From an uncultured Rhodospirillaceae bacterium (GTDB taxonomy: Bacteria > Pseudomonadota > Alphaproteobacteria > UBA9219): a DNA stretch of 64,000 nucleotides. The translations under genes were made by a program, and so were the position numbers. The notes below the pieces were generated by a model. The model was not told the DNA's origin, did not search any database, and saw only the letters and a list, made by a program, of their open reading frames with translations. Positions 1-64,000 of the stretch are shown piece after piece. The first letter of the stretch is position 1. The number at the start of each line of letters is the position of its first letter. Where the stretch lies: NCBI GenBank assembly GCA_964626265.1, contig CAZVCG010000004.1, forward strand, positions 5,713-69,712, in the 5' to 3' direction.

Positions 1-763
1 CGACGGCGACCAACGTATCAATGACCTGGCGAAACATGCGTTCACGCCGCTCGCGTTCAATGATTAGACTTGTCAAGTCTTCTTCGCTAACGATCACCCC
101 GCCTTTAAGCTCGCCGAAAGGACGTATAGCTTCATAGCGAGACTGGATGAATCTCGTTTGTCCGATTGGATCTATAATTCGATCGATCAACAATATTGGC
201 TCAGCGGAAGCGCGCGCCTCGGCCAGCCGGACCTCCATCTGGCGCGCCTTCTCGTTTCCAAGGACGCGCGACAAAGTCTTGCCGACAATCTCCATGACCG
301 TCATGCCTAAATTCTCGGCGGCAGGCTGATTGACGAACCAGTAACGATTTTGTTGATCAAAGATAGAAATGGCCCCCGTACGATGATCGGCGACCAATCG
401 CAACAAATCTTCCCTGTAATTAAGGCGAGTCTGAAGCTTGTTCAGCCTCTCCATATAGCTCATCACGAGCCTCACGCGATCAAAATAGCGCGCGCCTGCG
501 CCTATCAGCACGCCCAAAAGCAGCAAGGGAATTACAAGCAGGTCGACGGCAAGAAAGAAATGCGTGGCCGCATCGGGCGAGTCTTTGCCGAACGTCAAAA
601 CAAGCTGATTAAGGCCAAAAATAGCAATCACAAATAAAGCCACAGCTATCGCAATAATCGTGATTTTCACCCAGAACGGACTTAAACCCGTCGAGAGCTG
701 GTTGCTCTTTTCGAGACTATGATTTGCTTCATCTTCGAGTTTACGGAGAGTGGCTAATTTCAT
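1..763 (-). CDS. Membrane-anchored PAS-domain sensor protein, N-terminal part only; the C-terminus is beyond the window start
   Basis: Reverse-strand ATG at 763..761. My own translation gives MKLATLRKLEDEANHSLEKSNQ..., then a TM helix (ITIIAIAVALFVIAIFGL) and a PAS-like block (ISIFDQQNRYWFVNQPAAENLGMTVMEIVGK). The ORF is open to position 1 and is absent from the ORF track because no stop lies in the window. Confidence 0.5.
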   Translation of the reverse strand, partial: MKLATLRKLEDEANHSLEKSNQLSTGLSPFWVKITIIAIAVALFVIAIFGLNQLVLTFGKDSPDAATHFFLAVDLLVIPLLLLGVLIGAGARYFDRVRLVMSYMERLNKLQTRLNYREDLLRLVADHRTGAISIFDQQNRYWFVNQPAAENLGMTVMEIVGKTLSRVLGNEKARQMEVRLAEARASAEPILLIDRIIDPIGQTRFIQSRYEAIRPFGELKGGVIVSEEDLTSLIIERERRERMFRQVIDTLVAV

Positions 764-963
764 CGGATACTAATTAAAGGAGGAGGTTTTTGTACTCGAA
801 GGAAGTACTTTATAGTCGAATTCTCAATCACTAGTTAACGGAACGTTCCGCTCTGGCCTCATAGGGGTCATGATTCAGAAGGCGGATCAATGTCAAAAAA
901 CCGTTACAGTAAAAAAAGAAAAAATATAACTCTTTTAAACGGTTACCATTAATTAACCATAAC

Positions 964-2235
964 GTGGTGAATCTCGTTAAGATTTTGATAACAACTCATA
1001 GCTGTATGCTTGATCCCTACCGCCCCAAAGCCCCGTCGCAGGAAATCGCCTTGCTGGACACTGTCCGGCGGCTGGGCAAAAGCCGTGCAAATCGAATCGG
1101 CGTCTGCATTCATCTATCTAATCTGACCCCCAACAACAAACGCGAACATTACATTCGCATCGCCACTGAAATATTCATTCACAGTGTCAGCGCTTTCGAA
1201 GGACAGTTTTTTCGCCTGCATAACGACGATCTCGTCTTTCTGGCAAAGGGTATATCCTTCGAACGCCTAGACAACGCCGTCAATCGCATCCGCGTCTTGT
1301 TCATCGAAGATCCCTTGACCCAGTATGAATCCTCAGCCGAAGGCGCAAAGAGATTTTGCACCTGGTACGATTTTGAGCACGATTACGAGCCTCTTCTTGA
1401 AAAGGCCTACAGTCTGCTGAATCTGGCGGAAGAATACGTCCGCAAGCAAGAACTGGATACGCCGATCGATTCAGATTTGCTTGTCGCGCCGATACGGCTA
1501 GAGATGCTGTTTAGACTAGAGCAAGCGCTCGAAAGGATCGACATCACTAACATCGTGCGCCGTCAAACGGTGTGCAGCGTCATTGACGGTCTATCGCCCG
1601 AGCCCCTATTCGATGAAATGTTCGTTTCCATAGAGGATTTGCAAACTATAACGACGCCCGGTTTCAATTTATGTTCAAATAAGTGGTTGTTCCAATATCT
1701 GACCTCCGCTCTCGACAAGCGAGTGATGGCGATGCTGATCAGGGACGGAATCCAGACCGAGAGACCCTTCAGCCTCAATCTTAACGTGGATACCGTTCTG
1801 TCGCCGGACTTTGGACGTTTCGAATCAGTCATCACGCCGCAGTTACGTGGACGCCTCGTCATCGAAATGAACAAAATCGACGTGTTTGCGGACATGGGCG
1901 CATTTCTTTTCGCGCGCGATTATCTGCACGATAAAGGCTTCCGCATATGCCTTGACGGCCTGACGCATCACACTTTGCCCTATTACGACCGCGAGCGCCT
2001 CGGCTTTGACCTTATCAAAATCTACTGGACGCCCGGCAGCATCGACGAAATGAAGCAAGAAATGATGCCAACCGTCCGCAACATCGTCATGGAAGCCGGA
2101 CAATCCCGCACGATTTTATGCCGTTGCGACAGCGAGCAAGCCATCAAGATCGGGCAAAGCCTCGGCATCGTGATGTTTCAGGGACGCCATGTGGAAGGGT
2201 TGCTCAACATAAACAAAAGACTATTGCTAAACTGA
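964..2235 (+). CDS. Protein with degenerate GGDEF and degenerate EAL domains, likely non-catalytic
   Basis: FRLHNDDLVFLAKGISFERLDNAVNRIRVLF aligns with the GGDEF block (RYGGDEFvvLLP...AERIR), but GGDEF reads HNDDL. LVIEMNKID...RICLDGLTHHTLPYYDRERLGFDLIKIYW aligns with the EAL block (LvLEITE...RiALDDFGTGYSSL..LK.LPvD.LKIDrsF), but DDFGTGYSS reads LDGLTHHTL. GTG start at 964; an ATG at 1006 is an alternative. Confidence 0.55.
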   Translation: MVNLVKILITTHSCMLDPYRPKAPSQEIALLDTVRRLGKSRANRIGVCIHLSNLTPNNKREHYIRIATEIFIHSVSAFEGQFFRLHNDDLVFLAKGISFERLDNAVNRIRVLFIEDPLTQYESSAEGAKRFCTWYDFEHDYEPLLEKAYSLLNLAEEYVRKQELDTPIDSDLLVAPIRLEMLFRLEQALERIDITNIVRRQTVCSVIDGLSPEPLFDEMFVSIEDLQTITTPGFNLCSNKWLFQYLTSALDKRVMAMLIRDGIQTERPFSLNLNVDTVLSPDFGRFESVITPQLRGRLVIEMNKIDVFADMGAFLFARDYLHDKGFRICLDGLTHHTLPYYDRERLGFDLIKIYWTPGSIDEMKQEMMPTVRNIVMEAGQSRTILCRCDSEQAIKIGQSLGIVMFQGRHVEGLLNINKRLLLN

Positions 2236-2238
2236 CGC

Positions 2239-2790
2239 TCAATCGCACGAGCAAGGCGGCGCTTTTTCCGCAAAAACACGTTTCAGGAGTATCATCATTG
2301 GGCATTGTCCCATAAAGCCACGAATAGTAAGCCCAAGACCCATTATGCCGCCAAGCGCGTAATAAGACGTATTGTCATAATGCGATCCCAAATATACTCC
2401 CAAAGACAGAACAAGCGGCGCAAACGCAAACGAAAACATGCAATAAGTTCGTTCGAAGCCGCCATCCCCTTCGGTTTCCGCACCTAGTTTTGCACATAAG
2501 ATCAACCCACCCTCAACAACAATGACTTTAGTGTAACCGCACTGTTCCAATATAGACGCGGCGGTTCGCGATCGAGCGCCGGAACGGCACATGATATAAA
2601 CTGGACGATCCTTGTCCGGCATCAATCGCTTCAGCGAGCAACAGTTCATTTGGTCCAGTGGAATATGAACGTTTTCCGTTTTCAGACGGGCTTTCTGGAA
2701 TTCCTCCGATGTGCGAACGTCAAGAATATACTTCTCGCCGTCTTGACCTGGTATTTTCAAAAAAACGTCAGCATTCATAATTTCTGTCAT
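2239..2790 (-). CDS. Rhodanese-domain membrane protein with C-terminal DUF2892 (YgaP-like)
   Basis: N-terminal rhodanese fold with a CX4R active-site loop (MCRSGARSR). The C-terminal hydrophobic domain carries the GQCPMM motif typical of DUF2892 (YgaP). Confidence 0.75.
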   Translation of the reverse strand: MTEIMNADVFLKIPGQDGEKYILDVRTSEEFQKARLKTENVHIPLDQMNCCSLKRLMPDKDRPVYIMCRSGARSRTAASILEQCGYTKVIVVEGGLILCAKLGAETEGDGGFERTYCMFSFAFAPLVLSLGVYLGSHYDNTSYYALGGIMGLGLTIRGFMGQCPMMILLKRVFAEKAPPCSCD

Positions 2791-2871
2791 GACTTGCCTC
2801 CGACATATTATGTGCTATAGTGCGATGACACAGTAGATATTAGTTTTTTTTAATATGCTAGGTTATTCCAG

Positions 2872-3192
2872 ATGGCAAGAAAAACTTTCCGCGAACACGA
2901 TCTGAAAAAGCTTAAAAAGGCCACAAAACTGCTCAAATTTTTGGCCCATCCCGTCAGGCTTTCGATCCTTTGTTACCTTAATCAGGCCCCGGAGATCAGC
3001 GTTGGCGACTTGGTCGAAAGAGAAAAAAAGTACGCAAGCCAGTCGCAGGTATCGCAATACCTTGCCCAATTACGCGCTATGGGCTTTGTCACGACACGCC
3101 GCGATAAACAGACGATTTTTTACCGTCTGACCTCTCAAGAGGCTAAATCCGTCCTTTCAACCCTCAAAAGCCTGTATTGCGGTAAGCCTTGA
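2872..3192 (+). CDS. ArsR/SmtB-family HTH transcriptional regulator (YgaV-like), divergent from the rhodanese gene
   Basis: LAHPVRLSILCYL...ISVGDL..........SQVSQYLAQLRAMGFV....D.QTIFYRL matches the ArsR wHTH signature. Confidence 0.8.
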   Translation: MARKTFREHDLKKLKKATKLLKFLAHPVRLSILCYLNQAPEISVGDLVEREKKYASQSQVSQYLAQLRAMGFVTTRRDKQTIFYRLTSQEAKSVLSTLKSLYCGKP

Positions 3193-3254
3193 AATATAAG
3201 TGAACCTATCCCATATAGTGATCAGGTTCACCATATTTTTCAGAGTCTTAACCC

Positions 3255-5114
3255 ATGACCGAAGAACGCATGGCCTTTAAGGCCGAAGTCAGCCGCCTGC
3301 TCGACATCGTCGTCCATTCGCTTTACAGCGAAAAAGAGATTTTTCTGCGCGAGTTGATCTCCAACGCCTCTGACGCCTGCGACAAGTTGCGATATGAGGC
3401 CCTCACCCGCCCCGAGCTTACGGACGATGATCCCGACTATAAAATAACCATAACGACCGACCGCAAAGCCCGTACCATTACGGTTTCCGACAACGGCATC
3501 GGCATGACAAAGGACGAGTTGGTGGAGAACCTAGGCACGATCGCGCGTTCCGGCACGCTCGATTTTCTGAAGAAACTTGAGGAGTCCAAACAAAAGCCGG
3601 ATATGAGCGTCATCGGGCAATTCGGCGTCGGCTTCTATGCGTCGTTCATGGTCGCTCAAATGGTCGAAGTCCGTTCGCGCAAGGCGGGGAGCGAAGAGTC
3701 ATGGGCTTGGGAATCCGATGGCCGGGGCGAATTCTCGGTCGAAGTTGATAGCAAAAAAACGCGCGGCACAGACGTTACGCTTTATCTCAAGCAAGGCGAA
3801 GACGAATTCCTGAAGGAAGACAGGCTTCGCGCTGTTATAACCCGCTATTCGGATCATCTCGCGCTACCGATCTATCTCAACGACGACCCGAAGCCCGTCA
3901 ACCGCGCTAGCGCCCTATGGATGCGGCCGAAAAGCGAGATCACATCCGAACAATATAATGAGTTTTATCATCATGTCGCGCATGCCTTCGAGGAACCTGC
4001 CCTGACGATGCACTGGAAGGCCGAAGGCAAGATCGAATATACGGGCCTGCTCTATGTTCCGGGCACGAAGCCTTACGACCTTTTCGATCCGCGCCGTCGT
4101 CACAGTGTCAAGCTCTACGTCAAACGGGTATTCATCACCGACCACGCCGATGGCCTTATCCCCCCCTACTTGCGCTTTCTGCGCGGTCTTGTGGACAGCG
4201 AAGATCTGCCGCTTAACGTCAGCCGCGAAATGCTGCAATATAGCCCGATGCTCGCCAAAATTCGCCAAGGCGTAGTGAGAAAGGTTCTGGGCGACTTCGC
4301 CAAACTGGCCGACGACAAGGAAAAGTTCAAAACATTCTGGATAAACTTTGGCGCAGTTATTAAGGAAGGCCTTTACGAAGACCAGGACCACCGAGACCTG
4401 CTTTTAAAAGTCGTCCATGCCCCTTCGACTCATGACGGTTCGCTAACATCGCTCGCCGATTACGTCTCCCGCATGAAGGATGGCCAGGACGCTATCTACT
4501 ATATCAACGGCGACAATCTGCAGGCGCTCGCCTGCAGCCCGCATCTTGAAGGCTTCCGCGCGCGTGGCATCGAAGTCTTGCTACTAACCGATCAAGTCGA
4601 CGATTTCTGGCCCACTTCAGTTAGCGAATATCAGGGTAAGAAGTTTAAATCCGTCACTCGCGCAGGGCAAGACCTCAGCAAATGGCCGCTCGAGGACGAA
4701 AAGAGCAAAAAGAAAGACACAGAAGAAACGCCTGCGGCCGACCTCGCCTCGCTCATCGCGCTGATGAAGCTGACCCTCGGCGAACATGTCAAGGATGTGC
4801 GCGAGTCCAAGCGTCTGACCGACAGCCCCGTTTGCCTTGCTGCCGACGAAGGTGACATCGACATTCACCTTGAGCGCTTTTTGAAACAGCACAATCAGTT
4901 GAACGTGCCAACCCAACGCATTCTGGAAATCAACCCGCGCCATGCGCTTATCCGCAAGATGGCGGAACGCGCGTCAAAAGACGGCGCAAAAACCGAACTT
5001 GAAGACCTGATCGTGCTCTTGCTGGATCAGGCTCGGCTGCTGGAAGGCGAAACCATCGCCGATCCTGCCGGCTTCGGAAAACGGTTGGGCAATCTTCTTT
5101 CGAAATTATTTTAG
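3255..5114 (+). CDS. htpG: Molecular chaperone HtpG (Hsp90)
   Basis: N-terminal [40 protein letters not shown] and [27 protein letters not shown] motifs; 619 aa. Confidence 0.95.
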
Positions 5115-6790
5115 GCCGCCCTTATCTTCGCGATAAATCCATCGACGATGGAGCGTAATGTTTCGGACTCGCGCGACAACTGGTTGGCAGCGCTAAGCAC
5201 CTGACTTGAAGACGCGCCAGCTTCATGGGCGGCTTTCGTCACCCCGCTGATATTCCGCGAAACCTCGTCCGTGCCTTGCGAGGCTTGCTGGACATTCCGC
5301 GTAATTTCCCGTGTCGCCGCCCCCTGCTCCTCGACAGCCGAAGCTATGGTTGTCGAAATCTCATTCACTTTTTTAATCGTTTCCGTGATGCCGACAATCG
5401 CTTCGACGGCGTTCTTGGTCTGCGTTTGCACATCGCCGATCTGGTTCGTGATGTCCTGAGCGGCGTTGGCCGCTTGATTGGCGAGGTTTTTGACTTCCGT
5501 CGCCACCACGGCGAACCCGCGCCCTGCTTCACCGGCTCTCGCGGCTTCGATCGTTGCGTTAAGGGCCAATAGATTGACCTGTCCCGCTATATCTTCGATC
5601 AATTTCACTACATTGCCGATGTTTTCGGCAGCCTTGTCTAGATTATGCATGACCTCGCTCGTGCCTTCGGCCTGTCGCACGCATTCCGATGCTACTCTGA
5701 CGGAATCCCCGATCTGGCGATTGATTTCGGCTATGGAGGCGTTTAATTCCTCAGCGGCTGAGGCAACAGTGTGGACATTTGACGAAGCCTGTTCGGTAGC
5801 GGCCGCGACAGCGGTTGCCTGCCGGCTGGTTTCCTCGGATATGGCGGCCATGGATTGCGCGTTGGATTGCATTTCCGTCGCGGCAGCCGATACGGTTGAA
5901 ACAACGCCCTTCACGCTCTGCTCGAATTCGTCGGCAGTTTTTAGCATTAGCGCACGTTGCTCTTGCTCCGCCCGAATCTTTTGGGCTTCGTTTTCTTTTT
6001 CCAGCCGCTCCATCTCTATCGCATTGGTTTTGAAGGTCCCCAAGGCTCGGGCCAAATCGCCGATTTCGTCACGATGATCCGTGTACTCGACCTCGATGGT
6101 CTTATCGCCCGTTGCCAAGCGTCCCATTGCGTTCGTTATCCTGTTCAAAGGCACAGTGATGCCACGGCTGACAAAAAGGGCTCCTCCCCCAATTAAAACC
6201 AGCAATAACAACGAAATGCTACCCACGAGGTAAAGATTTTCCATAAAAACTTCCTCGACATCATCGATATAGATGCCGGTTCCAATCACCCATCCCCAAG
6301 CCTTAAAAGGCTCGACATAGCTGATTTTCGGCGATGGTTTTGCATCCTTTGTTTTCGCCCAACGATAGTTCACATAACCACCGCCCTGTTGGGCAACCTC
6401 GATGATTTCCCGCATAAAATACTTGCCGTCTGGATCTTTTACGTCATAAAGCGATTTTCCGATGTTGGCAGAAACGGCATGCGCGAGAAGAACTCCCTGC
6501 TGGTCGTTGACCCAAATATAGTCTCCATTGCCATAGTCCATCTGGTTGATGGCATCCAGAGCCCTCTCCTGAGCCTCTTTCTCCGTTAACAGGCCTTCCT
6601 TTACGTGGGCGTAATAATCTTTGACGATGCCGTGCGCCACTTCGACGATATTTTTTGTCTTGTCTTGGCGGTCAAGGATCAAATTATCGTGAAGGTTGTG
6701 AAGGCCGATAACGCATACGGCAGCCATGCCAATAACCATAGCCACAACCACAAGCATTAAACGCTTTTCGATTTTCAACTGATGTAACAT
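5111..6790 (-). CDS. Methyl-accepting chemotaxis protein with periplasmic Cache-like sensor, HAMP and MCP signalling domains
   Basis: N-terminal TM, periplasmic domain, second TM, HAMP, then the MA domain with the highly conserved region ([30 protein letters not shown]). Overlaps the htpG stop by 4 nt, convergent. Confidence 0.9.
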
Positions 6791-7559
6791 GCTCAGGCTC
6801 CCATTGTTTTTATTGAAGCTGGTTTCGGGGATATCCGACAGCTGGCTTTACCGCCGGGAGAGCACTACAATTAAGTTAAAAACAAATTAACTCGCAATTA
6901 AAGTGACAATAGATTAAATATAGAGTGTTCGTTAATGAATTTATAAAAAATATCTAATCACGTCTATATTGTTAGAGTAACGTCATATTACATTGCTCGC
7001 GGCTTAGAAGGCTAATTATTAGTTCATTTTACATATAATTACTTTAATATTTCAATAATACTACAATTATTATTATATATGTTATTTATATCGTAATGCA
7101 TTAGCTTCGCGTAGTCACGATGGACAGAATAGACTCACTTAGGTCTGGACTCATAATTAACGCTAGGTTGCGTATGCGCTTTACACATAATTCTTTCATG
7201 GGTTTCAAGCAGCAATCGTAACGTACTTAATGAGCCCGTTAATAACGGGTTGTTTTATTCCCTCTCTTTCGCTTATTATCCGTCTCAGTTCTGCGGGCGT
7301 GATATATCCCATATCCCTCACGCCACCATGGTTTGTCAGGAAAATCAAACTGTTAGTATTTCCTGAACTGTGGTAGATGTTGAGCATCGATAGCGCCGTC
7401 GGCGGCCCGTACACATTAACCTTACGGGCCAGACAGGCAGCGGGACAACAAGGCTGGCAAGGGGCCAGCCATTAGTTAGAGGCAATGAATTTGCCGGCTC
7501 TGAGGCGCGCTAAGGGATCCGTTCACTCCCGGCGCGACGGGCAGGTAGGAGAGAAAAAT
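6791..7559 (+). promoter_or_regulatory. Divergent promoter region and long 5' leader of rne, with an extremely AT-rich block (~6840-7140)
   Basis: 770 bp without convincing coding potential between the divergent MCP and rne. rne leaders are characteristically long and structured (established for E. coli). An AGGAGA SD lies 6 nt upstream of ATG 7560. Confidence 0.4.
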
Positions 7560-10211
7560 ATGACGAAGCGCATGCTTGTGGATGCCACGCATCCAGAAGA
7601 GACACGCGTAGCCATTGTTGATAGCTACCGTGATACAAACCGGCTAGACGATCTGGATTTCGGTCTGGCCAGCAAACCTATACTCCGCGGCAACATATAC
7701 TTAGCCAAAGTGATGCGCATTGAGCCATCGCTTCAAGCGGCGTTCGTGGAATACGGCGGCAACCGTCACGGTTTCTTGCCATTTTCGGAAATCCACCCAG
7801 ACTACTTCCGCATTCCCATGGCCGACCGCTCGCAGGAAGAGCAAGAGGAAGAACTTGCGGAGGCCGAGGCGGAGGACATTGAACAAGATCACGACATTGA
7901 AGCACCTATCAATGAAGTGGATGCCGATAATGACTTAAACGGCGATATTGGCAATGAGCCTCAAAAGGATTTTCCTGATGAGGTTACTTCCTCTCTGGAA
8001 ACCCCGGTGTCTGAAGCCAATGAACAGGCAATGCCGGCTCTTGAGACTTCTAGCGTTTTTGCCGACATTGAAACCCATGACAGCCTGATTACCGATTTCG
8101 GTAACGCCCTCGTTACTCCCGCGAATATCAGCGAAGTGCCGATGGAATCCACGCCGCCCGAAAGCATCGGCGGCGACATGGCCGAACGTTTCGTTCGTCG
8201 CCACCGTCCGCGCTATAAAATCCAGGAAGTCCTGAAACGCGGCCAGATCATGCTGATTCAGGTCGTCAAGGAAGAGCGTGGCAACAAAGGCGCTGCCTTG
8301 ACCACTTTCCTTTCGCTGGCAGGGCGTTATTGCGTCCTTATGCCCAACACCGATCACGGTGGCGGCGTCTCGCGCAAAATCACCAATCACCAAGACCGGC
8401 GCCGAATGAAGGAAATCCTCGATCAGCTCGACCTTCCCGAAGGCATGGCGGTCATTTTGCGTACTGCTGGCTTGGAACAAGACCCGCCGGAAATCCAGCG
8501 CGATCTGGAGTACCTACTGCGCCTGTGGGACAGCATCCGCGAACAAACGCTTCAATCGACGGCACCCGCGCTCATCTATGAAGAAGCCAACCTGATTAAA
8601 CGCTCAGTCCGCGACCTGTTCACTAAGGACATCGCCGAGATATTGGTGGCCGGACAGGAGGGCTACAACCGCGCGCGTGAGTTCATGTCCGCGCTCATGC
8701 CGGATCAAGTCGAGAAGATTAAGCTTTACGAAGGCGCGATCCCCCTCTTCTTCCGCTATCATGTTGAAAGCCAGATCGACAAAATCCATAACCCTGTCGT
8801 CCAGCTGCGTTCCGGCGGTTATATCGTCATCAACCCGACAGAAGCTCTCGTCGCTATCGACGTTAACTCGGGCCGCGCCACGCGTGAAAGGCACATCGAG
8901 GAAACCGCGCTAAAAACCAACCTCGAAGCAGCCGACGAAATTGCGCGGCAATTGCGTCTGCGCGACCTGGCGGGCCTTATCGTCATCGATTTTATCGACA
9001 TGGAAGATGGCCGAAACAACGCAGCCGTCGAACGCCGTCTGAAAGAGGCGATGAAGAATGACCGGGCGCGTCTTCAAATAGGCCGGATCTCGCCGTTCGG
9101 CTTGCTGGAATTGTCGCGTCAACGTTTGCGGCCCAGTTTGCACGAAATCAACTTCGAGAAATGCGCGCATTGCGCCGGTTCAGGTTTCGTCCGTTCGGTT
9201 GATTCCGCAGCGTTCTCGATCCTCCGGGCTATCGAGGAGGAAGGCATTCGCCAGCGCAGCTCCGATCTTGTTTTCAACATCGCTACTCCGGTTGCGCTCT
9301 ATATTTTTAATCACAAGCGCGATGCTTTGCACGCAATTGAGCGACGTTACGACCTGCATGTCATGCTGAAAGCCGACGATTCGCTCATTCCGCCCGATTA
9401 TAAGCTCGACAAGTCTCGCGGCCGCTCGGGCGGACGACGTGTTGGCCCCGCTGTCAATGCCGATCAGGTTTTGGCAGAGACCGAACGCGATATGACCGCA
9501 CCCCACTTGACTGCCGAGGGAACGCCTGAAGAATTCTATGAAGAAACGCAGTCTCAAGTCTTGTTGGATGAAGGTTCCAGCGATCGAATTGATCGCGGTT
9601 CGCATCGTCGCCGTTTCCGGCAAGCAGGACGCCGCGACCAACGCAGAGGCGGCGGAAGCTTTAGCGGCAAACAAGATAATTCGCAGCAGAAATTTCAGCC
9701 GGAATTTGACGATCAGCCCGGCAACGTTCCCGAAAGCTCAATGTCTGACGAAGGCGCATTGGAATCCATCGGCAACGCTCAGGATTTTCAACATCAAGAA
9801 GGCGATTTCCATGGCCAGGGCGGCGCCAACCGCCGCCGCCGCCGTGGTCGGCGCGGTGGTCGTGGTCGTGGAAACGGCAACGAGGGCCGCATCCATGAGC
9901 ATGGAGGCAACCGCTGGGGACGCGAGCAGCAGCAACGCAGCGAGCATCAAGGATCATACAGACAAGAACAATCGCTCGTTGTGCCTGTTCACGATATCCC
10001 TGCCAGTATCCACGAAATCGACACGACTCCGCGCGATCCCTATCACCCTGCGCCGTCACTCATACGTGAACAGGCGCGCCAAGCCGAACCCCAGCATGAG
10101 TCAAGGCATGAGAACCATCAGCCAGCGCGCGATCCGGCGGAGTATGAAGTCATCAATCCTCCCACGGATAAACCTAAAGGCGGCTGGTGGCGCAAGCTGA
10201 CAGGACAGTAA
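7560..10211 (+). CDS. rne: Ribonuclease E
   Basis: S1/catalytic N-terminal half (MTKRMLVDATHPEETRVAIVD...GNIYLAKV..IEPSLQAAFVEYG), an acidic insertion in the S1 region, and an Arg-rich scaffold tail (RRRRRGRRGGRGRG). Start moved to ATG 7560, in frame with the track ORF from 7485, because of the SD. Confidence 0.9.
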   Translation: MTKRMLVDATHPEETRVAIVDSYRDTNRLDDLDFGLASKPILRGNIYLAKVMRIEPSLQAAFVEYGGNRHGFLPFSEIHPDYFRIPMADRSQEEQEEELAEAEAEDIEQDHDIEAPINEVDADNDLNGDIGNEPQKDFPDEVTSSLETPVSEANEQAMPALETSSVFADIETHDSLITDFGNALVTPANISEVPMESTPPESIGGDMAERFVRRHRPRYKIQEVLKRGQIMLIQVVKEERGNKGAALTTFLSLAGRYCVLMPNTDHGGGVSRKITNHQDRRRMKEILDQLDLPEGMAVILRTAGLEQDPPEIQRDLEYLLRLWDSIREQTLQSTAPALIYEEANLIKRSVRDLFTKDIAEILVAGQEGYNRAREFMSALMPDQVEKIKLYEGAIPLFFRYHVESQIDKIHNPVVQLRSGGYIVINPTEALVAIDVNSGRATRERHIEETALKTNLEAADEIARQLRLRDLAGLIVIDFIDMEDGRNNAAVERRLKEAMKNDRARLQIGRISPFGLLELSRQRLRPSLHEINFEKCAHCAGSGFVRSVDSAAFSILRAIEEEGIRQRSSDLVFNIATPVALYIFNHKRDALHAIERRYDLHVMLKADDSLIPPDYKLDKSRGRSGGRRVGPAVNADQVLAETERDMTAPHLTAEGTPEEFYEETQSQVLLDEGSSDRIDRGSHRRRFRQAGRRDQRRGGGSFSGKQDNSQQKFQPEFDDQPGNVPESSMSDEGALESIGNAQDFQHQEGDFHGQGGANRRRRRGRRGGRGRGNGNEGRIHEHGGNRWGREQQQRSEHQGSYRQEQSLVVPVHDIPASIHEIDTTPRDPYHPAPSLIREQARQAEPQHESRHENHQPARDPAEYEVINPPTDKPKGGWWRKLTGQ

Positions 10212-10263
10212 TTACCGTTCGGCTTGTCATGTTTTCGCCGCAAGATTAGGCTTACATCTTGAT

Positions 10264-11646
10264 ATGAAAAAGCGGCTTACGCTAATTGCGGCCTTTTTTG
10301 CCATTCTGTCGTTTGGCGCATTGTCGCCGCCTATACCACTGGCTGCGCAAAGTGGGACGCGTTTTTCATTCATCCGCGACGCCGAGATCGAACACTATCT
10401 GCGCACTCTTGCAACGCCGATATACCGCGCAGCCGACATCGACCCCCAATCTGTCAGAATCTATATAATCAATAGTCCTATCGTGAACGCTTTCGTCGCT
10501 GAAGGCATGAACCAGTTTTTTTTCACCGGACTTTTGCAGCTCGCCGATACGCCGGAACAATTGGCAGGCGTCATCGCGCACGAAACGGGCCACATCGCAG
10601 GCGGCCACTTGATCCGTGGCCGCGAAGCTATGGCCAACGCCTCGGCCGAAGCCATCCTTGGCATGTTGCTGGGCGTCGCTGCCGGTGTCGCGACGGGTAA
10701 AGGCGACGTGGCTATGGGAGCCATAAGCGGATCGCAGCAAATCGCCCAACGCAATCTTCTCAGCTTCAGTCGATCACAGGAGTCTTCGGCGGACGCAGCC
10801 GCCTTGTCCTATCTTGACCGCGCCGGGATTACCGCAAAGGGCATGAAGGAGTTCATGGAAAAGCTCGGCGCTCAGGACATTCTCCCGATTGATCGTCAAG
10901 TCGAATATGTCCGAACGCACCCGCTCAATCAAGATCGCGTGGACACCGTCGCGCACCATCTGGATACCAATAATCTCGCGACTGGCAATCTCGATCAGAA
11001 ATTTGCCGTCATGCACGAACGCATGAAAGCCAAGCTCATGGGTTATTTACAACCCGAAACGGCCTTGCTGCGCTATACCGACAAAGATCCTCGCGTCACT
11101 GCGCGATACGCGCGAGCCATCGCACTTTATCGCACAAACCAGCTGTCACGCGCCTTGTCCCTTATTGACGGTCTCATTAAGGAAGAACCCGCAAACCCGT
11201 TTTTCGTTGAACTCAAAGCGCAAATGTTATTCGAAAACGGACACGTTGACGAAGCCGCTGGCCTCTACAAGAAAGTCGTCGACGCTGTCCCGGATTCCGC
11301 CATACTCAAGCAGGCTTATGGCCACGCCTTGCTCGAAAGCAAAGACCCCACAGCGACCGACGAAGCCATCCGCCAGCTTACGGAGGCGAATCGGCTGGAA
11401 CCGCATTCGCCGGGATCATGGCGACTTTTGTCAGCGGCGTGGGGCCGGAAGGGCGAGGCCACGAAAGACCCCTGCTATACCGGCTACGCGGCTTATGCCC
11501 TTGCAGAGGAAGCCGCAGCTAGAGGCGCGCACCGCGAGGCCAAGCAATACGCCGAACGCGCCCTTAAAATCTTAACCAAAGGCTCGCCTTATTGGCTACG
11601 CGCACAGGACATCAAGCAAGATATGGAAAATATTAAGGATAAATAG
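10264..11646 (+). CDS. Periplasmic M48-family zinc metalloprotease with C-terminal TPR domain (BepA/YfgC-like)
   Basis: Signal peptide, HExxH (AHETGHIAGGH), and TPR-like C-terminus. Confidence 0.8.
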   Translation: MKKRLTLIAAFFAILSFGALSPPIPLAAQSGTRFSFIRDAEIEHYLRTLATPIYRAADIDPQSVRIYIINSPIVNAFVAEGMNQFFFTGLLQLADTPEQLAGVIAHETGHIAGGHLIRGREAMANASAEAILGMLLGVAAGVATGKGDVAMGAISGSQQIAQRNLLSFSRSQESSADAAALSYLDRAGITAKGMKEFMEKLGAQDILPIDRQVEYVRTHPLNQDRVDTVAHHLDTNNLATGNLDQKFAVMHERMKAKLMGYLQPETALLRYTDKDPRVTARYARAIALYRTNQLSRALSLIDGLIKEEPANPFFVELKAQMLFENGHVDEAAGLYKKVVDAVPDSAILKQAYGHALLESKDPTATDEAIRQLTEANRLEPHSPGSWRLLSAAWGRKGEATKDPCYTGYAAYALAEEAAARGAHREAKQYAERALKILTKGSPYWLRAQDIKQDMENIKDK

Positions 11647-11754
11647 CGTTTGAATATGCCCCGCTTTACCACGTAAAACCGTTAACGTTGACTTACCCTT
11701 GAAAACTTGGTTTTGTTGCGCTCCAAGCGAATTAACCATTATCGGGAGTATTCC

Positions 11755-12522
11755 ATGCGCGTAATTGCGAGTTTACTGAGCATCCTTGTTTTGGGCCTAG
11801 CGGCTTCATTGGCCATAGCCGCCGACCCGGCCCCTACCAGTCCTTCCCTTACGGATGCCCAAAAAGCCCAAGTCGAAGAAGTCGTACGTAACCTTTTGAC
11901 CAAAAAGGAACCTGACCTGATCATCAAGGCCGCCCAGGAAATGCAAGCCCGACATGAGTCTGAGTCGGCCGAAAAGAACCAGAAAGCCATCAAAGCCAAC
12001 AAAGGAAAACTATTTAATGATCCAAATTCATTTGTCGGCGGTAATCCCAAGGGCGACGTAACCGTCGTTCAGTTCTATGATTACCAGTGTGGCTACTGCA
12101 AAATGGCCAAGGAAACGGTCTCCAAAATTCTTGAGACCGACAAAAATGTCAGGTTTGTCTTTAAAGAATTTCCAGTGCTCGGACCAAATTCAGTTCAAGC
12201 CGCCAAAGCTTCGCTTGCCAGCGTCAAGCAAGGTAAGTTCATCAAGTTTCATGATGGTCTTCTCTCGCTCAAAGAACATCTGAGCGACGAGACTATTTTC
12301 AAGGTCGCGAAAGATACAGGACTTGACGTAGAAAAACTGAAAAAAGACATGGCCGATCCGGCCCTCGATAAAATAATACAAGAAAACGCGACATTAGGCA
12401 GCGAGATTGGAGCCGTTGGGACGCCTAGTTATGTGATCGGCGACCAGCTTTACCCCGGAGCCTTGCCTCTAGATCAGATGAAAAAAGCCATCGAAGACGT
12501 TAGAAAAGACCTGAAGAAGTAG
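11755..12522 (+). CDS. Periplasmic DsbA-family thiol:disulfide oxidoreductase
   Basis: Signal peptide (MRVIASLLSILVLGLAASLAIAA) and thioredoxin CxxC (YQCGYCK). Start set at ATG 11755 after GGGAG. Confidence 0.75.
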   Translation: MRVIASLLSILVLGLAASLAIAADPAPTSPSLTDAQKAQVEEVVRNLLTKKEPDLIIKAAQEMQARHESESAEKNQKAIKANKGKLFNDPNSFVGGNPKGDVTVVQFYDYQCGYCKMAKETVSKILETDKNVRFVFKEFPVLGPNSVQAAKASLASVKQGKFIKFHDGLLSLKEHLSDETIFKVAKDTGLDVEKLKKDMADPALDKIIQENATLGSEIGAVGTPSYVIGDQLYPGALPLDQMKKAIEDVRKDLKK

Positions 12523-12534
12523 TTGCGAAGGAAC

Positions 12535-12570
12535 AGCCTGTCCCCGCTTTGCGGGGACAGGCTTTATTAA
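12535..12570 (+). terminator. Rho-independent terminator after the dsbA-like gene
   Basis: agcctgtccccgc-ttt-gcggggacaggct (13-bp stem) followed by ttattaat. Confidence 0.7.
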
Positions 12571-12582
12571 TAGAGAGAAAAA

Positions 12583-13044
12583 ATGAAACAGCAACGCATT
12601 CTGGTCATCAACGGCCCCAACCTGAATATGCTGGGCAAGCGCGAGCCCGCTATCTACGGCACGGCCACGCTTAAGGACATCGAAAAGCTTTGCAAGGACA
12701 CGGCCGAGCAATTCGACATGACCGTTGACTGCCGCCAAAGCAATATCGAAGGCGACATCGTCACGTGGATTCAGGAAAGCCCGTCTAAGTATGCTGGCAT
12801 AGTCATCAACGCCGCAGCGTACAGCCACACATCGGTCGCTATTCTCGACGCTTTACGTCTGGCTGGTCTTCCTGCGGTGGAGGTCCACATTACGAACATT
12901 TTTGCCCGCGAATCCTTCCGCCAGCACTCATTCGTGTCTCAAGCGGTTCTGGGCGTTATCAGCGGACTCGGCATTTCAGGTTATTCGTACGCCATAGAAT
13001 ATTTAGCAGGTCATTTGGACACCAAAACCAGGAAAAAATCATGA
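12583..13044 (+). CDS. aroQ: 3-dehydroquinate dehydratase, type II
   Basis: ILVINGPNLNMLGKREP.IYG and HISNI-like HITNIF motifs; 153 aa. Confidence 0.9.
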   Translation: MKQQRILVINGPNLNMLGKREPAIYGTATLKDIEKLCKDTAEQFDMTVDCRQSNIEGDIVTWIQESPSKYAGIVINAAAYSHTSVAILDALRLAGLPAVEVHITNIFARESFRQHSFVSQAVLGVISGLGISGYSYAIEYLAGHLDTKTRKKS

Positions 13045-13490
13045 GTAAATTCGATATTGACGCCGATGCCGTACATAAGATGGCCGATCTTCTGAAAGAA
13101 ACCGGCCTGCATGAAATCGAATACGCCGAAGGCGATAAGCGTCTTCGTTGCGTCGCGGCACATGCCCCTGTCTCGCATCCCCCCCATGTCATCCCAATGG
13201 CCGCCCCCACTGTTGCGCACACTGAAGTTCAGGGAACGCAAAAACCCGTTCTCAACGGTACGCCTGTGGACGCCCCCATGGTCGGCACGGTTTATATGGC
13301 TCCCGAACCCGGCGCGCCCCACTTCGTGAATGTCGGCGACAAGGTCAAGCCCGGCGACACGCTTCTAATCATCGAAGCCATGAAAGTCATGAATCCCATC
13401 AAGGCTCCGGTAGCCGGGACAATTACCGAAATTTTCGTCAACGACGCCAAGCCCGTCGAATTCGGCGAAACTTTATTGTTGATTGCATAG
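13041..13490 (+). CDS. accB: Biotin carboxyl carrier protein of acetyl-CoA carboxylase
   Basis: C-terminal biotinyl domain with EAMKVMN. Overlaps aroQ by 4 nt and is followed by accC. Confidence 0.9.
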   Translation: MSKFDIDADAVHKMADLLKETGLHEIEYAEGDKRLRCVAAHAPVSHPPHVIPMAAPTVAHTEVQGTQKPVLNGTPVDAPMVGTVYMAPEPGAPHFVNVGDKVKPGDTLLIIEAMKVMNPIKAPVAGTITEIFVNDAKPVEFGETLLLIA

Positions 13491-13499
13491 GGTAAGGCC

Positions 13500-14843
13500 T
13501 TGTTCGAAAAAATTCTCATTGCCAACCGCGGCGAAATCGCCCTCCGCATTCATCGCGCCTGCCGCGAAATGGGCATCCATACGGTCGCCGTTCACTCGAC
13601 GGCGGATGCAGATGCTATGCACGTCCGGCTTGCAGATGAAAGCGTGTGCATAGGCCCTCCACCTGCAAAAGATAGCTATCTGAATATTCCGGCTATACTC
13701 ACAGCCGCTGCCATCACGGGAGCCGACGCGATACATCCGGGCATAGGCTTCATGTCGGAAAACGCCGCTTTCGCCGAAATGGTGGAAGAACACGGCTTCG
13801 TCTTCATCGGCCCCACGCCCGAGCATATCCGCATGATGGGCGACAAAATGACGGCGCGCACTACGGTTATGAATCTAGGCCTCCCGACAGTTCCGGGCTC
13901 CGAAGGCATCATAGCAAGCGAAGTCGAAGCCGCCAAGGTCGCTAAATCTATCGGCTATCCCGTCCTTATCAAGGCATCGGCAGGCGGGGGCGGCAAAGGC
14001 ATGAAAGTCGCGCATGACGCAGCATCGCTCGGCGAAGCTTATCGATTGGCACGAAACGAAGCGCGTGCGGCGTTCGGCAACGACGACGTTTATATGGAAA
14101 AATATCTGGCGACCCCGCGCCATATCGAAGTCCAGTTGCTTGGCGACACGCACGGCAACGCTGTCTATTTCGGCGAACGCGATTGCTCGTTGCAACGACG
14201 CCACCAGAAAGTCATCGAGGAAGCTCCCTCGCCTGGCCTCAACGACAACGAACGCAAATATATCGGCGAACTCGCGGCCAGCGTGGTGCAAAAACTCGGC
14301 TATCGCGGTGTCGGCACGATGGAGTTCCTCTATGAGAACGGCAAGTTCTATTTCATCGAAATGAATACTCGCCTTCAGATCGAACACACGGTGTCTGAAA
14401 TGATCACCGGCATCGATCTTGTGCGCGAGCAGATACGCGTAGCGTCAGGTCTGCCATTGGGTTTCAAACAGGAAGATATATCGTTTAGTGGCCATGCCAT
14501 CGAATGCCGCATCAACGCCGAAAATCCCGAAACGTTCATGCCCTCGCCCGGCACTATCAACGGTTTCCATGCCCCCGGCGGGCTTGGCGTACGCGTCGAT
14601 AGCGCGCTTTATGACGGCTACAAAGTGCCGCCGCATTATGACAGCATGATCGCCAAGCTGATTGTCCACGGCAAAACGCGCAACGAATGTCTCTTGCGTC
14701 TGCGCCGCAGCCTTGAAGAGTTCGTGATCGGTGGCGTCCACACGACGCTCCCCCTTCACCAGCGCATCATCAGCCAGAACGACTTTATCAACGGCGATTA
14801 CGACATCCACTGGCTGGAGTCGTTCTTGGGGATTAATTCTTAA
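13500..14843 (+). CDS. accC: Acetyl-CoA carboxylase biotin carboxylase subunit
   Basis: Near-colinear with E. coli AccC (KILIANRGEIALRI.RAC.E.GI.TVAVHS.AD ... YFIEMNTRLQIEHTVSEMITG). Confidence 0.95.
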   Translation: MFEKILIANRGEIALRIHRACREMGIHTVAVHSTADADAMHVRLADESVCIGPPPAKDSYLNIPAILTAAAITGADAIHPGIGFMSENAAFAEMVEEHGFVFIGPTPEHIRMMGDKMTARTTVMNLGLPTVPGSEGIIASEVEAAKVAKSIGYPVLIKASAGGGGKGMKVAHDAASLGEAYRLARNEARAAFGNDDVYMEKYLATPRHIEVQLLGDTHGNAVYFGERDCSLQRRHQKVIEEAPSPGLNDNERKYIGELAASVVQKLGYRGVGTMEFLYENGKFYFIEMNTRLQIEHTVSEMITGIDLVREQIRVASGLPLGFKQEDISFSGHAIECRINAENPETFMPSPGTINGFHAPGGLGVRVDSALYDGYKVPPHYDSMIAKLIVHGKTRNECLLRLRRSLEEFVIGGVHTTLPLHQRIISQNDFINGDYDIHWLESFLGINS

Positions 14844-15929
14844 TCAGTTTGCCGCCAAAATATCCAGACGGCTCGCTTTAGGATGCGTCGTATGCCGCTG
14901 GCTGCCGTTAAACTGAGCTTCCCGCCATACGAAACGCTGTATATCCGACATTTCTCCACACCCGAACTTGCTGACAACGGCGCCGTAATTTATCGTTCGC
15001 ATGATTTCGTTACCAGTAAAGAAATCACGCATGATCCGTTCATGGTTATGGCATTCTTCAGAAAAATGAGCCGCTCCGTAAGGAGAAATACCGCTTGGTC
15101 CTTCCTCTAAGCGGGTTTTGCCTGCATGCCACCATTCACCTTCGTAATTACGCAAACCTGCCTTGCGGGTGATGTAATAGTGGAGCCGCCGATTATAAAG
15201 TGCCTCGGTTTCTTTATCGGAAAGCTTATCGCCACGTTCAAGCTTCTCTTCATAAAATCGTGTGGAGGATTCTTTCATCGCCCAGTCGAAGGGTGTACCC
15301 ATATTAAGAGGCGCGCTATGCTCACGGACGAGTTGCATGCGCTCAAGTTCGGCAGAATATACATCATGCCAATCGTCCGACTCAAGCATCGGCTTGATGC
15401 GCAGTAATATTTCCTGAGCAACCTCGGAAAACCTGATGATCGTAAAATCGACACATCCGCCAGTATTATGGGGCGACGGCCTATGCTTACGGGCAGAAGG
15501 CATAGAAACGTAAACCTGTGCTGCTTCTAATGCTTCTTTGCGACTTAATCCACCCGATCTCATGAGCTTCCCAACATAATCTTTGAAAAGCCACGCCTGT
15601 TCCTGAAGGGTTCGGTATCCTTCCCAGACAAGTACCCCATAACCCTCAGGTAGTTCGTTAGTAGCCAAGGAAAAGCTTTCGGCAATACCCTCGCGCATGT
15701 AAGCTCCCCAAAGAGAGCCTTTGATTTCGCCTAGCGCGTAAGGTGAGCTATTCCAACGGATGCCTTTATAAATAGGGTCACAATAGAGCTTATCGTATTT
15801 TGTGAAGGGACCTACAGCGACAAGCCTTTCGCCATTTTCCTGTATTGGAATGCTGTATTGCGGCGGATCTAAAAAAGGAATGGGCTGTGCCCTTGGGTCT
15901 TTAAGGCTATATGGAAGAAGAAGTGACAT
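14844..15929 (-). CDS. M15-family D-Ala-D-Ala dipeptidase-like protein (VanX/DdpX-like), extended
   Basis: VLVWEGYRTLQEQAWLF, SPHNTGGCVDF (SxHxxGxAxD zinc site) and EWWH motifs align with E. coli DdpX. At 361 aa it is about twice the length of DdpX. Confidence 0.6.
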   Translation of the reverse strand: MSLLLPYSLKDPRAQPIPFLDPPQYSIPIQENGERLVAVGPFTKYDKLYCDPIYKGIRWNSSPYALGEIKGSLWGAYMREGIAESFSLATNELPEGYGVLVWEGYRTLQEQAWLFKDYVGKLMRSGGLSRKEALEAAQVYVSMPSARKHRPSPHNTGGCVDFTIIRFSEVAQEILLRIKPMLESDDWHDVYSAELERMQLVREHSAPLNMGTPFDWAMKESSTRFYEEKLERGDKLSDKETEALYNRRLHYYITRKAGLRNYEGEWWHAGKTRLEEGPSGISPYGAAHFSEECHNHERIMRDFFTGNEIMRTINYGAVVSKFGCGEMSDIQRFVWREAQFNGSQRHTTHPKASRLDILAAN

Positions 15930-16090
15930 TGTTTATCTCTCCTAAAATAATATCTCATCTTCAGTTGACAAATTTAATTGCGTCTACACTTGCATGTTCA
16001 TAAGCATTAAACAATTTTTTAACTCGACATTAACCATTTTTATCAATAAGTTAATTTCGTTCCGGTTCGTTATCTAAATAGCTGTAATCC

Positions 16091-16765
16091 ATGTCCCAAC
16101 GTAGAATTCTTCTTACTCCCGACATCCTTTTGCAGGCCTACGCAGCGGGAATATTCCCGATGGCTGAGCATGCCATGTCGCAGGAGTTGCGTTGGTTCGA
16201 CCCGCCTCTACGCGCCGTCATTCCGCTGGATCACCGATTTCACGTCCCTCGCAGGCTCCGCCGCACGATCCGCCAACAGCCCTATAATATCCGCTTGAAC
16301 ACGGCCTTTGGCGAAGTCATCCGCTGCTGCGCCGCGCCTACACAGGAACGTTCCGTGACATGGATCAACCGCGAGATTATAGGGCTTTATACGACGCTAC
16401 ATCACCGCGGATTCGCGCACAGCGTCGAAGTCTGGGATAGGCACGAACTCGTCGGCGGTCTTTACGGCGTCAGTCTCGGCAGCGCCTTTTTCGGCGAGAG
16501 CATGTTCAGCCGCCGACCGGACGCAAGCAAAATTGCTCTTGTATATTTGGTTGCGCTGCTGCGTGACTGTTCCTTCAAATTACTGGATACGCAATTCCAG
16601 ACGGATCATCTGGCGCAATTCGGGACATTGGAGATCACGCGCGCCAATTATCAGCATCAACTGTCCAAGGCGATCAAAACGCAAAACAAGCTTGCTTTGC
16701 CCGAAAATTCCGACTGGGATCACTTGGTGGCTTCGCTTTTGCAGCCCGTAACCCACAAATCGTAA
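16091..16765 (+). CDS. aat: Leucyl/phenylalanyl-tRNA--protein transferase
   Basis: GIFPM motif and L/F-transferase fold; 224 aa. Confidence 0.9.
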   Translation: MSQRRILLTPDILLQAYAAGIFPMAEHAMSQELRWFDPPLRAVIPLDHRFHVPRRLRRTIRQQPYNIRLNTAFGEVIRCCAAPTQERSVTWINREIIGLYTTLHHRGFAHSVEVWDRHELVGGLYGVSLGSAFFGESMFSRRPDASKIALVYLVALLRDCSFKLLDTQFQTDHLAQFGTLEITRANYQHQLSKAIKTQNKLALPENSDWDHLVASLLQPVTHKS

Positions 16766-17100
16766 ATCGGATGTTCCATCGCGGACAGGGCCGGACTGGA
16801 CGCGAACATCCATCCCTTGAAAACGCCGGATTCCACCGATCCGGGCTTTATTTCGCTTACTTCCAGAAACGCCGCTGCTTCCGGTGTTTCCTCGGGCGGC
16901 GCGACGCGACAGGCGCGAACCGTGATGATAAGCGTGCCGAACTTAAAAGGTTGCTCGATGGGAACGTTGATCTCTTCGACGCGTGCCGTGATTTTGTCCA
17001 ACACTCTCAATACAGCCAAAGGCCTATCTTCGGTCGGCGCAGAGGCGCGAACGTCTCCCGCAGCGATAGCCAGCAAAAATACGATGAGGATACGCCGCAT
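16720..17100 (-). CDS. DUF2155-family secreted protein
   Basis: Signal peptide; LAVLRVLDKITARVEEINVPIE..FKFGTLIITVRAC ... GWMFASSPALSAMEHPIYDLWV matches the alphaproteobacterial DUF2155 pattern. Its 3' end overlaps aat convergently by 46 nt. Confidence 0.6.
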   Translation of the reverse strand: MRRILIVFLLAIAAGDVRASAPTEDRPLAVLRVLDKITARVEEINVPIEQPFKFGTLIITVRACRVAPPEETPEAAAFLEVSEIKPGSVESGVFKGWMFASSPALSAMEHPIYDLWVTGCKSEATK

Positions 17101-18023
17101 TATGGCTTTGCCGGTTCCGGTGGGGTTGCCGTCGGATCGTGTGGCGCAGGCAAGGTTACAGGGGGCAAAACGGAGATATTCGGCGGCGGTAAGTTGTTAA
17201 TATCAGAAGGCGCTGCAGCGTTTTCGGAATCCGTTTTCTGGGATTCGCGGACGGGTTCTTGTTCAGGTTTTGGCGGCACAAGAATCTGTTTTTCTTCCAC
17301 GGGTTTGGAAGGCTGCAAAGTGGATATGATTCCGTCTAAAGATCCCGTTGATGTGGCGGGCGCTATCTTGGCTGGCGCAGGCGCGGCCTTAGCTGGCGCA
17401 GACGGAACAGGAGGTGCCGGCCTTGGCGCAGGCGCGATCGCAGGGGCAGGTTGAGGCGTCGGAACGAAGGATTCGGCGGGCGCTGGAGAAGCCGTAACGG
17501 CAGGCGGAGACGCCGCCCCTATTGAAGAGCCGCTTTTCGATTGCGCGCCATTCCCGTTCTCGGATTTTTTTGATCCGTAAATCAGCTGGCCGATCAAATC
17601 GTCGAGTCGCATCGGCGATTGCGTATGCGTTATTCTTCCCGTTCCGTCCGTTTTGATGTTCTCTTCGTCCACGCCTACTTCAAGCGACATGTACTTGCCG
17701 CCCAAAAGACTCTCGGACGCGACCATGGCAATCGTATCGAGCGGCAATATGATATTGGGCAACAAAGTCATGTGTACGTCGACTTTATATTGATTTGGGC
17801 CTGGTTTAGTGACAAGTTCCAGATTCGATATGGAACCGACTTTGACGCCGTTCATCTTTACGTCCGTTCCTTCTTTTAGACCATCGACCTTGGGAAAATA
17901 AGCGCTGACCGTATAGCCCTGCACTTTCTGCAAATCGGCGCTCGAATAAGCAAAAACAAGAAACACGCCGGCGACAATAAGCACGACTGCGCCGAGCACG
18001 GTTTCAATTGCATTGCGTCCCAT
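17100..18023 (-). CDS. MlaD-like MCE-domain protein with Pro/Ala-rich C-terminal extension
   Basis: N-terminal TM plus MCE domain (ETVLGAVVLIVAGVFLVFAY...YTVSAYFPKVDGLKEGTDVKMNGVKVGSI), followed by a long PAPAP low-complexity tail. Confidence 0.75.
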   Translation of the reverse strand: MGRNAIETVLGAVVLIVAGVFLVFAYSSADLQKVQGYTVSAYFPKVDGLKEGTDVKMNGVKVGSISNLELVTKPGPNQYKVDVHMTLLPNIILPLDTIAMVASESLLGGKYMSLEVGVDEENIKTDGTGRITHTQSPMRLDDLIGQLIYGSKKSENGNGAQSKSGSSIGAASPPAVTASPAPAESFVPTPQPAPAIAPAPRPAPPVPSAPAKAAPAPAKIAPATSTGSLDGIISTLQPSKPVEEKQILVPPKPEQEPVRESQKTDSENAAAPSDINNLPPPNISVLPPVTLPAPHDPTATPPEPAKP

Positions 18024-18525
18024 AGATCAGCTCCTCGAATGGCTTTGGCTTTAACAAGAATGAATCGTCATCTCCTATTTGCCACCAAACATGGTTAACG
18101 GCAAATCCTTTGGAGCCCCATGGGCTCTTTCGTCGCGCATTCTTTTTTCGTGGTGCGGATTCGATGAGGATTCGGTGACACAAGTTTGCCTTGATATTTT
18201 TCATTCGGCAAGATTCTGAAACAATCGGAACTGAAATAATCACAGGAATTATTCGATGTTCTTACGCGAATTCTCGGAAGCCCATAATTGCCCAAATATA
18301 CGAAAATTATAGGGATAGCCCATCAGTACCGTGCATGAAACGCCTCAAAAACGTTCATGAGCGACTTTAATAACTGCCAAGAATAAACCTGATTATTGTT
18401 ACGGAGAGGGAACAATGGGAGAGAATTTGGGGAGAGAAAGGTGTGGATTGTGAATAAGTAATTCTTTATGCATACCATATTTTGTGGCATATTCAGACGT
18501 AACCGCATGATCTTGTGGATAACTT

Positions 18526-20604
18526 ATGCCCATCGCCGCCCCCGAGTCCTGGTCCAACGAAGCCGTTGACGCGTTTTCCGACGCTTTTTATGATGCCAAG
18601 CCATTGAAATTACAGCCTGTTGAAGAAAACACGCTTCCATCTTGGCTATGGTTAAAGCGACCTGCTGATAATCGCGTTGTTAACGAATCAAGTATTTACC
18701 AAGTTATCGAACGCGTCGCCGCCTCGGCCGCTTATCTCGGCTGGAAAAAAGGCCTCTGGCAGGACGAATCCGAAGCCCGCGCCTTTTACGACGACGTCAG
18801 CTATATGCTCACGCACCGCATGATCGCGCTTGAGCCAAAGGATATGAAATTGTTGGGCGTTGACTGGGCGTATGGAACGACAACCCATTCACCATCACAA
18901 ACAAAAACTTCGCATTTCTCTGCAACCCACACCATCACCAACACCGCAATAGACGCCATCATCAGCGGCACGGAACCTGAGCAGAGGACCAATTGGCAGA
19001 GGTTTCTGCGCGGCTCCAAAGAGGCCAAGCCGCTAACATTGAAATTCGCGGATACGGCACAGGAATGGGGAACAGCGGGCGCTTCGGCGACGCAGGCCTC
19101 CGGTGATAATGCTCCCCGGCTTGCCATCGATCTGTTCAAATTCCTGCGCGAGGACGGCTCTCTGGCCCTCACGGTGCTTCAACATGCCGTACGGCTCTCC
19201 GTTCTACTTCTTGAATTGCATTATGAAGCTCTTTCGATCTCGAACGATCCCGAGCGCAAGCTAGCCATCGGTTATGTCAACCTCTCCCCGCTCCTTATGG
19301 CCATGGGCCATCCCTACGACAGCGCCATCGCCCGCTCTACGGCCGCCGCCTTAAGCGCTATCATCACCGCAGAAGCAGTCATTACGTCATCGGAAATCGC
19401 CGCGACGTTCGGTCCTTGTCACGCCTTTGCCGACAACCGCGAAGCCGCGCTGCGCGCCCTGCGCAACCGCCACCGCGCCGTCTATGGTGAGCGCAACGAC
19501 TATGAACACCTCTCCATCCTCCCCTCCCCCCTCGACGTTGACGACGGCGCCGACCTTGTTCTTCTTGCGGCAGCGCGACGTTCTTGGGACGAAGCCATCG
19601 CCGAAGTCCAGAACCACGGACTGCGCCATTTGCAGCTGACCGCGCTCTTTAATGCGCAGGTTTTCATACCCTTGCTGGATTGTTCATCGCAGGGCATCGA
19701 GCCGGAACGCCACCTCGTTCGTCAGCAATCCTTGGGACCCGAAACGTTCCGGCGCGTGTTGAACCCGGCTGTGGCCAAAGCTTTGCGTATCGCCAAACTC
19801 GATGTCGCCGATATCAAGGCCATTACCGATTATGCCGTCGGCTATCACACGCTTGTAGGAGCGCCAGCTATCAGCCATGACGCTTTGCGCGCCAAAGGTT
19901 TCGATGGCCCATCACTTGAACGTTTGGAATCCTATCTGCCGCATGTCAGCCATATCCGTCAGGCCTTTACGGTATGGATTTTGGGTGACGCATTCTGTCG
20001 CGAGAGCCTGAATATCGACTCCCCCGATTTGCTCGACCCGCGCTTCGACCTTTTGAAGCACATAGGTTTCAGCGAAAAAGACATCGCCGTGGCCAACGCT
20101 TTCTGCTGCGGCAAAGGAACTGTGGCAGGCGCGCTTGAGTTACCCGAAAGACTAGCAAAAGCGTTGGATCTTTCTCTCCTTACGCCAGACGCCATGATCC
20201 GCATGGCGGCGGCCGTGCAAAGCATGATTATGGGCGACGTTGGCTTGACGATTGCGCTGCCTGCGACGGCCTCCATGGACGATCGCGAAAACCTGTTCCT
20301 GTCGGCATGGATGCAGGGATTGAAAAGCGTTACGTTGACGTTCGAGCGCAAGTTCGCGTTGCAAGGACATGCACACGATCATGCGATGGACAAGCACGAA
20401 CGCCGCGTTCAGCAGCGCAAACTTTTACAAAGGAAAATATTGCAGCCGCCCGTGCCGATTCCTTCGCACAAACGCGCATCGCTGCACATGAAAGTTCCCG
20501 CCCACGCATCAAAGCCCCTCGCAAAACACAAAGAAAGAGCGCATACCCGAGCCGTGAGCCTCAAACGCAGCGCGGCGAAGGTGATGCAGACACGGGTGAA
20601 GTGA
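18526..20604 (+). CDS. Class II ribonucleotide reductase (NrdJ) paralogue lacking recognisable catalytic-cysteine motifs; possible pseudo-enzyme
   Basis: Several blocks align with NrdJ/RNR: IAAPESWSNEAVDAFSDAFYDAK, ERVAASAAYLGW...FYDDVSYML, AVRLSVLLLE, KLAIGYVNLSPLLMAMGHPYDS, GLKSVTLTFERK. The NPCGE/SNLCxE thiyl-radical motif is not found; the aligned site reads DNAPRLAID. Confidence 0.6.
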   Translation: MPIAAPESWSNEAVDAFSDAFYDAKPLKLQPVEENTLPSWLWLKRPADNRVVNESSIYQVIERVAASAAYLGWKKGLWQDESEARAFYDDVSYMLTHRMIALEPKDMKLLGVDWAYGTTTHSPSQTKTSHFSATHTITNTAIDAIISGTEPEQRTNWQRFLRGSKEAKPLTLKFADTAQEWGTAGASATQASGDNAPRLAIDLFKFLREDGSLALTVLQHAVRLSVLLLELHYEALSISNDPERKLAIGYVNLSPLLMAMGHPYDSAIARSTAAALSAIITAEAVITSSEIAATFGPCHAFADNREAALRALRNRHRAVYGERNDYEHLSILPSPLDVDDGADLVLLAAARRSWDEAIAEVQNHGLRHLQLTALFNAQVFIPLLDCSSQGIEPERHLVRQQSLGPETFRRVLNPAVAKALRIAKLDVADIKAITDYAVGYHTLVGAPAISHDALRAKGFDGPSLERLESYLPHVSHIRQAFTVWILGDAFCRESLNIDSPDLLDPRFDLLKHIGFSEKDIAVANAFCCGKGTVAGALELPERLAKALDLSLLTPDAMIRMAAAVQSMIMGDVGLTIALPATASMDDRENLFLSAWMQGLKSVTLTFERKFALQGHAHDHAMDKHERRVQQRKLLQRKILQPPVPIPSHKRASLHMKVPAHASKPLAKHKERAHTRAVSLKRSAAKVMQTRVK

Positions 20605-20635
20605 GATTCGAAACGCCGGATAGCCTTGCAAGGCA

Positions 20636-21301
20636 TCAAACCGAGTTCTCAAGCAGTTTCGAGCTGACGGCGGGAGATTTTACGTCCTCTCTCGACGGTC
20701 CTTTTTTGCATTTCGTTTGCGCGCCCCTGCGGCGGAAAAAGGCGCCGGAACGGCTATCGGGATAATTGTCTTCATGCTTTTGAGGAAAAGGTATTACGTT
20801 TGCGCCATGTCCGGACTTTAGCGAGTCATCAGGCTTATTCAAGGTTTCAGGATGACGAAAATCATGGATAATTTCCTTGAGGACGGCATAGTTTTCCCGA
20901 AAAGAGATGCTTGCAGAACTATATGCCGCTTTGGCGCTTGCGGTAAGATTGCGGCCAGCCTGAATGAACGACCGGATCGTTTTTATGCGCCGATTAGTCA
21001 GGGCATCGGAGAAACCATGAACCATGCCGCCGATCTCTTCTATATTGTGCGGAAGACGGCCGATTTTCTCATGAACGCTTTTTTTAAGATTGTGGACATG
21101 AAGCGGCAGATTTTGGGTAAATTCCACTGCCGCAAATGCCGGATCTTCCAGACCCTTCATAAAAAAATGCATAGCTACTAAACCCGCGAGGGGATTCTCC
21201 CCCCTTGCTGCGGCATAAATGCAACCGCAACCGAGGGCTGTGTAGGCTGCGTGCTTGAAAATTTTAACTATAAGCGGTGTGTTCTTCCGCTGCTTCTCCA
21301 T
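20636..21301 (-). CDS. Hypothetical protein
   Basis: 222-aa ORF from ATG 21301 (MEKQRKNTPLIV...). No recognisable motifs. The track ORF extends to 21355. Confidence 0.4.
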   Translation of the reverse strand: MEKQRKNTPLIVKIFKHAAYTALGCGCIYAAARGENPLAGLVAMHFFMKGLEDPAFAAVEFTQNLPLHVHNLKKSVHEKIGRLPHNIEEIGGMVHGFSDALTNRRIKTIRSFIQAGRNLTASAKAAYSSASISFRENYAVLKEIIHDFRHPETLNKPDDSLKSGHGANVIPFPQKHEDNYPDSRSGAFFRRRGAQTKCKKGPSREDVKSPAVSSKLLENSV

Positions 21302-21520
21302 GGCCCTTCCCTTCAATTTCAATAAGTTACTAAAAAAAAGAACTAACTCTTGCATTCAGGACATACCCTAAATCACAAAAGCGGCAAAAAAATGGTTCCA
21401 TCTATGGTTTTTTCATGAATCTATTAATTAAATCATAAGATTAATTTCAGTCTTTCCCAAAAAGCATTTTTTGAACGGGTATACCTGAAAGTAACAATGG
21501 GTGTGTTCGTAAAAACACAA

Positions 21521-21733
21521 TTAATCGAGCTTACTTGACTTATATGGAAACGTTAAGTCGTTCGGGTCGAAAAACGCGCGGTAACGTTTATAGGCCTCTA
21601 CCAATTCCGGCATGTAATTAACGAGTGGCCTCAACCGGCAGAGTCCGATCAGGTACAATGGCGGGTTGTAACCGCCATGGTTAAACATGCTTTGTTTGCT
21701 GTATTTCTTGTAAGATATGTTGCGTAAGATCAT
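21521..21733 (-). CDS. Putative BrnA-like (ribbon-helix-helix) antitoxin
   Basis: Small ORF immediately downstream of BrnT, overlapping it by 53 nt. RLRPLVNYMPELVEAYKRYRA resembles the RHH strand-helix of BrnA. Start uncertain. Confidence 0.4.
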   Translation of the reverse strand: MILRNISYKKYSKQSMFNHGGYNPPLYLIGLCRLRPLVNYMPELVEAYKRYRAFFDPNDLTFPYKSSKLD

Positions 21734-21989
21734 ATAAATAATCTTCTCCCTTCATTAGCCGTCTAAGGCCAAATACGATGACGGTCTCGCCTTCGAGTTG
21801 AAAGACAAGCTGGTACAAACGCCCACGAATTTTGCCTACGGCCCTATAATATTGGCTGCCTCCATGCATATACGCCTTTGTGCACAGTGAGGCATTCGTC
21901 CAGTCGAACTCCCACGCCATATTGAAATTCAATCCCGTTTCGGCAATGTTTTTGGCATTTATTTTTGGATCGTAATCGATGTGAAACAC
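21681..21989 (-). CDS. brnT: BrnT-family toxin (DUF497, RelE-like ribonuclease)
   Basis: FHIDYDPKINAKNIAETGLNFNMAWEF ... YRAVGKIRGRLYQLVFQLEGETVIVFGLRRLMKGE matches the BrnT pattern (F.WD..K...N..KHG..F.EA...F......R....G...G.L..VV.T.R....RIIS.R). Confidence 0.6.
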   Translation of the reverse strand: MFHIDYDPKINAKNIAETGLNFNMAWEFDWTNASLCTKAYMHGGSQYYRAVGKIRGRLYQLVFQLEGETVIVFGLRRLMKGEDYLYDLTQHILQEIQQTKHV

Positions 21990-22110
21990 ATTTCCCCTTA
22001 TGCATTGCCGGTTACGTTGCGCTTACAATATTAGGAATATAATTCTATCTTGCGGAAAAGTCACGCGTTTTGTTTGGTTAATGGGGGATTTTCAAAAATG
22101 CCTTCAATAT

Positions 22111-22243
22111 GTCATCCCGACTAAAGTCGGGATCCAGTAGATATGGACAATATATTTCACTGTAATTGACACGTTGAACCGCCCAGACAAGGGCCAGTAA
22201 TTAATGGATGCTCCCTCTGGACCCCGACTTTCGTCGGGATGAC
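22111..22243. mobile_element. 133-bp palindromic repeat element (MITE/RPE-like), intergenic copy
   Basis: 25-nt palindromes in inverted orientation at both ends: 22111-22135 gtcatcccgactaaagtcgggatcc and 22219-22243 ggaccccgactttcgtcgggatgac. The internal sequence is related to the copy inside yejF. Confidence 0.55.
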
Positions 22244-22267
22244 GCCAATGGCAGCGCCTCCCTAGAC

Positions 22268-23905
22268 TTACTCGGCCAGTTTCTTCGCGACGTAGGCGCG
22301 GACTTTGTCAAGCGTGACGCGTTCCTGCTGCGCCGTGTCGCGGTCGCGGATCGTGACGGCCTGATCCTTGAGCGTGTCGCCGTCGATGGTGACGCAATAC
22401 GGCGTGCCGCATTCGTCCATACGGGCGTAGCGCTTGCCGATGGATTGCTTGGCGTCGTACTGGCACATGTAATCCTTGCGCAAGTCCATATAAAGCTTTT
22501 CGGCGACTTCGGGCATCCCGTCCTTGTTGACGAGCGGGAAGATGCCCATCTTGACCGGCGCGAGGGACGGCTTGATCTTGAGCCATTCCGGCGACGGACG
22601 GCTTTCGTCGTATTGATAAGCTTCGCACAGCAAGACCAGCACGCCGCGCGTCAGGCCGCTCGACGGCTCGACGACATGCGGCACATAGCGGCGGTTCGCT
22701 TCCTGATCGAAGTAGTCCAGCTTTTGCTTGCTGAACGTCTGGTGCTGCGTAAGGTCGTAATCGGTGCGATACGCCACGCCTTCCAGTTCGCCGAAGCCCG
22801 GCGACGTGAACGGGTATTTGTATTCGATGTCGGATGTGCCTTTGGAATAATGCGCGAGGTCTTGCGGCGCAATAATATGGCGGAACAGGTTTTCCGCCTT
22901 GACGCCGCAGCTTTCCCACCATTTCATGCGCAAGGCCACCCAGAACTCGTACCATGACAGGCCGTCTTCGGGCGCGCAGAAGAACTCGATCTCCATCTGC
23001 TCGAACTCGCGCACGCGGAAGATGAAGTTGCGCGGCGTGACTTCGTTGCGGAACGCCTTGCCGATTTGCGCGACGCCGAACGGGATCTTCACGCGGCAGG
23101 TATCGACGATATTCTTGTATTGCAGAAAGATGCCCTGCGCCGTTTCGGGCCGGAGATAGACTTTGCTGGCCTCGTCCTGAAGAACGCCCACGTGCGATTC
23201 AAACATCAGGTTGAACATGCGCGGCTCTGTCAAATCGCCGCCGCATTCGGGACAAGGCATGATAAGGCCCGTTTGCGCTTTTTGTTCCGTGGCCAGATAA
23301 CGTAGCAACTCAATTAAAGGCAGCGGCGACGGCGTATCCTTCTTATCCTCAACCAGCCATGACAGCGTGACCTGGGGATTTCTGACTAGCGCAAGACCGG
23401 GAGCCAGTTTTTTGCCTTTCTTCTGCGCCCATTGCAGGGCGGCTCCGGAGTCAAAAACGACTATGCTTCTCAATAAGGCGCCAAGCTCCAGAGAGTCCAC
23501 GGCAGCAACCTTCATGGCATCCGCAAACGATTTGACCCACTCGGCTTCATGAAGCATGTCCTCGACATGATCGGCGCGGAAAAGCTTTTTGCACTTGCGG
23601 CATGTTTGCATCGGATCGGCAAAACCGCCGACGTGGCCCGAGGCGTGCCACGTGGTCGGGTGCTGGATGATCGTGCTGTCGAGGCCGAGGATCGACATCG
23701 GCTTGCCGTCAGGGCCAAGCGGCGGACATTCCACCGTTTCGCGCCACCACTTGTCGCGCAGGTGGTTCTTGAGCTGCGTGCCGAGCGGGCCGAAATCCCA
23801 GAAACCGTTCAAACCGCCGTAAATCTCCGAGGCGGGATAAATAAACCCGCGGCGTTTGCACAAGGAGACAATGCGGTTCATGAGAGGCGTTTCGGGGGCG
23901 GCCAT
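22268..23905 (-). CDS. glyQS: Glycine--tRNA ligase, homodimeric alpha2 type
   Basis: N-terminal IVSLCKRRGFIYPASEIYGG..G.WD.GPLG is the class II alpha2 GlyRS signature, with an anticodon-binding C-terminus. Start set at ATG 23905; the track ORF is 105 nt longer. Confidence 0.85.
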   Translation of the reverse strand: MAAPETPLMNRIVSLCKRRGFIYPASEIYGGLNGFWDFGPLGTQLKNHLRDKWWRETVECPPLGPDGKPMSILGLDSTIIQHPTTWHASGHVGGFADPMQTCRKCKKLFRADHVEDMLHEAEWVKSFADAMKVAAVDSLELGALLRSIVVFDSGAALQWAQKKGKKLAPGLALVRNPQVTLSWLVEDKKDTPSPLPLIELLRYLATEQKAQTGLIMPCPECGGDLTEPRMFNLMFESHVGVLQDEASKVYLRPETAQGIFLQYKNIVDTCRVKIPFGVAQIGKAFRNEVTPRNFIFRVREFEQMEIEFFCAPEDGLSWYEFWVALRMKWWESCGVKAENLFRHIIAPQDLAHYSKGTSDIEYKYPFTSPGFGELEGVAYRTDYDLTQHQTFSKQKLDYFDQEANRRYVPHVVEPSSGLTRGVLVLLCEAYQYDESRPSPEWLKIKPSLAPVKMGIFPLVNKDGMPEVAEKLYMDLRKDYMCQYDAKQSIGKRYARMDECGTPYCVTIDGDTLKDQAVTIRDRDTAQQERVTLDKVRAYVAKKLAE

Positions 23906-24002
23906 ATGATGTCCTTTACATAAGTGCGTGTTAGAAACGCCCAGCTTATCAAGACTTTGGGCCCAAGCCAATGGGGGTTTTAGCGTTGAAAAAGCCTTAA
24001 AA

Positions 24003-24827
24003 TCAAGCAAGGCGGGCGTCGGCTTCCTTGATTTGCTTTTGCAGGGCGCGCCACGCGATGCTGCTCACGATGCCGTGCCAGAAATAATGGCCGATGAAGC
24101 CGCAGGCTTTCAGGATCATGGCGACGATGCGGTCCATGTCCTGCCGCGTGTAAGGCGTGAACGCGCGCGTGAGATAAGCGTCGGCGCAGGCCTGGCGTTT
24201 ATAGGGATAGCCGTCCGGCGCATTGGAGGCGTGATAGGCGAACGCCAGCTCATCGTCGCCGGACTCCTTAATGCGTTCGATAGCGACCCGGAAACGTTTC
24301 AGGCGGCTCATTTTCTCATGTTTTACGTAGCCCGTGAGGTGGCTGTAGAACATAGCATAGTGCTTGAACTCGTCGCCCGCGATGTTATGGCAGATCGCTT
24401 TCAGGAGCGGCTCGTCCGTCGCGCGGCCAAGCGCAGTGTAATAGGAACTTGTTCCGACCTCGACAACGCAGCGGGAAACTAACTCGCCTGCGCGTGAACC
24501 GCGCGAGGATTGGCTGGCCGCAACGTCGATTTTGTGCCCGTCCTTGTATCGCGCGAAAGCCTTGCCGAATTTGAACGACGGATCGGCGATCTGCGCGTAG
24601 CGGCCCAGCGTTTCGCCGTGCTGGCGTTCTTCCGCCGCCCAGTAGCTGACGGCGCGCTGAAAGATGGGGTCGTCGGCGAAAACGTGATTAAGGTATTGCT
24701 CATAGTCGTCCGCGCCGTATTCGACCATGGCGGCGGCTTTGACGATCATCAAATGGTCGGAATTGAGTCTTTTGGGATCAAAAGAGTCCCATGGCAGGTC
24801 GTCGATGGTCCAGCGTTCTTTCTTCAT
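24003..24827 (-). CDS. Ferritin-like diiron-carboxylate protein (acyl-ACP-desaturase-like)
   Basis: Two ExxH-type motifs, AAEERQHGE and AGDEFKHYA, reminiscent of the EENRHG / DExRHE motifs of soluble diiron desaturases and oxygenases. Confidence 0.5.
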   Translation of the reverse strand: MKKERWTIDDLPWDSFDPKRLNSDHLMIVKAAAMVEYGADDYEQYLNHVFADDPIFQRAVSYWAAEERQHGETLGRYAQIADPSFKFGKAFARYKDGHKIDVAASQSSRGSRAGELVSRCVVEVGTSSYYTALGRATDEPLLKAICHNIAGDEFKHYAMFYSHLTGYVKHEKMSRLKRFRVAIERIKESGDDELAFAYHASNAPDGYPYKRQACADAYLTRAFTPYTRQDMDRIVAMILKACGFIGHYFWHGIVSSIAWRALQKQIKEADARLA

Positions 24828-25043
24828 GGCAGTGCACCGTGAATAAGCGGACAGCCCAGTCTTGTCGAGATCAAATCAATGGTTATAGCGACCTTTGCTT
24901 GCCGCCCTTGATGTCATCTTCCATAAAATACTGATATTTTTGCGGTTTGCTAATGCAGTTAACCATACCCGTTCATGAAATCTTTAGAAAAGTCTTTGCA
25001 TATTATCGTTGTATGCTAGCAAGTTCATTGTGGAATCGAAATT

Positions 25044-25910
25044 ATGAACGATAAGCCTCCTATCATTATCCTCGGCGGACGTAGCCTCGTCGCGCCTTAT
25101 CTTATCAAACGGCTTGCTAATGAAAATTTGCGCGCCGATGTCATTTCACGCGGTAAAGTGGATTTGCCGGAAGGTTTCCGATCCATCTCTCTCGAATTGG
25201 GCCAGACCGTAGACTGGCACGCGCCGGAAAAAGCGATTGTAATTAGCTTGCTTCCCCTCGGCGTTCTGACGACCAATCTCGCGAGGTTTTCCAAGGCCCA
25301 GGCAATCGTCGCGCTCGGCTCCACAAGCCGTTTCAGCAAATGCGCTAGCGGCGATCCCTTTGAACGCGCCATCGCCGAAAATCTGGAAATGGCCGAAAAC
25401 ATTCTCAAACCTTGGTGCGTGAAGAACAAGATCGTTTACACGCTCTTGCGCCCAACGCTGATTTATGACGGCATGAACGACCAAAACATCGCCCGCATCG
25501 CGCGTATAATCATGAAGTCGGGATTTTTCCCCGTGGCTGCGCCCGCCAAAGGACTGCGCCAGCCTATTCATGCCGACGACGTGGCCAAGGCCATCATGAA
25601 TGCGCTCGGCAACGCAAGCGTTTATAACAAATGCCTGAATATCGCCGGCGGACAGGTTCTGCCCTACCGGACGATGGTTGAAACAGTATTTCAGTCGATG
25701 GGCAAAAAACCGCGTATCGTGGCTTTGCCTACGCCCGTCCTGCAACGGCTGTTTCAGATGGCCACAAAACTTGGCCTGTTAAATGAATCCGGCTTTGGCT
25801 TCGAAGTCTTCAAGCGCATGAACGACGATCTGGTCTTCGATAACGACGAAGGCATGAAGCTTCTGAACTACGCGCCGCGCGAGTTCGAGCCGAAAGTGAA
25901 GGTTTCGTAA
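25044..25910 (+). CDS. NAD(P)-binding Rossmann-fold protein, atypical SDR / epimerase-dehydratase family
   Basis: N-terminal IIILGGRSLVAPYLIKRL Rossmann-like start; overall SDR-extended architecture; 288 aa. Confidence 0.55.
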   Translation: MNDKPPIIILGGRSLVAPYLIKRLANENLRADVISRGKVDLPEGFRSISLELGQTVDWHAPEKAIVISLLPLGVLTTNLARFSKAQAIVALGSTSRFSKCASGDPFERAIAENLEMAENILKPWCVKNKIVYTLLRPTLIYDGMNDQNIARIARIIMKSGFFPVAAPAKGLRQPIHADDVAKAIMNALGNASVYNKCLNIAGGQVLPYRTMVETVFQSMGKKPRIVALPTPVLQRLFQMATKLGLLNESGFGFEVFKRMNDDLVFDNDEGMKLLNYAPREFEPKVKVS

Positions 25911-25913
25911 CGC

Positions 25914-27434
25914 TTAACTCTGCAGCAACCTGCGCAACAATTCCACGTCTTCGCGGAACGTAGCGTCGTAAGCCGACAATTCCTCGATCTTCTTGACGGC
26001 GTGGATCACCGTTGTGTGGTCGCGGCCGCCGAATTTGCGGCCGATTTCCGGCAAGCTGCGCGGCGTAAGCTGCTTGGCCAAATACATGGCAACCTGACGC
26101 GGGCGCGCCACGGCCCGAGCGCGTCGCGCGGAATGCATATCCGTCAGGCGGACGTTGTAGTGTTCGGCGACCTTTTTCTGGATTTCGTCGATCGTGATGC
26201 GGCGTTCTGTCGAGCGCAATAAATCCGCCAGAACTTCATGCGTCATCTCAATGGATATTGTGCGTCCGACGAGTTGGGCGTGCGCCACGATGCGGTTGAG
26301 CGCGCCTTCAAGCTCGCGGATGTTCGACGTGATCTTGTGCGCGAGGAATTCGATGACTTTGTCCGGCACCGGACAGCCAAGTTTCTCTGCTTTTGCCGCT
26401 AGAATGCCGAGACGCAATTCGTAATTCGCAGGATGCAGGTCGGCCACGAGGCCCCAGCCGAGGCGCGAACGCAAGCGTTCTTCCATGCGGTCGAGATCCT
26501 GAGGCGATTTATCCGCCGAGACGATGACCTGACGGTTGCGGTCGACGAGCGAGTTAAAAGTATGGAAGAACTCTTCCTGCGTCGTGTCCTTGCCGCCGAT
26601 GAACTGAACGTCGTCGATCATCAGAACGTCGACCGAGCGGAATTGCTCCTTGAAGGAAACGGTGTCCTTGAAACGCAAAGCGCGCACAAACTGGTACATG
26701 AACTTTTCCGCCGACATATAAATGACGCGGCGGTGCGGATAGGTATTGCGGATGTGCCACGCGATGGCGTGCATCAAGTGCGTCTTGCCCAGCCCTACCC
26801 CGCCATAGAGAAACAGAGGGTTAAAGGACGGCGTTTCCGTGTCCGCGACGCGGCGTGCGGCGGCATAGGCCAGTTCGTTAGGTTTGCCGACGACGAAATT
26901 CTCGAACGTAAAGCGCGGATCAAGCGGCGCTTCCATGGACGGCGAAGAATTAGCGGGATCTGAAGAACCGGCGCTAATAAATGATGGCTTGGGCGCCGAA
27001 ACGACAGGCTGCGGCTCCCTAAATTCGGTAACCGTGGGTTGCTCTACCCGGGCATCCGCAACCACGCTCACGGCGGGTTTTGCGATGGGCGAGACGACCT
27101 TAAGCTCAACCTGTCCGTTCTTGACGAATTGCATCCACATCGTGCGGATCGTGTCGCCGTAATGCGCTTCGACCCAGTCGCGCATGAAGCGTGTCGGAAG
27201 CGACAGCTGCAGCAAGGTCACTCCGCCTTGCTCTGATATTTCTCCGGCAACAGGCTCTAGCCATCGGCGAAAAGCCGTTTCGCCTAATTGCGCTCTCAGA
27301 CGTTCGCGCAGTTGCCGCCAAGCCGCTTCTGACTCCGTTGCCGATGCCGACATTGCTGCGCCCTTTTCATCTCCGTCAAAACCACTTTCCTTAGCTTGAT
27401 GCGCGAGAGCTAAATTTGACACCATAGTCTCCAT
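25914..27434 (-). CDS. dnaA: Chromosomal replication initiator DnaA
   Basis: AAA+ Walker A (LFLYGGVGLGKTHL), box VII, and C-terminal DNA-binding domain (TTVIHAVKKIEEL). Several in-frame start candidates at the N-terminus. Confidence 0.95.
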   Translation of the reverse strand: METMVSNLALAHQAKESGFDGDEKGAAMSASATESEAAWRQLRERLRAQLGETAFRRWLEPVAGEISEQGGVTLLQLSLPTRFMRDWVEAHYGDTIRTMWMQFVKNGQVELKVVSPIAKPAVSVVADARVEQPTVTEFREPQPVVSAPKPSFISAGSSDPANSSPSMEAPLDPRFTFENFVVGKPNELAYAAARRVADTETPSFNPLFLYGGVGLGKTHLMHAIAWHIRNTYPHRRVIYMSAEKFMYQFVRALRFKDTVSFKEQFRSVDVLMIDDVQFIGGKDTTQEEFFHTFNSLVDRNRQVIVSADKSPQDLDRMEERLRSRLGWGLVADLHPANYELRLGILAAKAEKLGCPVPDKVIEFLAHKITSNIRELEGALNRIVAHAQLVGRTISIEMTHEVLADLLRSTERRITIDEIQKKVAEHYNVRLTDMHSARRARAVARPRQVAMYLAKQLTPRSLPEIGRKFGGRDHTTVIHAVKKIEELSAYDATFREDVELLRRLLQS

Positions 27435-27895
27435 ACATGACTTGATCAGGGCTTACTCGGGACACAACTACTGCATAGCGGCGCAAAATGTTACGCCGCA
27501 GTTATCAACCTGACTAACTTGACGACTTTAAAAAAAAAGGCGGGAAACCTTGTGAAGGAATGAGGCTCATCTTGTTTGTTTTCGATGAAAAATCCATGTC
27601 CTCAACACCATCTCACACTGTTTGTTCAAGAGGTGCGCACAATAATACGAATGATTCGGTTTTGACAATGGGCATAAAGCGAGAACAACCAAAAAAGCAA
27701 AAATCGTGCGTGAAACCTATGCAACGATTTTAACTAAAAAATATTTCTCTCTTGACTCTCGCGCATAAAAAAACGCGCACCGATTAAAGATCAATGCGCG
27801 TATAATTTTTTAATCATCTATTGGGATAAAACTATAGGGTTATTCCAGCATAATATGTGCGTTCGATTACACTGACACACAATAGATTGTGGCTC

Positions 27896-28180
27896 TTAGG
27901 CCTTGGCCTTCTTTCCAACTTCCATCGCCTTAACGCGCTTTGCCAAACGCGATGTCTTGCGCGCCGCGGTTTTCCAATGCACGGTGCCGCGATTAGCCGC
28001 GCGGGCCAGATTGGATTCCGCCGCGCGCAAGGCCGTCTTGGCGGCGATTTGATCTTTTGACGCGACGGCTTTTTCTACGGCTTTCGTTAGTGTATGGACT
28101 TTAGCGCGGCGCGAACGGTTAAGAGCGTTGCGTTTGATTGTTTGGCGGGCGCGTTTCGCGGCGGATTTATGCGTAGCCAT
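27896..28180 (-). CDS. rpsT: 30S ribosomal protein S20
   Basis: MATHKSAAKRARQTIKRNALNRSRR... is the typical S20. Divergent from dnaA, as in many alphaproteobacteria. Confidence 0.9.
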   Translation of the reverse strand: MATHKSAAKRARQTIKRNALNRSRRAKVHTLTKAVEKAVASKDQIAAKTALRAAESNLARAANRGTVHWKTAARKTSRLAKRVKAMEVGKKAKA

Positions 28181-28426
28181 ATTCTTAATTTCCTCGTCTC
28201 GTTACGTTTTCATGTCGGAAGGCGCGATTAATACGCGGGGCTATCTTGCGGGTCAAGTGTTTAGCCGAGCGACAAGCGTCAAGGATACCAATTTATGGGA
28301 GTTTCTTAACCGAAAATGACAGGACTTCGGCTTTAATGGTTAATATATAACCCGAAAACGGTTTAACTTGAATTTTTCATACGCGAGTGATTAAATTCGA
28401 GCGCTGATCAGGAGCGATGGCGCAAC

Positions 28427-29224
28427 ATGGCCAAAAAATCTCTACCAACCCAATCCGCCAAAGAGGCGAACGTCCATATGTTAGGCAACGCCGTGCGCGA
28501 CATCGCCGGCGAGGGTTTGCGTCCGGACGATCAGGTGTTGTCCGAAGAAAACGGCAGGATTAAATACCGCGCCGTGAAGCAAAATGATGAGGCGGTAGAT
28601 TCATATAGGCCCACCCCTACAGAAAACAGAGCGTTCGCGCATGAACTTGGCGGGAAAGAAATCGAACTTTTACTTTATAGAGCCATCAAATCCCCGCACT
28701 TAATACAGGGCCCCCGAAGAAGAATGCTTTTGGGTGAACTTCAAGCATGGGCCTTTGAGGGAAAGAAAACGAAGCGTCTAGCTCCACATACGGCAAAGCG
28801 CGGATTTATATTCGATCCAAAAACACACTCGATATCCAGCCTGTCGCTTTACCGGCAAATTAAAAAGACCAATCCGAGGCTGGAACAGTTGCTCGGTTTC
28901 AGGCAGTTAAGGCCTTCGCGCAACTATAATGCCGTTCGCACGACGCAGATCGCCGCCGATGGGTACGATCAGGTCGAAACAGAAGGCGTTCTTAAGGGCG
29001 AGCAAGTTAATAAGGTGGCCGATTACGCCGCCGCCGTTCAGCCGATGGCTCCTTTATTTACGCCCACCAAACGCCGCCTCAGGGACAATAACAGTCTGAA
29101 ATTGGAAAACGCCATCCTGAGCGAACAGGCGCCTGACGCGTCACAAGGCCGTAAGACGGTAGATTTAGAACTCCTCCTTTTGGCCGCACACGCCGCAAGG
29201 TTTCCTGTGCCTTTTGCTGCGTAA
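28427..29224 (+). CDS. Hypothetical protein (ORFan)
   Basis: 265-aa ORF, charged and hydrophilic, with no recognisable motifs. Confidence 0.4.
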   Translation: MAKKSLPTQSAKEANVHMLGNAVRDIAGEGLRPDDQVLSEENGRIKYRAVKQNDEAVDSYRPTPTENRAFAHELGGKEIELLLYRAIKSPHLIQGPRRRMLLGELQAWAFEGKKTKRLAPHTAKRGFIFDPKTHSISSLSLYRQIKKTNPRLEQLLGFRQLRPSRNYNAVRTTQIAADGYDQVETEGVLKGEQVNKVADYAAAVQPMAPLFTPTKRRLRDNNSLKLENAILSEQAPDASQGRKTVDLELLLLAAHAARFPVPFAA

Positions 29225-29495
29225 AGCCGGCTGCCCAATGCACAAACTCTCAGATAAGCGCTGTCAAATTCCCCGCCCCTCTGCGGGAGTGGGAGGGAAT
29301 TTTACCGTACCCTGTCGATCATGCGCACTATCATTGGACTTTGTATAAATTTTCCTTTTTTTTAGTTCCACGCATCCGTTTCACAAGCGGAACTATGAAA
29401 GCATTTAACCTCATTTACAGCCCCATTGGAGGCTGATATACCCACGCCGTAATTCCGCCTCAATTGTGAGGCTCATGCGGCAAGGGATTATTATT

Positions 29496-30455
29496 ATGCC
29501 AAACAGCATTAAGCTTATCGCAGGAAACAACAACCGTCCGCTTGCCGAAGCCATGGCCCAATATTTGGGCGTCAATCTCACCCAAGCCAACATCAAATGT
29601 TTTTCCGATAAAGAAATTTTCGTCGAGATCCTCGAAAACGTGCGCGGCGAAGACACGTTCGTCGTTCAACCGACAAGCTGCCCCGCCAATGATAGCCTGA
29701 TGGAGCTTCTTGTTTCCATCGACACGTTGCGCCGCAGTTCGGCCCGCCGCATCACCGCCGTGATGCCCTATTACGGGTACGCGAGGCAGGACCGAAAGAC
29801 CAGTCCGCGTTCGCCCATCACCGCCAAGCTGGTCGCAAACCTGATCACCCGCGCCGGCGCCGACCGTGTGTTGACGCTCGATCTGCATGCCGGACAGATA
29901 CAGGGCTTTTTCGATATTCCTCTCGACAACCTTTATGCCGCGCCCGTTTTTGCGCGTGACATTCGCGACTCCATGCTCTCGAACGGCAAAATGCCGAAGT
30001 GCCTCACTATCGTATCGCCAGATACCGGCGGCGTGGTGCGCGCGCGCGCGCTGGCCAAACGGGTTGACGCCGACCTCGCCATCATCGACAAGCGCCGCGA
30101 AAGAGCCGGTGAATCCGAAGTGATGAACATTATTGGCGAAGTCAAAGACCGCACCTGCATTCTCTTCGACGATATCGTGGACAGCGCGGGAACCTTGTGC
30201 AACGCCGCCGACGCAATTCTGAACAAGGGCGCAAAAACCGTTATTGCCTATTGCACACACGGCGTTTTTTCCGGCAAGGCCGTCGAAAAGATCACGGCTT
30301 CAGGAATCCAGAGCATTACCGTGACCGACAGCATCGCCGCGTCGCCGGAAGTGGCTGCCTGCAAGAAAATCCGCTATCTGAGCGTCGCCCCGCTCCTCGC
30401 CGAAGCCGTAGCGCGCATCAGCCAGGAACGCTCGGTGTCGAGCTTGTTTACGTGA
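29496..30455 (+). CDS. prs: Ribose-phosphate pyrophosphokinase
   Basis: [18 protein letters not shown], the PRPP-binding loop [14 protein letters not shown], and DDIVDSAGT. Start set at ATG 29496. Confidence 0.95.
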
Positions 30456-30676
30456 TTGAAGTAATGTAATAATGAAATACTTGCTTCACTCGTAAGGTTA
30501 TGGCTCTATTTACATTTCACGTACAAAATTTCTTTTGGCTGCAGCACTGCAAAAAATGGGTAGATAATTACCCATAAACACAAGTTAACACCTCATAAAC
30601 CATTGATTTTCCTAATTACTTTCGTGGCCTCCCTGTAAAATGGCTTCGTATTTAAGCAATTTTACGGACGGTCATT

Positions 30677-31357
30677 ATGACGGACAACAAAAAATCGCCT
30701 TCTGATTTTGAAGCACAGTTTGATGATGCAGAAAGAGACCTTATCAAACAACAGAAAATAGTATCGAGATTTGTCATTCAGACAGGTCACGGTGCAAAAG
30801 CAGTTAGAAAACATCTGCAAAAGGTTTGCGATCAAGAAACATGGATAAACGACGCCATGGATGAGCTATTAAAACTCAAGAATACGTCTGAAGAATTTAA
30901 AGCCGAGGCCCCTGCTTTATGCCTAAGGGCCAGAGATTTGAAACAGTATACACGGGATATGAATAATGCCCTTTATCTCGATCTGGCGCGTCATAAGTAT
31001 GATCTTCCTACAAAAGTAAGTTTTCTGACTAGCATGATTTTCGGACCTTGGGTCGCTGTGCAAAAAGGTTTTGGGAATGGCACAATCACTCCCGATTATG
31101 CGGCAGGGGCTGGTGGTCTTCTGGGCCTTGGGGTCATTTTTTTAAGCAAGATTGATGCTGGATTCAGAGCGGCGGGCAAAGCTATTTGCTCAACTCCAAA
31201 ACAAATCAGAGCCGAATTCCGGGCCGCAAGCAAAGCTGTTTATGAAGCGCCGCAGCAAATCTGGGACAGCAACTCGTTCATTTATGTGCGGGAAACGATC
31301 AAGGAAAAGCGCCGCGTTGCGCAAAAAGCACTGAATACGTGGAAACTCAAAGTGTGA
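30677..31357 (+). CDS. Hypothetical protein with central TM segment (ORFan)
   Basis: 226-aa ORF flanked by AT-rich DNA. One hydrophobic segment (AGAGGLLGLGVIFLSKI). No family recognised. Confidence 0.4.
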   Translation: MTDNKKSPSDFEAQFDDAERDLIKQQKIVSRFVIQTGHGAKAVRKHLQKVCDQETWINDAMDELLKLKNTSEEFKAEAPALCLRARDLKQYTRDMNNALYLDLARHKYDLPTKVSFLTSMIFGPWVAVQKGFGNGTITPDYAAGAGGLLGLGVIFLSKIDAGFRAAGKAICSTPKQIRAEFRAASKAVYEAPQQIWDSNSFIYVRETIKEKRRVAQKALNTWKLKV

Positions 31358-31583
31358 GGTTGTCTTTTTCTGGCATTTTTTTGTACTTGCCAATGCCAAG
31401 AGCTTTCGCCCTTGCGTCGCGATTTTTTTCCATTTCCTCAAAAAACTTCTGATCGTCTTTACTAAACCCTCTAGGCAAAAAATTTTTATCCCACCATGCC
31501 GTGGCCAACTTATAGAGCTTTGCCATGCCAGCTCCGACAATTACGAGTCCAGCAGCCGCGAAGCCATATTCGATATTAGTCAT
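31347..31583 (-). CDS. Small membrane protein (ORFan), convergent with the preceding gene
   Basis: 78 aa; N-terminal TM (YGFAAAGLVIVGAGMAKLY) and charged C-terminus. Confidence 0.3.
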   Translation of the reverse strand: MTNIEYGFAAAGLVIVGAGMAKLYKLATAWWDKNFLPRGFSKDDQKFFEEMEKNRDARAKALGIGKYKKMPEKDNLTL

Positions 31584-31842
31584 TGGAATACCTTCTCATT
31601 TACGCCTCCCTTATTCTGCCTTTTTTGCCTGTGTCCCTCAAGCATGTTAGGCAATGGTTAATACTTTCGGGTTGAACGGAAAGGCATAATTAGCCACATA
31701 ATTAATATGATGAAACTTAAGGCAAAATAGCCGTAGTGTCTTAACACGAAGAAAAATATTTGTTATCCCTGCCATCGCGTAGTAAGTAATCCCCACCCCG
31801 GCACCCCTGGAGGCCGGATTTACCACCTAATGGAGAAACAAA

Positions 31843-32589
31843 ATGACGCAAGTTGAAACGCTTGCGGCGGAAATTCGCGAACGCGCTGGCAAGGGAGCCT
31901 CGCACGCCATCCGCCGTACTGAGAAACTGCCTGCCGTAATCTATGGCGACAAGCAACCGCCCCTTTTAATTACCATGGAAATGAAACTGGCCATTCGCTA
32001 CGTGAACAAAGCCAATTTCTTTACCAATCTTTTCGACATCGACGTCGGCGGCAAAAAGCACCGCGTGTTGCCCCGCGACGTTCAATTCGATCCGGTATCG
32101 GACCGTCCGCTTCACATCGATTTTATGCGCGTTTCTCCCAAGACGAAAGTGCGCGTCTATGTGCCCGTGTCGTTCATCAATGCCGATAAATCGCCCGGCA
32201 TCAAGCGCGGCGGCACGCTTAACGTCGTGCATCACGAAATCGAAGTCACGTGCGCGCCCGACAAGATCCCCGGCAAGTTCGAAGTCAGCCTCGAAGGCCT
32301 GGCCATCGGCGACGCCGTGCATCTATCCGCGATCACGTTCCCCGAAGGCGTTCACCCGACATCGAAGGACAAAGCGTACACCATCGCCTCGATCGCGGTG
32401 CCCTCGGCCATTCGTTCGGAAGCCAAGGAAGCTGCTGCCGCTTCTGCTGCCGCCGCTGCCGCACCTGTTGCGGATGCTGCGGCTCCTGCTGCCGGCGCTG
32501 CGCCTGCTGCCGGCGCTGCGACTCCTGCTGCCGGCGCAAAGGCTGCGGCCCCTGCTGCTGGCGCGAAGCCAGCTGCGGGCAAGAAGTAA
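31843..32589 (+). CDS. rplY: 50S ribosomal protein L25 / general stress protein Ctc, with Ala/Pro-rich tail
   Basis: L25 N-domain (AEIRERAGKGASHAIRRTEKLPAVIYG) and beta-barrel C-domain, then AAAPAAGA repeats. Confidence 0.9.
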   Translation: MTQVETLAAEIRERAGKGASHAIRRTEKLPAVIYGDKQPPLLITMEMKLAIRYVNKANFFTNLFDIDVGGKKHRVLPRDVQFDPVSDRPLHIDFMRVSPKTKVRVYVPVSFINADKSPGIKRGGTLNVVHHEIEVTCAPDKIPGKFEVSLEGLAIGDAVHLSAITFPEGVHPTSKDKAYTIASIAVPSAIRSEAKEAAAASAAAAAAPVADAAAPAAGAAPAAGAATPAAGAKAAAPAAGAKPAAGKK

Positions 32590-32605
32590 GACGTGAGAGG
32601 CGGTC

Positions 32606-33187
32606 GTGGCTCAACCCGAACGCCTTATCGTCGGACTTGGCAATCCCGGGCCGGAATACGCCCAGACACGCCACAACATCGGCTTTATGGCGCTGGATGC
32701 GCTTGCGTCCAGCGTCCGCGCCGCGCCGTGGCAGCGTAAATACAAGGCCCAGATTGCCGCCGCCGAGATCGACGGCCATGACGTTTTGTTGATCAAGCCG
32801 ATGACGTTCATGAACCTCTCAGGCGAGAGCGTTGGCGAGGCCATGCGCTTTTACAAACTTGAAGCCAAAGACGTGATCGTCTTTCACGACGACATCGATC
32901 TCGCCTCCGGCAAAGTGAAAGTGAAGCAAGGCGGCGGTAACGCCGGCCATAACGGACTGAAATCTCTGGATGCGCACATCGGCAACGATTACTGGCGCGT
33001 GAGGCTCGGCATCGGGCGGCCCGAGAACAAGGATATGGTGCACGATTATGTGCTGAACGGCTTTGCCAAGGCGGACAAGGCCTGGCTGGAGCCTTTGATG
33101 GCCGCCATTACGGGCAACGTTGCAAAGCTGTTAGGCAACAAACCCGACGAGTTCATGAGCCGGATTGCCGATATAATTAAATCATAG
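32606..33187 (+). CDS. pth: Peptidyl-tRNA hydrolase
   Basis: LIVGLGNPGPEYAQTRHNIGF and GHNGLKS motifs. Confidence 0.95.
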   Translation: MAQPERLIVGLGNPGPEYAQTRHNIGFMALDALASSVRAAPWQRKYKAQIAAAEIDGHDVLLIKPMTFMNLSGESVGEAMRFYKLEAKDVIVFHDDIDLASGKVKVKQGGGNAGHNGLKSLDAHIGNDYWRVRLGIGRPENKDMVHDYVLNGFAKADKAWLEPLMAAITGNVAKLLGNKPDEFMSRIADIIKS

Positions 33188-33196
33188 GAATTAACA

Positions 33197-34303
33197 ATGG
33201 GTTTTAATTGCGGGATTGTGGGACTGCCGAACGTCGGCAAATCGACGTTGTTCAACGCGTTGACGGCGACAGCGGCGGCGCAAGCAGCGAATTATCCGTT
33301 TTGCACGATCGAGCCGAACGTAGGCCGCGTCAGTGTGCCGGACGAACGTTTGGACAAACTCGCGGCAATTGCCAATTCGGCCAAGATCATCCCGACGCAG
33401 CTTGAGTTCGTGGACATCGCTGGGTTGGTGCGCGGAGCTTCCAAGGGCGAAGGGCTGGGCAACCAGTTCCTTGCCAACATCCGCGAAGTGGACGCGATTA
33501 TCCATCTGCTCCGCTGTTTCGAGAATTCCGACATCACGCATGTGGAAGGCAACATCGATCCCATCCGCGATGCCGAGGTCGTCGAGACAGAATTGATGAT
33601 CGCCGACATGGAGAGCCTCGAGAAACGCCTGTCGAACGCGCAGAAGAAAGCCAAAGGCGGCGATCAGGAGTCCAGGGAACAGATTACGGTGATGGAACCC
33701 GCCCTCGCCGCTTTGCAGGCAGGCAAGCCCGCGCGTACTATCTTGCCTTCTCTGTCAGCCGAACAAAAAAAGATTTTCAAGCAGTTACAATTGATCACCT
33801 CGAAGCCTGTATTATATGTGGCGAACGTTTCCGAGGCCGAGGCTGCGACCGGCAATTCATACTCCGAAGCTGTCGCCGCCAAGGCCAAGGCCGAAGGCAC
33901 GCAGAGCGTCGTCATCGCCGCCGCGATCGAATCCGAAGTCGCCGTCTTGCCGAGCGAAGAGGACAAGAAAGAGTTTCTGGAGTCGTTGGGATTGAGCGAA
34001 CCTGGCCTCAACCGCGTCATCCGCGCGGGATACAAGCTACTTGATTTGGTGACGTTCTTCACCGTCGGCCCCAAGGAAGCGCGAGCATGGACGGTGCGGC
34101 GCGGCGCGTCGGCTCCGGAAGCGGCGGGCGTTATCCATACGGATTTCGAGCGCGGATTCATCAAGGCCGAAACCATAGATTACGCAAGCTATGTCGCCTA
34201 CAAGGGCGAAGCGGGCGCGCGCGAGGCTGGAAAGCTGCGTCAGGAGGGCAAAGATTACATTGTGCAGGACGGCGATATATTCCACTTCAGATTTAATGTG
34301 TGA
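33197..34303 (+). CDS. ychF: Ribosome-binding ATPase YchF
   Basis: GIVGLPNVGKSTLFNALT G1 motif, TGS C-terminal domain; 368 aa. Confidence 0.95.
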   Translation: MGFNCGIVGLPNVGKSTLFNALTATAAAQAANYPFCTIEPNVGRVSVPDERLDKLAAIANSAKIIPTQLEFVDIAGLVRGASKGEGLGNQFLANIREVDAIIHLLRCFENSDITHVEGNIDPIRDAEVVETELMIADMESLEKRLSNAQKKAKGGDQESREQITVMEPALAALQAGKPARTILPSLSAEQKKIFKQLQLITSKPVLYVANVSEAEAATGNSYSEAVAAKAKAEGTQSVVIAAAIESEVAVLPSEEDKKEFLESLGLSEPGLNRVIRAGYKLLDLVTFFTVGPKEARAWTVRRGASAPEAAGVIHTDFERGFIKAETIDYASYVAYKGEAGAREAGKLRQEGKDYIVQDGDIFHFRFNV

Positions 34304-34310
34304 CCGCCAG

Positions 34311-35150
34311 CTAAAGAGAGTGTTCTTGGCCTTTTCTCAATTTATGAATTGTAGCGTTATTAATGTCGTTGCGGTTCAACGTCTGTTCGCGCACAGCGTC
34401 TTCGAAATCCGACCAGTGATTGAGTAGCGTATGTTCCTCAAGCTTGAATTTCTCGAATATTCCCCTTAAGACCATGCCCATATCGTACGTTTTAAAGTAA
34501 TCCCCAAGCGTATAATTTTCTGGCAAAGGCTCCAACGCCAATCTGTTTTCGGGTTTGTCTTTTATTCTGTGGCCGATCCGGCTTTCAAAAAAAAGGCCTT
34601 CCACGCATTTTTCTAACGGTATGATCACCTTATAAGTGCGACTCTCAACATCGGCCCATTTCAATTCATGTTCGGGAGAGTACCCTTGCCCTTCGTTTTT
34701 CAGCCAGCGAAAGGCCTCCTCCTCCTTGTCCGTGAAGTGCCCTACATAAGCTTTGATTTCCAATCCGCTTTCCGAAAAGCCCTCTTCGAGAAAGGTCACA
34801 AGCCTGAAACGGCGGCCTTTCTCCTGATCTGAATATTCCTGATTCAAGGCGTTTATGACGGGCGAAAAAGCGACTTCAACCTCATCCATAAGGGACAGGA
34901 CGCTTGTCTGCGTAAATTCGGATTCGTCCTGTTCTTTCTTTTCTTTTCCGCGGAAAGACAAAGCGGTTGCGGCGCGCTTGAACAGATTGGAAACGGCTTT
35001 CTTAACCCCCGCGAAAAGCGGCAATGGATCTATGGTATCATGATTTTTATCTTCTTCCTTGACGCGTTCCGGTTCGTCCGGGCCGACGGCTTGAGCCGCC
35101 AGCCTAATATTTTCCTGAAGAATCTCTCTGGCGACTTTCATTATCATCAT
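34311..35150 (-). CDS. Hypothetical protein (ORFan)
   Basis: Long ORF with no recognisable motifs. Start uncertain; the track ORF extends to 35198. Confidence 0.4.
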   Translation of the reverse strand: MMIMKVAREILQENIRLAAQAVGPDEPERVKEEDKNHDTIDPLPLFAGVKKAVSNLFKRAATALSFRGKEKKEQDESEFTQTSVLSLMDEVEVAFSPVINALNQEYSDQEKGRRFRLVTFLEEGFSESGLEIKAYVGHFTDKEEEAFRWLKNEGQGYSPEHELKWADVESRTYKVIIPLEKCVEGLFFESRIGHRIKDKPENRLALEPLPENYTLGDYFKTYDMGMVLRGIFEKFKLEEHTLLNHWSDFEDAVREQTLNRNDINNATIHKLRKGQEHSL

Positions 35151-35275
35151 CGCGATCAGCCTTTCACCAAGCCAGCTATAAAGAATACAATTGTTCAAAA
35201 CCCTAAAATAAGTTATCCAAAAAGCGGCTTCACGTACAGCCTTTACCCGTTAACCTTGTTTAGTGTTGGTTTGCA

Positions 35276-36028
35276 ATGGCCGGTCATTCCCACGCCAAAA
35301 ACGTCATGCATCAGAAAAACGCTTCTGACGCGAAAAAAGCGAAAATCTTTAATAAAATCGCCCGAGAAATCATGGTCTCGGTGAAGCTCGGCTCGCCCGA
35401 CCCTGCGCATAACCCTCGCTTGCGCTCGGCGATAGCCGAGGCGCGCAGCGCGAACATGACGCGCGACAGGATCGAACGCGCCATCAAAGCCGCCCTGCCC
35501 GACTCCGGCGATAAAACGCAATATGACGCCATTCGCTATGAAGGTTATGGACCCGGCGGCGTTGCGCTCATCATCGAAGCCTTGACCGACAACCGTAACC
35601 GCACCGCCGCCGAATTGCGCGCCGCGCTTAGCAAAAACGGCGGCGCGCTCGGCGAAATGAACTCAGTAAGCTTTATGTTCAATCGCGTTGGAGAAATCAT
35701 CTATCCTGTCGCCAAGGCTACAGCAGATGCCATGCTGGAAGCCGTCATCGAAGCCGGTGGAGACAACGTAGAATCCGACGAATCGCAGCATGTCGTCACA
35801 TGCAGCGTCGAAGACTTTGGGGCTGTGCGCGACGCGTTGGAAAAACGCTTTGGCGAGCCGTCCAGCGCAAAGCTTAGCTGGCTGCCGAACACGCTCACGC
35901 CTGTCAGAGGCGAAACGGCCCAAAGCCTTATGAAACTGCTCGATGTGCTAGAGGATAACGACGATGTGCAAAATGTCGTAGGCAATTACGACATTTCCGA
36001 AGAAGATCTACAAAAACTGGCTTCGTAG
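35276..36028 (+). CDS. yebC: YebC/PmpR-family transcriptional regulator
   Basis: MAGHSHAKNVMHQKNASDAKKAKIFNKIAREI is the hallmark N-terminus. Confidence 0.9.
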   Translation: MAGHSHAKNVMHQKNASDAKKAKIFNKIAREIMVSVKLGSPDPAHNPRLRSAIAEARSANMTRDRIERAIKAALPDSGDKTQYDAIRYEGYGPGGVALIIEALTDNRNRTAAELRAALSKNGGALGEMNSVSFMFNRVGEIIYPVAKATADAMLEAVIEAGGDNVESDESQHVVTCSVEDFGAVRDALEKRFGEPSSAKLSWLPNTLTPVRGETAQSLMKLLDVLEDNDDVQNVVGNYDISEEDLQKLAS

Positions 36029-36030
36029 CT

Positions 36031-36489
36031 TTAACCGACGCGATTATAGTTGATCATCGACGTCCAGAAACGCTCAAGTTTCTTGAGCGTATCGTTGCAC
36101 TTCGAAATCTCGTCAGCAGTCAGGTTCGAAGCCTCAAGCATCCCCACCTGCTTTTCGAAATATTCGTGCAGTTGCTTGTGCAGCGCCAAACCCTTTTCGG
36201 ACAATTTCACGCGCACCGAGCGGCGGTCATGAGGCGAACGCTCTTGCGAAAGATAGCCGTTCTCGAACATTTTTTTGACGTTATAGGACACGTTTGAGCC
36301 AAGGTAATAACCGCGCGCCGTCAATTCGCCCACCGTCATCTCTTCCTGGGCCAGGTTGTAAAGGATCAAGGCCTGCACGTTATTGATGTCCTGTACGCCT
36401 TTTAGGTCCAGTTCGACCTTGACGACCTCGAGAAAATGACGGTGAAGCCTTTCTACCAACAGGATGGCTTCGTAATAGGAATGACTCAC
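36031..36489 (-). CDS. MarR-family transcriptional regulator
   Basis: wHTH with LTARGYYLGSNVSYNVKKMFENGYLSQERSPHDRRSVRVKLSEKG. Confidence 0.85.
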   Translation of the reverse strand: MSHSYYEAILLVERLHRHFLEVVKVELDLKGVQDINNVQALILYNLAQEEMTVGELTARGYYLGSNVSYNVKKMFENGYLSQERSPHDRRSVRVKLSEKGLALHKQLHEYFEKQVGMLEASNLTADEISKCNDTLKKLERFWTSMINYNRVG

Positions 36490-36603
36490 GGCAGTACCTC
36501 ACGGCCAAATGTGTTGCCCATATAGATAAGGCGGAAGAATCGGCGTTCTCCGTCCTGCGTGAAAAATACGTGGAAAACCGTGACTTGTCTATCCGTAAGG
36601 CTT

Positions 36604-38001
36604 TTAAGCCTTAGGCGGTTTAACGCCGCAGGCTTCCAGTTGAGATTTTAGTTGAGCCATCAGGCGTGATAAGCCGGCCTCGTCCCGCGCTTCCGCGCGC
36701 GCCGCCAATACGGCTTGCGTGTTCGAGGCTCGTAAAACCCACCATCCGTCTTTCGTCGTAACGCGAACGCCGTCGATGTCGTTCAACTCAGCCTTTTCCT
36801 GAAGAAGCCGTTGCTTGACTTCTTCGACAACTTTGAACTTGCGAGACTCTTCGATTTCAAAGCGCATTTCCGGCGACGTTACCATGACGGGCAACGCTTC
36901 CCTGTACGACGACAAGGCGCGGCCTGACTGGCTCAGGAGCGAAAGCAAACGAATTGCGGCGTAAATGCCGTCGTCAATTCCGTAATAGATGTCGTTGAAG
37001 AAAATATGGCCCGACATTTCGCCGGCAAGGAGGGCTTTCGTCTCCAGCATCTTCACTTTAATAAGCGGATTTCCCGTTTTCCACATCAGGGGCTTGCCGC
37101 CATTGGCGGCCACGAAGTCGAAAAGAACCTGAGAGGCCTTCACATCGGCGATTATCGTAGCTCCCGGATTTTTTTTCAGCACCTCGCCCGCATAGATCGC
37201 CAGAACCTGATCGCCCGCGAGAAGATGTCCCATATCGTCCACGGCGCCGATGCGATCGGCGTCGCCGTCGAACGCCACGCCGACATCGGCTTTATGTTTT
37301 TGCAAAGCAGCCTGTAAATCGAGCAAATTTTCGGGAACGGAAGGATCGGGATGATGGTTGGGAAAACGTCCGTCGATTTCGGGATAAAGCAGAATATGTT
37401 CGCCCGGCAGTTGTTGGGTCAGTCTTGTAACGATTTCGCCTGCCGCGCCGTTGCCGATATCCCAAACAACCTTTAGTTTTTTATCTCCCTTGTAATCCTG
37501 CAAGAGACGCGTCACGTAGGCATCGCGGATATCCAGTTTTTCGGAACGTCCTTGTCCAACGACAAAATCGCCGGCCAACGCCAGTTTGGAAAGTTCCTTT
37601 ATTTTTTCACCGTAAAATGGCCCGCCATCTTTGAGGTGATTGGCCATCAACATCTTAAAGCCGTTCTGGTCGGCGGGGTTGTGCGAACCCGTCACCATGA
37701 CGCCTGCGTCCGCATGGCGGTGAAACACGGAGAAATAGAGCATTGGCGTCGGTCCCAAGCCTATCCTTTCGACATGTAGTCCCGTGGACATAAGCCCATC
37801 GACCAGAGCGGCTTCAAATCCAGGCGAATGCGTGCGGCCATCATAGCCTACGACGACTCTCTGCCCTCCGGCTCGCACAACCATTGTTCCAAAGGCTCTT
37901 CCGATAGCGGATGCATCGGGAACGTTGAGATTTTTCCCGACCACGCCCCGGATGTCATATTCGCGGATAATGACGGGATCAAAACGGTGGGCGCCGGACA
38001 T
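36604..38001 (-). CDS. Phosphomannomutase/phosphoglucomutase (alpha-D-phosphohexomutase, AlgC-type)
   Basis: Active-site GVMVTGSHNPADQNGFK, Mg loop FDGDADR, sugar-binding GEMSGH. Start set at ATG 38001. Confidence 0.9.
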   Translation of the reverse strand: MSGAHRFDPVIIREYDIRGVVGKNLNVPDASAIGRAFGTMVVRAGGQRVVVGYDGRTHSPGFEAALVDGLMSTGLHVERIGLGPTPMLYFSVFHRHADAGVMVTGSHNPADQNGFKMLMANHLKDGGPFYGEKIKELSKLALAGDFVVGQGRSEKLDIRDAYVTRLLQDYKGDKKLKVVWDIGNGAAGEIVTRLTQQLPGEHILLYPEIDGRFPNHHPDPSVPENLLDLQAALQKHKADVGVAFDGDADRIGAVDDMGHLLAGDQVLAIYAGEVLKKNPGATIIADVKASQVLFDFVAANGGKPLMWKTGNPLIKVKMLETKALLAGEMSGHIFFNDIYYGIDDGIYAAIRLLSLLSQSGRALSSYREALPVMVTSPEMRFEIEESRKFKVVEEVKQRLLQEKAELNDIDGVRVTTKDGWWVLRASNTQAVLAARAEARDEAGLSRLMAQLKSQLEACGVKPPKA

Positions 38002-38186
38002 GCTAAAGCCTTTCTTGCTTACCCGTGATCGGGTTGAGGTTGAAAATATTTTGCCTGTTATATGTGGCTTTATGGCGAATTTTAGTTTCATTTTCAAACT
38101 ATCTTCTCATTTTTCGTCCATAAATCCTTAAGTAAACAAATCATTTTGGGATTGCTCCAGTTTCGTTTGATTTTCGAAACAACAGA

Positions 38187-38798
38187 ATGTCTCAAAAATC
38201 CAAGGATTTCTTAAGCTTGCATAAACATTGCCGTGTCAAAATAGGTATATCTGAAAGGATGTTCAGGCTGACGGCTATGTTCAGGCTAATTTCGCGCATA
38301 CGTGCCACGAGCGGCACGGCTTCGATTCACAAACGATACCGCAAGGGTTTGGCGGCCATCGAGTTTGCCTTGATCGCTCCCGTCTTCTTTATGCTGTTCA
38401 TTGGGCTTATGGAAATGTCGTTGATGCTCTTGGCGCAGCACTTGCTGGAGAACGCGACCTACAACGCCTCGCGTTTGGCCAAAACGGGCTTTGTCGCCGA
38501 AGGAAAAACTCAACTCGAAACCGTGATGGACGTCCTGAACAACGAACTCGGCAGTCTCGCTCCGCTCATCAATATATCAAAGCTCTCCTTTACCTCCACG
38601 TCTTACGGAAAGCTCAGCGATATCGGACAGCCTGGGCAAGGCGCTAACAACCTCGGCGCGGCTAACGAGGTTGTGGTTTATACCGTTACTTATCCATGGC
38701 AGGTATTCACGCCGCTTATGAACGACATCATCGGCGATGAAAACGGGATCATCCGTCTGACATCGCGCATTGTGGTGAAAAATGAGCCTTATAACTAA
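38187..38798 (+). CDS. TadE/TadG-family pilus-assembly (pseudopilin-like) protein
   Basis: N-terminal GLAAIEFALIAPVFFMLFIGLMEMS is the TadE-like motif. Start ambiguous; ATGs at 38259 and 38277 are alternatives. Confidence 0.6.
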   Translation: MSQKSKDFLSLHKHCRVKIGISERMFRLTAMFRLISRIRATSGTASIHKRYRKGLAAIEFALIAPVFFMLFIGLMEMSLMLLAQHLLENATYNASRLAKTGFVAEGKTQLETVMDVLNNELGSLAPLINISKLSFTSTSYGKLSDIGQPGQGANNLGAANEVVVYTVTYPWQVFTPLMNDIIGDENGIIRLTSRIVVKNEPYN

Positions 38799-39372
38799 CT
38801 TATCGCGCCTGAGCGCTTGCCCTTCGTCCTATTTGCGCCGCTGCAAACGGCGGGCGATATCGGCGGTGGAATTCGCCCTGACGTTGCCTATCTGGATCGC
38901 CCTGCTCATAGGCACCACTGACGGGGCCTATATGATGCTGCTGGCTCAGCGCGTCGACCGCATATCTTATACTGTCACCGACATCGTGACGCAGCAGGAA
39001 GCCGTCACGATCGCGGATCTCAATACCATCATGTTGGCCGCTGGACAGCTTATGCAGCCGTTCGATTTCGGGGCTGACGGCATTGTTATCGTGACGTCGA
39101 TTTATAAGCCCGCAGGACAGCCGACAAAAATTTGCTGGCAGCATATTGGCGGCGGGTCGCTGGCCCGCGTCAGTAAAATCGGGACGGTGGGAGCCACGCC
39201 GCAAATGCCGGGCGGGCTGACGCTCAATGACAACGAAAACATCATCGTTTCCGAAGTTTATTACGCTTACAGGCCGATGTTTATTAACGCGGGAATATTC
39301 ACGGCTGACGACATCTATCGTGTCGCCATATACAAACCCCGTTTGAACTCGTTAATTGCAGTGCCTACGTAA
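38782..39372 (+). CDS. TadE/TadG-family pilus-assembly protein
   Basis: AISAVEFALTLPIWIALLIGTTDGAYMM is the TadE-like N-terminus. Confidence 0.65.
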   Translation: MSLITNLSRLSACPSSYLRRCKRRAISAVEFALTLPIWIALLIGTTDGAYMMLLAQRVDRISYTVTDIVTQQEAVTIADLNTIMLAAGQLMQPFDFGADGIVIVTSIYKPAGQPTKICWQHIGGGSLARVSKIGTVGATPQMPGGLTLNDNENIIVSEVYYAYRPMFINAGIFTADDIYRVAIYKPRLNSLIAVPT

Positions 39373-39383
39373 AGGAGAGTGCT

Positions 39384-40826
39384 ATGTTTACGCGCCAATT
39401 CAAAACATTCAAGAATTTGCTCCGGTCCTTCCGTAGCGATGAATCCGGCATGACCTTGCCTATGCTGGCCTTGTCGTTCTTCACGATCGCGGGTTTTGTG
39501 GGCGTCGCCGTCGATATCGCGCGCGTACAGCTTGTGCAATCGCGCCTTTCCTTCTCGCTCGACGCGGCCGGCCTTGCTGCCGGTTCAACGATGAACTCGT
39601 CGAACTATTTGACGGAAGTTAACAAATATCTACGCGCCAACTTCCCTCAAGGGTATCTTGGTTCGACGCAGCCGAGCGCGACCGTCGTTATGAGCGGCGA
39701 CAACATGATTATGAACCTTGTCGCCGTGACGTCCGTTCCCACGACTTTTATGAACGCTTTCGGGATCAGCGACGTTACCATAACCTCCAGCTCGGAAATC
39801 ACGCGAACGGCTTCCGGTCTTGAACTTATACTCGCGCTTGACAACACGGGGTCTATGACCTCCAACAACAAGCTGCAGGCTCTTAAAACCGCCGCGAATA
39901 CGCTGATCAATATTCTCTTCGGCGGACGCGAAACGGTGAAAGATCTATGGGTTGGCATCGTGCCGTTTTCCCAGACCGTTAACATCGGCACGACGCATAC
40001 GGGATGGATGGACACCGCTTTCAACAATACGTTGAACTGGGGTCCGACAAGCTGGATGGGCTGCGTCGACGCTCACGAATTGAACAATCGCGACGTGACG
40101 GACGATCCTCCTTCGGTGCTGCCTTTCCGCGCCTATTATTCGCCCAGTACGGACAACAGACCAGCGCCGAATAACACCACCTCGCAACTTAACGCCAACA
40201 AGTGGGTGACATCGCGTTACGCTGACGGCACGCCAAAAACCTACGCGTCGGGCATTGGCGTGACGCTTGGGCCAAACAAATACTGTCCGCAGATTGTTAC
40301 GCCGATGACGGCAAGCCGCACGAAGCTTGTCAGCGCGGTCAATAACATGCAGGCGCGAGGCAATACCCACATAGGCCTCGGTCTGGCTTGGGCGTGGCGC
40401 ATGATCTCGCCGCGTTGGCGCGGCTTGTGGGGCGGAGAAATGGATACGAACGCCCTCCCGCTCGATTACAACACGCCGCGCATGAACAAGGCGATCATCC
40501 TGCTCACCGACGGTGAAAACACGATGGATACAACAAACTTCACCGCCTATGGCTACCTCAGCGATGGACGTCTTGGAACGACAAACGCTTCGACAGCCGT
40601 AGCCCAGCTCGACGCCCGCATGATGACGATGTGTTCGTCGCTGAAAGCGCAGAACGTGTACGTTTACACGATCGCGCTGGGCAACCCGGGCACGAACATT
40701 CAAAACAAGCTGAAACAATGCGCGTCGGGCGAGAACTATTACTTCAACTCGCCTTCGTCGACCGATTTGATGGCGATATTCAGCGCCATCGGCGACTCTC
40801 TGTCGAACTTGCGCGTAAGTCAGTAA
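39384..40826 (+). CDS. TadG-like protein with von Willebrand factor A domain
   Basis: N-terminal TadE-like TM (LPMLALSFFTIAGFVGVAVDIARV) plus vWA MIDAS motif (LILALDNTGSM). Confidence 0.7.
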   Translation: MFTRQFKTFKNLLRSFRSDESGMTLPMLALSFFTIAGFVGVAVDIARVQLVQSRLSFSLDAAGLAAGSTMNSSNYLTEVNKYLRANFPQGYLGSTQPSATVVMSGDNMIMNLVAVTSVPTTFMNAFGISDVTITSSSEITRTASGLELILALDNTGSMTSNNKLQALKTAANTLINILFGGRETVKDLWVGIVPFSQTVNIGTTHTGWMDTAFNNTLNWGPTSWMGCVDAHELNNRDVTDDPPSVLPFRAYYSPSTDNRPAPNNTTSQLNANKWVTSRYADGTPKTYASGIGVTLGPNKYCPQIVTPMTASRTKLVSAVNNMQARGNTHIGLGLAWAWRMISPRWRGLWGGEMDTNALPLDYNTPRMNKAIILLTDGENTMDTTNFTAYGYLSDGRLGTTNASTAVAQLDARMMTMCSSLKAQNVYVYTIALGNPGTNIQNKLKQCASGENYYFNSPSSTDLMAIFSAIGDSLSNLRVSQ

Positions 40827-40848
40827 GCGTAATAAAGCGGTCGTACAG

Positions 40849-40890
40849 CCCCTTCCGTCCCTCAAAACAAGGACGGAAGGGGTTTTCTGT
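40849..40890 (+). terminator. Rho-independent terminator after the tadG-like gene
   Basis: ccccttccgtcc-ctcaaaacaa-ggacggaagggg (12-bp stem) plus ttttctgtt. Confidence 0.75.
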
Positions 40891-41054
40891 TAACTAACTT
40901 CTTAACAAACGCCCTGAATTTTGCAGCATTACGGACACGTTTATCCCATGAAAGTAAATTAACCTTAATATTAGCCGATTTTTAAACGGAATTGGTGTAT
41001 TGTTGGGGTGCATTTCAGAACCAGTCATTTTTAATCATATTTGGAGTTTTTACC

Positions 41055-41372
41055 ATGACGCATACTACAGGTTCATTTTCCACGTCAGGCGAACAAGTGA
41101 AGATCGTTCGCTTGTCTGACCGTCAAAGAGAACTGGACAAGCTGCCGCCCGTGACTACGCGCCGTTGGGTCACCAGCCGCAAGGCGCAGGTCGTGACGGC
41201 CGTCAGAACGGGCCTCCTGAGCCTTTCGGAAGCCTGTGAGCGTTATCACCTCTCGACGGAAGAGTTTCGCTCGTGGGCGCGCTTGTTCGACGAACATGGG
41301 ATGCGCGGCTTGCGCGCTACGCGGGTTCAGGAATATCGCGTTCCTGAAGAGAGCAACGGAGCCGCATCTTAA
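41055..41372 (+). CDS. DUF1153-family small protein
   Basis: RRWVTSRKAQVVTAVRTGLLSLSEACERYHLSTEEFRSWARLFDEHGMRGLRATRVQEYR matches the conserved alphaproteobacterial DUF1153 pattern. Start at ATG 41055 after GGAG. Confidence 0.7.
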   Translation: MTHTTGSFSTSGEQVKIVRLSDRQRELDKLPPVTTRRWVTSRKAQVVTAVRTGLLSLSEACERYHLSTEEFRSWARLFDEHGMRGLRATRVQEYRVPEESNGAAS

Positions 41373-41408
41373 GGTTAAATTTACGATACCCCAATTGCCA
41401 TCTGACAA

Positions 41409-41437
41409 GGGGCTTGCTTCGGCGAGCCCCTTTTTTT
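41409..41437 (+). terminator. Rho-independent terminator (UUCG tetraloop) after the DUF1153 gene
   Basis: ggggcttgc-ttcg-gcgagcccc followed by ttttttt. Confidence 0.75.
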
Positions 41438-41447
41438 GCGTATAAGG

Positions 41448-42094
41448 TTAATCGGTTTCCGGCAGCGACAGTTCCCATACCCACGCAGGGCGCGTATCGG
41501 CCTCTTCCAGTTCGCGCCTTACGGGAATGACGTATTCGGCTAGCTGTTTTATGCCTGTTTTAGGCGCGTAGGCGCGCGCCGGATCGCCCAGCAGCGCGGG
41601 AACGCCCGCGTAGATGCAGTAATATAGCCAGCGCATGATTTTCGTGGTCATGGCTTGGTTGTAACAGATGTCGCCCGTCAGAATGATGTCGGCCCCCGTA
41701 AACGCCTTTTCCAGCGATAGCCTGTGCAGGTTTTCGATGATGACGTTGTTGCGCGAGGCGTTGACTTGCGTAGCGGCCTTGGCCACGGGATCGATGTCGT
41801 AGGCATAGACTTTGGCAGCTCCGGCTTTCATAGCCGCTATGCCGATCAGGCCGCTTCCCGAGGCGAAATCCAGAACGCGCTTGCCCCTCACCCATGTAGG
41901 ATTGTCGAGGATAAAACGCGCCATGGCCTGACCCCCGGGCCAAGGGAAAGCCCAGTAGGGAGTAGGGTCGATGGAACAGTCCACCCATGCCTGCGCGACT
42001 TCATCAGTGGCCTGATGGAGCAGAATTTCCGGCACGAAGGGAATGGGGGCTAACGTCGTATAGGCCCTGATTTGCTGGATAGCCGAAAGCGTCA
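41448..42094 (-). CDS. Class I SAM-dependent methyltransferase (PrmA/METTL-like small MTase)
   Basis: Motif I VLDFASGSGLIGIAAMKAGAAKVYAYDIDP. Probable TTG start overlapping the ubiA stop (cTTGA). The track ORF extends further upstream into ubiA. Confidence 0.55.
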
Positions 42095-42994
42095 AAGGAA
42101 TTTTCCAATCATAATCGCCAATAAAACAATCAATCCGAAGTCGCGGTTGGCGCGAAAGCGTTTCAGGCAATTGGCCGGATCGTCCGGGTTCCATACCGTC
42201 AGCATCCACACCGCATGGGCCGCCGCGATACCTAGCAAAACAAGGAAACTCTTGCCAAGTCCTGCCGTTAGGCCCGCCAAGGCAATTAGAACGAGAGCGG
42301 CGGCATAAAATAGGGCGATCCATGGGCGCGACCTCTCGCCTAGTTTCAAAGCTAGCGATTTAACGCCGATCAGGGCGTCATCGCGTTTATCCTGATGTGC
42401 GTAGATTGTATCATACGCAAGAGTCCAGAACACGCCGCCGACATAAAGCAGGAAAGCAGGAATTCCGATGCCGCCATGGATGGCGGTCCAACCCATTAGT
42501 GCGCCCAAGTTGAACGCCAGTCCCAGGACGAGTTGAGGCCACCACGTCACGCGCTTGGCCAACGGGTACGTAAAAACCAGCAACAGCGACGCTATGCCAA
42601 GACCTATGGTAAAGCGGTTAAAGAGCAATAGAACGCCCAGGCCGATCAATAATAATAGGGCCAATAGTATGAGCGCTTGCCAAAGTTTAATATCGCCGCT
42701 AGCCAGTGGACGCGACCGTGTACGCTCGACCTTACGGTCGATGTCGCGGTCGTAAATGTCGTTGATTACGCTCCCTGCCCCGCGCATGACGACCGCGCCC
42801 AGAGCGAAGAGCATCAGATACCAAATGTCCGCTAAGGAACCACGCGCAAGCACAACGCCCCACCAGCAGGGCAAAAGAAGCAGCCATGTGCCGATGGGCC
42901 TGTCGAGCCGCATGAGCCGCGCATAAGGCCGGAGCCACGGGGAAAGCTGGCGTTCGACCCAGTCGTCGGCGGGAATGTCGGTGTGCATGGGCAT
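42092..42994 (-). CDS. ubiA: 4-hydroxybenzoate polyprenyltransferase
   Basis: UbiA-superfamily NDIYDRDID motif and multiple TM helices; 300 aa. Confidence 0.9.
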
Positions 42995-43052
42995 AATGAA
43001 GGTTTATACGACACCTTCTCTTTACCCGCTACCACGGCTATCATCCCGATTC

Positions 43053-44171
43053 ATGGCTGCCTATATCATCCGACGCTTACTCCTCATGATCCCGACGTTG
43101 TTCGGGATTATGGTGTTGAACTTTTTAATCGTTCAGGCCGCCCCCGGCGGTCCGATCGAGCAGATCGTGGCGCGTCTGCAAGGCACGGCGGTTGAAGCCA
43201 CAGCCCGCGTTTCAGGCAGCGCAGGCGGCGAAGCCGCCGCGCCCGGACAGCATATGCGCGAAAACAATGCCAGCGCTACGGCCTCTTCTCGCTATCGCGG
43301 CGCGCAAGGCGTCGATCCTGAACTGATCAAGGAACTGGAAAAGCAATTCGGGTTCGACCAGCCGTTGCACGTGCGCTTTTTCAAGATGATCGGCAATTAT
43401 CTGCGCTTCGACTTCGGCAAATCCTATTTCCGAGATCAAAAGGTCTTGGACCTTGTCATCAGCAAGATGCCAGTGTCGATGTCGCTGGGAATATGGACCA
43501 CGTTGATCATCTATCTTGTTTCCATACCGCTCGGCATCCGCAAGGCCGTCAAGGACGGCAGCAAGTTCGACATCTGGACAAGCGCGGCGATTATCGCGGG
43601 CTATGCCATCCCCAGTTTTCTGTTTGCCGTTTTATTGATCGTCTTATTCGCGGGCGGAAGGTACCTCGAATGGTTTCCGTTGCGTGGACTGACATCGGAC
43701 AATTGGGACGCGCTTAGCTGGCCTGCGCGAATAGCGGATTACTTCTGGCATATCACATTGCCTATCACGGCCATGGTCATAGGCGGGTTCGCCAGCCTGA
43801 CGATGCTCACGAAGAACTCGTTCCTTGACGAAATCAACAAGCAATACGTTTTGACGGCGCGGGCAAAGGGGCTTTCCGAAAACCGCGTGCTTTACGGGCA
43901 TGTGTTCCGCAACGCTATGCTTTTGGTGATTGCCGGATTCCCCAGCGCATTTATTGCCATTCTCTTTACTGGATCGTTATTGATAGAGGTTATTTTTTCG
44001 CTCGACGGGATGGGTCTTTTGGGTTTTGAGGCCGCGATAAACCGCGACTACCCCGTCATGTTCGGCACGCTGTATTTCTTTACGTTGTTAGGGTTAATTT
44101 TGAACCTTATCGGTGATTTAATGTATGTCGCCGTCGATCCGCGCATAGATTTCGAGACGCGCAGCACATGA
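43053..44171 (+). CDS. yejB: Peptide ABC transporter permease YejB
   Basis: Near-colinear with E. coli YejB ([29 protein letters not shown] ... [10 protein letters not shown]). Start at ATG 43053. Confidence 0.9.
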
Positions 44172-45220
44172 AACTATCCCCGTCAACATGGTCTCCTATC
44201 GCTCAGCGCCGCTGGAACAATTTCCGGGCGAATAAACGCGGGTTTTGGTCGTTTTGGATTTTCCTTTTCCTTTTCTTTCTTACGTTGGGGGCGGAGTTCG
44301 TCGCGAACGACAAGCCGCTTATCATTCACGTCGATCAAAGATATTACTTTCCAATTTTCAAATCCTATCCCGAAACGGCTTTCGGCGGCGATTTTGAAAC
44401 CGAAACGCGTTACCGCGATCCGTTCGTTAAAAAGCTGATCGAGGATAAAGGCGGGTGGATGGTTTGGCCGCTTATCCCCTATTCCTACAACACGATCAAT
44501 TACGAATTACAGCAACCAGCGCCTTCGCCGCCTTCATCCGAAAACTGGTTCGGCACGGACGATCAGGGCCGCGACGTTCTGGCGCGGATGATCTACGGCT
44601 ATCGTATTTCCATCCTCTTCGGCCTTACGCTTACGCTATTTTCGTCGCTTATCGGCATTTCCGCTGGCGCGGCGCAAGGCTATTTCGGCGGAAAGACCGA
44701 CCTGTTTTTGCAGCGTTTCATCGAAATCTGGCATGGAATGCCGGTGCTTTATCTGCTCATCATCATGGCGTCTCTCGTTCAGCCGAACTTTTGGTGGCTG
44801 CTGTGCCTGATGCTTTTGTTTTCATGGATGGAGCTTGTGAACGTCGTCCGCGCAGAGTTTCTGCGCGCGCGCAATCTGGATTTCGTCCGTGCAGCGAAAG
44901 CGTTGGGCGCGAAAGACGGCCTTATCATCTTTAAGCATGTCCTGCCCAACGCAATGGTGGCGACGATTACGTTTTTACCGTTTGTCACTAAGGCTTCCAT
45001 CACGACGCTGACAGCTCTGGATTTTCTAGGATTCGGATTGCCCCCGGGGTCGCCTTCGCTTGGCGAGTTGCTCAATCAAGGTAAAAACAACCTTCATGCG
45101 CCTTGGCTGGGCATAAGTGCGTTCGCCGTACTTGCGGTGATGTTAACCCTTTTGATCTTTATGGGCGAAGCCGTACGCGACGCGTTCGACGCACGGAAAG
45201 TGTTCGGGAAGCGGCAATGA
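44168..45220 (+). CDS. yejE: Peptide ABC transporter permease YejE
   Basis: RLSP..Q.RW..FR.N.RG.WS.WIFL.LF.L.L..E..ANDKPL matches the E. coli YejE N-terminus. Overlaps yejB by 4 nt. Confidence 0.9.
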
Positions 45221-46935
45221 CCCTACTCACCGTCGACAACCTGAGCGTGACGTTCGGACAAGGAAGCCAAGCCGTTCAGGCCGTGCGCAACATCAGCTTT
45301 TCGATGCAGCGCGGGGAAACGATGGCTTTGGTTGGCGAGTCCGGCTCCGGTAAATCGGTGACGGCGTTGTCGATCCTGCAACTCCTGCCCTACCCGCACG
45401 CGTGGCATCCCTCGGGGGCAATAACGTTTGATGAAAAGCTTCTCTTCAACGCTGACATGCCTAACGTGTCATTCCCGCGAAAGCGGGAATCAAGGGCGAG
45501 CGATAGCGAGCATGTGAGTCCACAAGAATTGACTCATATGGCCCGCCGACGCGGGCCACTGGATTCCCGCTTTCGCGGGAATGACATAGTAAATATAGAA
45601 ACCATCCGCGGGAACAGGATTGCGATGATCTTTCAGGAGCCGATGACGTCGCTTAACCCGCTTCACACGATCGAAAAACAGATCAACGAAGTCTTGTTCC
45701 TGCACAAGAACATGAATAAGGAACAGGCGCGAGCGCGGACGCTGGAGCTGCTTAAGCTTGTGGCTTTGCCAGACGCCGAAAAACGCCTGACAGCCTATCC
45801 TCATGAACTTTCTGGCGGCCAACGCCAACGCGTGATGATCGCGATGGCCTTGGCGAACGATCCGGACTTGCTCATCGCCGACGAGCCGACGACGGCGCTC
45901 GACGTGACGATACAGGCCCAAATTCTCGCTTTGCTGAAAGACCTTCAAAAGAAGCTTGGGATGGCGTTACTGCTCATTACGCATGACCTCGGCATTGTGC
46001 GTCATATGGCCGACAAGGTTTGCGTTATGCAACATGGCGAAATTGTCGAGCAAGGCGATGCAAATGAAGTATTCACACGACCGCGTCATCCCTACACGCA
46101 AATGCTATTGGCGGCGGAACCAAAGGGCCAAGCGTTGCCTGTTGACGCCGATGCTCCGGAAGTTTTCAGCGGCACGAATGTCAAAGTCCACTTTCCGATC
46201 AAGAAGGGCGTGTTGCGTAAGACGGTCGATTTTGTCCGCGCCGTGGACGGCGTTACGCTTAAGGTCCGGGCCGGAGAAACTGTCGGCGTGGTGGGCGAGT
46301 CAGGCTCCGGCAAAACGACGTTAGGGCTGGCGTTGTTGCGGTTGACGTCTTCGCAAGGCGCACTGGTTTTTTCGGGGCAGAATATCTCCGCATTGAATAA
46401 CGCGGACGTAAGACCGCTGCGCAAATCCATGCAAATGGTGTTTCAAGACCCCTATGGCAGCCTTAGTCCACGCATGACCATCGGCGACATTGTAGCCGAA
46501 GGCCTGGATATACATAAACTTTATCAGTCAGCTACGGATCGAGCTCAACGCATAGAAAATGCGTTGCAGGAAGTGGGGCTCGATTCCTCCATGCGCGACA
46601 GATATCCGCACGAGTTTTCCGGCGGCCAGCGCCAACGCATCGCCATCGCGCGCGCGATGATTTTGAATCCCAAGTTTGTAGTGCTGGACGAACCGACTTC
46701 CGCGCTCGATATGTCGGTGCAAGCGCAAATCGTGGACTTGCTGCGCGACCTGCAACAACGGCACGGCCTCGCCTATCTCTTCATCAGCCACGATTTGCGC
46801 GTGGTGAAGGCATTGTCGAACCACATCATCGTGATGAAAGCGGGCAAGGTCGTCGAACAGGGGCCTGCGAACGATGTGTTCACCTCGCCCAAGGAAGAGT
46901 ATACGCAGACGTTGCTGAAAGCAGCGCTTAGTTAG
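45217..46935 (+). CDS. yejF: Peptide ABC transporter ATP-binding protein YejF (tandem ATPase domains), carrying an in-frame ~40-aa insertion
   Basis: Two Walker A motifs (GESGSGKS twice), two LSGGQRQR signatures, and ATGA overlap with yejE. It is 572 aa, about 43 aa longer than E. coli YejF. Confidence 0.9.
45455..45600. mobile_element. ~118-bp palindromic repeat element (MITE/RPE-like) inserted in frame within yejF
   Basis: Inverted 25-nt palindromic termini at 45468-45492 gtcattcccgcgaaagcgggaatca and 45561-45585 ggattcccgctttcgcgggaatgac. The internal sequence is similar to the intergenic copy at 22111-22243. Translated as ...[39 protein letters not shown]... Confidence 0.55.
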
Positions 46936-47680
46936 GCTTCCTGATTACCAAACGCTGATAGTACCCGCCGAAGAAGCTTTCGCGGTCGATGGGCAGACCC
47001 AGCCACTCCTTGGGCAGCCACGCCGTCATGTCGTGCCCCCAGATGTCAGGCGCGAAGGGTTCCAGAAACTTCAGGAACGGCAGATAGAAGTATTTAAGCG
47101 GATGCCACCACTTGGGCTTGCCGAACTCGACGATCAACAACTGGCCGCCGGGCTTGAGCACGCGCCACGCTTCGGCGAATGAGTTGGCGCGAACGTCTTT
47201 TGGTTGCTCATGCGGCAGGAAAAACAGGATTACGCGGTCATAGCTTGTATCGGGGAGTTTCAGGTCTTCCGAGTTGCGCAGCATGATGCGCGCGGGTGAA
47301 TCCGTCCCAAGCTTACGGCGCAGGTTCTTGAGCTGTTCCGGCGAGACGTCGATAACGTCCAGCGTACCGCCCGAAGCGTTCACGCGTTGCATCAACGTGG
47401 GCGTAAAGCTGCCATAGCAGCAGGAGACTTGAAGCGTTCTGCCCGGCAGGTCATGCCCCAACGCCGCCAATCCTGCATCGCGGAGTTGCTTGTACCAGCC
47501 GATGAGAATGAGATTGATGAGCCACTCACGCTCAAAAATGCGCATGGACCACGGCCGGACATACGCCCACCAGTAATACTTTTCCAGATAGTCGGGAATG
47601 GGGAGCAATTCCCCTTCGTAAGCAGGCTTGGCTGAAGAAGCGCCGATCGTCGCGGCGTAATCGGGCGGAGGAGCCGTCAT
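46928..47680 (-). CDS. Methyltransferase-fold protein with degenerate SAM motif I (UbiE/UbiG-like; RquA-like candidate)
   Basis: Class I MTase-like layout (GGTLDVIDVSPEQL, LKPGGQLLIVEF), but the Gly-rich motif I reads TLQVSCCYGSF rather than vLDvGcGtG. Confidence 0.5.
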   Translation of the reverse strand: MTAPPPDYAATIGASSAKPAYEGELLPIPDYLEKYYWWAYVRPWSMRIFEREWLINLILIGWYKQLRDAGLAALGHDLPGRTLQVSCCYGSFTPTLMQRVNASGGTLDVIDVSPEQLKNLRRKLGTDSPARIMLRNSEDLKLPDTSYDRVILFFLPHEQPKDVRANSFAEAWRVLKPGGQLLIVEFGKPKWWHPLKYFYLPFLKFLEPFAPDIWGHDMTAWLPKEWLGLPIDRESFFGGYYQRLVIRKPN

Positions 47681-47700
47681 GGATCAACTACGCCCCTAGA

Positions 47701-47877
47701 TTACGACTTCTTGCTTTCCTTGATCTTGCCTTCCTTGAAGGTAACGTGCTTGCGCACGCGCGGATCGTACTTTTTCAATTCGAGCTTGGTCGTGTTCTTG
47801 GGATTCTTTTTCGTGACGTAAAATACGCCGGTGCCAGCCGAGCTGACGAGCTTAATATCGTTTTTGGCCTTTGCCAT
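47701..47877 (-). CDS. rpmG: 50S ribosomal protein L33
   Basis: [53 protein letters not shown], compared with E. coli L33. Start at ATG 47877; the track ORF is longer. Confidence 0.85.
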
Positions 47878-48078
47878 GATCGTAACCACCTGAATGTTAT
47901 GGCCCAATGGATAAGTCCCCCTGAATGGGCACCGTCCCGAGGCCGAAATGGGCTGCAAGCGCGGCAATGTCACGGAAGAGCGCCTTTTTGTCAAGTTTTC
48001 TTCCCAATCCGGCTATAATAGACATTAAGCCCCGAATGGGTTAATCGGAAAAGATCAACATGCATAAAGGTTAACATC

Positions 48079-49902
48079 GTGAATCTGCGGCAAATTCTCC
48101 TCCGTGTACTGGCCGGTATCGGCGCTTTGGCCATCCTCGTCTCTTTGTTGGGAAGCTATGCATTTTACCGCTGGCTGAATGCGCCCGTTACGGTTCCCGA
48201 TGCCCCGGCCAACATGGTTCTGGAACTGGATTTCACGAAACCAGTCGTTGAGCAAACAAAAGGCTTTTCGTTGGCTCTTGGTTCGTTGTTACAGGCAAAG
48301 GAAGAAACGCCGCTTATGGACATCGTGCGCGCGCTCGACCGCGGGAAAGACGATCCGCACGTTAAAGGCGTCGTCGCAAGAATGGGATCTGAAGTCCCCA
48401 GCCTCGTTCACGTTCAGGAAATCCGCTCTGCCATGGAGAGATTCCGCCAAAGCGGCAAGTTCTCCTACATTTTCGCAGTGAGTTATGGAAGTTTCGGGCA
48501 AGGCAATCGGGCCTATTATCTCGCCAGCGCATTCGAGAATATTTGGCTTCAGCCCGTCGGCACGGTCGGCCTCACAGGATTGGGCGTCGAAACGCCCTTC
48601 GCCAAAACCGCGCTCAACAACATCGGCGTGACCGCGGATTTTATGCGCCGCGAGGAATATAAGTCAGTTATGGAAAACGTGACGCGCGACGATTTCTCGC
48701 CGTTCGTGCGCGACAATATGGAAAACTTGCTCAAGAACCTTAGCGAGCAACTCGTGGCGGGCATCGCCGAGAGCCGCAAGCTTGCTCCTGCTAAAGTCCG
48801 CGAATGGATGATGCGCGGTCCTTTCACAGCCAGCGAGGCCTTGCGCGAAGGAATAGTGACGAATATCGGTTATGCCAACGAAATGCTTGAAGTCGCGAAA
48901 GTGATGGGTACCGCTCCTGCCAAAAACAAACCTCTCGTGTCGCCTGTGCGCGTAGATCCTTCTCAATACCTCGCCTTTGCCTATAAAACGCCTGAACCCA
49001 AAGCTAAAGTCGCCTTGATCAACGGGACGGGCCTTATCACTGACGCTCCTTCCGGGCCATCAAGTTTCTCCGAAGACCAAGTCATCGACACGGATAAAAT
49101 CGTGCAAGCGTTCAGCCAAGCCGCGAGTGATGACGATATCGATGCAATCCTCTTTCGCGTAAACAGCCCCGGCGGCTCGCCCGACGCTTCGGAAACCATC
49201 CGCCATGCCATCGTTAAAGCCAAGAAAGCGAACAAGCCCGTTTTCGTTTCCATGGGAGACGTCGCGGCTTCCGGCGGTTACTGGATCGTCATGAACGCCG
49301 ATCACATCGTCGCTCAGCCCGGCACGATCACCGGCTCAATCGGCGTTGTAGCCGGCAAGTTTGTCATCGACGGCCTGTCACAAAAAGTCGGGGTCAAGTG
49401 GGACAGTCTTTCGACGAACGCCAACGCTCTTATGTGGTCGCCGTTGCATCCCTTTACCGAACGCGAACGTGAACGCATGAACGCGCTTCTTGACGATACA
49501 TATACGACGTTCGTGAAAAACGTCGCGGAGGCGCGTAAAATTCCCATGAAAAAGATGCCTGACATCGCCAAAGGCCGCGTATGGACGGGACACCAGGCTA
49601 TCAACGTTGGGCTGGTCGATGAGCTTGGCGGAATGCATACGGCCATAGCCGCCATTAAAAAGCGGCTTAAACTGGAACCTACCGACCTTATCCAGCTTAA
49701 GCTTTTTCCTCCGCCGGAAACGCCCGCCACGCTGTTGATAAAGATTCTGCGTAACCTTGGTGTGGAAGCCGCCCTGTTGGGCAAAGGCCTTGGCATTTTA
49801 CAGCAAACGCGCGAGGTTCTTGGGCCGCTTTGGAATAGCGTGGAATCGCACGGCGCGGTCGCAACACGACTGCCCGCCCATTACATGAGGGTTGTTAAAT
49901 AA
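48079..49902 (+). CDS. sppA: Signal peptide peptidase SppA (67K type, tandem S49 domains)
   Basis: N-terminal TM plus two S49/ClpP-like domains (GSFGQGNRAYYLASAFENIWLQP ... FVSMGDVAASGGYWI). Confidence 0.85.
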   Translation: MNLRQILLRVLAGIGALAILVSLLGSYAFYRWLNAPVTVPDAPANMVLELDFTKPVVEQTKGFSLALGSLLQAKEETPLMDIVRALDRGKDDPHVKGVVARMGSEVPSLVHVQEIRSAMERFRQSGKFSYIFAVSYGSFGQGNRAYYLASAFENIWLQPVGTVGLTGLGVETPFAKTALNNIGVTADFMRREEYKSVMENVTRDDFSPFVRDNMENLLKNLSEQLVAGIAESRKLAPAKVREWMMRGPFTASEALREGIVTNIGYANEMLEVAKVMGTAPAKNKPLVSPVRVDPSQYLAFAYKTPEPKAKVALINGTGLITDAPSGPSSFSEDQVIDTDKIVQAFSQAASDDDIDAILFRVNSPGGSPDASETIRHAIVKAKKANKPVFVSMGDVAASGGYWIVMNADHIVAQPGTITGSIGVVAGKFVIDGLSQKVGVKWDSLSTNANALMWSPLHPFTERERERMNALLDDTYTTFVKNVAEARKIPMKKMPDIAKGRVWTGHQAINVGLVDELGGMHTAIAAIKKRLKLEPTDLIQLKLFPPPETPATLLIKILRNLGVEAALLGKGLGILQQTREVLGPLWNSVESHGAVATRLPAHYMRVVK

Positions 49903-49921
49903 TGTAAATCCTTAGTTCTTT

Positions 49922-50248
49922 CTAAGGGTTATTAATGCACATGCAGGCATCGTGTTCCTTGCAGGGGCACGTGACCGTCGTCGTCTTTTGGGGATCGATG
50001 CATTTTACGTATTTGAATGTTCTAGCGCCATCACTCACAGTAAATTGTCTGATCACAAGGCCTTTTGCGCATGACAACATTATGCCTGTGGAAGTCAGCG
50101 AGCAGGATACGTTGTTGTCCCAGCGTGTGCCCAATTCATTACTGCCGCTTTGGCACGATACCGGAACCTGTTGCGGAGCGGCCATGGCAGGCATCGACGT
50201 AAAACAGATTACAAATAAAAAGGCGAAGAGTATGCTTGTGGAGCGCAT
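49922..50248 (-). CDS. Small secreted cysteine-rich protein (ORFan)
   Basis: Signal peptide (MRSTSILFAFLFVICFTSMPAMAAP); ~85-aa mature chain with 10 Cys, including CPCKEHDACMC. Confidence 0.4.
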   Translation of the reverse strand: MRSTSILFAFLFVICFTSMPAMAAPQQVPVSCQSGSNELGTRWDNNVSCSLTSTGIMLSCAKGLVIRQFTVSDGARTFKYVKCIDPQKTTTVTCPCKEHDACMCINNP

Positions 50249-50334
50249 GTCGGACCTCAGGGTTAAAGAATTTAGCCTTCTATAACTCAAATTTCATACC
50301 AAACTGCCTAACAATCCGTTAATTTCTAAATTTG

Positions 50335-50886
50335 TCAATCCTCGAAATGCCTTTGGCTGGCCCGCCAATAGTCATAGCCGGTGATTACGGTAAACCCACC
50401 GGCTATCCACAGCATAATATCGCCGATCATTGTCGAGGGGATAGACTCCGGCGCATATCTCCCAACGATCAAAAAACCCAAGGCAAAAATTTGGACTACG
50501 GTTTTCCACTTGGCCAATTTGCTCACGGGCACGCTAATCCGTAGCCCTGCAAGGTATTCGCGCAACCCGGAAACGGCTACCTCGCGCAACAGGATGATCA
50601 CGGCAGGCAAAATGGACAGGCCGCTGATCTGCTCATTGAAGACAAGAAGCAATATTACAGAAGCGACCAAAAGCTTGTCGGCAATGGGATCGAGAAATTG
50701 TCCGATACGTGACACCTGATTGTCGCGCCGCGCCAGATAACCATCAAAAAAATCCGTTATGCCGGCAAGCGAATACAGGAACAATGCCGTCCATGCCGCC
50801 CAAGCATAAGGTATAACCAATAGTATAAGGATGGCCGGAATGGCAAGAATGCGGGAAACGGTAAGTTTGTTAGCGAGGGAACTGAA
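50335..50886 (-). CDS. pgsA: CDP-diacylglycerol--glycerol-3-phosphate 3-phosphatidyltransferase
   Basis: CDP-alcohol phosphatidyltransferase motif DFFDGYLAR...G...DPIADK. Immediately downstream of uvrC, as in E. coli. Confidence 0.85.
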   Translation of the reverse strand, partial: FSSLANKLTVSRILAIPAILILLVIPYAWAAWTALFLYSLAGITDFFDGYLARRDNQVSRIGQFLDPIADKLLVASVILLLVFNEQISGLSILPAVIILLREVAVSGLREYLAGLRISVPVSKLAKWKTVVQIFALGFLIVGRYAPESIPSTMIGDIMLWIAGGFTVITGYDYWRASQRHFED

Positions 50887-50931
50887 CATCGTTACAAGCC
50901 GATAGCTAAATGCCAAATATGTTAGGCTACC

Positions 50932-52821
50932 CTACTCCCCTGCGTGAAAATAATCATATATTTTTTTCGCCATAGCCGCGTTGATGCCCGGCGCGCGCCT
51001 AAGCTCGTCCAGACCCGCCCCGGCCACGGCTTTGGCCGAGCCAAAATGGTGCAAAAGCGACCTTTTCCGGCTTGCGCCTATGCCCGGCACATCCTCCAGC
51101 GCCGACCGGCCTATAGCTTTAACCCTTCGTGCCCGGTGCGTCCCTATGGCAAAACGGTGAGCCTCGTCCCTGAGCCTTTGGAGGAAATAGAGAGCGGAGT
51201 CTTCGTGAGGCAGGCTTAAGGGAGCCTTTCCTGCCATAAAAAACCTCTCGCGGCCCGCGTCGCGATCGGGCCCTTTGGCGATAGCGACTACGGCGACATC
51301 AGTTATGCCCAGTTCATGCAAAACGTTCACTGCCTTGTTGAGTTGCCCTTGTCCGCCGTCGATAAGTATAAGATCCGGCCACATGCCGGATTGACGTTCG
51401 GGATCGTCGTCGATCAAACGGCGGAAACGACGCGTCAGAACCTCTTTCATCATCGCGACGTCGTCGCCGCCTTTAGCCTCGCGAATGTTGAACTTGCGGT
51501 AGGTCTTTTTCAAAAAACCTTCCGGCCCGGCCGCGATCATCGCGCCGACCGGAAATCCGCCTTGAATATGCGAGTTGTCGTATACTTCGATGCGTCGGGG
51601 CGGCTCAGCCATACCGAACGTTTCGGCTACGCGTTTGAGGAGGTTTTTCTGCTCGTCGCTTTCAGCCATCTTGCGGCTTAACGCCGATTTGGCGTTTTGG
51701 CGAGCGTGATTAATCAGCCTTTTCTTCTCTCCAAGCTTTGGCACGAACAACGCAACCTTATGTCCCGCTTTTTCCTCAAGAGCCGCCGATAACAAGCGCG
51801 ACTCTGACGGCAGATGGCTTAGCAGCAATTTCGGCGGCACGGGTTTATCGGCGTAAAACTGGCCAATGAAGGCGTTCAACACTTCGGAAACGGGTCTTTG
51901 CCTGTCATGCGTCATAAAATAAGAGCGCGTGCCGTAATTCCGGTCCGCACGAAAAAAGAAAAGCTGAATCGCCGTCCGCCCGCCTTCCTGATGCGCAGCT
52001 ATGACGTCTGCATCACCCAAACCCGTACGGTGAATATCCTGACGTGCCTGCATACTTGTCAGCACCTTGATACGGTCGCGCAAAACGGCGGCTCGTTCGT
52101 AAGCCTGCGCATCGCTGGCCCGTTGCATTTCGGCGGCGAGCTTCTTTTGCACCTGTTGGCTTTTCCCACGCAGGAAATCTCGCGCTTCATCGACCTGAAG
52201 AGCGTAGGCCTCTTTCGTGACCTTTGAGACGCACGGGGCAGTGCAACGCTTGATGTGAAATTGCAGACAAGGCCGCGTCCGCGCCTCGAAGAAGGAATTG
52301 GAGCAGTTACGCAGCATGAAAGCGCGTTGCATCAGCGCAATCGTCTCATCCACCGATCCTCCGGAAGCGAATGGCCCGAAATACCAACCTTTGCGCGTTT
52401 GAGCCCCGCGATGCTTCAAAAGCTGCGGAAAATCATGATCGCGGGTGATGACTATATACGGATAGCTCTTGTCGTCGCGGAACAGAATATTGAACGGCGG
52501 CATGAAACGCTGGATCAGGCTGGCTTCCAGCAACAGGGCTTCGGCTTCGGTGCGCGTGACGACGATTTCCATTCCGCCCGTCTGCGCCACCATGCGCTGA
52601 ATACGGTTCGGCAAGCGCGCGCGTTGCGTATACGAAGTTACGCGCTTTTTAAGGTTTTTAGCCTTGCCGACGTAAAGCACCGCGCCTTTGTCGCTCAGCA
52701 TCCGATACACGCCCGGCTGCTCCGGCATGGTTTTTAATTGGCCGCGTATAACCTCCGCGCCGACGTCGAATCCGCCGCGTTTATTTTTTTTAGACTTTGT
52801 TGTGTTCTCACTCATGCTCAT
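50932..52821 (-). CDS. uvrC: Excinuclease ABC subunit C
   Basis: GIY-YIG N-terminus (GVYRMLSDKGAVLYVGKAKNLKKRVTSY), UvrBC-interaction region, RNase-H-like endonuclease domain, HhH; 629 aa. Confidence 0.95.
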   Translation of the reverse strand: MSMSENTTKSKKNKRGGFDVGAEVIRGQLKTMPEQPGVYRMLSDKGAVLYVGKAKNLKKRVTSYTQRARLPNRIQRMVAQTGGMEIVVTRTEAEALLLEASLIQRFMPPFNILFRDDKSYPYIVITRDHDFPQLLKHRGAQTRKGWYFGPFASGGSVDETIALMQRAFMLRNCSNSFFEARTRPCLQFHIKRCTAPCVSKVTKEAYALQVDEARDFLRGKSQQVQKKLAAEMQRASDAQAYERAAVLRDRIKVLTSMQARQDIHRTGLGDADVIAAHQEGGRTAIQLFFFRADRNYGTRSYFMTHDRQRPVSEVLNAFIGQFYADKPVPPKLLLSHLPSESRLLSAALEEKAGHKVALFVPKLGEKKRLINHARQNAKSALSRKMAESDEQKNLLKRVAETFGMAEPPRRIEVYDNSHIQGGFPVGAMIAAGPEGFLKKTYRKFNIREAKGGDDVAMMKEVLTRRFRRLIDDDPERQSGMWPDLILIDGGQGQLNKAVNVLHELGITDVAVVAIAKGPDRDAGRERFFMAGKAPLSLPHEDSALYFLQRLRDEAHRFAIGTHRARRVKAIGRSALEDVPGIGASRKRSLLHHFGSAKAVAGAGLDELRRAPGINAAMAKKIYDYFHAGE

Positions 52822-53029
52822 GCTTCGTCTTGCAGGGTGTTCTTATCGGGCTTTCTAACACACAACGAGAGTTCAATAAAAACATAGACCTATAAATAAC
52901 CGTTTTAAATATTGTTACCGCCGAATGAACCCAAAAAATTACAGTTATTCCTTGTCTGCATTTTACATAAGGTGTAATATTACGGCTTGCGTCCCTTATC
53001 ATCGTTCAACAGACAGAAAGGGATTTCGT

Positions 53030-53503
53030 ATGCCTATCGTTCGTTTTTTCTCGAATCCTCTTATGGCTGTTATCGTTCTAGGCGCGCTCGCAAGTTGCGG
53101 CGAGCCACGGGCGGTTATGCTTCCTCTGCAATATCCCAACGGAGCATCCGTGACGACGACAACCGGCGAGCCTCTCATGGCGGGCTTTCAAACGTACGGT
53201 TCGCCGATGCACGCAAACGCAACGGCTCTTTACGAACAGGCCAAAGCTCCATCGTGCGCGACGTGCGCAAGGATAGGCGCCGTCGTTTCCGAGCCAAGCA
53301 ACGTCCGGCAAATTACGGGAGTCGTCGGTACCGCAGCTATTGGATCCGGCGCGGTCATGACGGGGATCGGAGTCATGGAATATGGTCACGCCGCGGCAGA
53401 CGGCAAACTCAAGGATAATATAACTCAAAATTCAACATCAACCTCAGGGGCTTCGTCGAAATCTTCTTCCAAGTCATCCGCTTTAGCTATCGCGGACGAT
53501 TGA
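53030..53503 (+). CDS. Hypothetical lipoprotein
   Basis: Lipobox (LGALASC) after the signal peptide; Ser/Thr-rich C-terminus. Start at ATG 53030 after AAAGGGA. Confidence 0.45.
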   Translation: MPIVRFFSNPLMAVIVLGALASCGEPRAVMLPLQYPNGASVTTTTGEPLMAGFQTYGSPMHANATALYEQAKAPSCATCARIGAVVSEPSNVRQITGVVGTAAIGSGAVMTGIGVMEYGHAAADGKLKDNITQNSTSTSGASSKSSSKSSALAIADD

Positions 53504-53625
53504 TTTCAAAAAGAGAGCCCTTAAGGCACGGACATAATGTTGCCTTAGACTCACTATTACTGATTAACGCTATATCAAGCATAGAAGGAGTATCCGGACT
53601 TTCCTAAATCAGGGGGAAATTATCA

Positions 53626-55437
53626 ATGTTTCGTCTTCAATCATGGATCGACAAGGTTATGGCCTCTGTCTGGGGACAGGACGAGGAAGTAATATACGAT
53701 CCCTTTTGGGAAGACATGCAGCGCTTTGGGGAGCCGAAGCCTCGAAACGGCGAATTTGAGCCTGATATTCAGGAAACATTCACGGCGTTAACGGCAGCTA
53801 TCGACGCCTATGTTCAGGAATCCATAGCGGCAGTTGGCGCGACGTGGAACAAGACCATCGTTCGCGGCGAAGCGCGCTTTTTGCGCAGATTACGGCATCG
53901 CCCGGTTAAATATTCCGCTATACGCGAAAATCGAATCTTTGCGGCTTCAAATGCCATACATGCCACATCGAAAGACCGCATCTTACCCCAGGCTAAAAGT
54001 GACAATAAAACTTCACCTACGGTACAGCCAAAGCATAGCGCAATTCGTGTTATCGCTTCGCGTCTCCAGCACCATTTGACCTCTGCGGAGTTCTGGCTGG
54101 GCGTTGTTTTCGGCGCAGCGACGCGCATAAGCACAAGAATGCTCATATTCGCCGCTTTTCAGGACTCCCCCGGTCTTGGCGCCGCAGTCGGGTTTCTGGC
54201 CTGCGCCGTCGCGGGCGTATTGGCGGGCATGGTGACCTATCTCGTTCGAACGCGTTACCGTAATGCGCGCGCCAAGGGCATCGAGCTGGAGCCTTATTGG
54301 TGTAAAGGGCTGTTCGAAAGCGCTCTTATAGGTTTATTTGGCGGGATGATCGGCGGATATGCCGTCAATGCGAGTGCCGTTATTTCACAGTCCAGCGGGC
54401 TAGCCATTGGCGCTACTGCCGGTGTTGCGGCTGGCGTAATCCATGCAGGCGTAAAGATATATGGAGCGGCGCCATCACAGCGCAGCAAGATGCGCTGGAG
54501 CAAATTTGTTTTTCAAAGCGCGTTGTTCGGCGTTTTCGGAGGAGCGTTAGGCGTTACGTTTGGCGAGCTTTTGGGCACGAACGCTTCCGTGGCGGCTTCG
54601 GTTCCGGTGGGAGAAGCTGGATCTGTTATTTACGTCCCTCCTGCGTCCCCGACACAGCCTGTATCTGATTTCTGCCGCGACTGCGGCCATCCTCCGCCTC
54701 CGCCGCAACAGCCCATAGCGGCACCAGTACAAACAGTTCACGTCGCTCCTGTCGAGCCGCAGGATGCCGGGCACAAGCTGGTCGAAAAACAGGCTCCTCA
54801 GCCAAAACATCAGCCATCGCGACCACATGCGCACAAGCATTTGAAGACTCATACAAAAACTCACACGCATGAACATACGCACCGGCACACGCACGCGCAT
54901 AAGCACCCGCATCACGTAGAGTCTCATGCGAAAAAAATCACGAAAGTCCGGCATCTAAAAAAGCTCAGGCCCGCCATAAAAATGGACGACAGATACATCG
55001 TTCTGGACAAGCCAAAATACCTGACCCCGCCGCCGCAAGCCGTTCAGCCGCCGCCACCCGTCAAAGTAATTATGCCGCCCCCGCCGCCTGTCGATCCTTG
55101 CGACGTGGGTCATTGCGCGCCTTCGTGCGACACTGTCAAAATCGACGTGAAAGGTCCTTGCAGCGATCCAAGCGTGCCCTGCGTGCAAAAGGTTGTATTC
55201 AATGCGGACGGCGAGGCGACGAAAGTTGTGCTTGAATCGCGCGTCATGCACGCCGCAGAACCTTATTATGAAATAGAATCCCCCAAAGGGGTCACCGCGG
55301 TGAACTGGCGGCACGCAGGACAAAGCGTCGCTAACGCCATGCGAGCCAATGACGAGAATATCAAGGTCTCGCTGCTGATGCCGATAGCCAACAATGCGAC
55401 TCTGGCCCTCGCGAACGCCGGCCCTATGCCAGTGTAA
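53626..55437 (+). CDS. Large hypothetical membrane protein with glycine-zipper TM segments and His-rich/Pro-rich low-complexity regions (ORFan)
   Basis: 603 aa; TM segments (GLFGGMIGGYAV, ALFGVFGGALGVTFG); HAHKHLKTHTKTHTHEHTHRHTHAHKHPHH; PPPPQQP and PPPPV tracts; Cys-rich CAPSCDTVKIDVKGPCSDPSVPC. Confidence 0.45.
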   Translation: MFRLQSWIDKVMASVWGQDEEVIYDPFWEDMQRFGEPKPRNGEFEPDIQETFTALTAAIDAYVQESIAAVGATWNKTIVRGEARFLRRLRHRPVKYSAIRENRIFAASNAIHATSKDRILPQAKSDNKTSPTVQPKHSAIRVIASRLQHHLTSAEFWLGVVFGAATRISTRMLIFAAFQDSPGLGAAVGFLACAVAGVLAGMVTYLVRTRYRNARAKGIELEPYWCKGLFESALIGLFGGMIGGYAVNASAVISQSSGLAIGATAGVAAGVIHAGVKIYGAAPSQRSKMRWSKFVFQSALFGVFGGALGVTFGELLGTNASVAASVPVGEAGSVIYVPPASPTQPVSDFCRDCGHPPPPPQQPIAAPVQTVHVAPVEPQDAGHKLVEKQAPQPKHQPSRPHAHKHLKTHTKTHTHEHTHRHTHAHKHPHHVESHAKKITKVRHLKKLRPAIKMDDRYIVLDKPKYLTPPPQAVQPPPPVKVIMPPPPPVDPCDVGHCAPSCDTVKIDVKGPCSDPSVPCVQKVVFNADGEATKVVLESRVMHAAEPYYEIESPKGVTAVNWRHAGQSVANAMRANDENIKVSLLMPIANNATLALANAGPMPV

Positions 55438-55499
55438 CTTATTTAGACGCATAGAATATTGGTTGGCTTGCCAGCCGAAGCGGCTATTGCCGCAAAGGC

Positions 55500-55576
55500 T
55501 GGTCGGGGCGCCGAGATTCGAACTCGGGACCTCTAGTACCCAAAACTAGCGCGCTACCAGACTGCGCTACGCCCCG
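55500..55576 (-). tRNA. tRNA-Pro (anticodon UGG)
   Basis: Reverse complement folds as a cloverleaf: acceptor CGGGGCG/CGCCCCG, D-arm GCGC-AGTCTGGTA-GCGC, anticodon arm CTAGT-TTTGGGT-ACTAG (UGG), T-arm CCGAG-TTCGAATC-TCGG, and an encoded CCA. Confidence 0.85.
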
Positions 55577-55892
55577 CCATGTCTTTAGGATCATGAAACC
55601 TAGCGGAACGAAGGCGTTTGTTCAAATGTTTCGCTTAAACCATTATTTATACACAAGCCATTGAAATAATGAAAAAAAGCCCGGCTTATAGCCGGGCAAG
55701 TTTGGGCCTTACAAGAATAAGGAGACTATCGCATATAAGCGCCCGGAAACGGCCCCAAGCTTATCCGCTAGAAAACCTCAAAGCGTTTCCGGACAATATG
55801 AGTAATATTCTGTGTTTTTGTTTTCGGATTGACCGTACTATGGCTAACGCATGGCAAATTCTTGCGCCATATTTCCGACATCTCAACACGCT

Positions 55893-56540
55893 ATGCGGAT
55901 TATCATGCTGAAAAAATTACTTTGGTTATTACACATCGTTTCCTTACCGGCTTCGGCTTTCGCAGCGGATTTTGGGCCAACGCAAAAACTCGACGCGCAA
56001 CACATATTGCGCGGCAGATTTATCCAGACGCATCAGCGGCGGTTGCCAAATAAACCTGTCCGTTCGGAGGGCCGTTTCGTCGTTGCTCCAAAATTGGGAT
56101 TGATATTCGCCTATGAGAAGCCGATTCCACTCACGCTTATAGTTACGCCGACGAACATGGTTCAGTCCATCGGCGGTATGACGCTCGCTTCGCAGACCAT
56201 AATAAACGAGCAGTTCTTCAACCGCTTGCCGGGCATGATGATTTACGCGCTATCGGGCGACTTCAACAATCTGGGGAAATATTTCGAGATATCGAAGGAT
56301 CAGGACAAGACCACCTCTAAATGGCGAGTCCACATGACCCCAAAAGGTCCGGAGTGCGGCAGCAATCTTTTTAAATCAATATCGGCGAGCGGCGATAAAT
56401 TCGTGGATCAGGCGGAAGTCCAGCGGCTCGACAATCTCTATGACTTTTTCATTTTTCACGATCAAACTATCGGCGATGACGCTTTAACAAGCGATGAACT
56501 CGCCGATTTCAGAAAAACGCTTCCCAAGGCCACGCATTAA
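55893..56540 (+). CDS. LolA-like periplasmic lipoprotein-carrier family protein
   Basis: Signal peptide (MRIIMLKKLLWLLHIVSLPASAFAA). The LRGRFIQTHQ...SEGRFVVAP..GLIFAYEKP pattern resembles LolA/LolA-like proteins. Start uncertain. Confidence 0.5.
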   Translation: MRIIMLKKLLWLLHIVSLPASAFAADFGPTQKLDAQHILRGRFIQTHQRRLPNKPVRSEGRFVVAPKLGLIFAYEKPIPLTLIVTPTNMVQSIGGMTLASQTIINEQFFNRLPGMMIYALSGDFNNLGKYFEISKDQDKTTSKWRVHMTPKGPECGSNLFKSISASGDKFVDQAEVQRLDNLYDFFIFHDQTIGDDALTSDELADFRKTLPKATH

Positions 56541-56590
56541 AAGGGCCGGGGTTGTCGCCCCAGCCCTTTCATGCATAATTATGCCGAAGA

Positions 56591-57460
56591 TTATTTATCG
56601 AACGGCGCGACCTTCAGCTCTTTCAAAACCTTGGAGAGAGGCGCCAAGTCTATGGCCGGCACAAAGCCTTTTATCGAGGCTTTTTGGGCGGCAGGGCTAT
56701 CGGCTTTCGTGTTTAGCAACGAAGCCTTGACCTTGTCCTCAACGGCAGCGTCAAGGCCATCGCGCGCAATGACAAACCATTCGGGATATAGAGCCGTTGA
56801 ATGGACCTCAGGGAAGTTGTCGTTGACTTTGTCGACGATGATGAAGTCGTCCAGTTTCAAAAGGCCTTTCTTTTGCATCCCTTCAAGCACGCCAGTACGA
56901 ACGAAACCTGCATCATACAAACCCGTTTTGACGGCCATAGGGATGTCATCCTGTTTTTTGGCCTGCGAAAACGAAGCAAAGTCCGATTTGGCGTCGATGC
57001 CTTTTTGTTTCAGGTGATAAACCTGGAAGAGATAGCCGCCGGCTGAGTCCGTCCCATAGGACATGACTTTTTTGCCCTTAAGATCGGAGGACTTCGAGAT
57101 GCCGCTGGCTTTCGAGGCGAATATAACGCCGCCGAATTCAGACCCCTTGTCCGTATTGACTGTGGCCAACGGCTTGCCTTTGTGTTTCTCGACGATCATC
57201 GCGGACATCGCGGGATTTGTCAGGATCAGATCAACTTCCTTATTGGCGACTGCGCCGTCGATTTTTTCCATGGCGAGCGGTATGAGCTTGACGGGCTGGC
57301 CGACATCTTTTTCGAGCTGGTCGGCAAGCTCGGAATATTCTTCGCGCACTTTGACATCGCCCCGATTTGCGAGCACGCCTAAACTGATGTCGGCTTTCGC
57401 ATGTGTGGGAATGATGAGCGTCATCAGGGAGAAGACGATTACCGCGGATCGTTTTAACAT
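56591..57460 (-). CDS. Periplasmic substrate-binding protein, PhnD/SsuA-like (phosphonate/phosphite-type ABC SBP)
   Basis: Signal peptide plus type-2 SBP fold (ISLGVLANRG ... VMSYGTDSAGGYLFQ). No adjacent permease or ATPase genes. Confidence 0.6.
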   Translation of the reverse strand: MLKRSAVIVFSLMTLIIPTHAKADISLGVLANRGDVKVREEYSELADQLEKDVGQPVKLIPLAMEKIDGAVANKEVDLILTNPAMSAMIVEKHKGKPLATVNTDKGSEFGGVIFASKASGISKSSDLKGKKVMSYGTDSAGGYLFQVYHLKQKGIDAKSDFASFSQAKKQDDIPMAVKTGLYDAGFVRTGVLEGMQKKGLLKLDDFIIVDKVNDNFPEVHSTALYPEWFVIARDGLDAAVEDKVKASLLNTKADSPAAQKASIKGFVPAIDLAPLSKVLKELKVAPFDK

Positions 57461-57603
57461 TGGAATCCTCTTGGCTTTGGTTGAACTGATTGCCAGAGGC
57501 ATAAATATAAACACGTTAACTAATGATTAACCTTATATATATTTGGTTATTATGGTGGGTTGCGGTTCTTTATTAGTTTATTTTGATATTACCGTTCCAT
57601 ATT

Positions 57604-57807
57604 TCAGCGGAACGCTTCGCCAGCCCTGCAACCTAACTTCTTGAGGAATATGGCAAGAGGGCAGAAACCCGTAAATGCCGCCTGAAGCATGTTGGCGCCG
57701 ACAAAAGCCGTGAGCCATAGCCACATAGGCGAATGGATTTGGGAAAACGCTAAACTAATCAGAATGACCGAGCCTGCGAACGCAAATACGATTTTGTCGA
57801 TTGTCAT
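57604..57807 (-). CDS. DUF2892 (YgaP-C-like) small inner-membrane protein
   Basis: 67 aa, two TM helices, FTGFCPLAIFLKKLG motif. Start codon overlaps the stop of the upstream ArsR gene. Confidence 0.65.
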   Translation of the reverse strand: MTIDKIVFAFAGSVILISLAFSQIHSPMWLWLTAFVGANMLQAAFTGFCPLAIFLKKLGCRAGEAFR

Positions 57808-58140
57808 TTATGGACTCCTCTTGTTATCGCCCGTTGCGCAGTAGATGCGGCTTAGCACGTTAACGACTTCCATCACTTCTGGACGTTTAATGCGATAATA
57901 TATCGTTTGCGCGTCGCGACGGGTCGAAACTATATCCGAAGACCTCAGCCGCGCCAAATGTTGCGATAAAGCGGATTGCGACATGCGCGTCCTCTTTATC
58001 AATTCGCTGACGCAATATTCTTTTTCGGCTAAAGCACATAATACTTGCAACCTGCAAGGATGGGAAAGCGCGCGCAAAAGACTTGCAGCTTTGCGGGACG
58101 CAACCGATTTGCCTTCAAAGGATGCTTCTTTCATATTCAT
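57808..58140 (-). CDS. ArsR/SmtB-family transcriptional regulator
   Basis: LLRALSHPCRLQVLCALAEKEYCVSELIKRTRMSQSALSQHLARLRSSDIVSTRRDAQTIYYRI wHTH. Confidence 0.8.
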   Translation of the reverse strand: MNMKEASFEGKSVASRKAASLLRALSHPCRLQVLCALAEKEYCVSELIKRTRMSQSALSQHLARLRSSDIVSTRRDAQTIYYRIKRPEVMEVVNVLSRIYCATGDNKRSP

Positions 58141-58203
58141 GCTTGTATATTAGCGTTATCTGATATATATAGTCAAGCATCCATTCGGTTGCCGAGGTGA
58201 GTC

Positions 58204-59175
58204 ATGAGAATTTTTATTTACCTAGCACTCCCCTTAACCCTTTTATTTGTAAAGCCTTTATCCGCGCAAGAACTTAAAGTGCAGCCCGTGACGGTTACGG
58301 ATCAAAAGGCCGTATACGGGACAGTGGAGAGCGTCAAAACCGTACCTGCTCGCGCCCGCGTTGAAGGGACAATCGAAAGTTTGGAAATAAAAGAAGGCGA
58401 CGAAGTCCAATCAGGCCAAATTTTGGCCAAGGTTTACGACGCCAAACTCAAATTGAAGCTTGATGCCCTTGATTCAAAAATAAAATCACTGAAAACCGAA
58501 CAGGATCTGGCGCAAACGGAATTAAACCGCACACAAGCCCTGATCCGCAGCGGCGCAGAGTCCCAAGCTATACTTGATAAAGCCAAAGCGCGATATGAAT
58601 CCGTGACAAGCGCATTGAACGGCGCAATAGCGGAACGCGGGGTCACGGCGGAACAGCAAAACGAAGCCGACGTTCTTGCTCCCACCTCCGGCCGAATTCT
58701 GAAGGTGAATGTCGTCAATGGCGCAATCGTCCGTCCGGGCGAAAGCGTCGCTGAAATAGCGACGAACAACAGCGTGTTGCGTTTAATGCTTCCCGAACGC
58801 CATGCGCGGTTTATCAAAACGGGCGATAAGGTCATGATCGCCACACGAGGCGATACTGAAGAGAATACGCCGCCCAAATACGAAGGCCGAGTCAGCCTCG
58901 TGTATCCTGAACTCCAGCAGGGTCGCGTTATAGCCGACATAGAGGCCGACGGTTTGGGCGGCTATTTCGTCGGCGAGCGGGCCCGAGTCTATGTCGGGAC
59001 GGGAACCCGCTCCACGTATATCGTTCCCAATGACTATCTTTTCAGACGCTTTGGCTTGACTTTCGTCCGTCTTAACAACGGTCAGGAACTTCCTGTGCAG
59101 ACGGGCCAAGAACATAAGGAAGGCATTGAGATACTTTCAGGTCTACGCGCAGGCGACATCCTGGTGAAGCCATGA
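58204..59175 (+). CDS. RND efflux periplasmic adaptor (membrane fusion protein, HlyD family)
   Basis: Signal/TM, coiled-coil (KLKLKLDALDSKIKSLKTEQDLAQTELNRTQAL), lipoyl and beta-barrel domains. ATGA overlap with the downstream RND permease. Confidence 0.85.
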   Translation: MRIFIYLALPLTLLFVKPLSAQELKVQPVTVTDQKAVYGTVESVKTVPARARVEGTIESLEIKEGDEVQSGQILAKVYDAKLKLKLDALDSKIKSLKTEQDLAQTELNRTQALIRSGAESQAILDKAKARYESVTSALNGAIAERGVTAEQQNEADVLAPTSGRILKVNVVNGAIVRPGESVAEIATNNSVLRLMLPERHARFIKTGDKVMIATRGDTEENTPPKYEGRVSLVYPELQQGRVIADIEADGLGGYFVGERARVYVGTGTRSTYIVPNDYLFRRFGLTFVRLNNGQELPVQTGQEHKEGIEILSGLRAGDILVKP

Positions 59176-62100
59176 AGCTGACGATTTCCGGCAAGCTCAC
59201 GCGGATATTCATTACGTCGAAGATTACGCCTCTCTTGCTACTGGCTTCGCTTTTCATCGGCTTTCTGGCTTTGTCTGCCTTGCCGCGCGAGGAAGAACCG
59301 CAGATCAGCGTGCCTATGGTCGACATCCTCGTATCGGCCAATGGATATAACGCAAACGAAGCAGTCGAATTGATTACGCGTCCGCTTGAGGATATTGTGA
59401 AGGGCATCGACGGCGTCGAGCATGTTTATTCCCGCACGGAAGACGATCATGTCGTCACGACTGCGCGCTTTTATACAGGAACGGATCAAGACGCCGCCAT
59501 TTTGAGGGTGCATGAGAAAATCCGGGCCAATATCCGCGATCTTCCCAAAGGAATTCCGGAACCCGTCATTATCGGGCGGGGCATCAACGATGTCGCTATC
59601 CTGAACGTCACGTTATCCCCTTCGCCTGACAGTAAAGGCAATTGGAACGATAATGCCCTTTATCAACTGGCGCTTGAACTTCAACATGAACTCGCGAAAG
59701 CCGATAACATCGGTCTCAATTACATCGTCGGCGGCAGCCCTAACCAGATCCGTGTGGAGCCAGACACTGAACGTCTGGCGCAATATGGCATAACGCTCAA
59801 CCAACTTGTCGATAAATTGACGAACGCCAACCGTTCTTTTCAGGTTGGTTCACTGCAACAACTCGATAAGGCCTACCCTGTCGTCGCGGGACAAACGTTG
59901 CAGGGAGTGCCGGATATTGACCTGCTTCTAATAACTTCACGTGACGGTCGTCCTGTATATGTGAAAGACGTCGCGAAAGTAGTTGTCGGTGGCGCGCAGG
60001 CGGATGCGCGAGTTTGGAACTTTACGCGCCTGGATTCCGGTAAACTGGATAGACAGCCCGCCGTCACGATTGCTTTCGCAAAACGCAAGGGCGCCAACGC
60101 CGTCACAGTCGCCGACGATATTTTGAATAGACTTGAAGCCGTCAAATCCAGACTCATCCCGCCGGATATTGATATAAGCGTCACGCGCAATTACGGACAA
60201 ACCGCGCTCGAGAAATCCGACGAGCTGATGTTCCATCTGTTGTTCGCCACTATTTCTATCGTTCTTTTGATAACGTGGGCCATAGGATGGCGGGAGGGCG
60301 TCGTCGTTCTTGTCGTCATTCCCACGACAATCTTGCTCACGCTCTTTGCCGCATGGCAGATGGGTTACACGATCAATCGCGTCAGCCTATTTGCGCTGAT
60401 CTTCTCCATCGGCATTCTTGTGGACGATGCCATCGTTATCGTCGAAAATATTGTGCGCCGCTGGAGGTTAGATAAAAACGCCAATATAATAGATACCGCC
60501 GTCGATGCCGTGTCCGAAGTCGGCAATCCGACGATCGTCGCTACGCTTACGATCGTTGCCGCCCTCCTTCCCATGATGTTCGTCAGCGGCATGATGGGCC
60601 CCTATATGAGTCCCATTCCGGCCAACGCCTCTATGGCCATGCTGTTTTCCTTTTTTGTGGCTGAGATCATCACGCCTTGGCTCCTTCTGAAAGTATCAGG
60701 CCACACCTATACGCAAAGCACAGACGAAGATGAGCATGAAGACGGCGGCAAGCTGGGCGCGCTATATAAACGCATCGCGGCGCCGATGCTTGAGAACAGC
60801 AATAAGGCGAAGCGCTTTGTTTTATACGTTGCGCTGGCGACGATGCTTTCCGTTCTATTTTTTCCGTTAAAGCTGGTGACGGTTAAGCTACTGCCGTTTG
60901 ACAACAAATCAGAACTGCAAGTAGTTGTCGATTTACCCAAGGGATCGACCATGGAGTCAACGGACAAAGCTCTTTATGCGCTGGCCGAAAAGCTCAAAGA
61001 CTTGCCCGAACTGACTTCCATTCAATCCTATGTCGGCACGTCGATGCCGTTTAACTTCAACGGTCTCGTGCGCCATTACTATCTGAGATCCTTTCCGGAA
61101 CAAGGCGACCTGCAAATTAATCTTAAACCGAAAGAAGAGAGGAGCCGCAGCAGTCACGAAATTGCCCTCGAAATTCGCAAGCTTCTTAAGGACATTCAAT
61201 TGCCCCATGGCTCTGCATTGAAAGTCGTCGAAGTTCCGCCCGGGCCGCCCGTTCTTTCGACTTTGCTGGCGGAAATTTACGGGCCGGATGCCGCAACGCG
61301 GCGTGATGTCGCTACGAAAGTCCGAGAAGCCTTTTCACAGCAGGATTTCATCACAGACATCGACGACAGTTTCACGCGGCCCGGCGAACGTCTGCGTTTT
61401 TCTATCAATCAGGAAAATCTGGAATATTTCGGCGTGGATGAACAGGCCGTTTATGACACGCTGGCCGCCATCACGGGCGGCATCAAGATCGGCTATTCCC
61501 AACGCTCCGAAGGCATCAAGCCTGTCGATATAACGATCAAGCTGTCTAAGAGCGATTTAACTTTAGGCGAAAAAATCCTTTCCACGCCTGTTCCCGCAGG
61601 AGGAACCAAGCGATCCGGCGACAATGTTGAGCTTGGTGATGTTGTGACAGTGAAGAAAGAATTGGCCTCGTACCCCCTCTTCCGCCGCGACGGGCGTTAT
61701 GTGGAAATGGTCACAGCCGAGCTTGCAGGGCGTTACGAAGCCCCCATCTACGGCATGATGGCCGTCGAAAAAGCGCTCAAGAATATGGATTGGGGCAATC
61801 TGGAACGCCCCGTAGTTCATTACCACGGACAACCGCTTGACGAAGCCAAGCCATCCCTTCTTTGGGATGGCGAATGGGAGGTTACTTATGTGACCTTCCG
61901 TGATATGGGCATTGCTTTTGCAATCGCTATTTTAGGTATCTACCTATTGGTTCTGGCCCAATTCGGTTCATTCCTTGTGCCGCTCATCGTGCTTGTGCCT
62001 GTGCCTCTCACGCTCATAGGCATTGTCATCGGTCACGCTCTTTTCGGCGCGCCGTTTACGGCCACATCCATGATCGGGTTTATCGCGCTGGCCGGCATTA

Positions 62101-62366
62101 TCGTTCGCAACTCGATTTTGCTCATCGACTTTATCCGTAGCCGCCAAGGCGAAGGCCGCGATTTGAAAAGCGTGTTGCTGGAAGCGGGAGCCGTGCGTTT
62201 CAAGCCGATTATGCTCACCGCGCTCGCCGCCATGATCGGCGCGGTCTTTATTCTGGCCGATCCCATTTTTCAAGGACTGGCCATATCTCTGTTGTTCGGC
62301 CTCGCGTCATCGACGTTGCTAACGGTATTGGTAATACCTGCCATTTATATATGGAAAAAAAGCTAA
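59172..62366 (+). CDS. RND-family efflux permease (AcrB/HAE-type, 12 TM)
   Basis: 1064 aa with two large periplasmic loops and conserved TM4/TM10 regions (ALIFSIGILVDDAIVIVENI; GFIALAGIIVRNSILLIDF). Confidence 0.9.
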   Translation: MKLTISGKLTRIFITSKITPLLLLASLFIGFLALSALPREEEPQISVPMVDILVSANGYNANEAVELITRPLEDIVKGIDGVEHVYSRTEDDHVVTTARFYTGTDQDAAILRVHEKIRANIRDLPKGIPEPVIIGRGINDVAILNVTLSPSPDSKGNWNDNALYQLALELQHELAKADNIGLNYIVGGSPNQIRVEPDTERLAQYGITLNQLVDKLTNANRSFQVGSLQQLDKAYPVVAGQTLQGVPDIDLLLITSRDGRPVYVKDVAKVVVGGAQADARVWNFTRLDSGKLDRQPAVTIAFAKRKGANAVTVADDILNRLEAVKSRLIPPDIDISVTRNYGQTALEKSDELMFHLLFATISIVLLITWAIGWREGVVVLVVIPTTILLTLFAAWQMGYTINRVSLFALIFSIGILVDDAIVIVENIVRRWRLDKNANIIDTAVDAVSEVGNPTIVATLTIVAALLPMMFVSGMMGPYMSPIPANASMAMLFSFFVAEIITPWLLLKVSGHTYTQSTDEDEHEDGGKLGALYKRIAAPMLENSNKAKRFVLYVALATMLSVLFFPLKLVTVKLLPFDNKSELQVVVDLPKGSTMESTDKALYALAEKLKDLPELTSIQSYVGTSMPFNFNGLVRHYYLRSFPEQGDLQINLKPKEERSRSSHEIALEIRKLLKDIQLPHGSALKVVEVPPGPPVLSTLLAEIYGPDAATRRDVATKVREAFSQQDFITDIDDSFTRPGERLRFSINQENLEYFGVDEQAVYDTLAAITGGIKIGYSQRSEGIKPVDITIKLSKSDLTLGEKILSTPVPAGGTKRSGDNVELGDVVTVKKELASYPLFRRDGRYVEMVTAELAGRYEAPIYGMMAVEKALKNMDWGNLERPVVHYHGQPLDEAKPSLLWDGEWEVTYVTFRDMGIAFAIAILGIYLLVLAQFGSFLVPLIVLVPVPLTLIGIVIGHALFGAPFTATSMIGFIALAGIIVRNSILLIDFIRSRQGEGRDLKSVLLEAGAVRFKPIMLTALAAMIGAVFILADPIFQGLAISLLFGLASSTLLTVLVIPAIYIWKKS

Positions 62367-62428
62367 TAAATGTTAATTCTTCGTTGTAGTCTGCTTTCAT
62401 CCGAAGTGAATCGCCCCACGAAGCAGCC

Positions 62429-64000
62429 ATGTCACAAAACGCCACTGCTGAGATCCTTGTCGAAGCGCTCAATCACCATCAATCCGGCAGGTTGAACGAC
62501 GCCGAAAAGTTATACCGTAAAATCTTGTCCATTGATCCACATCACGCTGACAGTTTCCATTTATTAGGATTGATTGCCCATCAAGTCGGGAAAAACGACA
62601 TTGGAATTGAATTGATCAACCAGGCCATTCAGTACAGAAACACCGTTCCTACCTATTATTACAATCTTGGTTGCATCCATAAATCCCTAAATCATTTGGA
62701 CGACGCGAAAACCTCCTTTGAACAAGCGCTAGCCCTTAAACCCGACTATGCCGAAGTCATATTGAATTTGGGGAACATTTCTCTCGACATAGGTATGCTC
62801 GACGACGCCAAGTCCCGCTTTGAAAAGGTCATCTCCATCAACCCAAATTTCGCCGAAGCGCACAACAATCTCGGAAACGTATTCCTCAAACAGAGAAAAA
62901 TGGACGAAGCGTTAGTTTGTTATCAACGCGCGTGTAGCCTTGCTCCACACTTTGCCATGGCCTTCAATAATTATGGGAACGCCTTGATGAAAAAAGAGAG
63001 GTTTGACGAGGCAATCCATAATCTTCAACGCGCAAGCGAGCTGAACCCAAATTACGCCGAACCAAGATTCAATTTGGGCCTTACCTATTACCTTGTGGGC
63101 AAACCCCTTGAGGCTTTCAATTCCCTCCGCGCAGCCGTACGTCTGGATCCAGGCAATAGTATGGCGTGGACGCATATGTCCACGTCAATCCAGAAATTGC
63201 GCTTTAGCACGGTTGATCCGATGCTTATTGCCGATCTGGAGAACATGCTGGACCAAAGATCCATTCGCATTGACAATATTGTGCTGCCTGTTCTCAGCGC
63301 CCTGCGTTGTGTTCCTGATTTATCTTCTATATTGGATCAACCCCTTAAATCACAGTTATCTTTTGAAATCGCTTCAGAAAAGCTCACTAGCTATCCTCTA
63401 TTTACAAAACTCTTACAACTCGTTCCTATCAGCGATGCTGAAATCGAAAGATTGCTTACATTCGTTCGCCGTGAACTGATCATGGCGATTGATAAAGGAC
63501 TTGAAACATCAAAAAATCTTCCCTTTTTTGTCGCATTGGCCACGCAGTGTTTCATCAATGAATATGTATATTCAGAAACGGCAGAGGAAAATGAAGCTGT
63601 TGAGCGGCTTGAAGACAATATCAAAATCCGCCTGAATAATGATCATGATATACCCGCCACGTGGTTGGCCTGCCTTGCATCGTATTGTCCGCTCTACCGG
63701 TTTGAATGGGCTGAAAAACTAGCCTCAAAAACATGGCCTGACGAACTCGCTCCTTTAATAGCCCAGCAAATATTAGAACCATTAGAAGAAAAACGCATAC
63801 GCGGCTCCATCCCATGCCTAACCGGTACGACCGATGCTATATCCCAGGCCGTTCGCAACCAATACGAAGAGAACCCTTATCCGCGTTGGATACGCAAAGA
63901 ACTTTTGTCCAAGACTTGGGCGTTTCGCGATTTTCTGTACGACCTATTCCCTGATGAAGACTTTGATGATTATGCGTTTCAGGAAAATACGGACATATTG
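62429..64000 (+). CDS. TPR-repeat protein, N-terminal part; runs off the window end
   Basis: ATG at 62429. I translated by eye to position 64000 without a stop, and the ORF is absent from the track because it has no stop. At least seven TPR units (AEAHNNLGNVFLKQRKMDEAL.CYQRA..L.P), then a non-TPR C-terminal region. Confidence 0.7.
   Translation, partial: MSQNATAEILVEALNHHQSGRLNDAEKLYRKILSIDPHHADSFHLLGLIAHQVGKNDIGIELINQAIQYRNTVPTYYYNLGCIHKSLNHLDDAKTSFEQALALKPDYAEVILNLGNISLDIGMLDDAKSRFEKVISINPNFAEAHNNLGNVFLKQRKMDEALVCYQRACSLAPHFAMAFNNYGNALMKKERFDEAIHNLQRASELNPNYAEPRFNLGLTYYLVGKPLEAFNSLRAAVRLDPGNSMAWTHMSTSIQKLRFSTVDPMLIADLENMLDQRSIRIDNIVLPVLSALRCVPDLSSILDQPLKSQLSFEIASEKLTSYPLFTKLLQLVPISDAEIERLLTFVRRELIMAIDKGLETSKNLPFFVALATQCFINEYVYSETAEENEAVERLEDNIKIRLNNDHDIPATWLACLASYCPLYRFEWAEKLASKTWPDELAPLIAQQILEPLEEKRIRGSIPCLTGTTDAISQAVRNQYEENPYPRWIRKELLSKTWAFRDFLYDLFPDEDFDDYAFQENTDIL

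Follow-up and report, generated by a model that had tools for sequence, protein, structure and literature searches.

CGTC-1 REPs are defined by an unpaired terminal CGTC (with TGTC and CCTC variants), an 8-bp stem that starts with A-T residues, a 4-nt loop, and a short unpaired tail with the consensus CCA (PMC3733652). They are repeated many times in their host genomes, predominantly those of Alphaproteobacteria, and they occur mainly as head-to-head dimers around spacers of 20 to 100 bp that are often conserved. Di Nocera, De Gregorio, and Rocco (2013) placed dRS3 and the Rickettsia conorii elements RPE-6 (CGTC-1) and RPE-4 (CGTC-4) among the CGTC REPs, catalogued intragenic copies that included translated dimers encoding 20 to 30 amino acids, and found no transposase tied to these repeats (PMC3733652). 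In Neisseria the repeat is known as dRS3 or NTS, for which a consensus of CGTCATTCCCGCGMAVGCGGGAATCYRG with at most one mismatch has been given, together with a broader search pattern for the Ssn-related motif (SRM), HGTCWYN(0-2)YYVSBRHN(0-5)WNVSBRGN(0-2)RNCYNB (PMC11893778, Nat Commun 2025). Ssn itself is a small single-domain GIY-YIG nuclease (cd10448), with a gene that is spatially associated with these motifs, and it cuts single-stranded DNA just upstream of each NTS; the same paper demonstrated this cleavage and an effect on transformation, and noted an NTS-ssnA-NTS arrangement as insertion-sequence-like (PMC11893778). Two further groups of repeats invite comparison. The Rickettsia palindromic elements (RPEs) of Ogata et al. 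(2000), to whom both PMC3733652 and PMC10969869 refer, comprise the defined families RPE-1 to RPE-10 of that genus; the bacterial MITEs are now and then fused in frame to host open reading frames (reviewed in PMC10969869).

The window analyzed here is a single stretch of 64 kb of DNA. Within it, yejF (45217 to 46935, plus strand) is the last gene of yejB-yejE-yejF and encodes a fused double ABC ATPase of 572 amino acids. The gene contains a 120-bp element (45467 to 45586, plus strand), equal to 40 codons and corresponding to YejF residues 84 to 124, in which two CGTC-1 REP hairpins, arranged as a head-to-head dimer, flank a spacer of 64 bp. The left unit (45467 to 45494, plus strand) consists of the head TGTC, the stem ATTCCCGC, the loop GAAA, the stem GCGGGAAT, and the tail CAA(G); the right unit (45559 to 45586, minus strand) is inverted, reads TGTCATTCCCGCGAAAGCGGGAATCCAG on the minus strand, and has the tail CCA. 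A repeat search of the window recovered the two arms as 28-nt sequences that are 96% complementary and 64 nt apart. Both form the perfect hairpin ATTCCCGC-GAAA-GCGGGAAT, with an 8-bp stem, a 4-nt loop, and no mismatches, and the window has two occurrences of this hairpin pattern where 0.09 would be expected, a count reached in 0 of 100 shuffles. Next to the left unit the spacer carries the motif GCGAGCGATAGCGAGCATGTGAGTC (45496 to 45520, plus strand), a subfamily marker that is invariant in alignments A4 and A5. Next to the right unit it carries the hairpin GGCCCGC-CGAC-GCGGGCC (45540 to 45557, plus strand), recognized from the fold and from alignments with other copies, in which GCCGCGC-AGAC-GCGCGGC can stand at the same place with the pairing kept.

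A preliminary description of this DNA had reported inverted palindromic ends within yejF at 45455 to 45600, with the reading frame open throughout. Direct reading and the repeat search confirmed the sequence and its ends, and the yejF frame runs across the whole element, 40 codons without a stop. Folding of a 136-nt stretch over the element gave stable structures both as RNA (−83 kcal/mol, z = −11.8) and as DNA (−49.9 kcal/mol, z = −12.0). We set the boundaries of the element from the palindrome and the protein alignment; excessive divergence of the loop prevented a clean DNA alignment to the empty site of L001. Neither the window copy nor any copy read in L126 to L134 and L135 to L137 shows a target-site duplication at its junctions, and no U-tract or other terminator feature lies 3′ of the hairpin. 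An Rfam search with the element returned nothing at threshold; the sub-threshold match to FtrB (E = 0.11) was taken as chance.

The window holds two CGTC-type dimers (four units), one of the two in frame. The other, element B (22110 to 22244), is an intergenic CGTC-1 head-to-head dimer of 135 bp. A minus-strand gene for a class II aminoacyl-tRNA synthetase (22268 to 24010) has its stop codon 25 nt away, with the element on the downstream side. The units of element B (22110 to 22136, plus strand; 22218 to 22244, minus strand) have the heads TGTC and CGTC, the stem ATCCCGAC, a TAAA or GAAA loop, the stem GTCGGGAT, and the tail CCA, and the repeat search gave arms at 22111 to 22137 and 22217 to 22243 (27 nt, 93% complementary, 79 nt apart). 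The preliminary description had regarded this element as a second copy with a recognizably related interior. The dimer is real, and the relatedness of the interiors is only weakly supported: the best local alignment with the yejF element scores 20, a value reached in 13 of 2,000 shuffles (p about 0.007), and the similarity appears in the plus orientation only. The two belong to one family but have diverged too far to be called close copies. A plasmid search with element B gave no match, and in Rfam it matched, over its full length but at a sub-threshold score, the Wolbachia sRNA family WsnRNA46, which is shaped like a CGTC-type dimer.

Both window elements share all the structural features of CGTC-1 REPs. 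TGTC stands at both outer ends of the yejF element, and TGTC and CGTC at those of element B; stem, loop, and tail agree with the definition in both; and both are dimers whose arms, 64 and 79 nt apart, respectively, lie within the described range of spacers. The right arm of the yejF element departs from the NTS consensus at a single position and is an exact fit to the SRM pattern, whereas the left arm has two mismatches to the consensus and deviates from the SRM pattern at one position. Element B fits neither the NTS consensus at up to one mismatch nor the SRM pattern. As an inverted pair around a spacer of ∼60 nt, the yejF element resembles a unit of the mosaic arrays of Neisseria, but it is one unit within a gene. 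Neisseria intergenic mosaic elements (NIME) are intergenic arrays of units that are each bounded by dRS3, for which reason we rejected this designation. The GTAG REP/RAYT system, which is marked by a GTAG head and an association with a RAYT (IS200/IS605-like) gene, was rejected as well, since the window heads are TGTC or CGTC and the GTAG head is absent. Judged by these sequence features, the repeat in yejF is a described CGTC-1 REP, a kind that has also been named dRS3/NTS in Neisseria and Ssn-related motif. The earlier suggestion of a possibly undescribed family therefore does not stand, because the ends fit the published CGTC-1 REP and one of them fits both the NTS and the SRM. The accompanying comparison with Rickettsia was well founded, RPE-6 and RPE-4 having been put in the same CGTC REP superfamily (PMC3733652).

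Some properties set the yejF element apart. The spacer GCGAGCGATAGCGAGCAT...GGCCCGC-NGAC-GCGGGCC and the uncultured hosts, which are Rhodospirillales-like metagenome-assembled genomes (MAGs), are not found in the available portions of PMC3733652, whose intragenic dimers typically encode 20 to 30 amino acids, compared to 40 in YejF. Relative to Neisseria NTS, the host is alphaproteobacterial and the window contains no ssn gene, and translated or intragenic copies are absent from the discussion in PMC11893778. Relative to RPEs, the genus and the spacer are different, and the link at the sequence level rests on the assignment of RPE-6 and RPE-4 in PMC3733652.

We scanned genomes and metagenomes for exact matches to the spacer motif GCGAGCGATAGCGAGCATGTGAGTC, which has 24 specified bases and one position N. 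The scan yielded 28 loci, 9 in genomes (6 of these in one MAG) and 19 in metagenomes, none of which came from the genome that contains the window. The related metagenome-assembled genome MAG_CA70 accounts for at least six exact-motif copies. Most of the 28 matches are intergenic, their hosts are other alphaproteobacterial MAGs, and the spacer is conserved over nine aligned copies (alignment A5). By alignment, the yejF element is homologous, spacer included, to these mostly intergenic copies in other MAGs. Peptide matches P0121 to P0123 and their underlying DNA are also homologous to the element. One of the 28 adjoins a small GIY-YIG nuclease gene, and another lies in prmC of L144, in frame and in the same frame as in yejF, and provides a second case for this spacer subfamily of the in-frame insertion typical of RPEs. 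The annotated full-length ileS of Sphingopyxis indica, a cultured isolate, contains an in-frame CGTC dimer. RPEs are likewise palindromic repeats found in frame in unrelated housekeeping genes that stay functional, and they likewise add a hydrophilic peptide to the protein; the classic translated member, RPE-1, is longer, at about 150 bp. In yejF the left unit is read as (V)SFPRKRESR and the right unit, on the plus strand, as LDSRFRGND(I). A literature search for such repeat-encoded peptides found no paper.

The host gene is intact. All YejF motifs are conserved, and a dN/dS of 0.056 relative to L001 over 527 codons indicates that yejF is under strong purifying selection and remains functional. 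The protein scores 728.6 bits against the NCBIfam YejF model NF011713, under the 834-bit equivalog cutoff; this profile has 529 positions, and most close YejF orthologues are about 527 to 536 amino acids long. Removing the element in silico leaves a YejF of 532 amino acids with a loop of normal length. Two of the six frames of the 120-bp element are stop-free, and yejF reads one of these two; from the open frame and the selection on yejF we infer that the insert is translated. The insertion site is in the first nucleotide-binding domain (NBD1), between its Walker A motif and its Q-loop. Mycobacterium tuberculosis OppD (8J5Q_D) aligns to YejF residues 3 to 59 and 128 to 286, and between these blocks YejF has 68 residues compared to 23 in the structure. 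In an AlphaFold model of YejF (mean pLDDT, 83), values below 50 are confined to residues 83 to 124 and 412 to 414, and the insert is the sole long disordered stretch. The insert falls in a variable turn between Walker A and the Q-loop and is predicted to form a disordered loop there. The preliminary description's account of a palindromic repeat inserted in frame into a housekeeping gene was upheld, the segment being repeat derived and the gene conserved and selected.

The nearest YejF orthologue in the protein collection searched (P0002, 527 amino acids) is 83% identical overall and 90% identical over aligned residues, and no nearer YejF was found there. Neither it nor most other orthologues have the ∼40-residue segment, which is therefore lineage specific, as had been supposed. 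An enlarged loop is present at the same place in 13 of 118 close YejF orthologues. These carriers are dispersed through the tree, most of them beside sisters that have no insert; because the tree is a quick neighbor-joining one, any count of independent gains is only approximate. Where we read the DNA, the loop inserts of L135, L136, and L137 proved to be CGTC dimers and that of L158 a different palindrome, of the CCCCTCCCC type. The REP hairpin was also seen as a single unit, in P0009 and P0046. The new part of this work is these repeated hits on one YejF loop in relatives by at least two repeat classes, a novelty that we regard as modest. As a separate observation, REP dimers lie between yej genes in L135 (9889 to 9977), L136 (8835 to 8941), and L158 (2762 to 2987).

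Taken together, these data argue that the yejF element is a noncoding CGTC-1-type REP dimer that landed in frame and now contributes, on translation, a passenger loop of 40 residues, a reading to which we assign a probability of roughly 85%. A palindromic repeat would have entered yejF at a permissive NBD1 loop between Walker A and the Q-loop, read in one of the repeat's two stop-free frames, and its presence is probably neutral for the protein. The copy presumably survived because of this combination of a stop-free frame and a permissive loop, and the same filter would explain why repeats of at least two classes have hit this one loop again and again in relatives. The insert may instead have been put to use, either as an mRNA hairpin that tunes yejF expression through processing, stability, or ribosome pausing, or as a charged 40-residue loop that offers a new interaction or regulatory surface. 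A strong hairpin in a coding mRNA might carry a regulatory cost or find a use, and tuning of expression has been proposed for REPs and Correia elements. The very stable RNA fold, the still-perfect state of both hairpins, and the additional REP dimers between yej genes in three relatives would suit such a role; the recurrent enlargement of one loop could reflect selection, and the dimer-like shape of WsnRNA46 suggests that such units can be transcribed. We nevertheless consider a use for the insert doubtful. The loop inserts of different lineages are wholly unlike one another, be it in repeat class, length, or sequence; the majority of orthologues, with the nearest among them, have none; and disorder is predicted for the insert. 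Moreover, its subfamily is mostly intergenic and no terminator feature follows the hairpin.

Two other origins for the segment fit less well than a REP dimer that landed in frame. MITEs such as Correia/NEMIS, ERIC, and the Coxiella QMITE are likewise small, noncoding, and structured, with terminal inverted repeats, and the 28-nt inverted ends of the yejF element, its small size, and its several copies with variable interiors would be compatible with a decayed insertion sequence mobilized in trans by a DDE transposase with specificity for those ends. However, neither the window copy nor the other copies read have direct repeats at their junctions, and we found no related insertion sequence. Each end is an autonomous REP hairpin that also occurs singly, rather than a transposase-binding terminal repeat; the sole gene found beside a family copy encodes a GIY-YIG nuclease; and no transposase had been linked to CGTC repeats as of 2013 (PMC3733652). 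A classical MITE is therefore very improbable. That the segment is an ancestral YejF linker, palindromic by chance, or an assembly artifact or pseudogene lesion in a MAG, seems to us scarcely credible. The sequence does come from an assembly of an uncultured organism, an identical YejF was found on one 71-kb NCBI contig only, repeats can cause misjoins, and several orthologues also have long loops. Against this, the nearest and about 90% of close orthologues do not have the segment, its DNA is homologous to intergenic repeats of other genomes, the flanks continue one gene in one frame with the rest under strong purifying selection, and similar in-frame inserts occur in independent assemblies and in the ileS gene of cultured S. 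indica.

A landing in frame at a tolerant site leaves room for a stronger proposal, namely that the NBD1 turn after the first beta-hairpin of YejF is a true insertion hot spot. On this proposal, at least eight separate gains from at least two unrelated palindromic classes would fall within a few codons of one another, passive tolerance alone would be insufficient, and either a target preference or positive selection for a longer loop would be at work. A target preference would involve, for instance, local single-stranded DNA or structure in the yej operon, or homing beside the remnants of earlier repeats. We hold a true hot spot to be unlikely.

How the repeats spread may be connected with Ssn. 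Between rpoB and rpoC, L133 carries a full subfamily copy, a gene for a 99-amino-acid GIY-YIG protein adjoining it, and a degenerate copy on the other side; the protein consists of a single domain (PF01541, E = 2.9e-13) and is putatively Ssn-like. A six-frame motif scan of the 64-kb window found no Ssn-like gene, its only GIY-YIG protein being UvrC, and we noticed no gene resembling a transposase among the neighbors of the few family copies that we read. The absence of target-site duplications fits a REP-like route and not that of a classical cut-and-paste transposon. These observations weakly suggest that the repeats may be spread or maintained through single-stranded hairpin DNA with Ssn as a partner. 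To our knowledge, nobody has demonstrated mobilization of these repeats by Ssn.

The in-frame REP insertion in yejF is a real event of an already known kind, and it leaves current understanding unchanged. It does explain an odd 43-residue extension of a conserved ABC ATPase by a known repeat, and it extends the range of lineages with translated CGTC/NTS-type repeats to uncultured Alphaproteobacteria that are free-living. One spacer-defined subfamily is now physically linked to an Ssn-like nuclease gene, which bears on how CGTC repeats spread, given that no transposase was linked to them in 2013 (PMC3733652) and that Ssn was proposed in 2025 (PMC11893778). The YejF loop, enlarged repeatedly and independently, naturally maps one place at which the oligopeptide-type ABC ATPase fold is permissive. 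Such inserts can be flagged by the telltale peptides SFPRKRES..., ...LDSRFRGND, and IPAx..., which also flag many spurious small open reading frames called over intergenic copies. Finally, a hairpin scan of viral contigs returned, among the matches listed, mostly Neisseria-type arrays (seen, for instance, in L020 and L028), and the hairpin is widespread.

The yejF gene (45217-46935; an open frame of 572 codons) is the last of a yejB-yejE-yejF cluster, and within it lies a palindromic sequence that, across 45455-45600, reads as the preliminary description had given it. A repeat search of the window delimited the yejF element to two arms of 28 nt each (45467-45494 and 45559-45586) that are 96% complementary and have 64 nt between them. 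Each arm is a perfect hairpin by itself, ATTCCCGC-GAAA-GCGGGAAT, and this hairpin pattern occurs twice in the 64 kb, compared to 0.09 occurrences expected by chance. Folding, which the preliminary description had proposed, was carried out on a 136-nt stretch containing the element. The predicted RNA structure (-83 kcal/mol, z = -11.8) stood far above shuffled versions in stability, and the DNA fold gave z = -12.0 relative to shuffled versions. At exactly 120 bp, the element spans 40 codons; two of its six reading frames are free of stops, and yejF reads through one of them. A 152-aa minus-strand open reading frame (ORF; 45490-45948) overlaps yejF, spans the right hairpin, and terminates within the element; it is a repeat artefact and not a gene.

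The top NCBIfam match of the yejF product is the YejF model (728.6 bits; equivalog cut-off, 834), and an identical protein is present in a single record, on an NCBI contig of 71 kb. The next relative, the 527-aa orthologue P0002, shares 83% identity overall (90% over aligned residues) and is without the 40-codon segment; its locus, L001, has the same gene order as the window (yejB, yejE, yejF, and a convergent ubiE-like methyltransferase gene). In-silico excision of the 120 bp yields a 532-aa protein, the usual length for the clade. As judged from these sequences, the segment is an insertion and not an ancestral linker, the outcome that the preliminary description had expected of an orthologue comparison. 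Between the window and the P0002 locus, yejF has a dN/dS of 0.056 over 527 codons, and therefore the gene is not decaying. In an AlphaFold model of the protein (input, 17 orthologues; mean pLDDT, 83), residues 83-124 are the sole long low-confidence stretch; this stretch, which matches the insert, is predicted to lack secondary structure. Among solved homologues the best is M. tuberculosis OppD (8J5Q chain D), whose alignment covers YejF residues 3-59 and 128-286 and leaves 68 YejF residues between the aligned blocks, compared to 23 in the structure. The alignment gap and the low-confidence stretch together place the insert in the turn between Walker A and the Q-loop of the first nucleotide-binding domain, where the preliminary description had guessed it would lie. 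The repeat thus sits in frame in a disordered loop, in a gene on which selection has been retained; we infer that it is a tolerated passenger. Upstream in the cluster, the longest yejB ORF (42975-44171, plus strand) encodes 398 aa, compared to the 371-372 aa called in relatives (L001, L136, and L137), and the true yejB start is probably further downstream.

The ends of the yejF element resemble the Neisseria dRS3 repeat, a likeness that we tested against the literature and the sequence. Di Nocera et al. 2013 define "CGTC-tagged" repetitive extragenic palindromes (REPs). In that paper, the CGTC-1 family has an unpaired CGTC (often TGTC) head, an 8-bp stem starting with A-T, a 4-nt loop, and a CCA-type tail; its units are mostly head-to-head dimers with conserved spacers of 20-100 bp, and CGTC REPs predominate in Alphaproteobacteria (PMC3733652). 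All four window hairpins, those of the yejF element and of a second repeat, element B, have this structure. The same paper equates CGTC-1 in Neisseria with dRS3, and CGTC-1 and CGTC-4 of Rickettsia conorii with the Rickettsia palindromic elements (RPEs) RPE-6 and RPE-4, respectively; it catalogues intragenic REPs, in which dimers typically add 20-30 aa and whose hosts include tRNA synthetase genes of Sphingopyxis alaskensis and Erythrobacter litoralis, and it reports that no transposase was found for CGTC repeats (PMC3733652). A 2025 paper on Ssn redefines about half of dRS3 copies as a 28-nt "NTS," CGTCATTCCCGCGMAVGCGGGAATCYRG, and gives a degenerate "Ssn-related motif" (SRM) (PMC11893778). 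The right arm of the yejF element differs from NTS at one position and is an exact match to the SRM pattern; the left arm differs from NTS at two positions. Because the hairpins fit the CGTC-1 definition and the right arm fits both NTS and SRM, the earlier suggestion of a "possibly undescribed" family has to be abandoned. The in-frame behavior claimed alongside it, and the Rickettsia parallel, were right, given the RPE-6 and RPE-4 correspondence, and such behavior is already described for the CGTC REP superfamily and for RPEs. What the element adds is a new host lineage and a subfamily-specific spacer within a described superfamily.

Other identities fared less well. None of the junctions read, whether of the window copy or of copies at other loci, shows a target-site duplication, and a classical MITE was rejected on this ground. 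A GTAG/RAYT REP was also rejected. Among the matches listed from a hairpin-pattern scan of viral contigs, two loci (L028 and L020) hold arrays of dRS3-bounded units in the same inverted-pair layout, which we take to be Neisseria NIME arrays; a Neisseria-type mosaic array was rejected as the identity of the yejF element. A GC-rich hairpin with a CGTC/TGTC-like head (CGTCCGCGCAGAGTTTCTGCGCGC) also lies within yejE, at 44845-44870 (+) in the window, where it encodes VRAEFLRAR, and at a similar position in a relative (L136, 9629-9654, +). With its 3-nt loop and a stem not beginning with AT, it has the look of a chance feature of the coding sequence rather than of a REP.

The 41-aa insert peptide, used as a query, matched three small "hypothetical proteins" (P0121-P0123), ORFs that gene callers in other assemblies have annotated over intergenic copies of the element. 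The DNA of these copies shares with the yejF element the left spacer motif GCGAGCGATAGCGAGCATNTGAGTC, a right spacer hairpin, and the REP after it. The motif alone has nine exact matches among species-representative genomes, six of them in one Alphaproteobacteria metagenome-assembled genome (MAG_CA70) and the remainder in Magnetospirillaceae, Rhodospirillaceae, and an unclassified proteobacterial assembly; JGI metagenomes hold 19 further matches. On this sequence evidence the yejF element belongs, along with its spacer, to a real family, and in an alignment of copies it is a member with a shortened center. Several copies carry paired changes that preserve the hairpin, with ATTCCGGC/GCCGGAAT replacing ATTCCCGC/GCGGGAAT or GCCGCGC/GCGCGGC replacing GGCCCGC/GCGGGCC. 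Most of the 32 motif-bearing places examined for gene context (L123 and L124 being one site) are between genes or just 5' of start codons. Two subfamily copies are clearly internal and in frame: the one in yejF and one in prmC (release-factor glutamine methyltransferase) at locus L144, a minus-strand ORF at ~4626-5603 (strand coordinates) of JGI contig Ga0181516_10001537. There the repeat is read in the same frame as in yejF (...EAVL[[36 protein letters not shown]]IRILDLGTGTG...), directly before the SAM-binding motif ILDLGTGTG, and the protein with its insert is still above the PrmC equivalog cut-off. Outside the subfamily, ileS on replicon pMC4 of the cultured isolate Sphingopyxis indica (NZ_CP076395.1) holds an in-frame, 77-bp CGTC-1 head-to-head dimer (L138, 2501-2577), translated as ...PDI[[27 protein letters not shown]]FKEK... 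within an annotated full-length CDS (isoleucine--tRNA ligase).

Element B (22110-22244), the second, intergenic element of the preliminary description, is real: the repeat search gave it arms of 27 nt that are 93% complementary, and it lies downstream of a class II aminoacyl-tRNA synthetase gene, 25 nt from the stop codon. The alignment score between its interior and that of the yejF element was matched by 13 of 2,000 shuffles, and it shares TTGAACCGCC with the family center; it is a more distant relative. Rfam RF02625 (WsnRNA46, Wolbachia sRNA 46) gave a full-length but subthreshold match to 22090-22262 (+), at 32.5 bits, where the gathering score is 65.3 (E = 7.7e-5). The WsnRNA46 consensus itself resembles a head-to-head REP dimer of the CGTC type, GuGuCauccgaGuggcugaCaCuGGgauCcaG ... 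CugGauuCCaGuGucagccaCucggauGaCa, and this "sRNA family" may be a transcribed REP dimer.

To survey the loop, we compared 118 YejF orthologues (64-100% identity) and scored as enlarged any stretch of >50 residues from Walker A to the Q-loop. Thirteen were enlarged, the usual length being 42-46 residues. In a neighbor-joining tree with the loop masked, carriers are scattered, and most have an insert-free sister (for example, P0001/P0002, P0004/P0006, P0021/P0039, and P0047/P0061). DNA confirmed palindromic repeats at the loop in four carriers. Three of these (L135, L136, and L137) have CGTC-type head-to-head dimers of unlike sequence and length, that of L137 with an additional partial head. The fourth (P0047; L158, 3225-3355) has an unrelated palindrome of CCCCTCCCC-CTTGC-GGGGAGGG hairpins, which encodes peptides such as PLPLAGRDREGG...PSPDPSREGRG. 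This second class is also found in P0007, P0054, and P0024 (alignment A2), in the last as a 58-aa insert in the second ATPase domain instead of the loop. The peptides assign about nine inserts to the CGTC type and three to the second class. The loop inserts all lie no more than a few codons apart and follow the strand ...F(D/E)xxx(I/L)x. Because different repeat classes, presumably with different machinery, share one loop, the simplest reading is a selection filter, in which insertions elsewhere would be lethal to the gene and the loop would tolerate anything in frame; a real target preference for the loop is a possible, if less simple, explanation of the same recurrence. The 2013 paper notes one case comparable to the recurrence in YejF, that of Xanthomonas recB, where different REPs occupy roughly one site (PMC3733652). 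Recurrent colonization of one loop by two repeat classes is a small new observation, with none found in the literature consulted on CGTC/Ssn repeats. The intergenic spacers of the yej operon in these relatives also carry CGTC-1 REP dimers (L135, 9889-9977; L136, 8835-8941 and 7452-7533; L158, 2762-2987). In L136, the 52-aa "gene" annotated in the yejB-yejE interval is such a dimer, and a 38-aa gene is called at 2739-2855 in the REP-rich yejE-yejF spacer of L158.

How the repeat reached yejF can be proposed more tentatively. SsnA, a 94-aa GIY-YIG nuclease, binds the hairpin and cuts single-stranded DNA just upstream of it, and ssn genes are often flanked by the motif in an insertion-sequence-like manner; Ssn is offered as a partner enzyme, with mobilization not demonstrated in that paper (PMC11893778). 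A head-to-head dimer would present one forward NTS per strand, at the 5' side, and cleavage of the Ssn type would then occur on opposite strands immediately beyond the element, a suggestive geometry from which we speculate that an Ssn-type route may have been used. No Ssn-like GIY-YIG gene was found within the 64-kb window. At locus L133 (uncultured proteobacterium, contig CAIJXG010000056.1; 6086-6720), the rpoB-rpoC spacer holds a full copy of the yejF-element subfamily (6086-6231), a 99-aa single-domain, Ssn-like GIY-YIG gene (6266-6565; PF01541, E = 2.9e-13), and, on the other side of that gene, a degenerate second repeat copy. The arrangement looks like an insertion sequence, and this physical link of the subfamily to an Ssn-like gene is a small new observation. 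The encoded protein is one of a very large family of ~95-aa proteins annotated as "GIY-YIG nuclease family," of which many are alphaproteobacterial.
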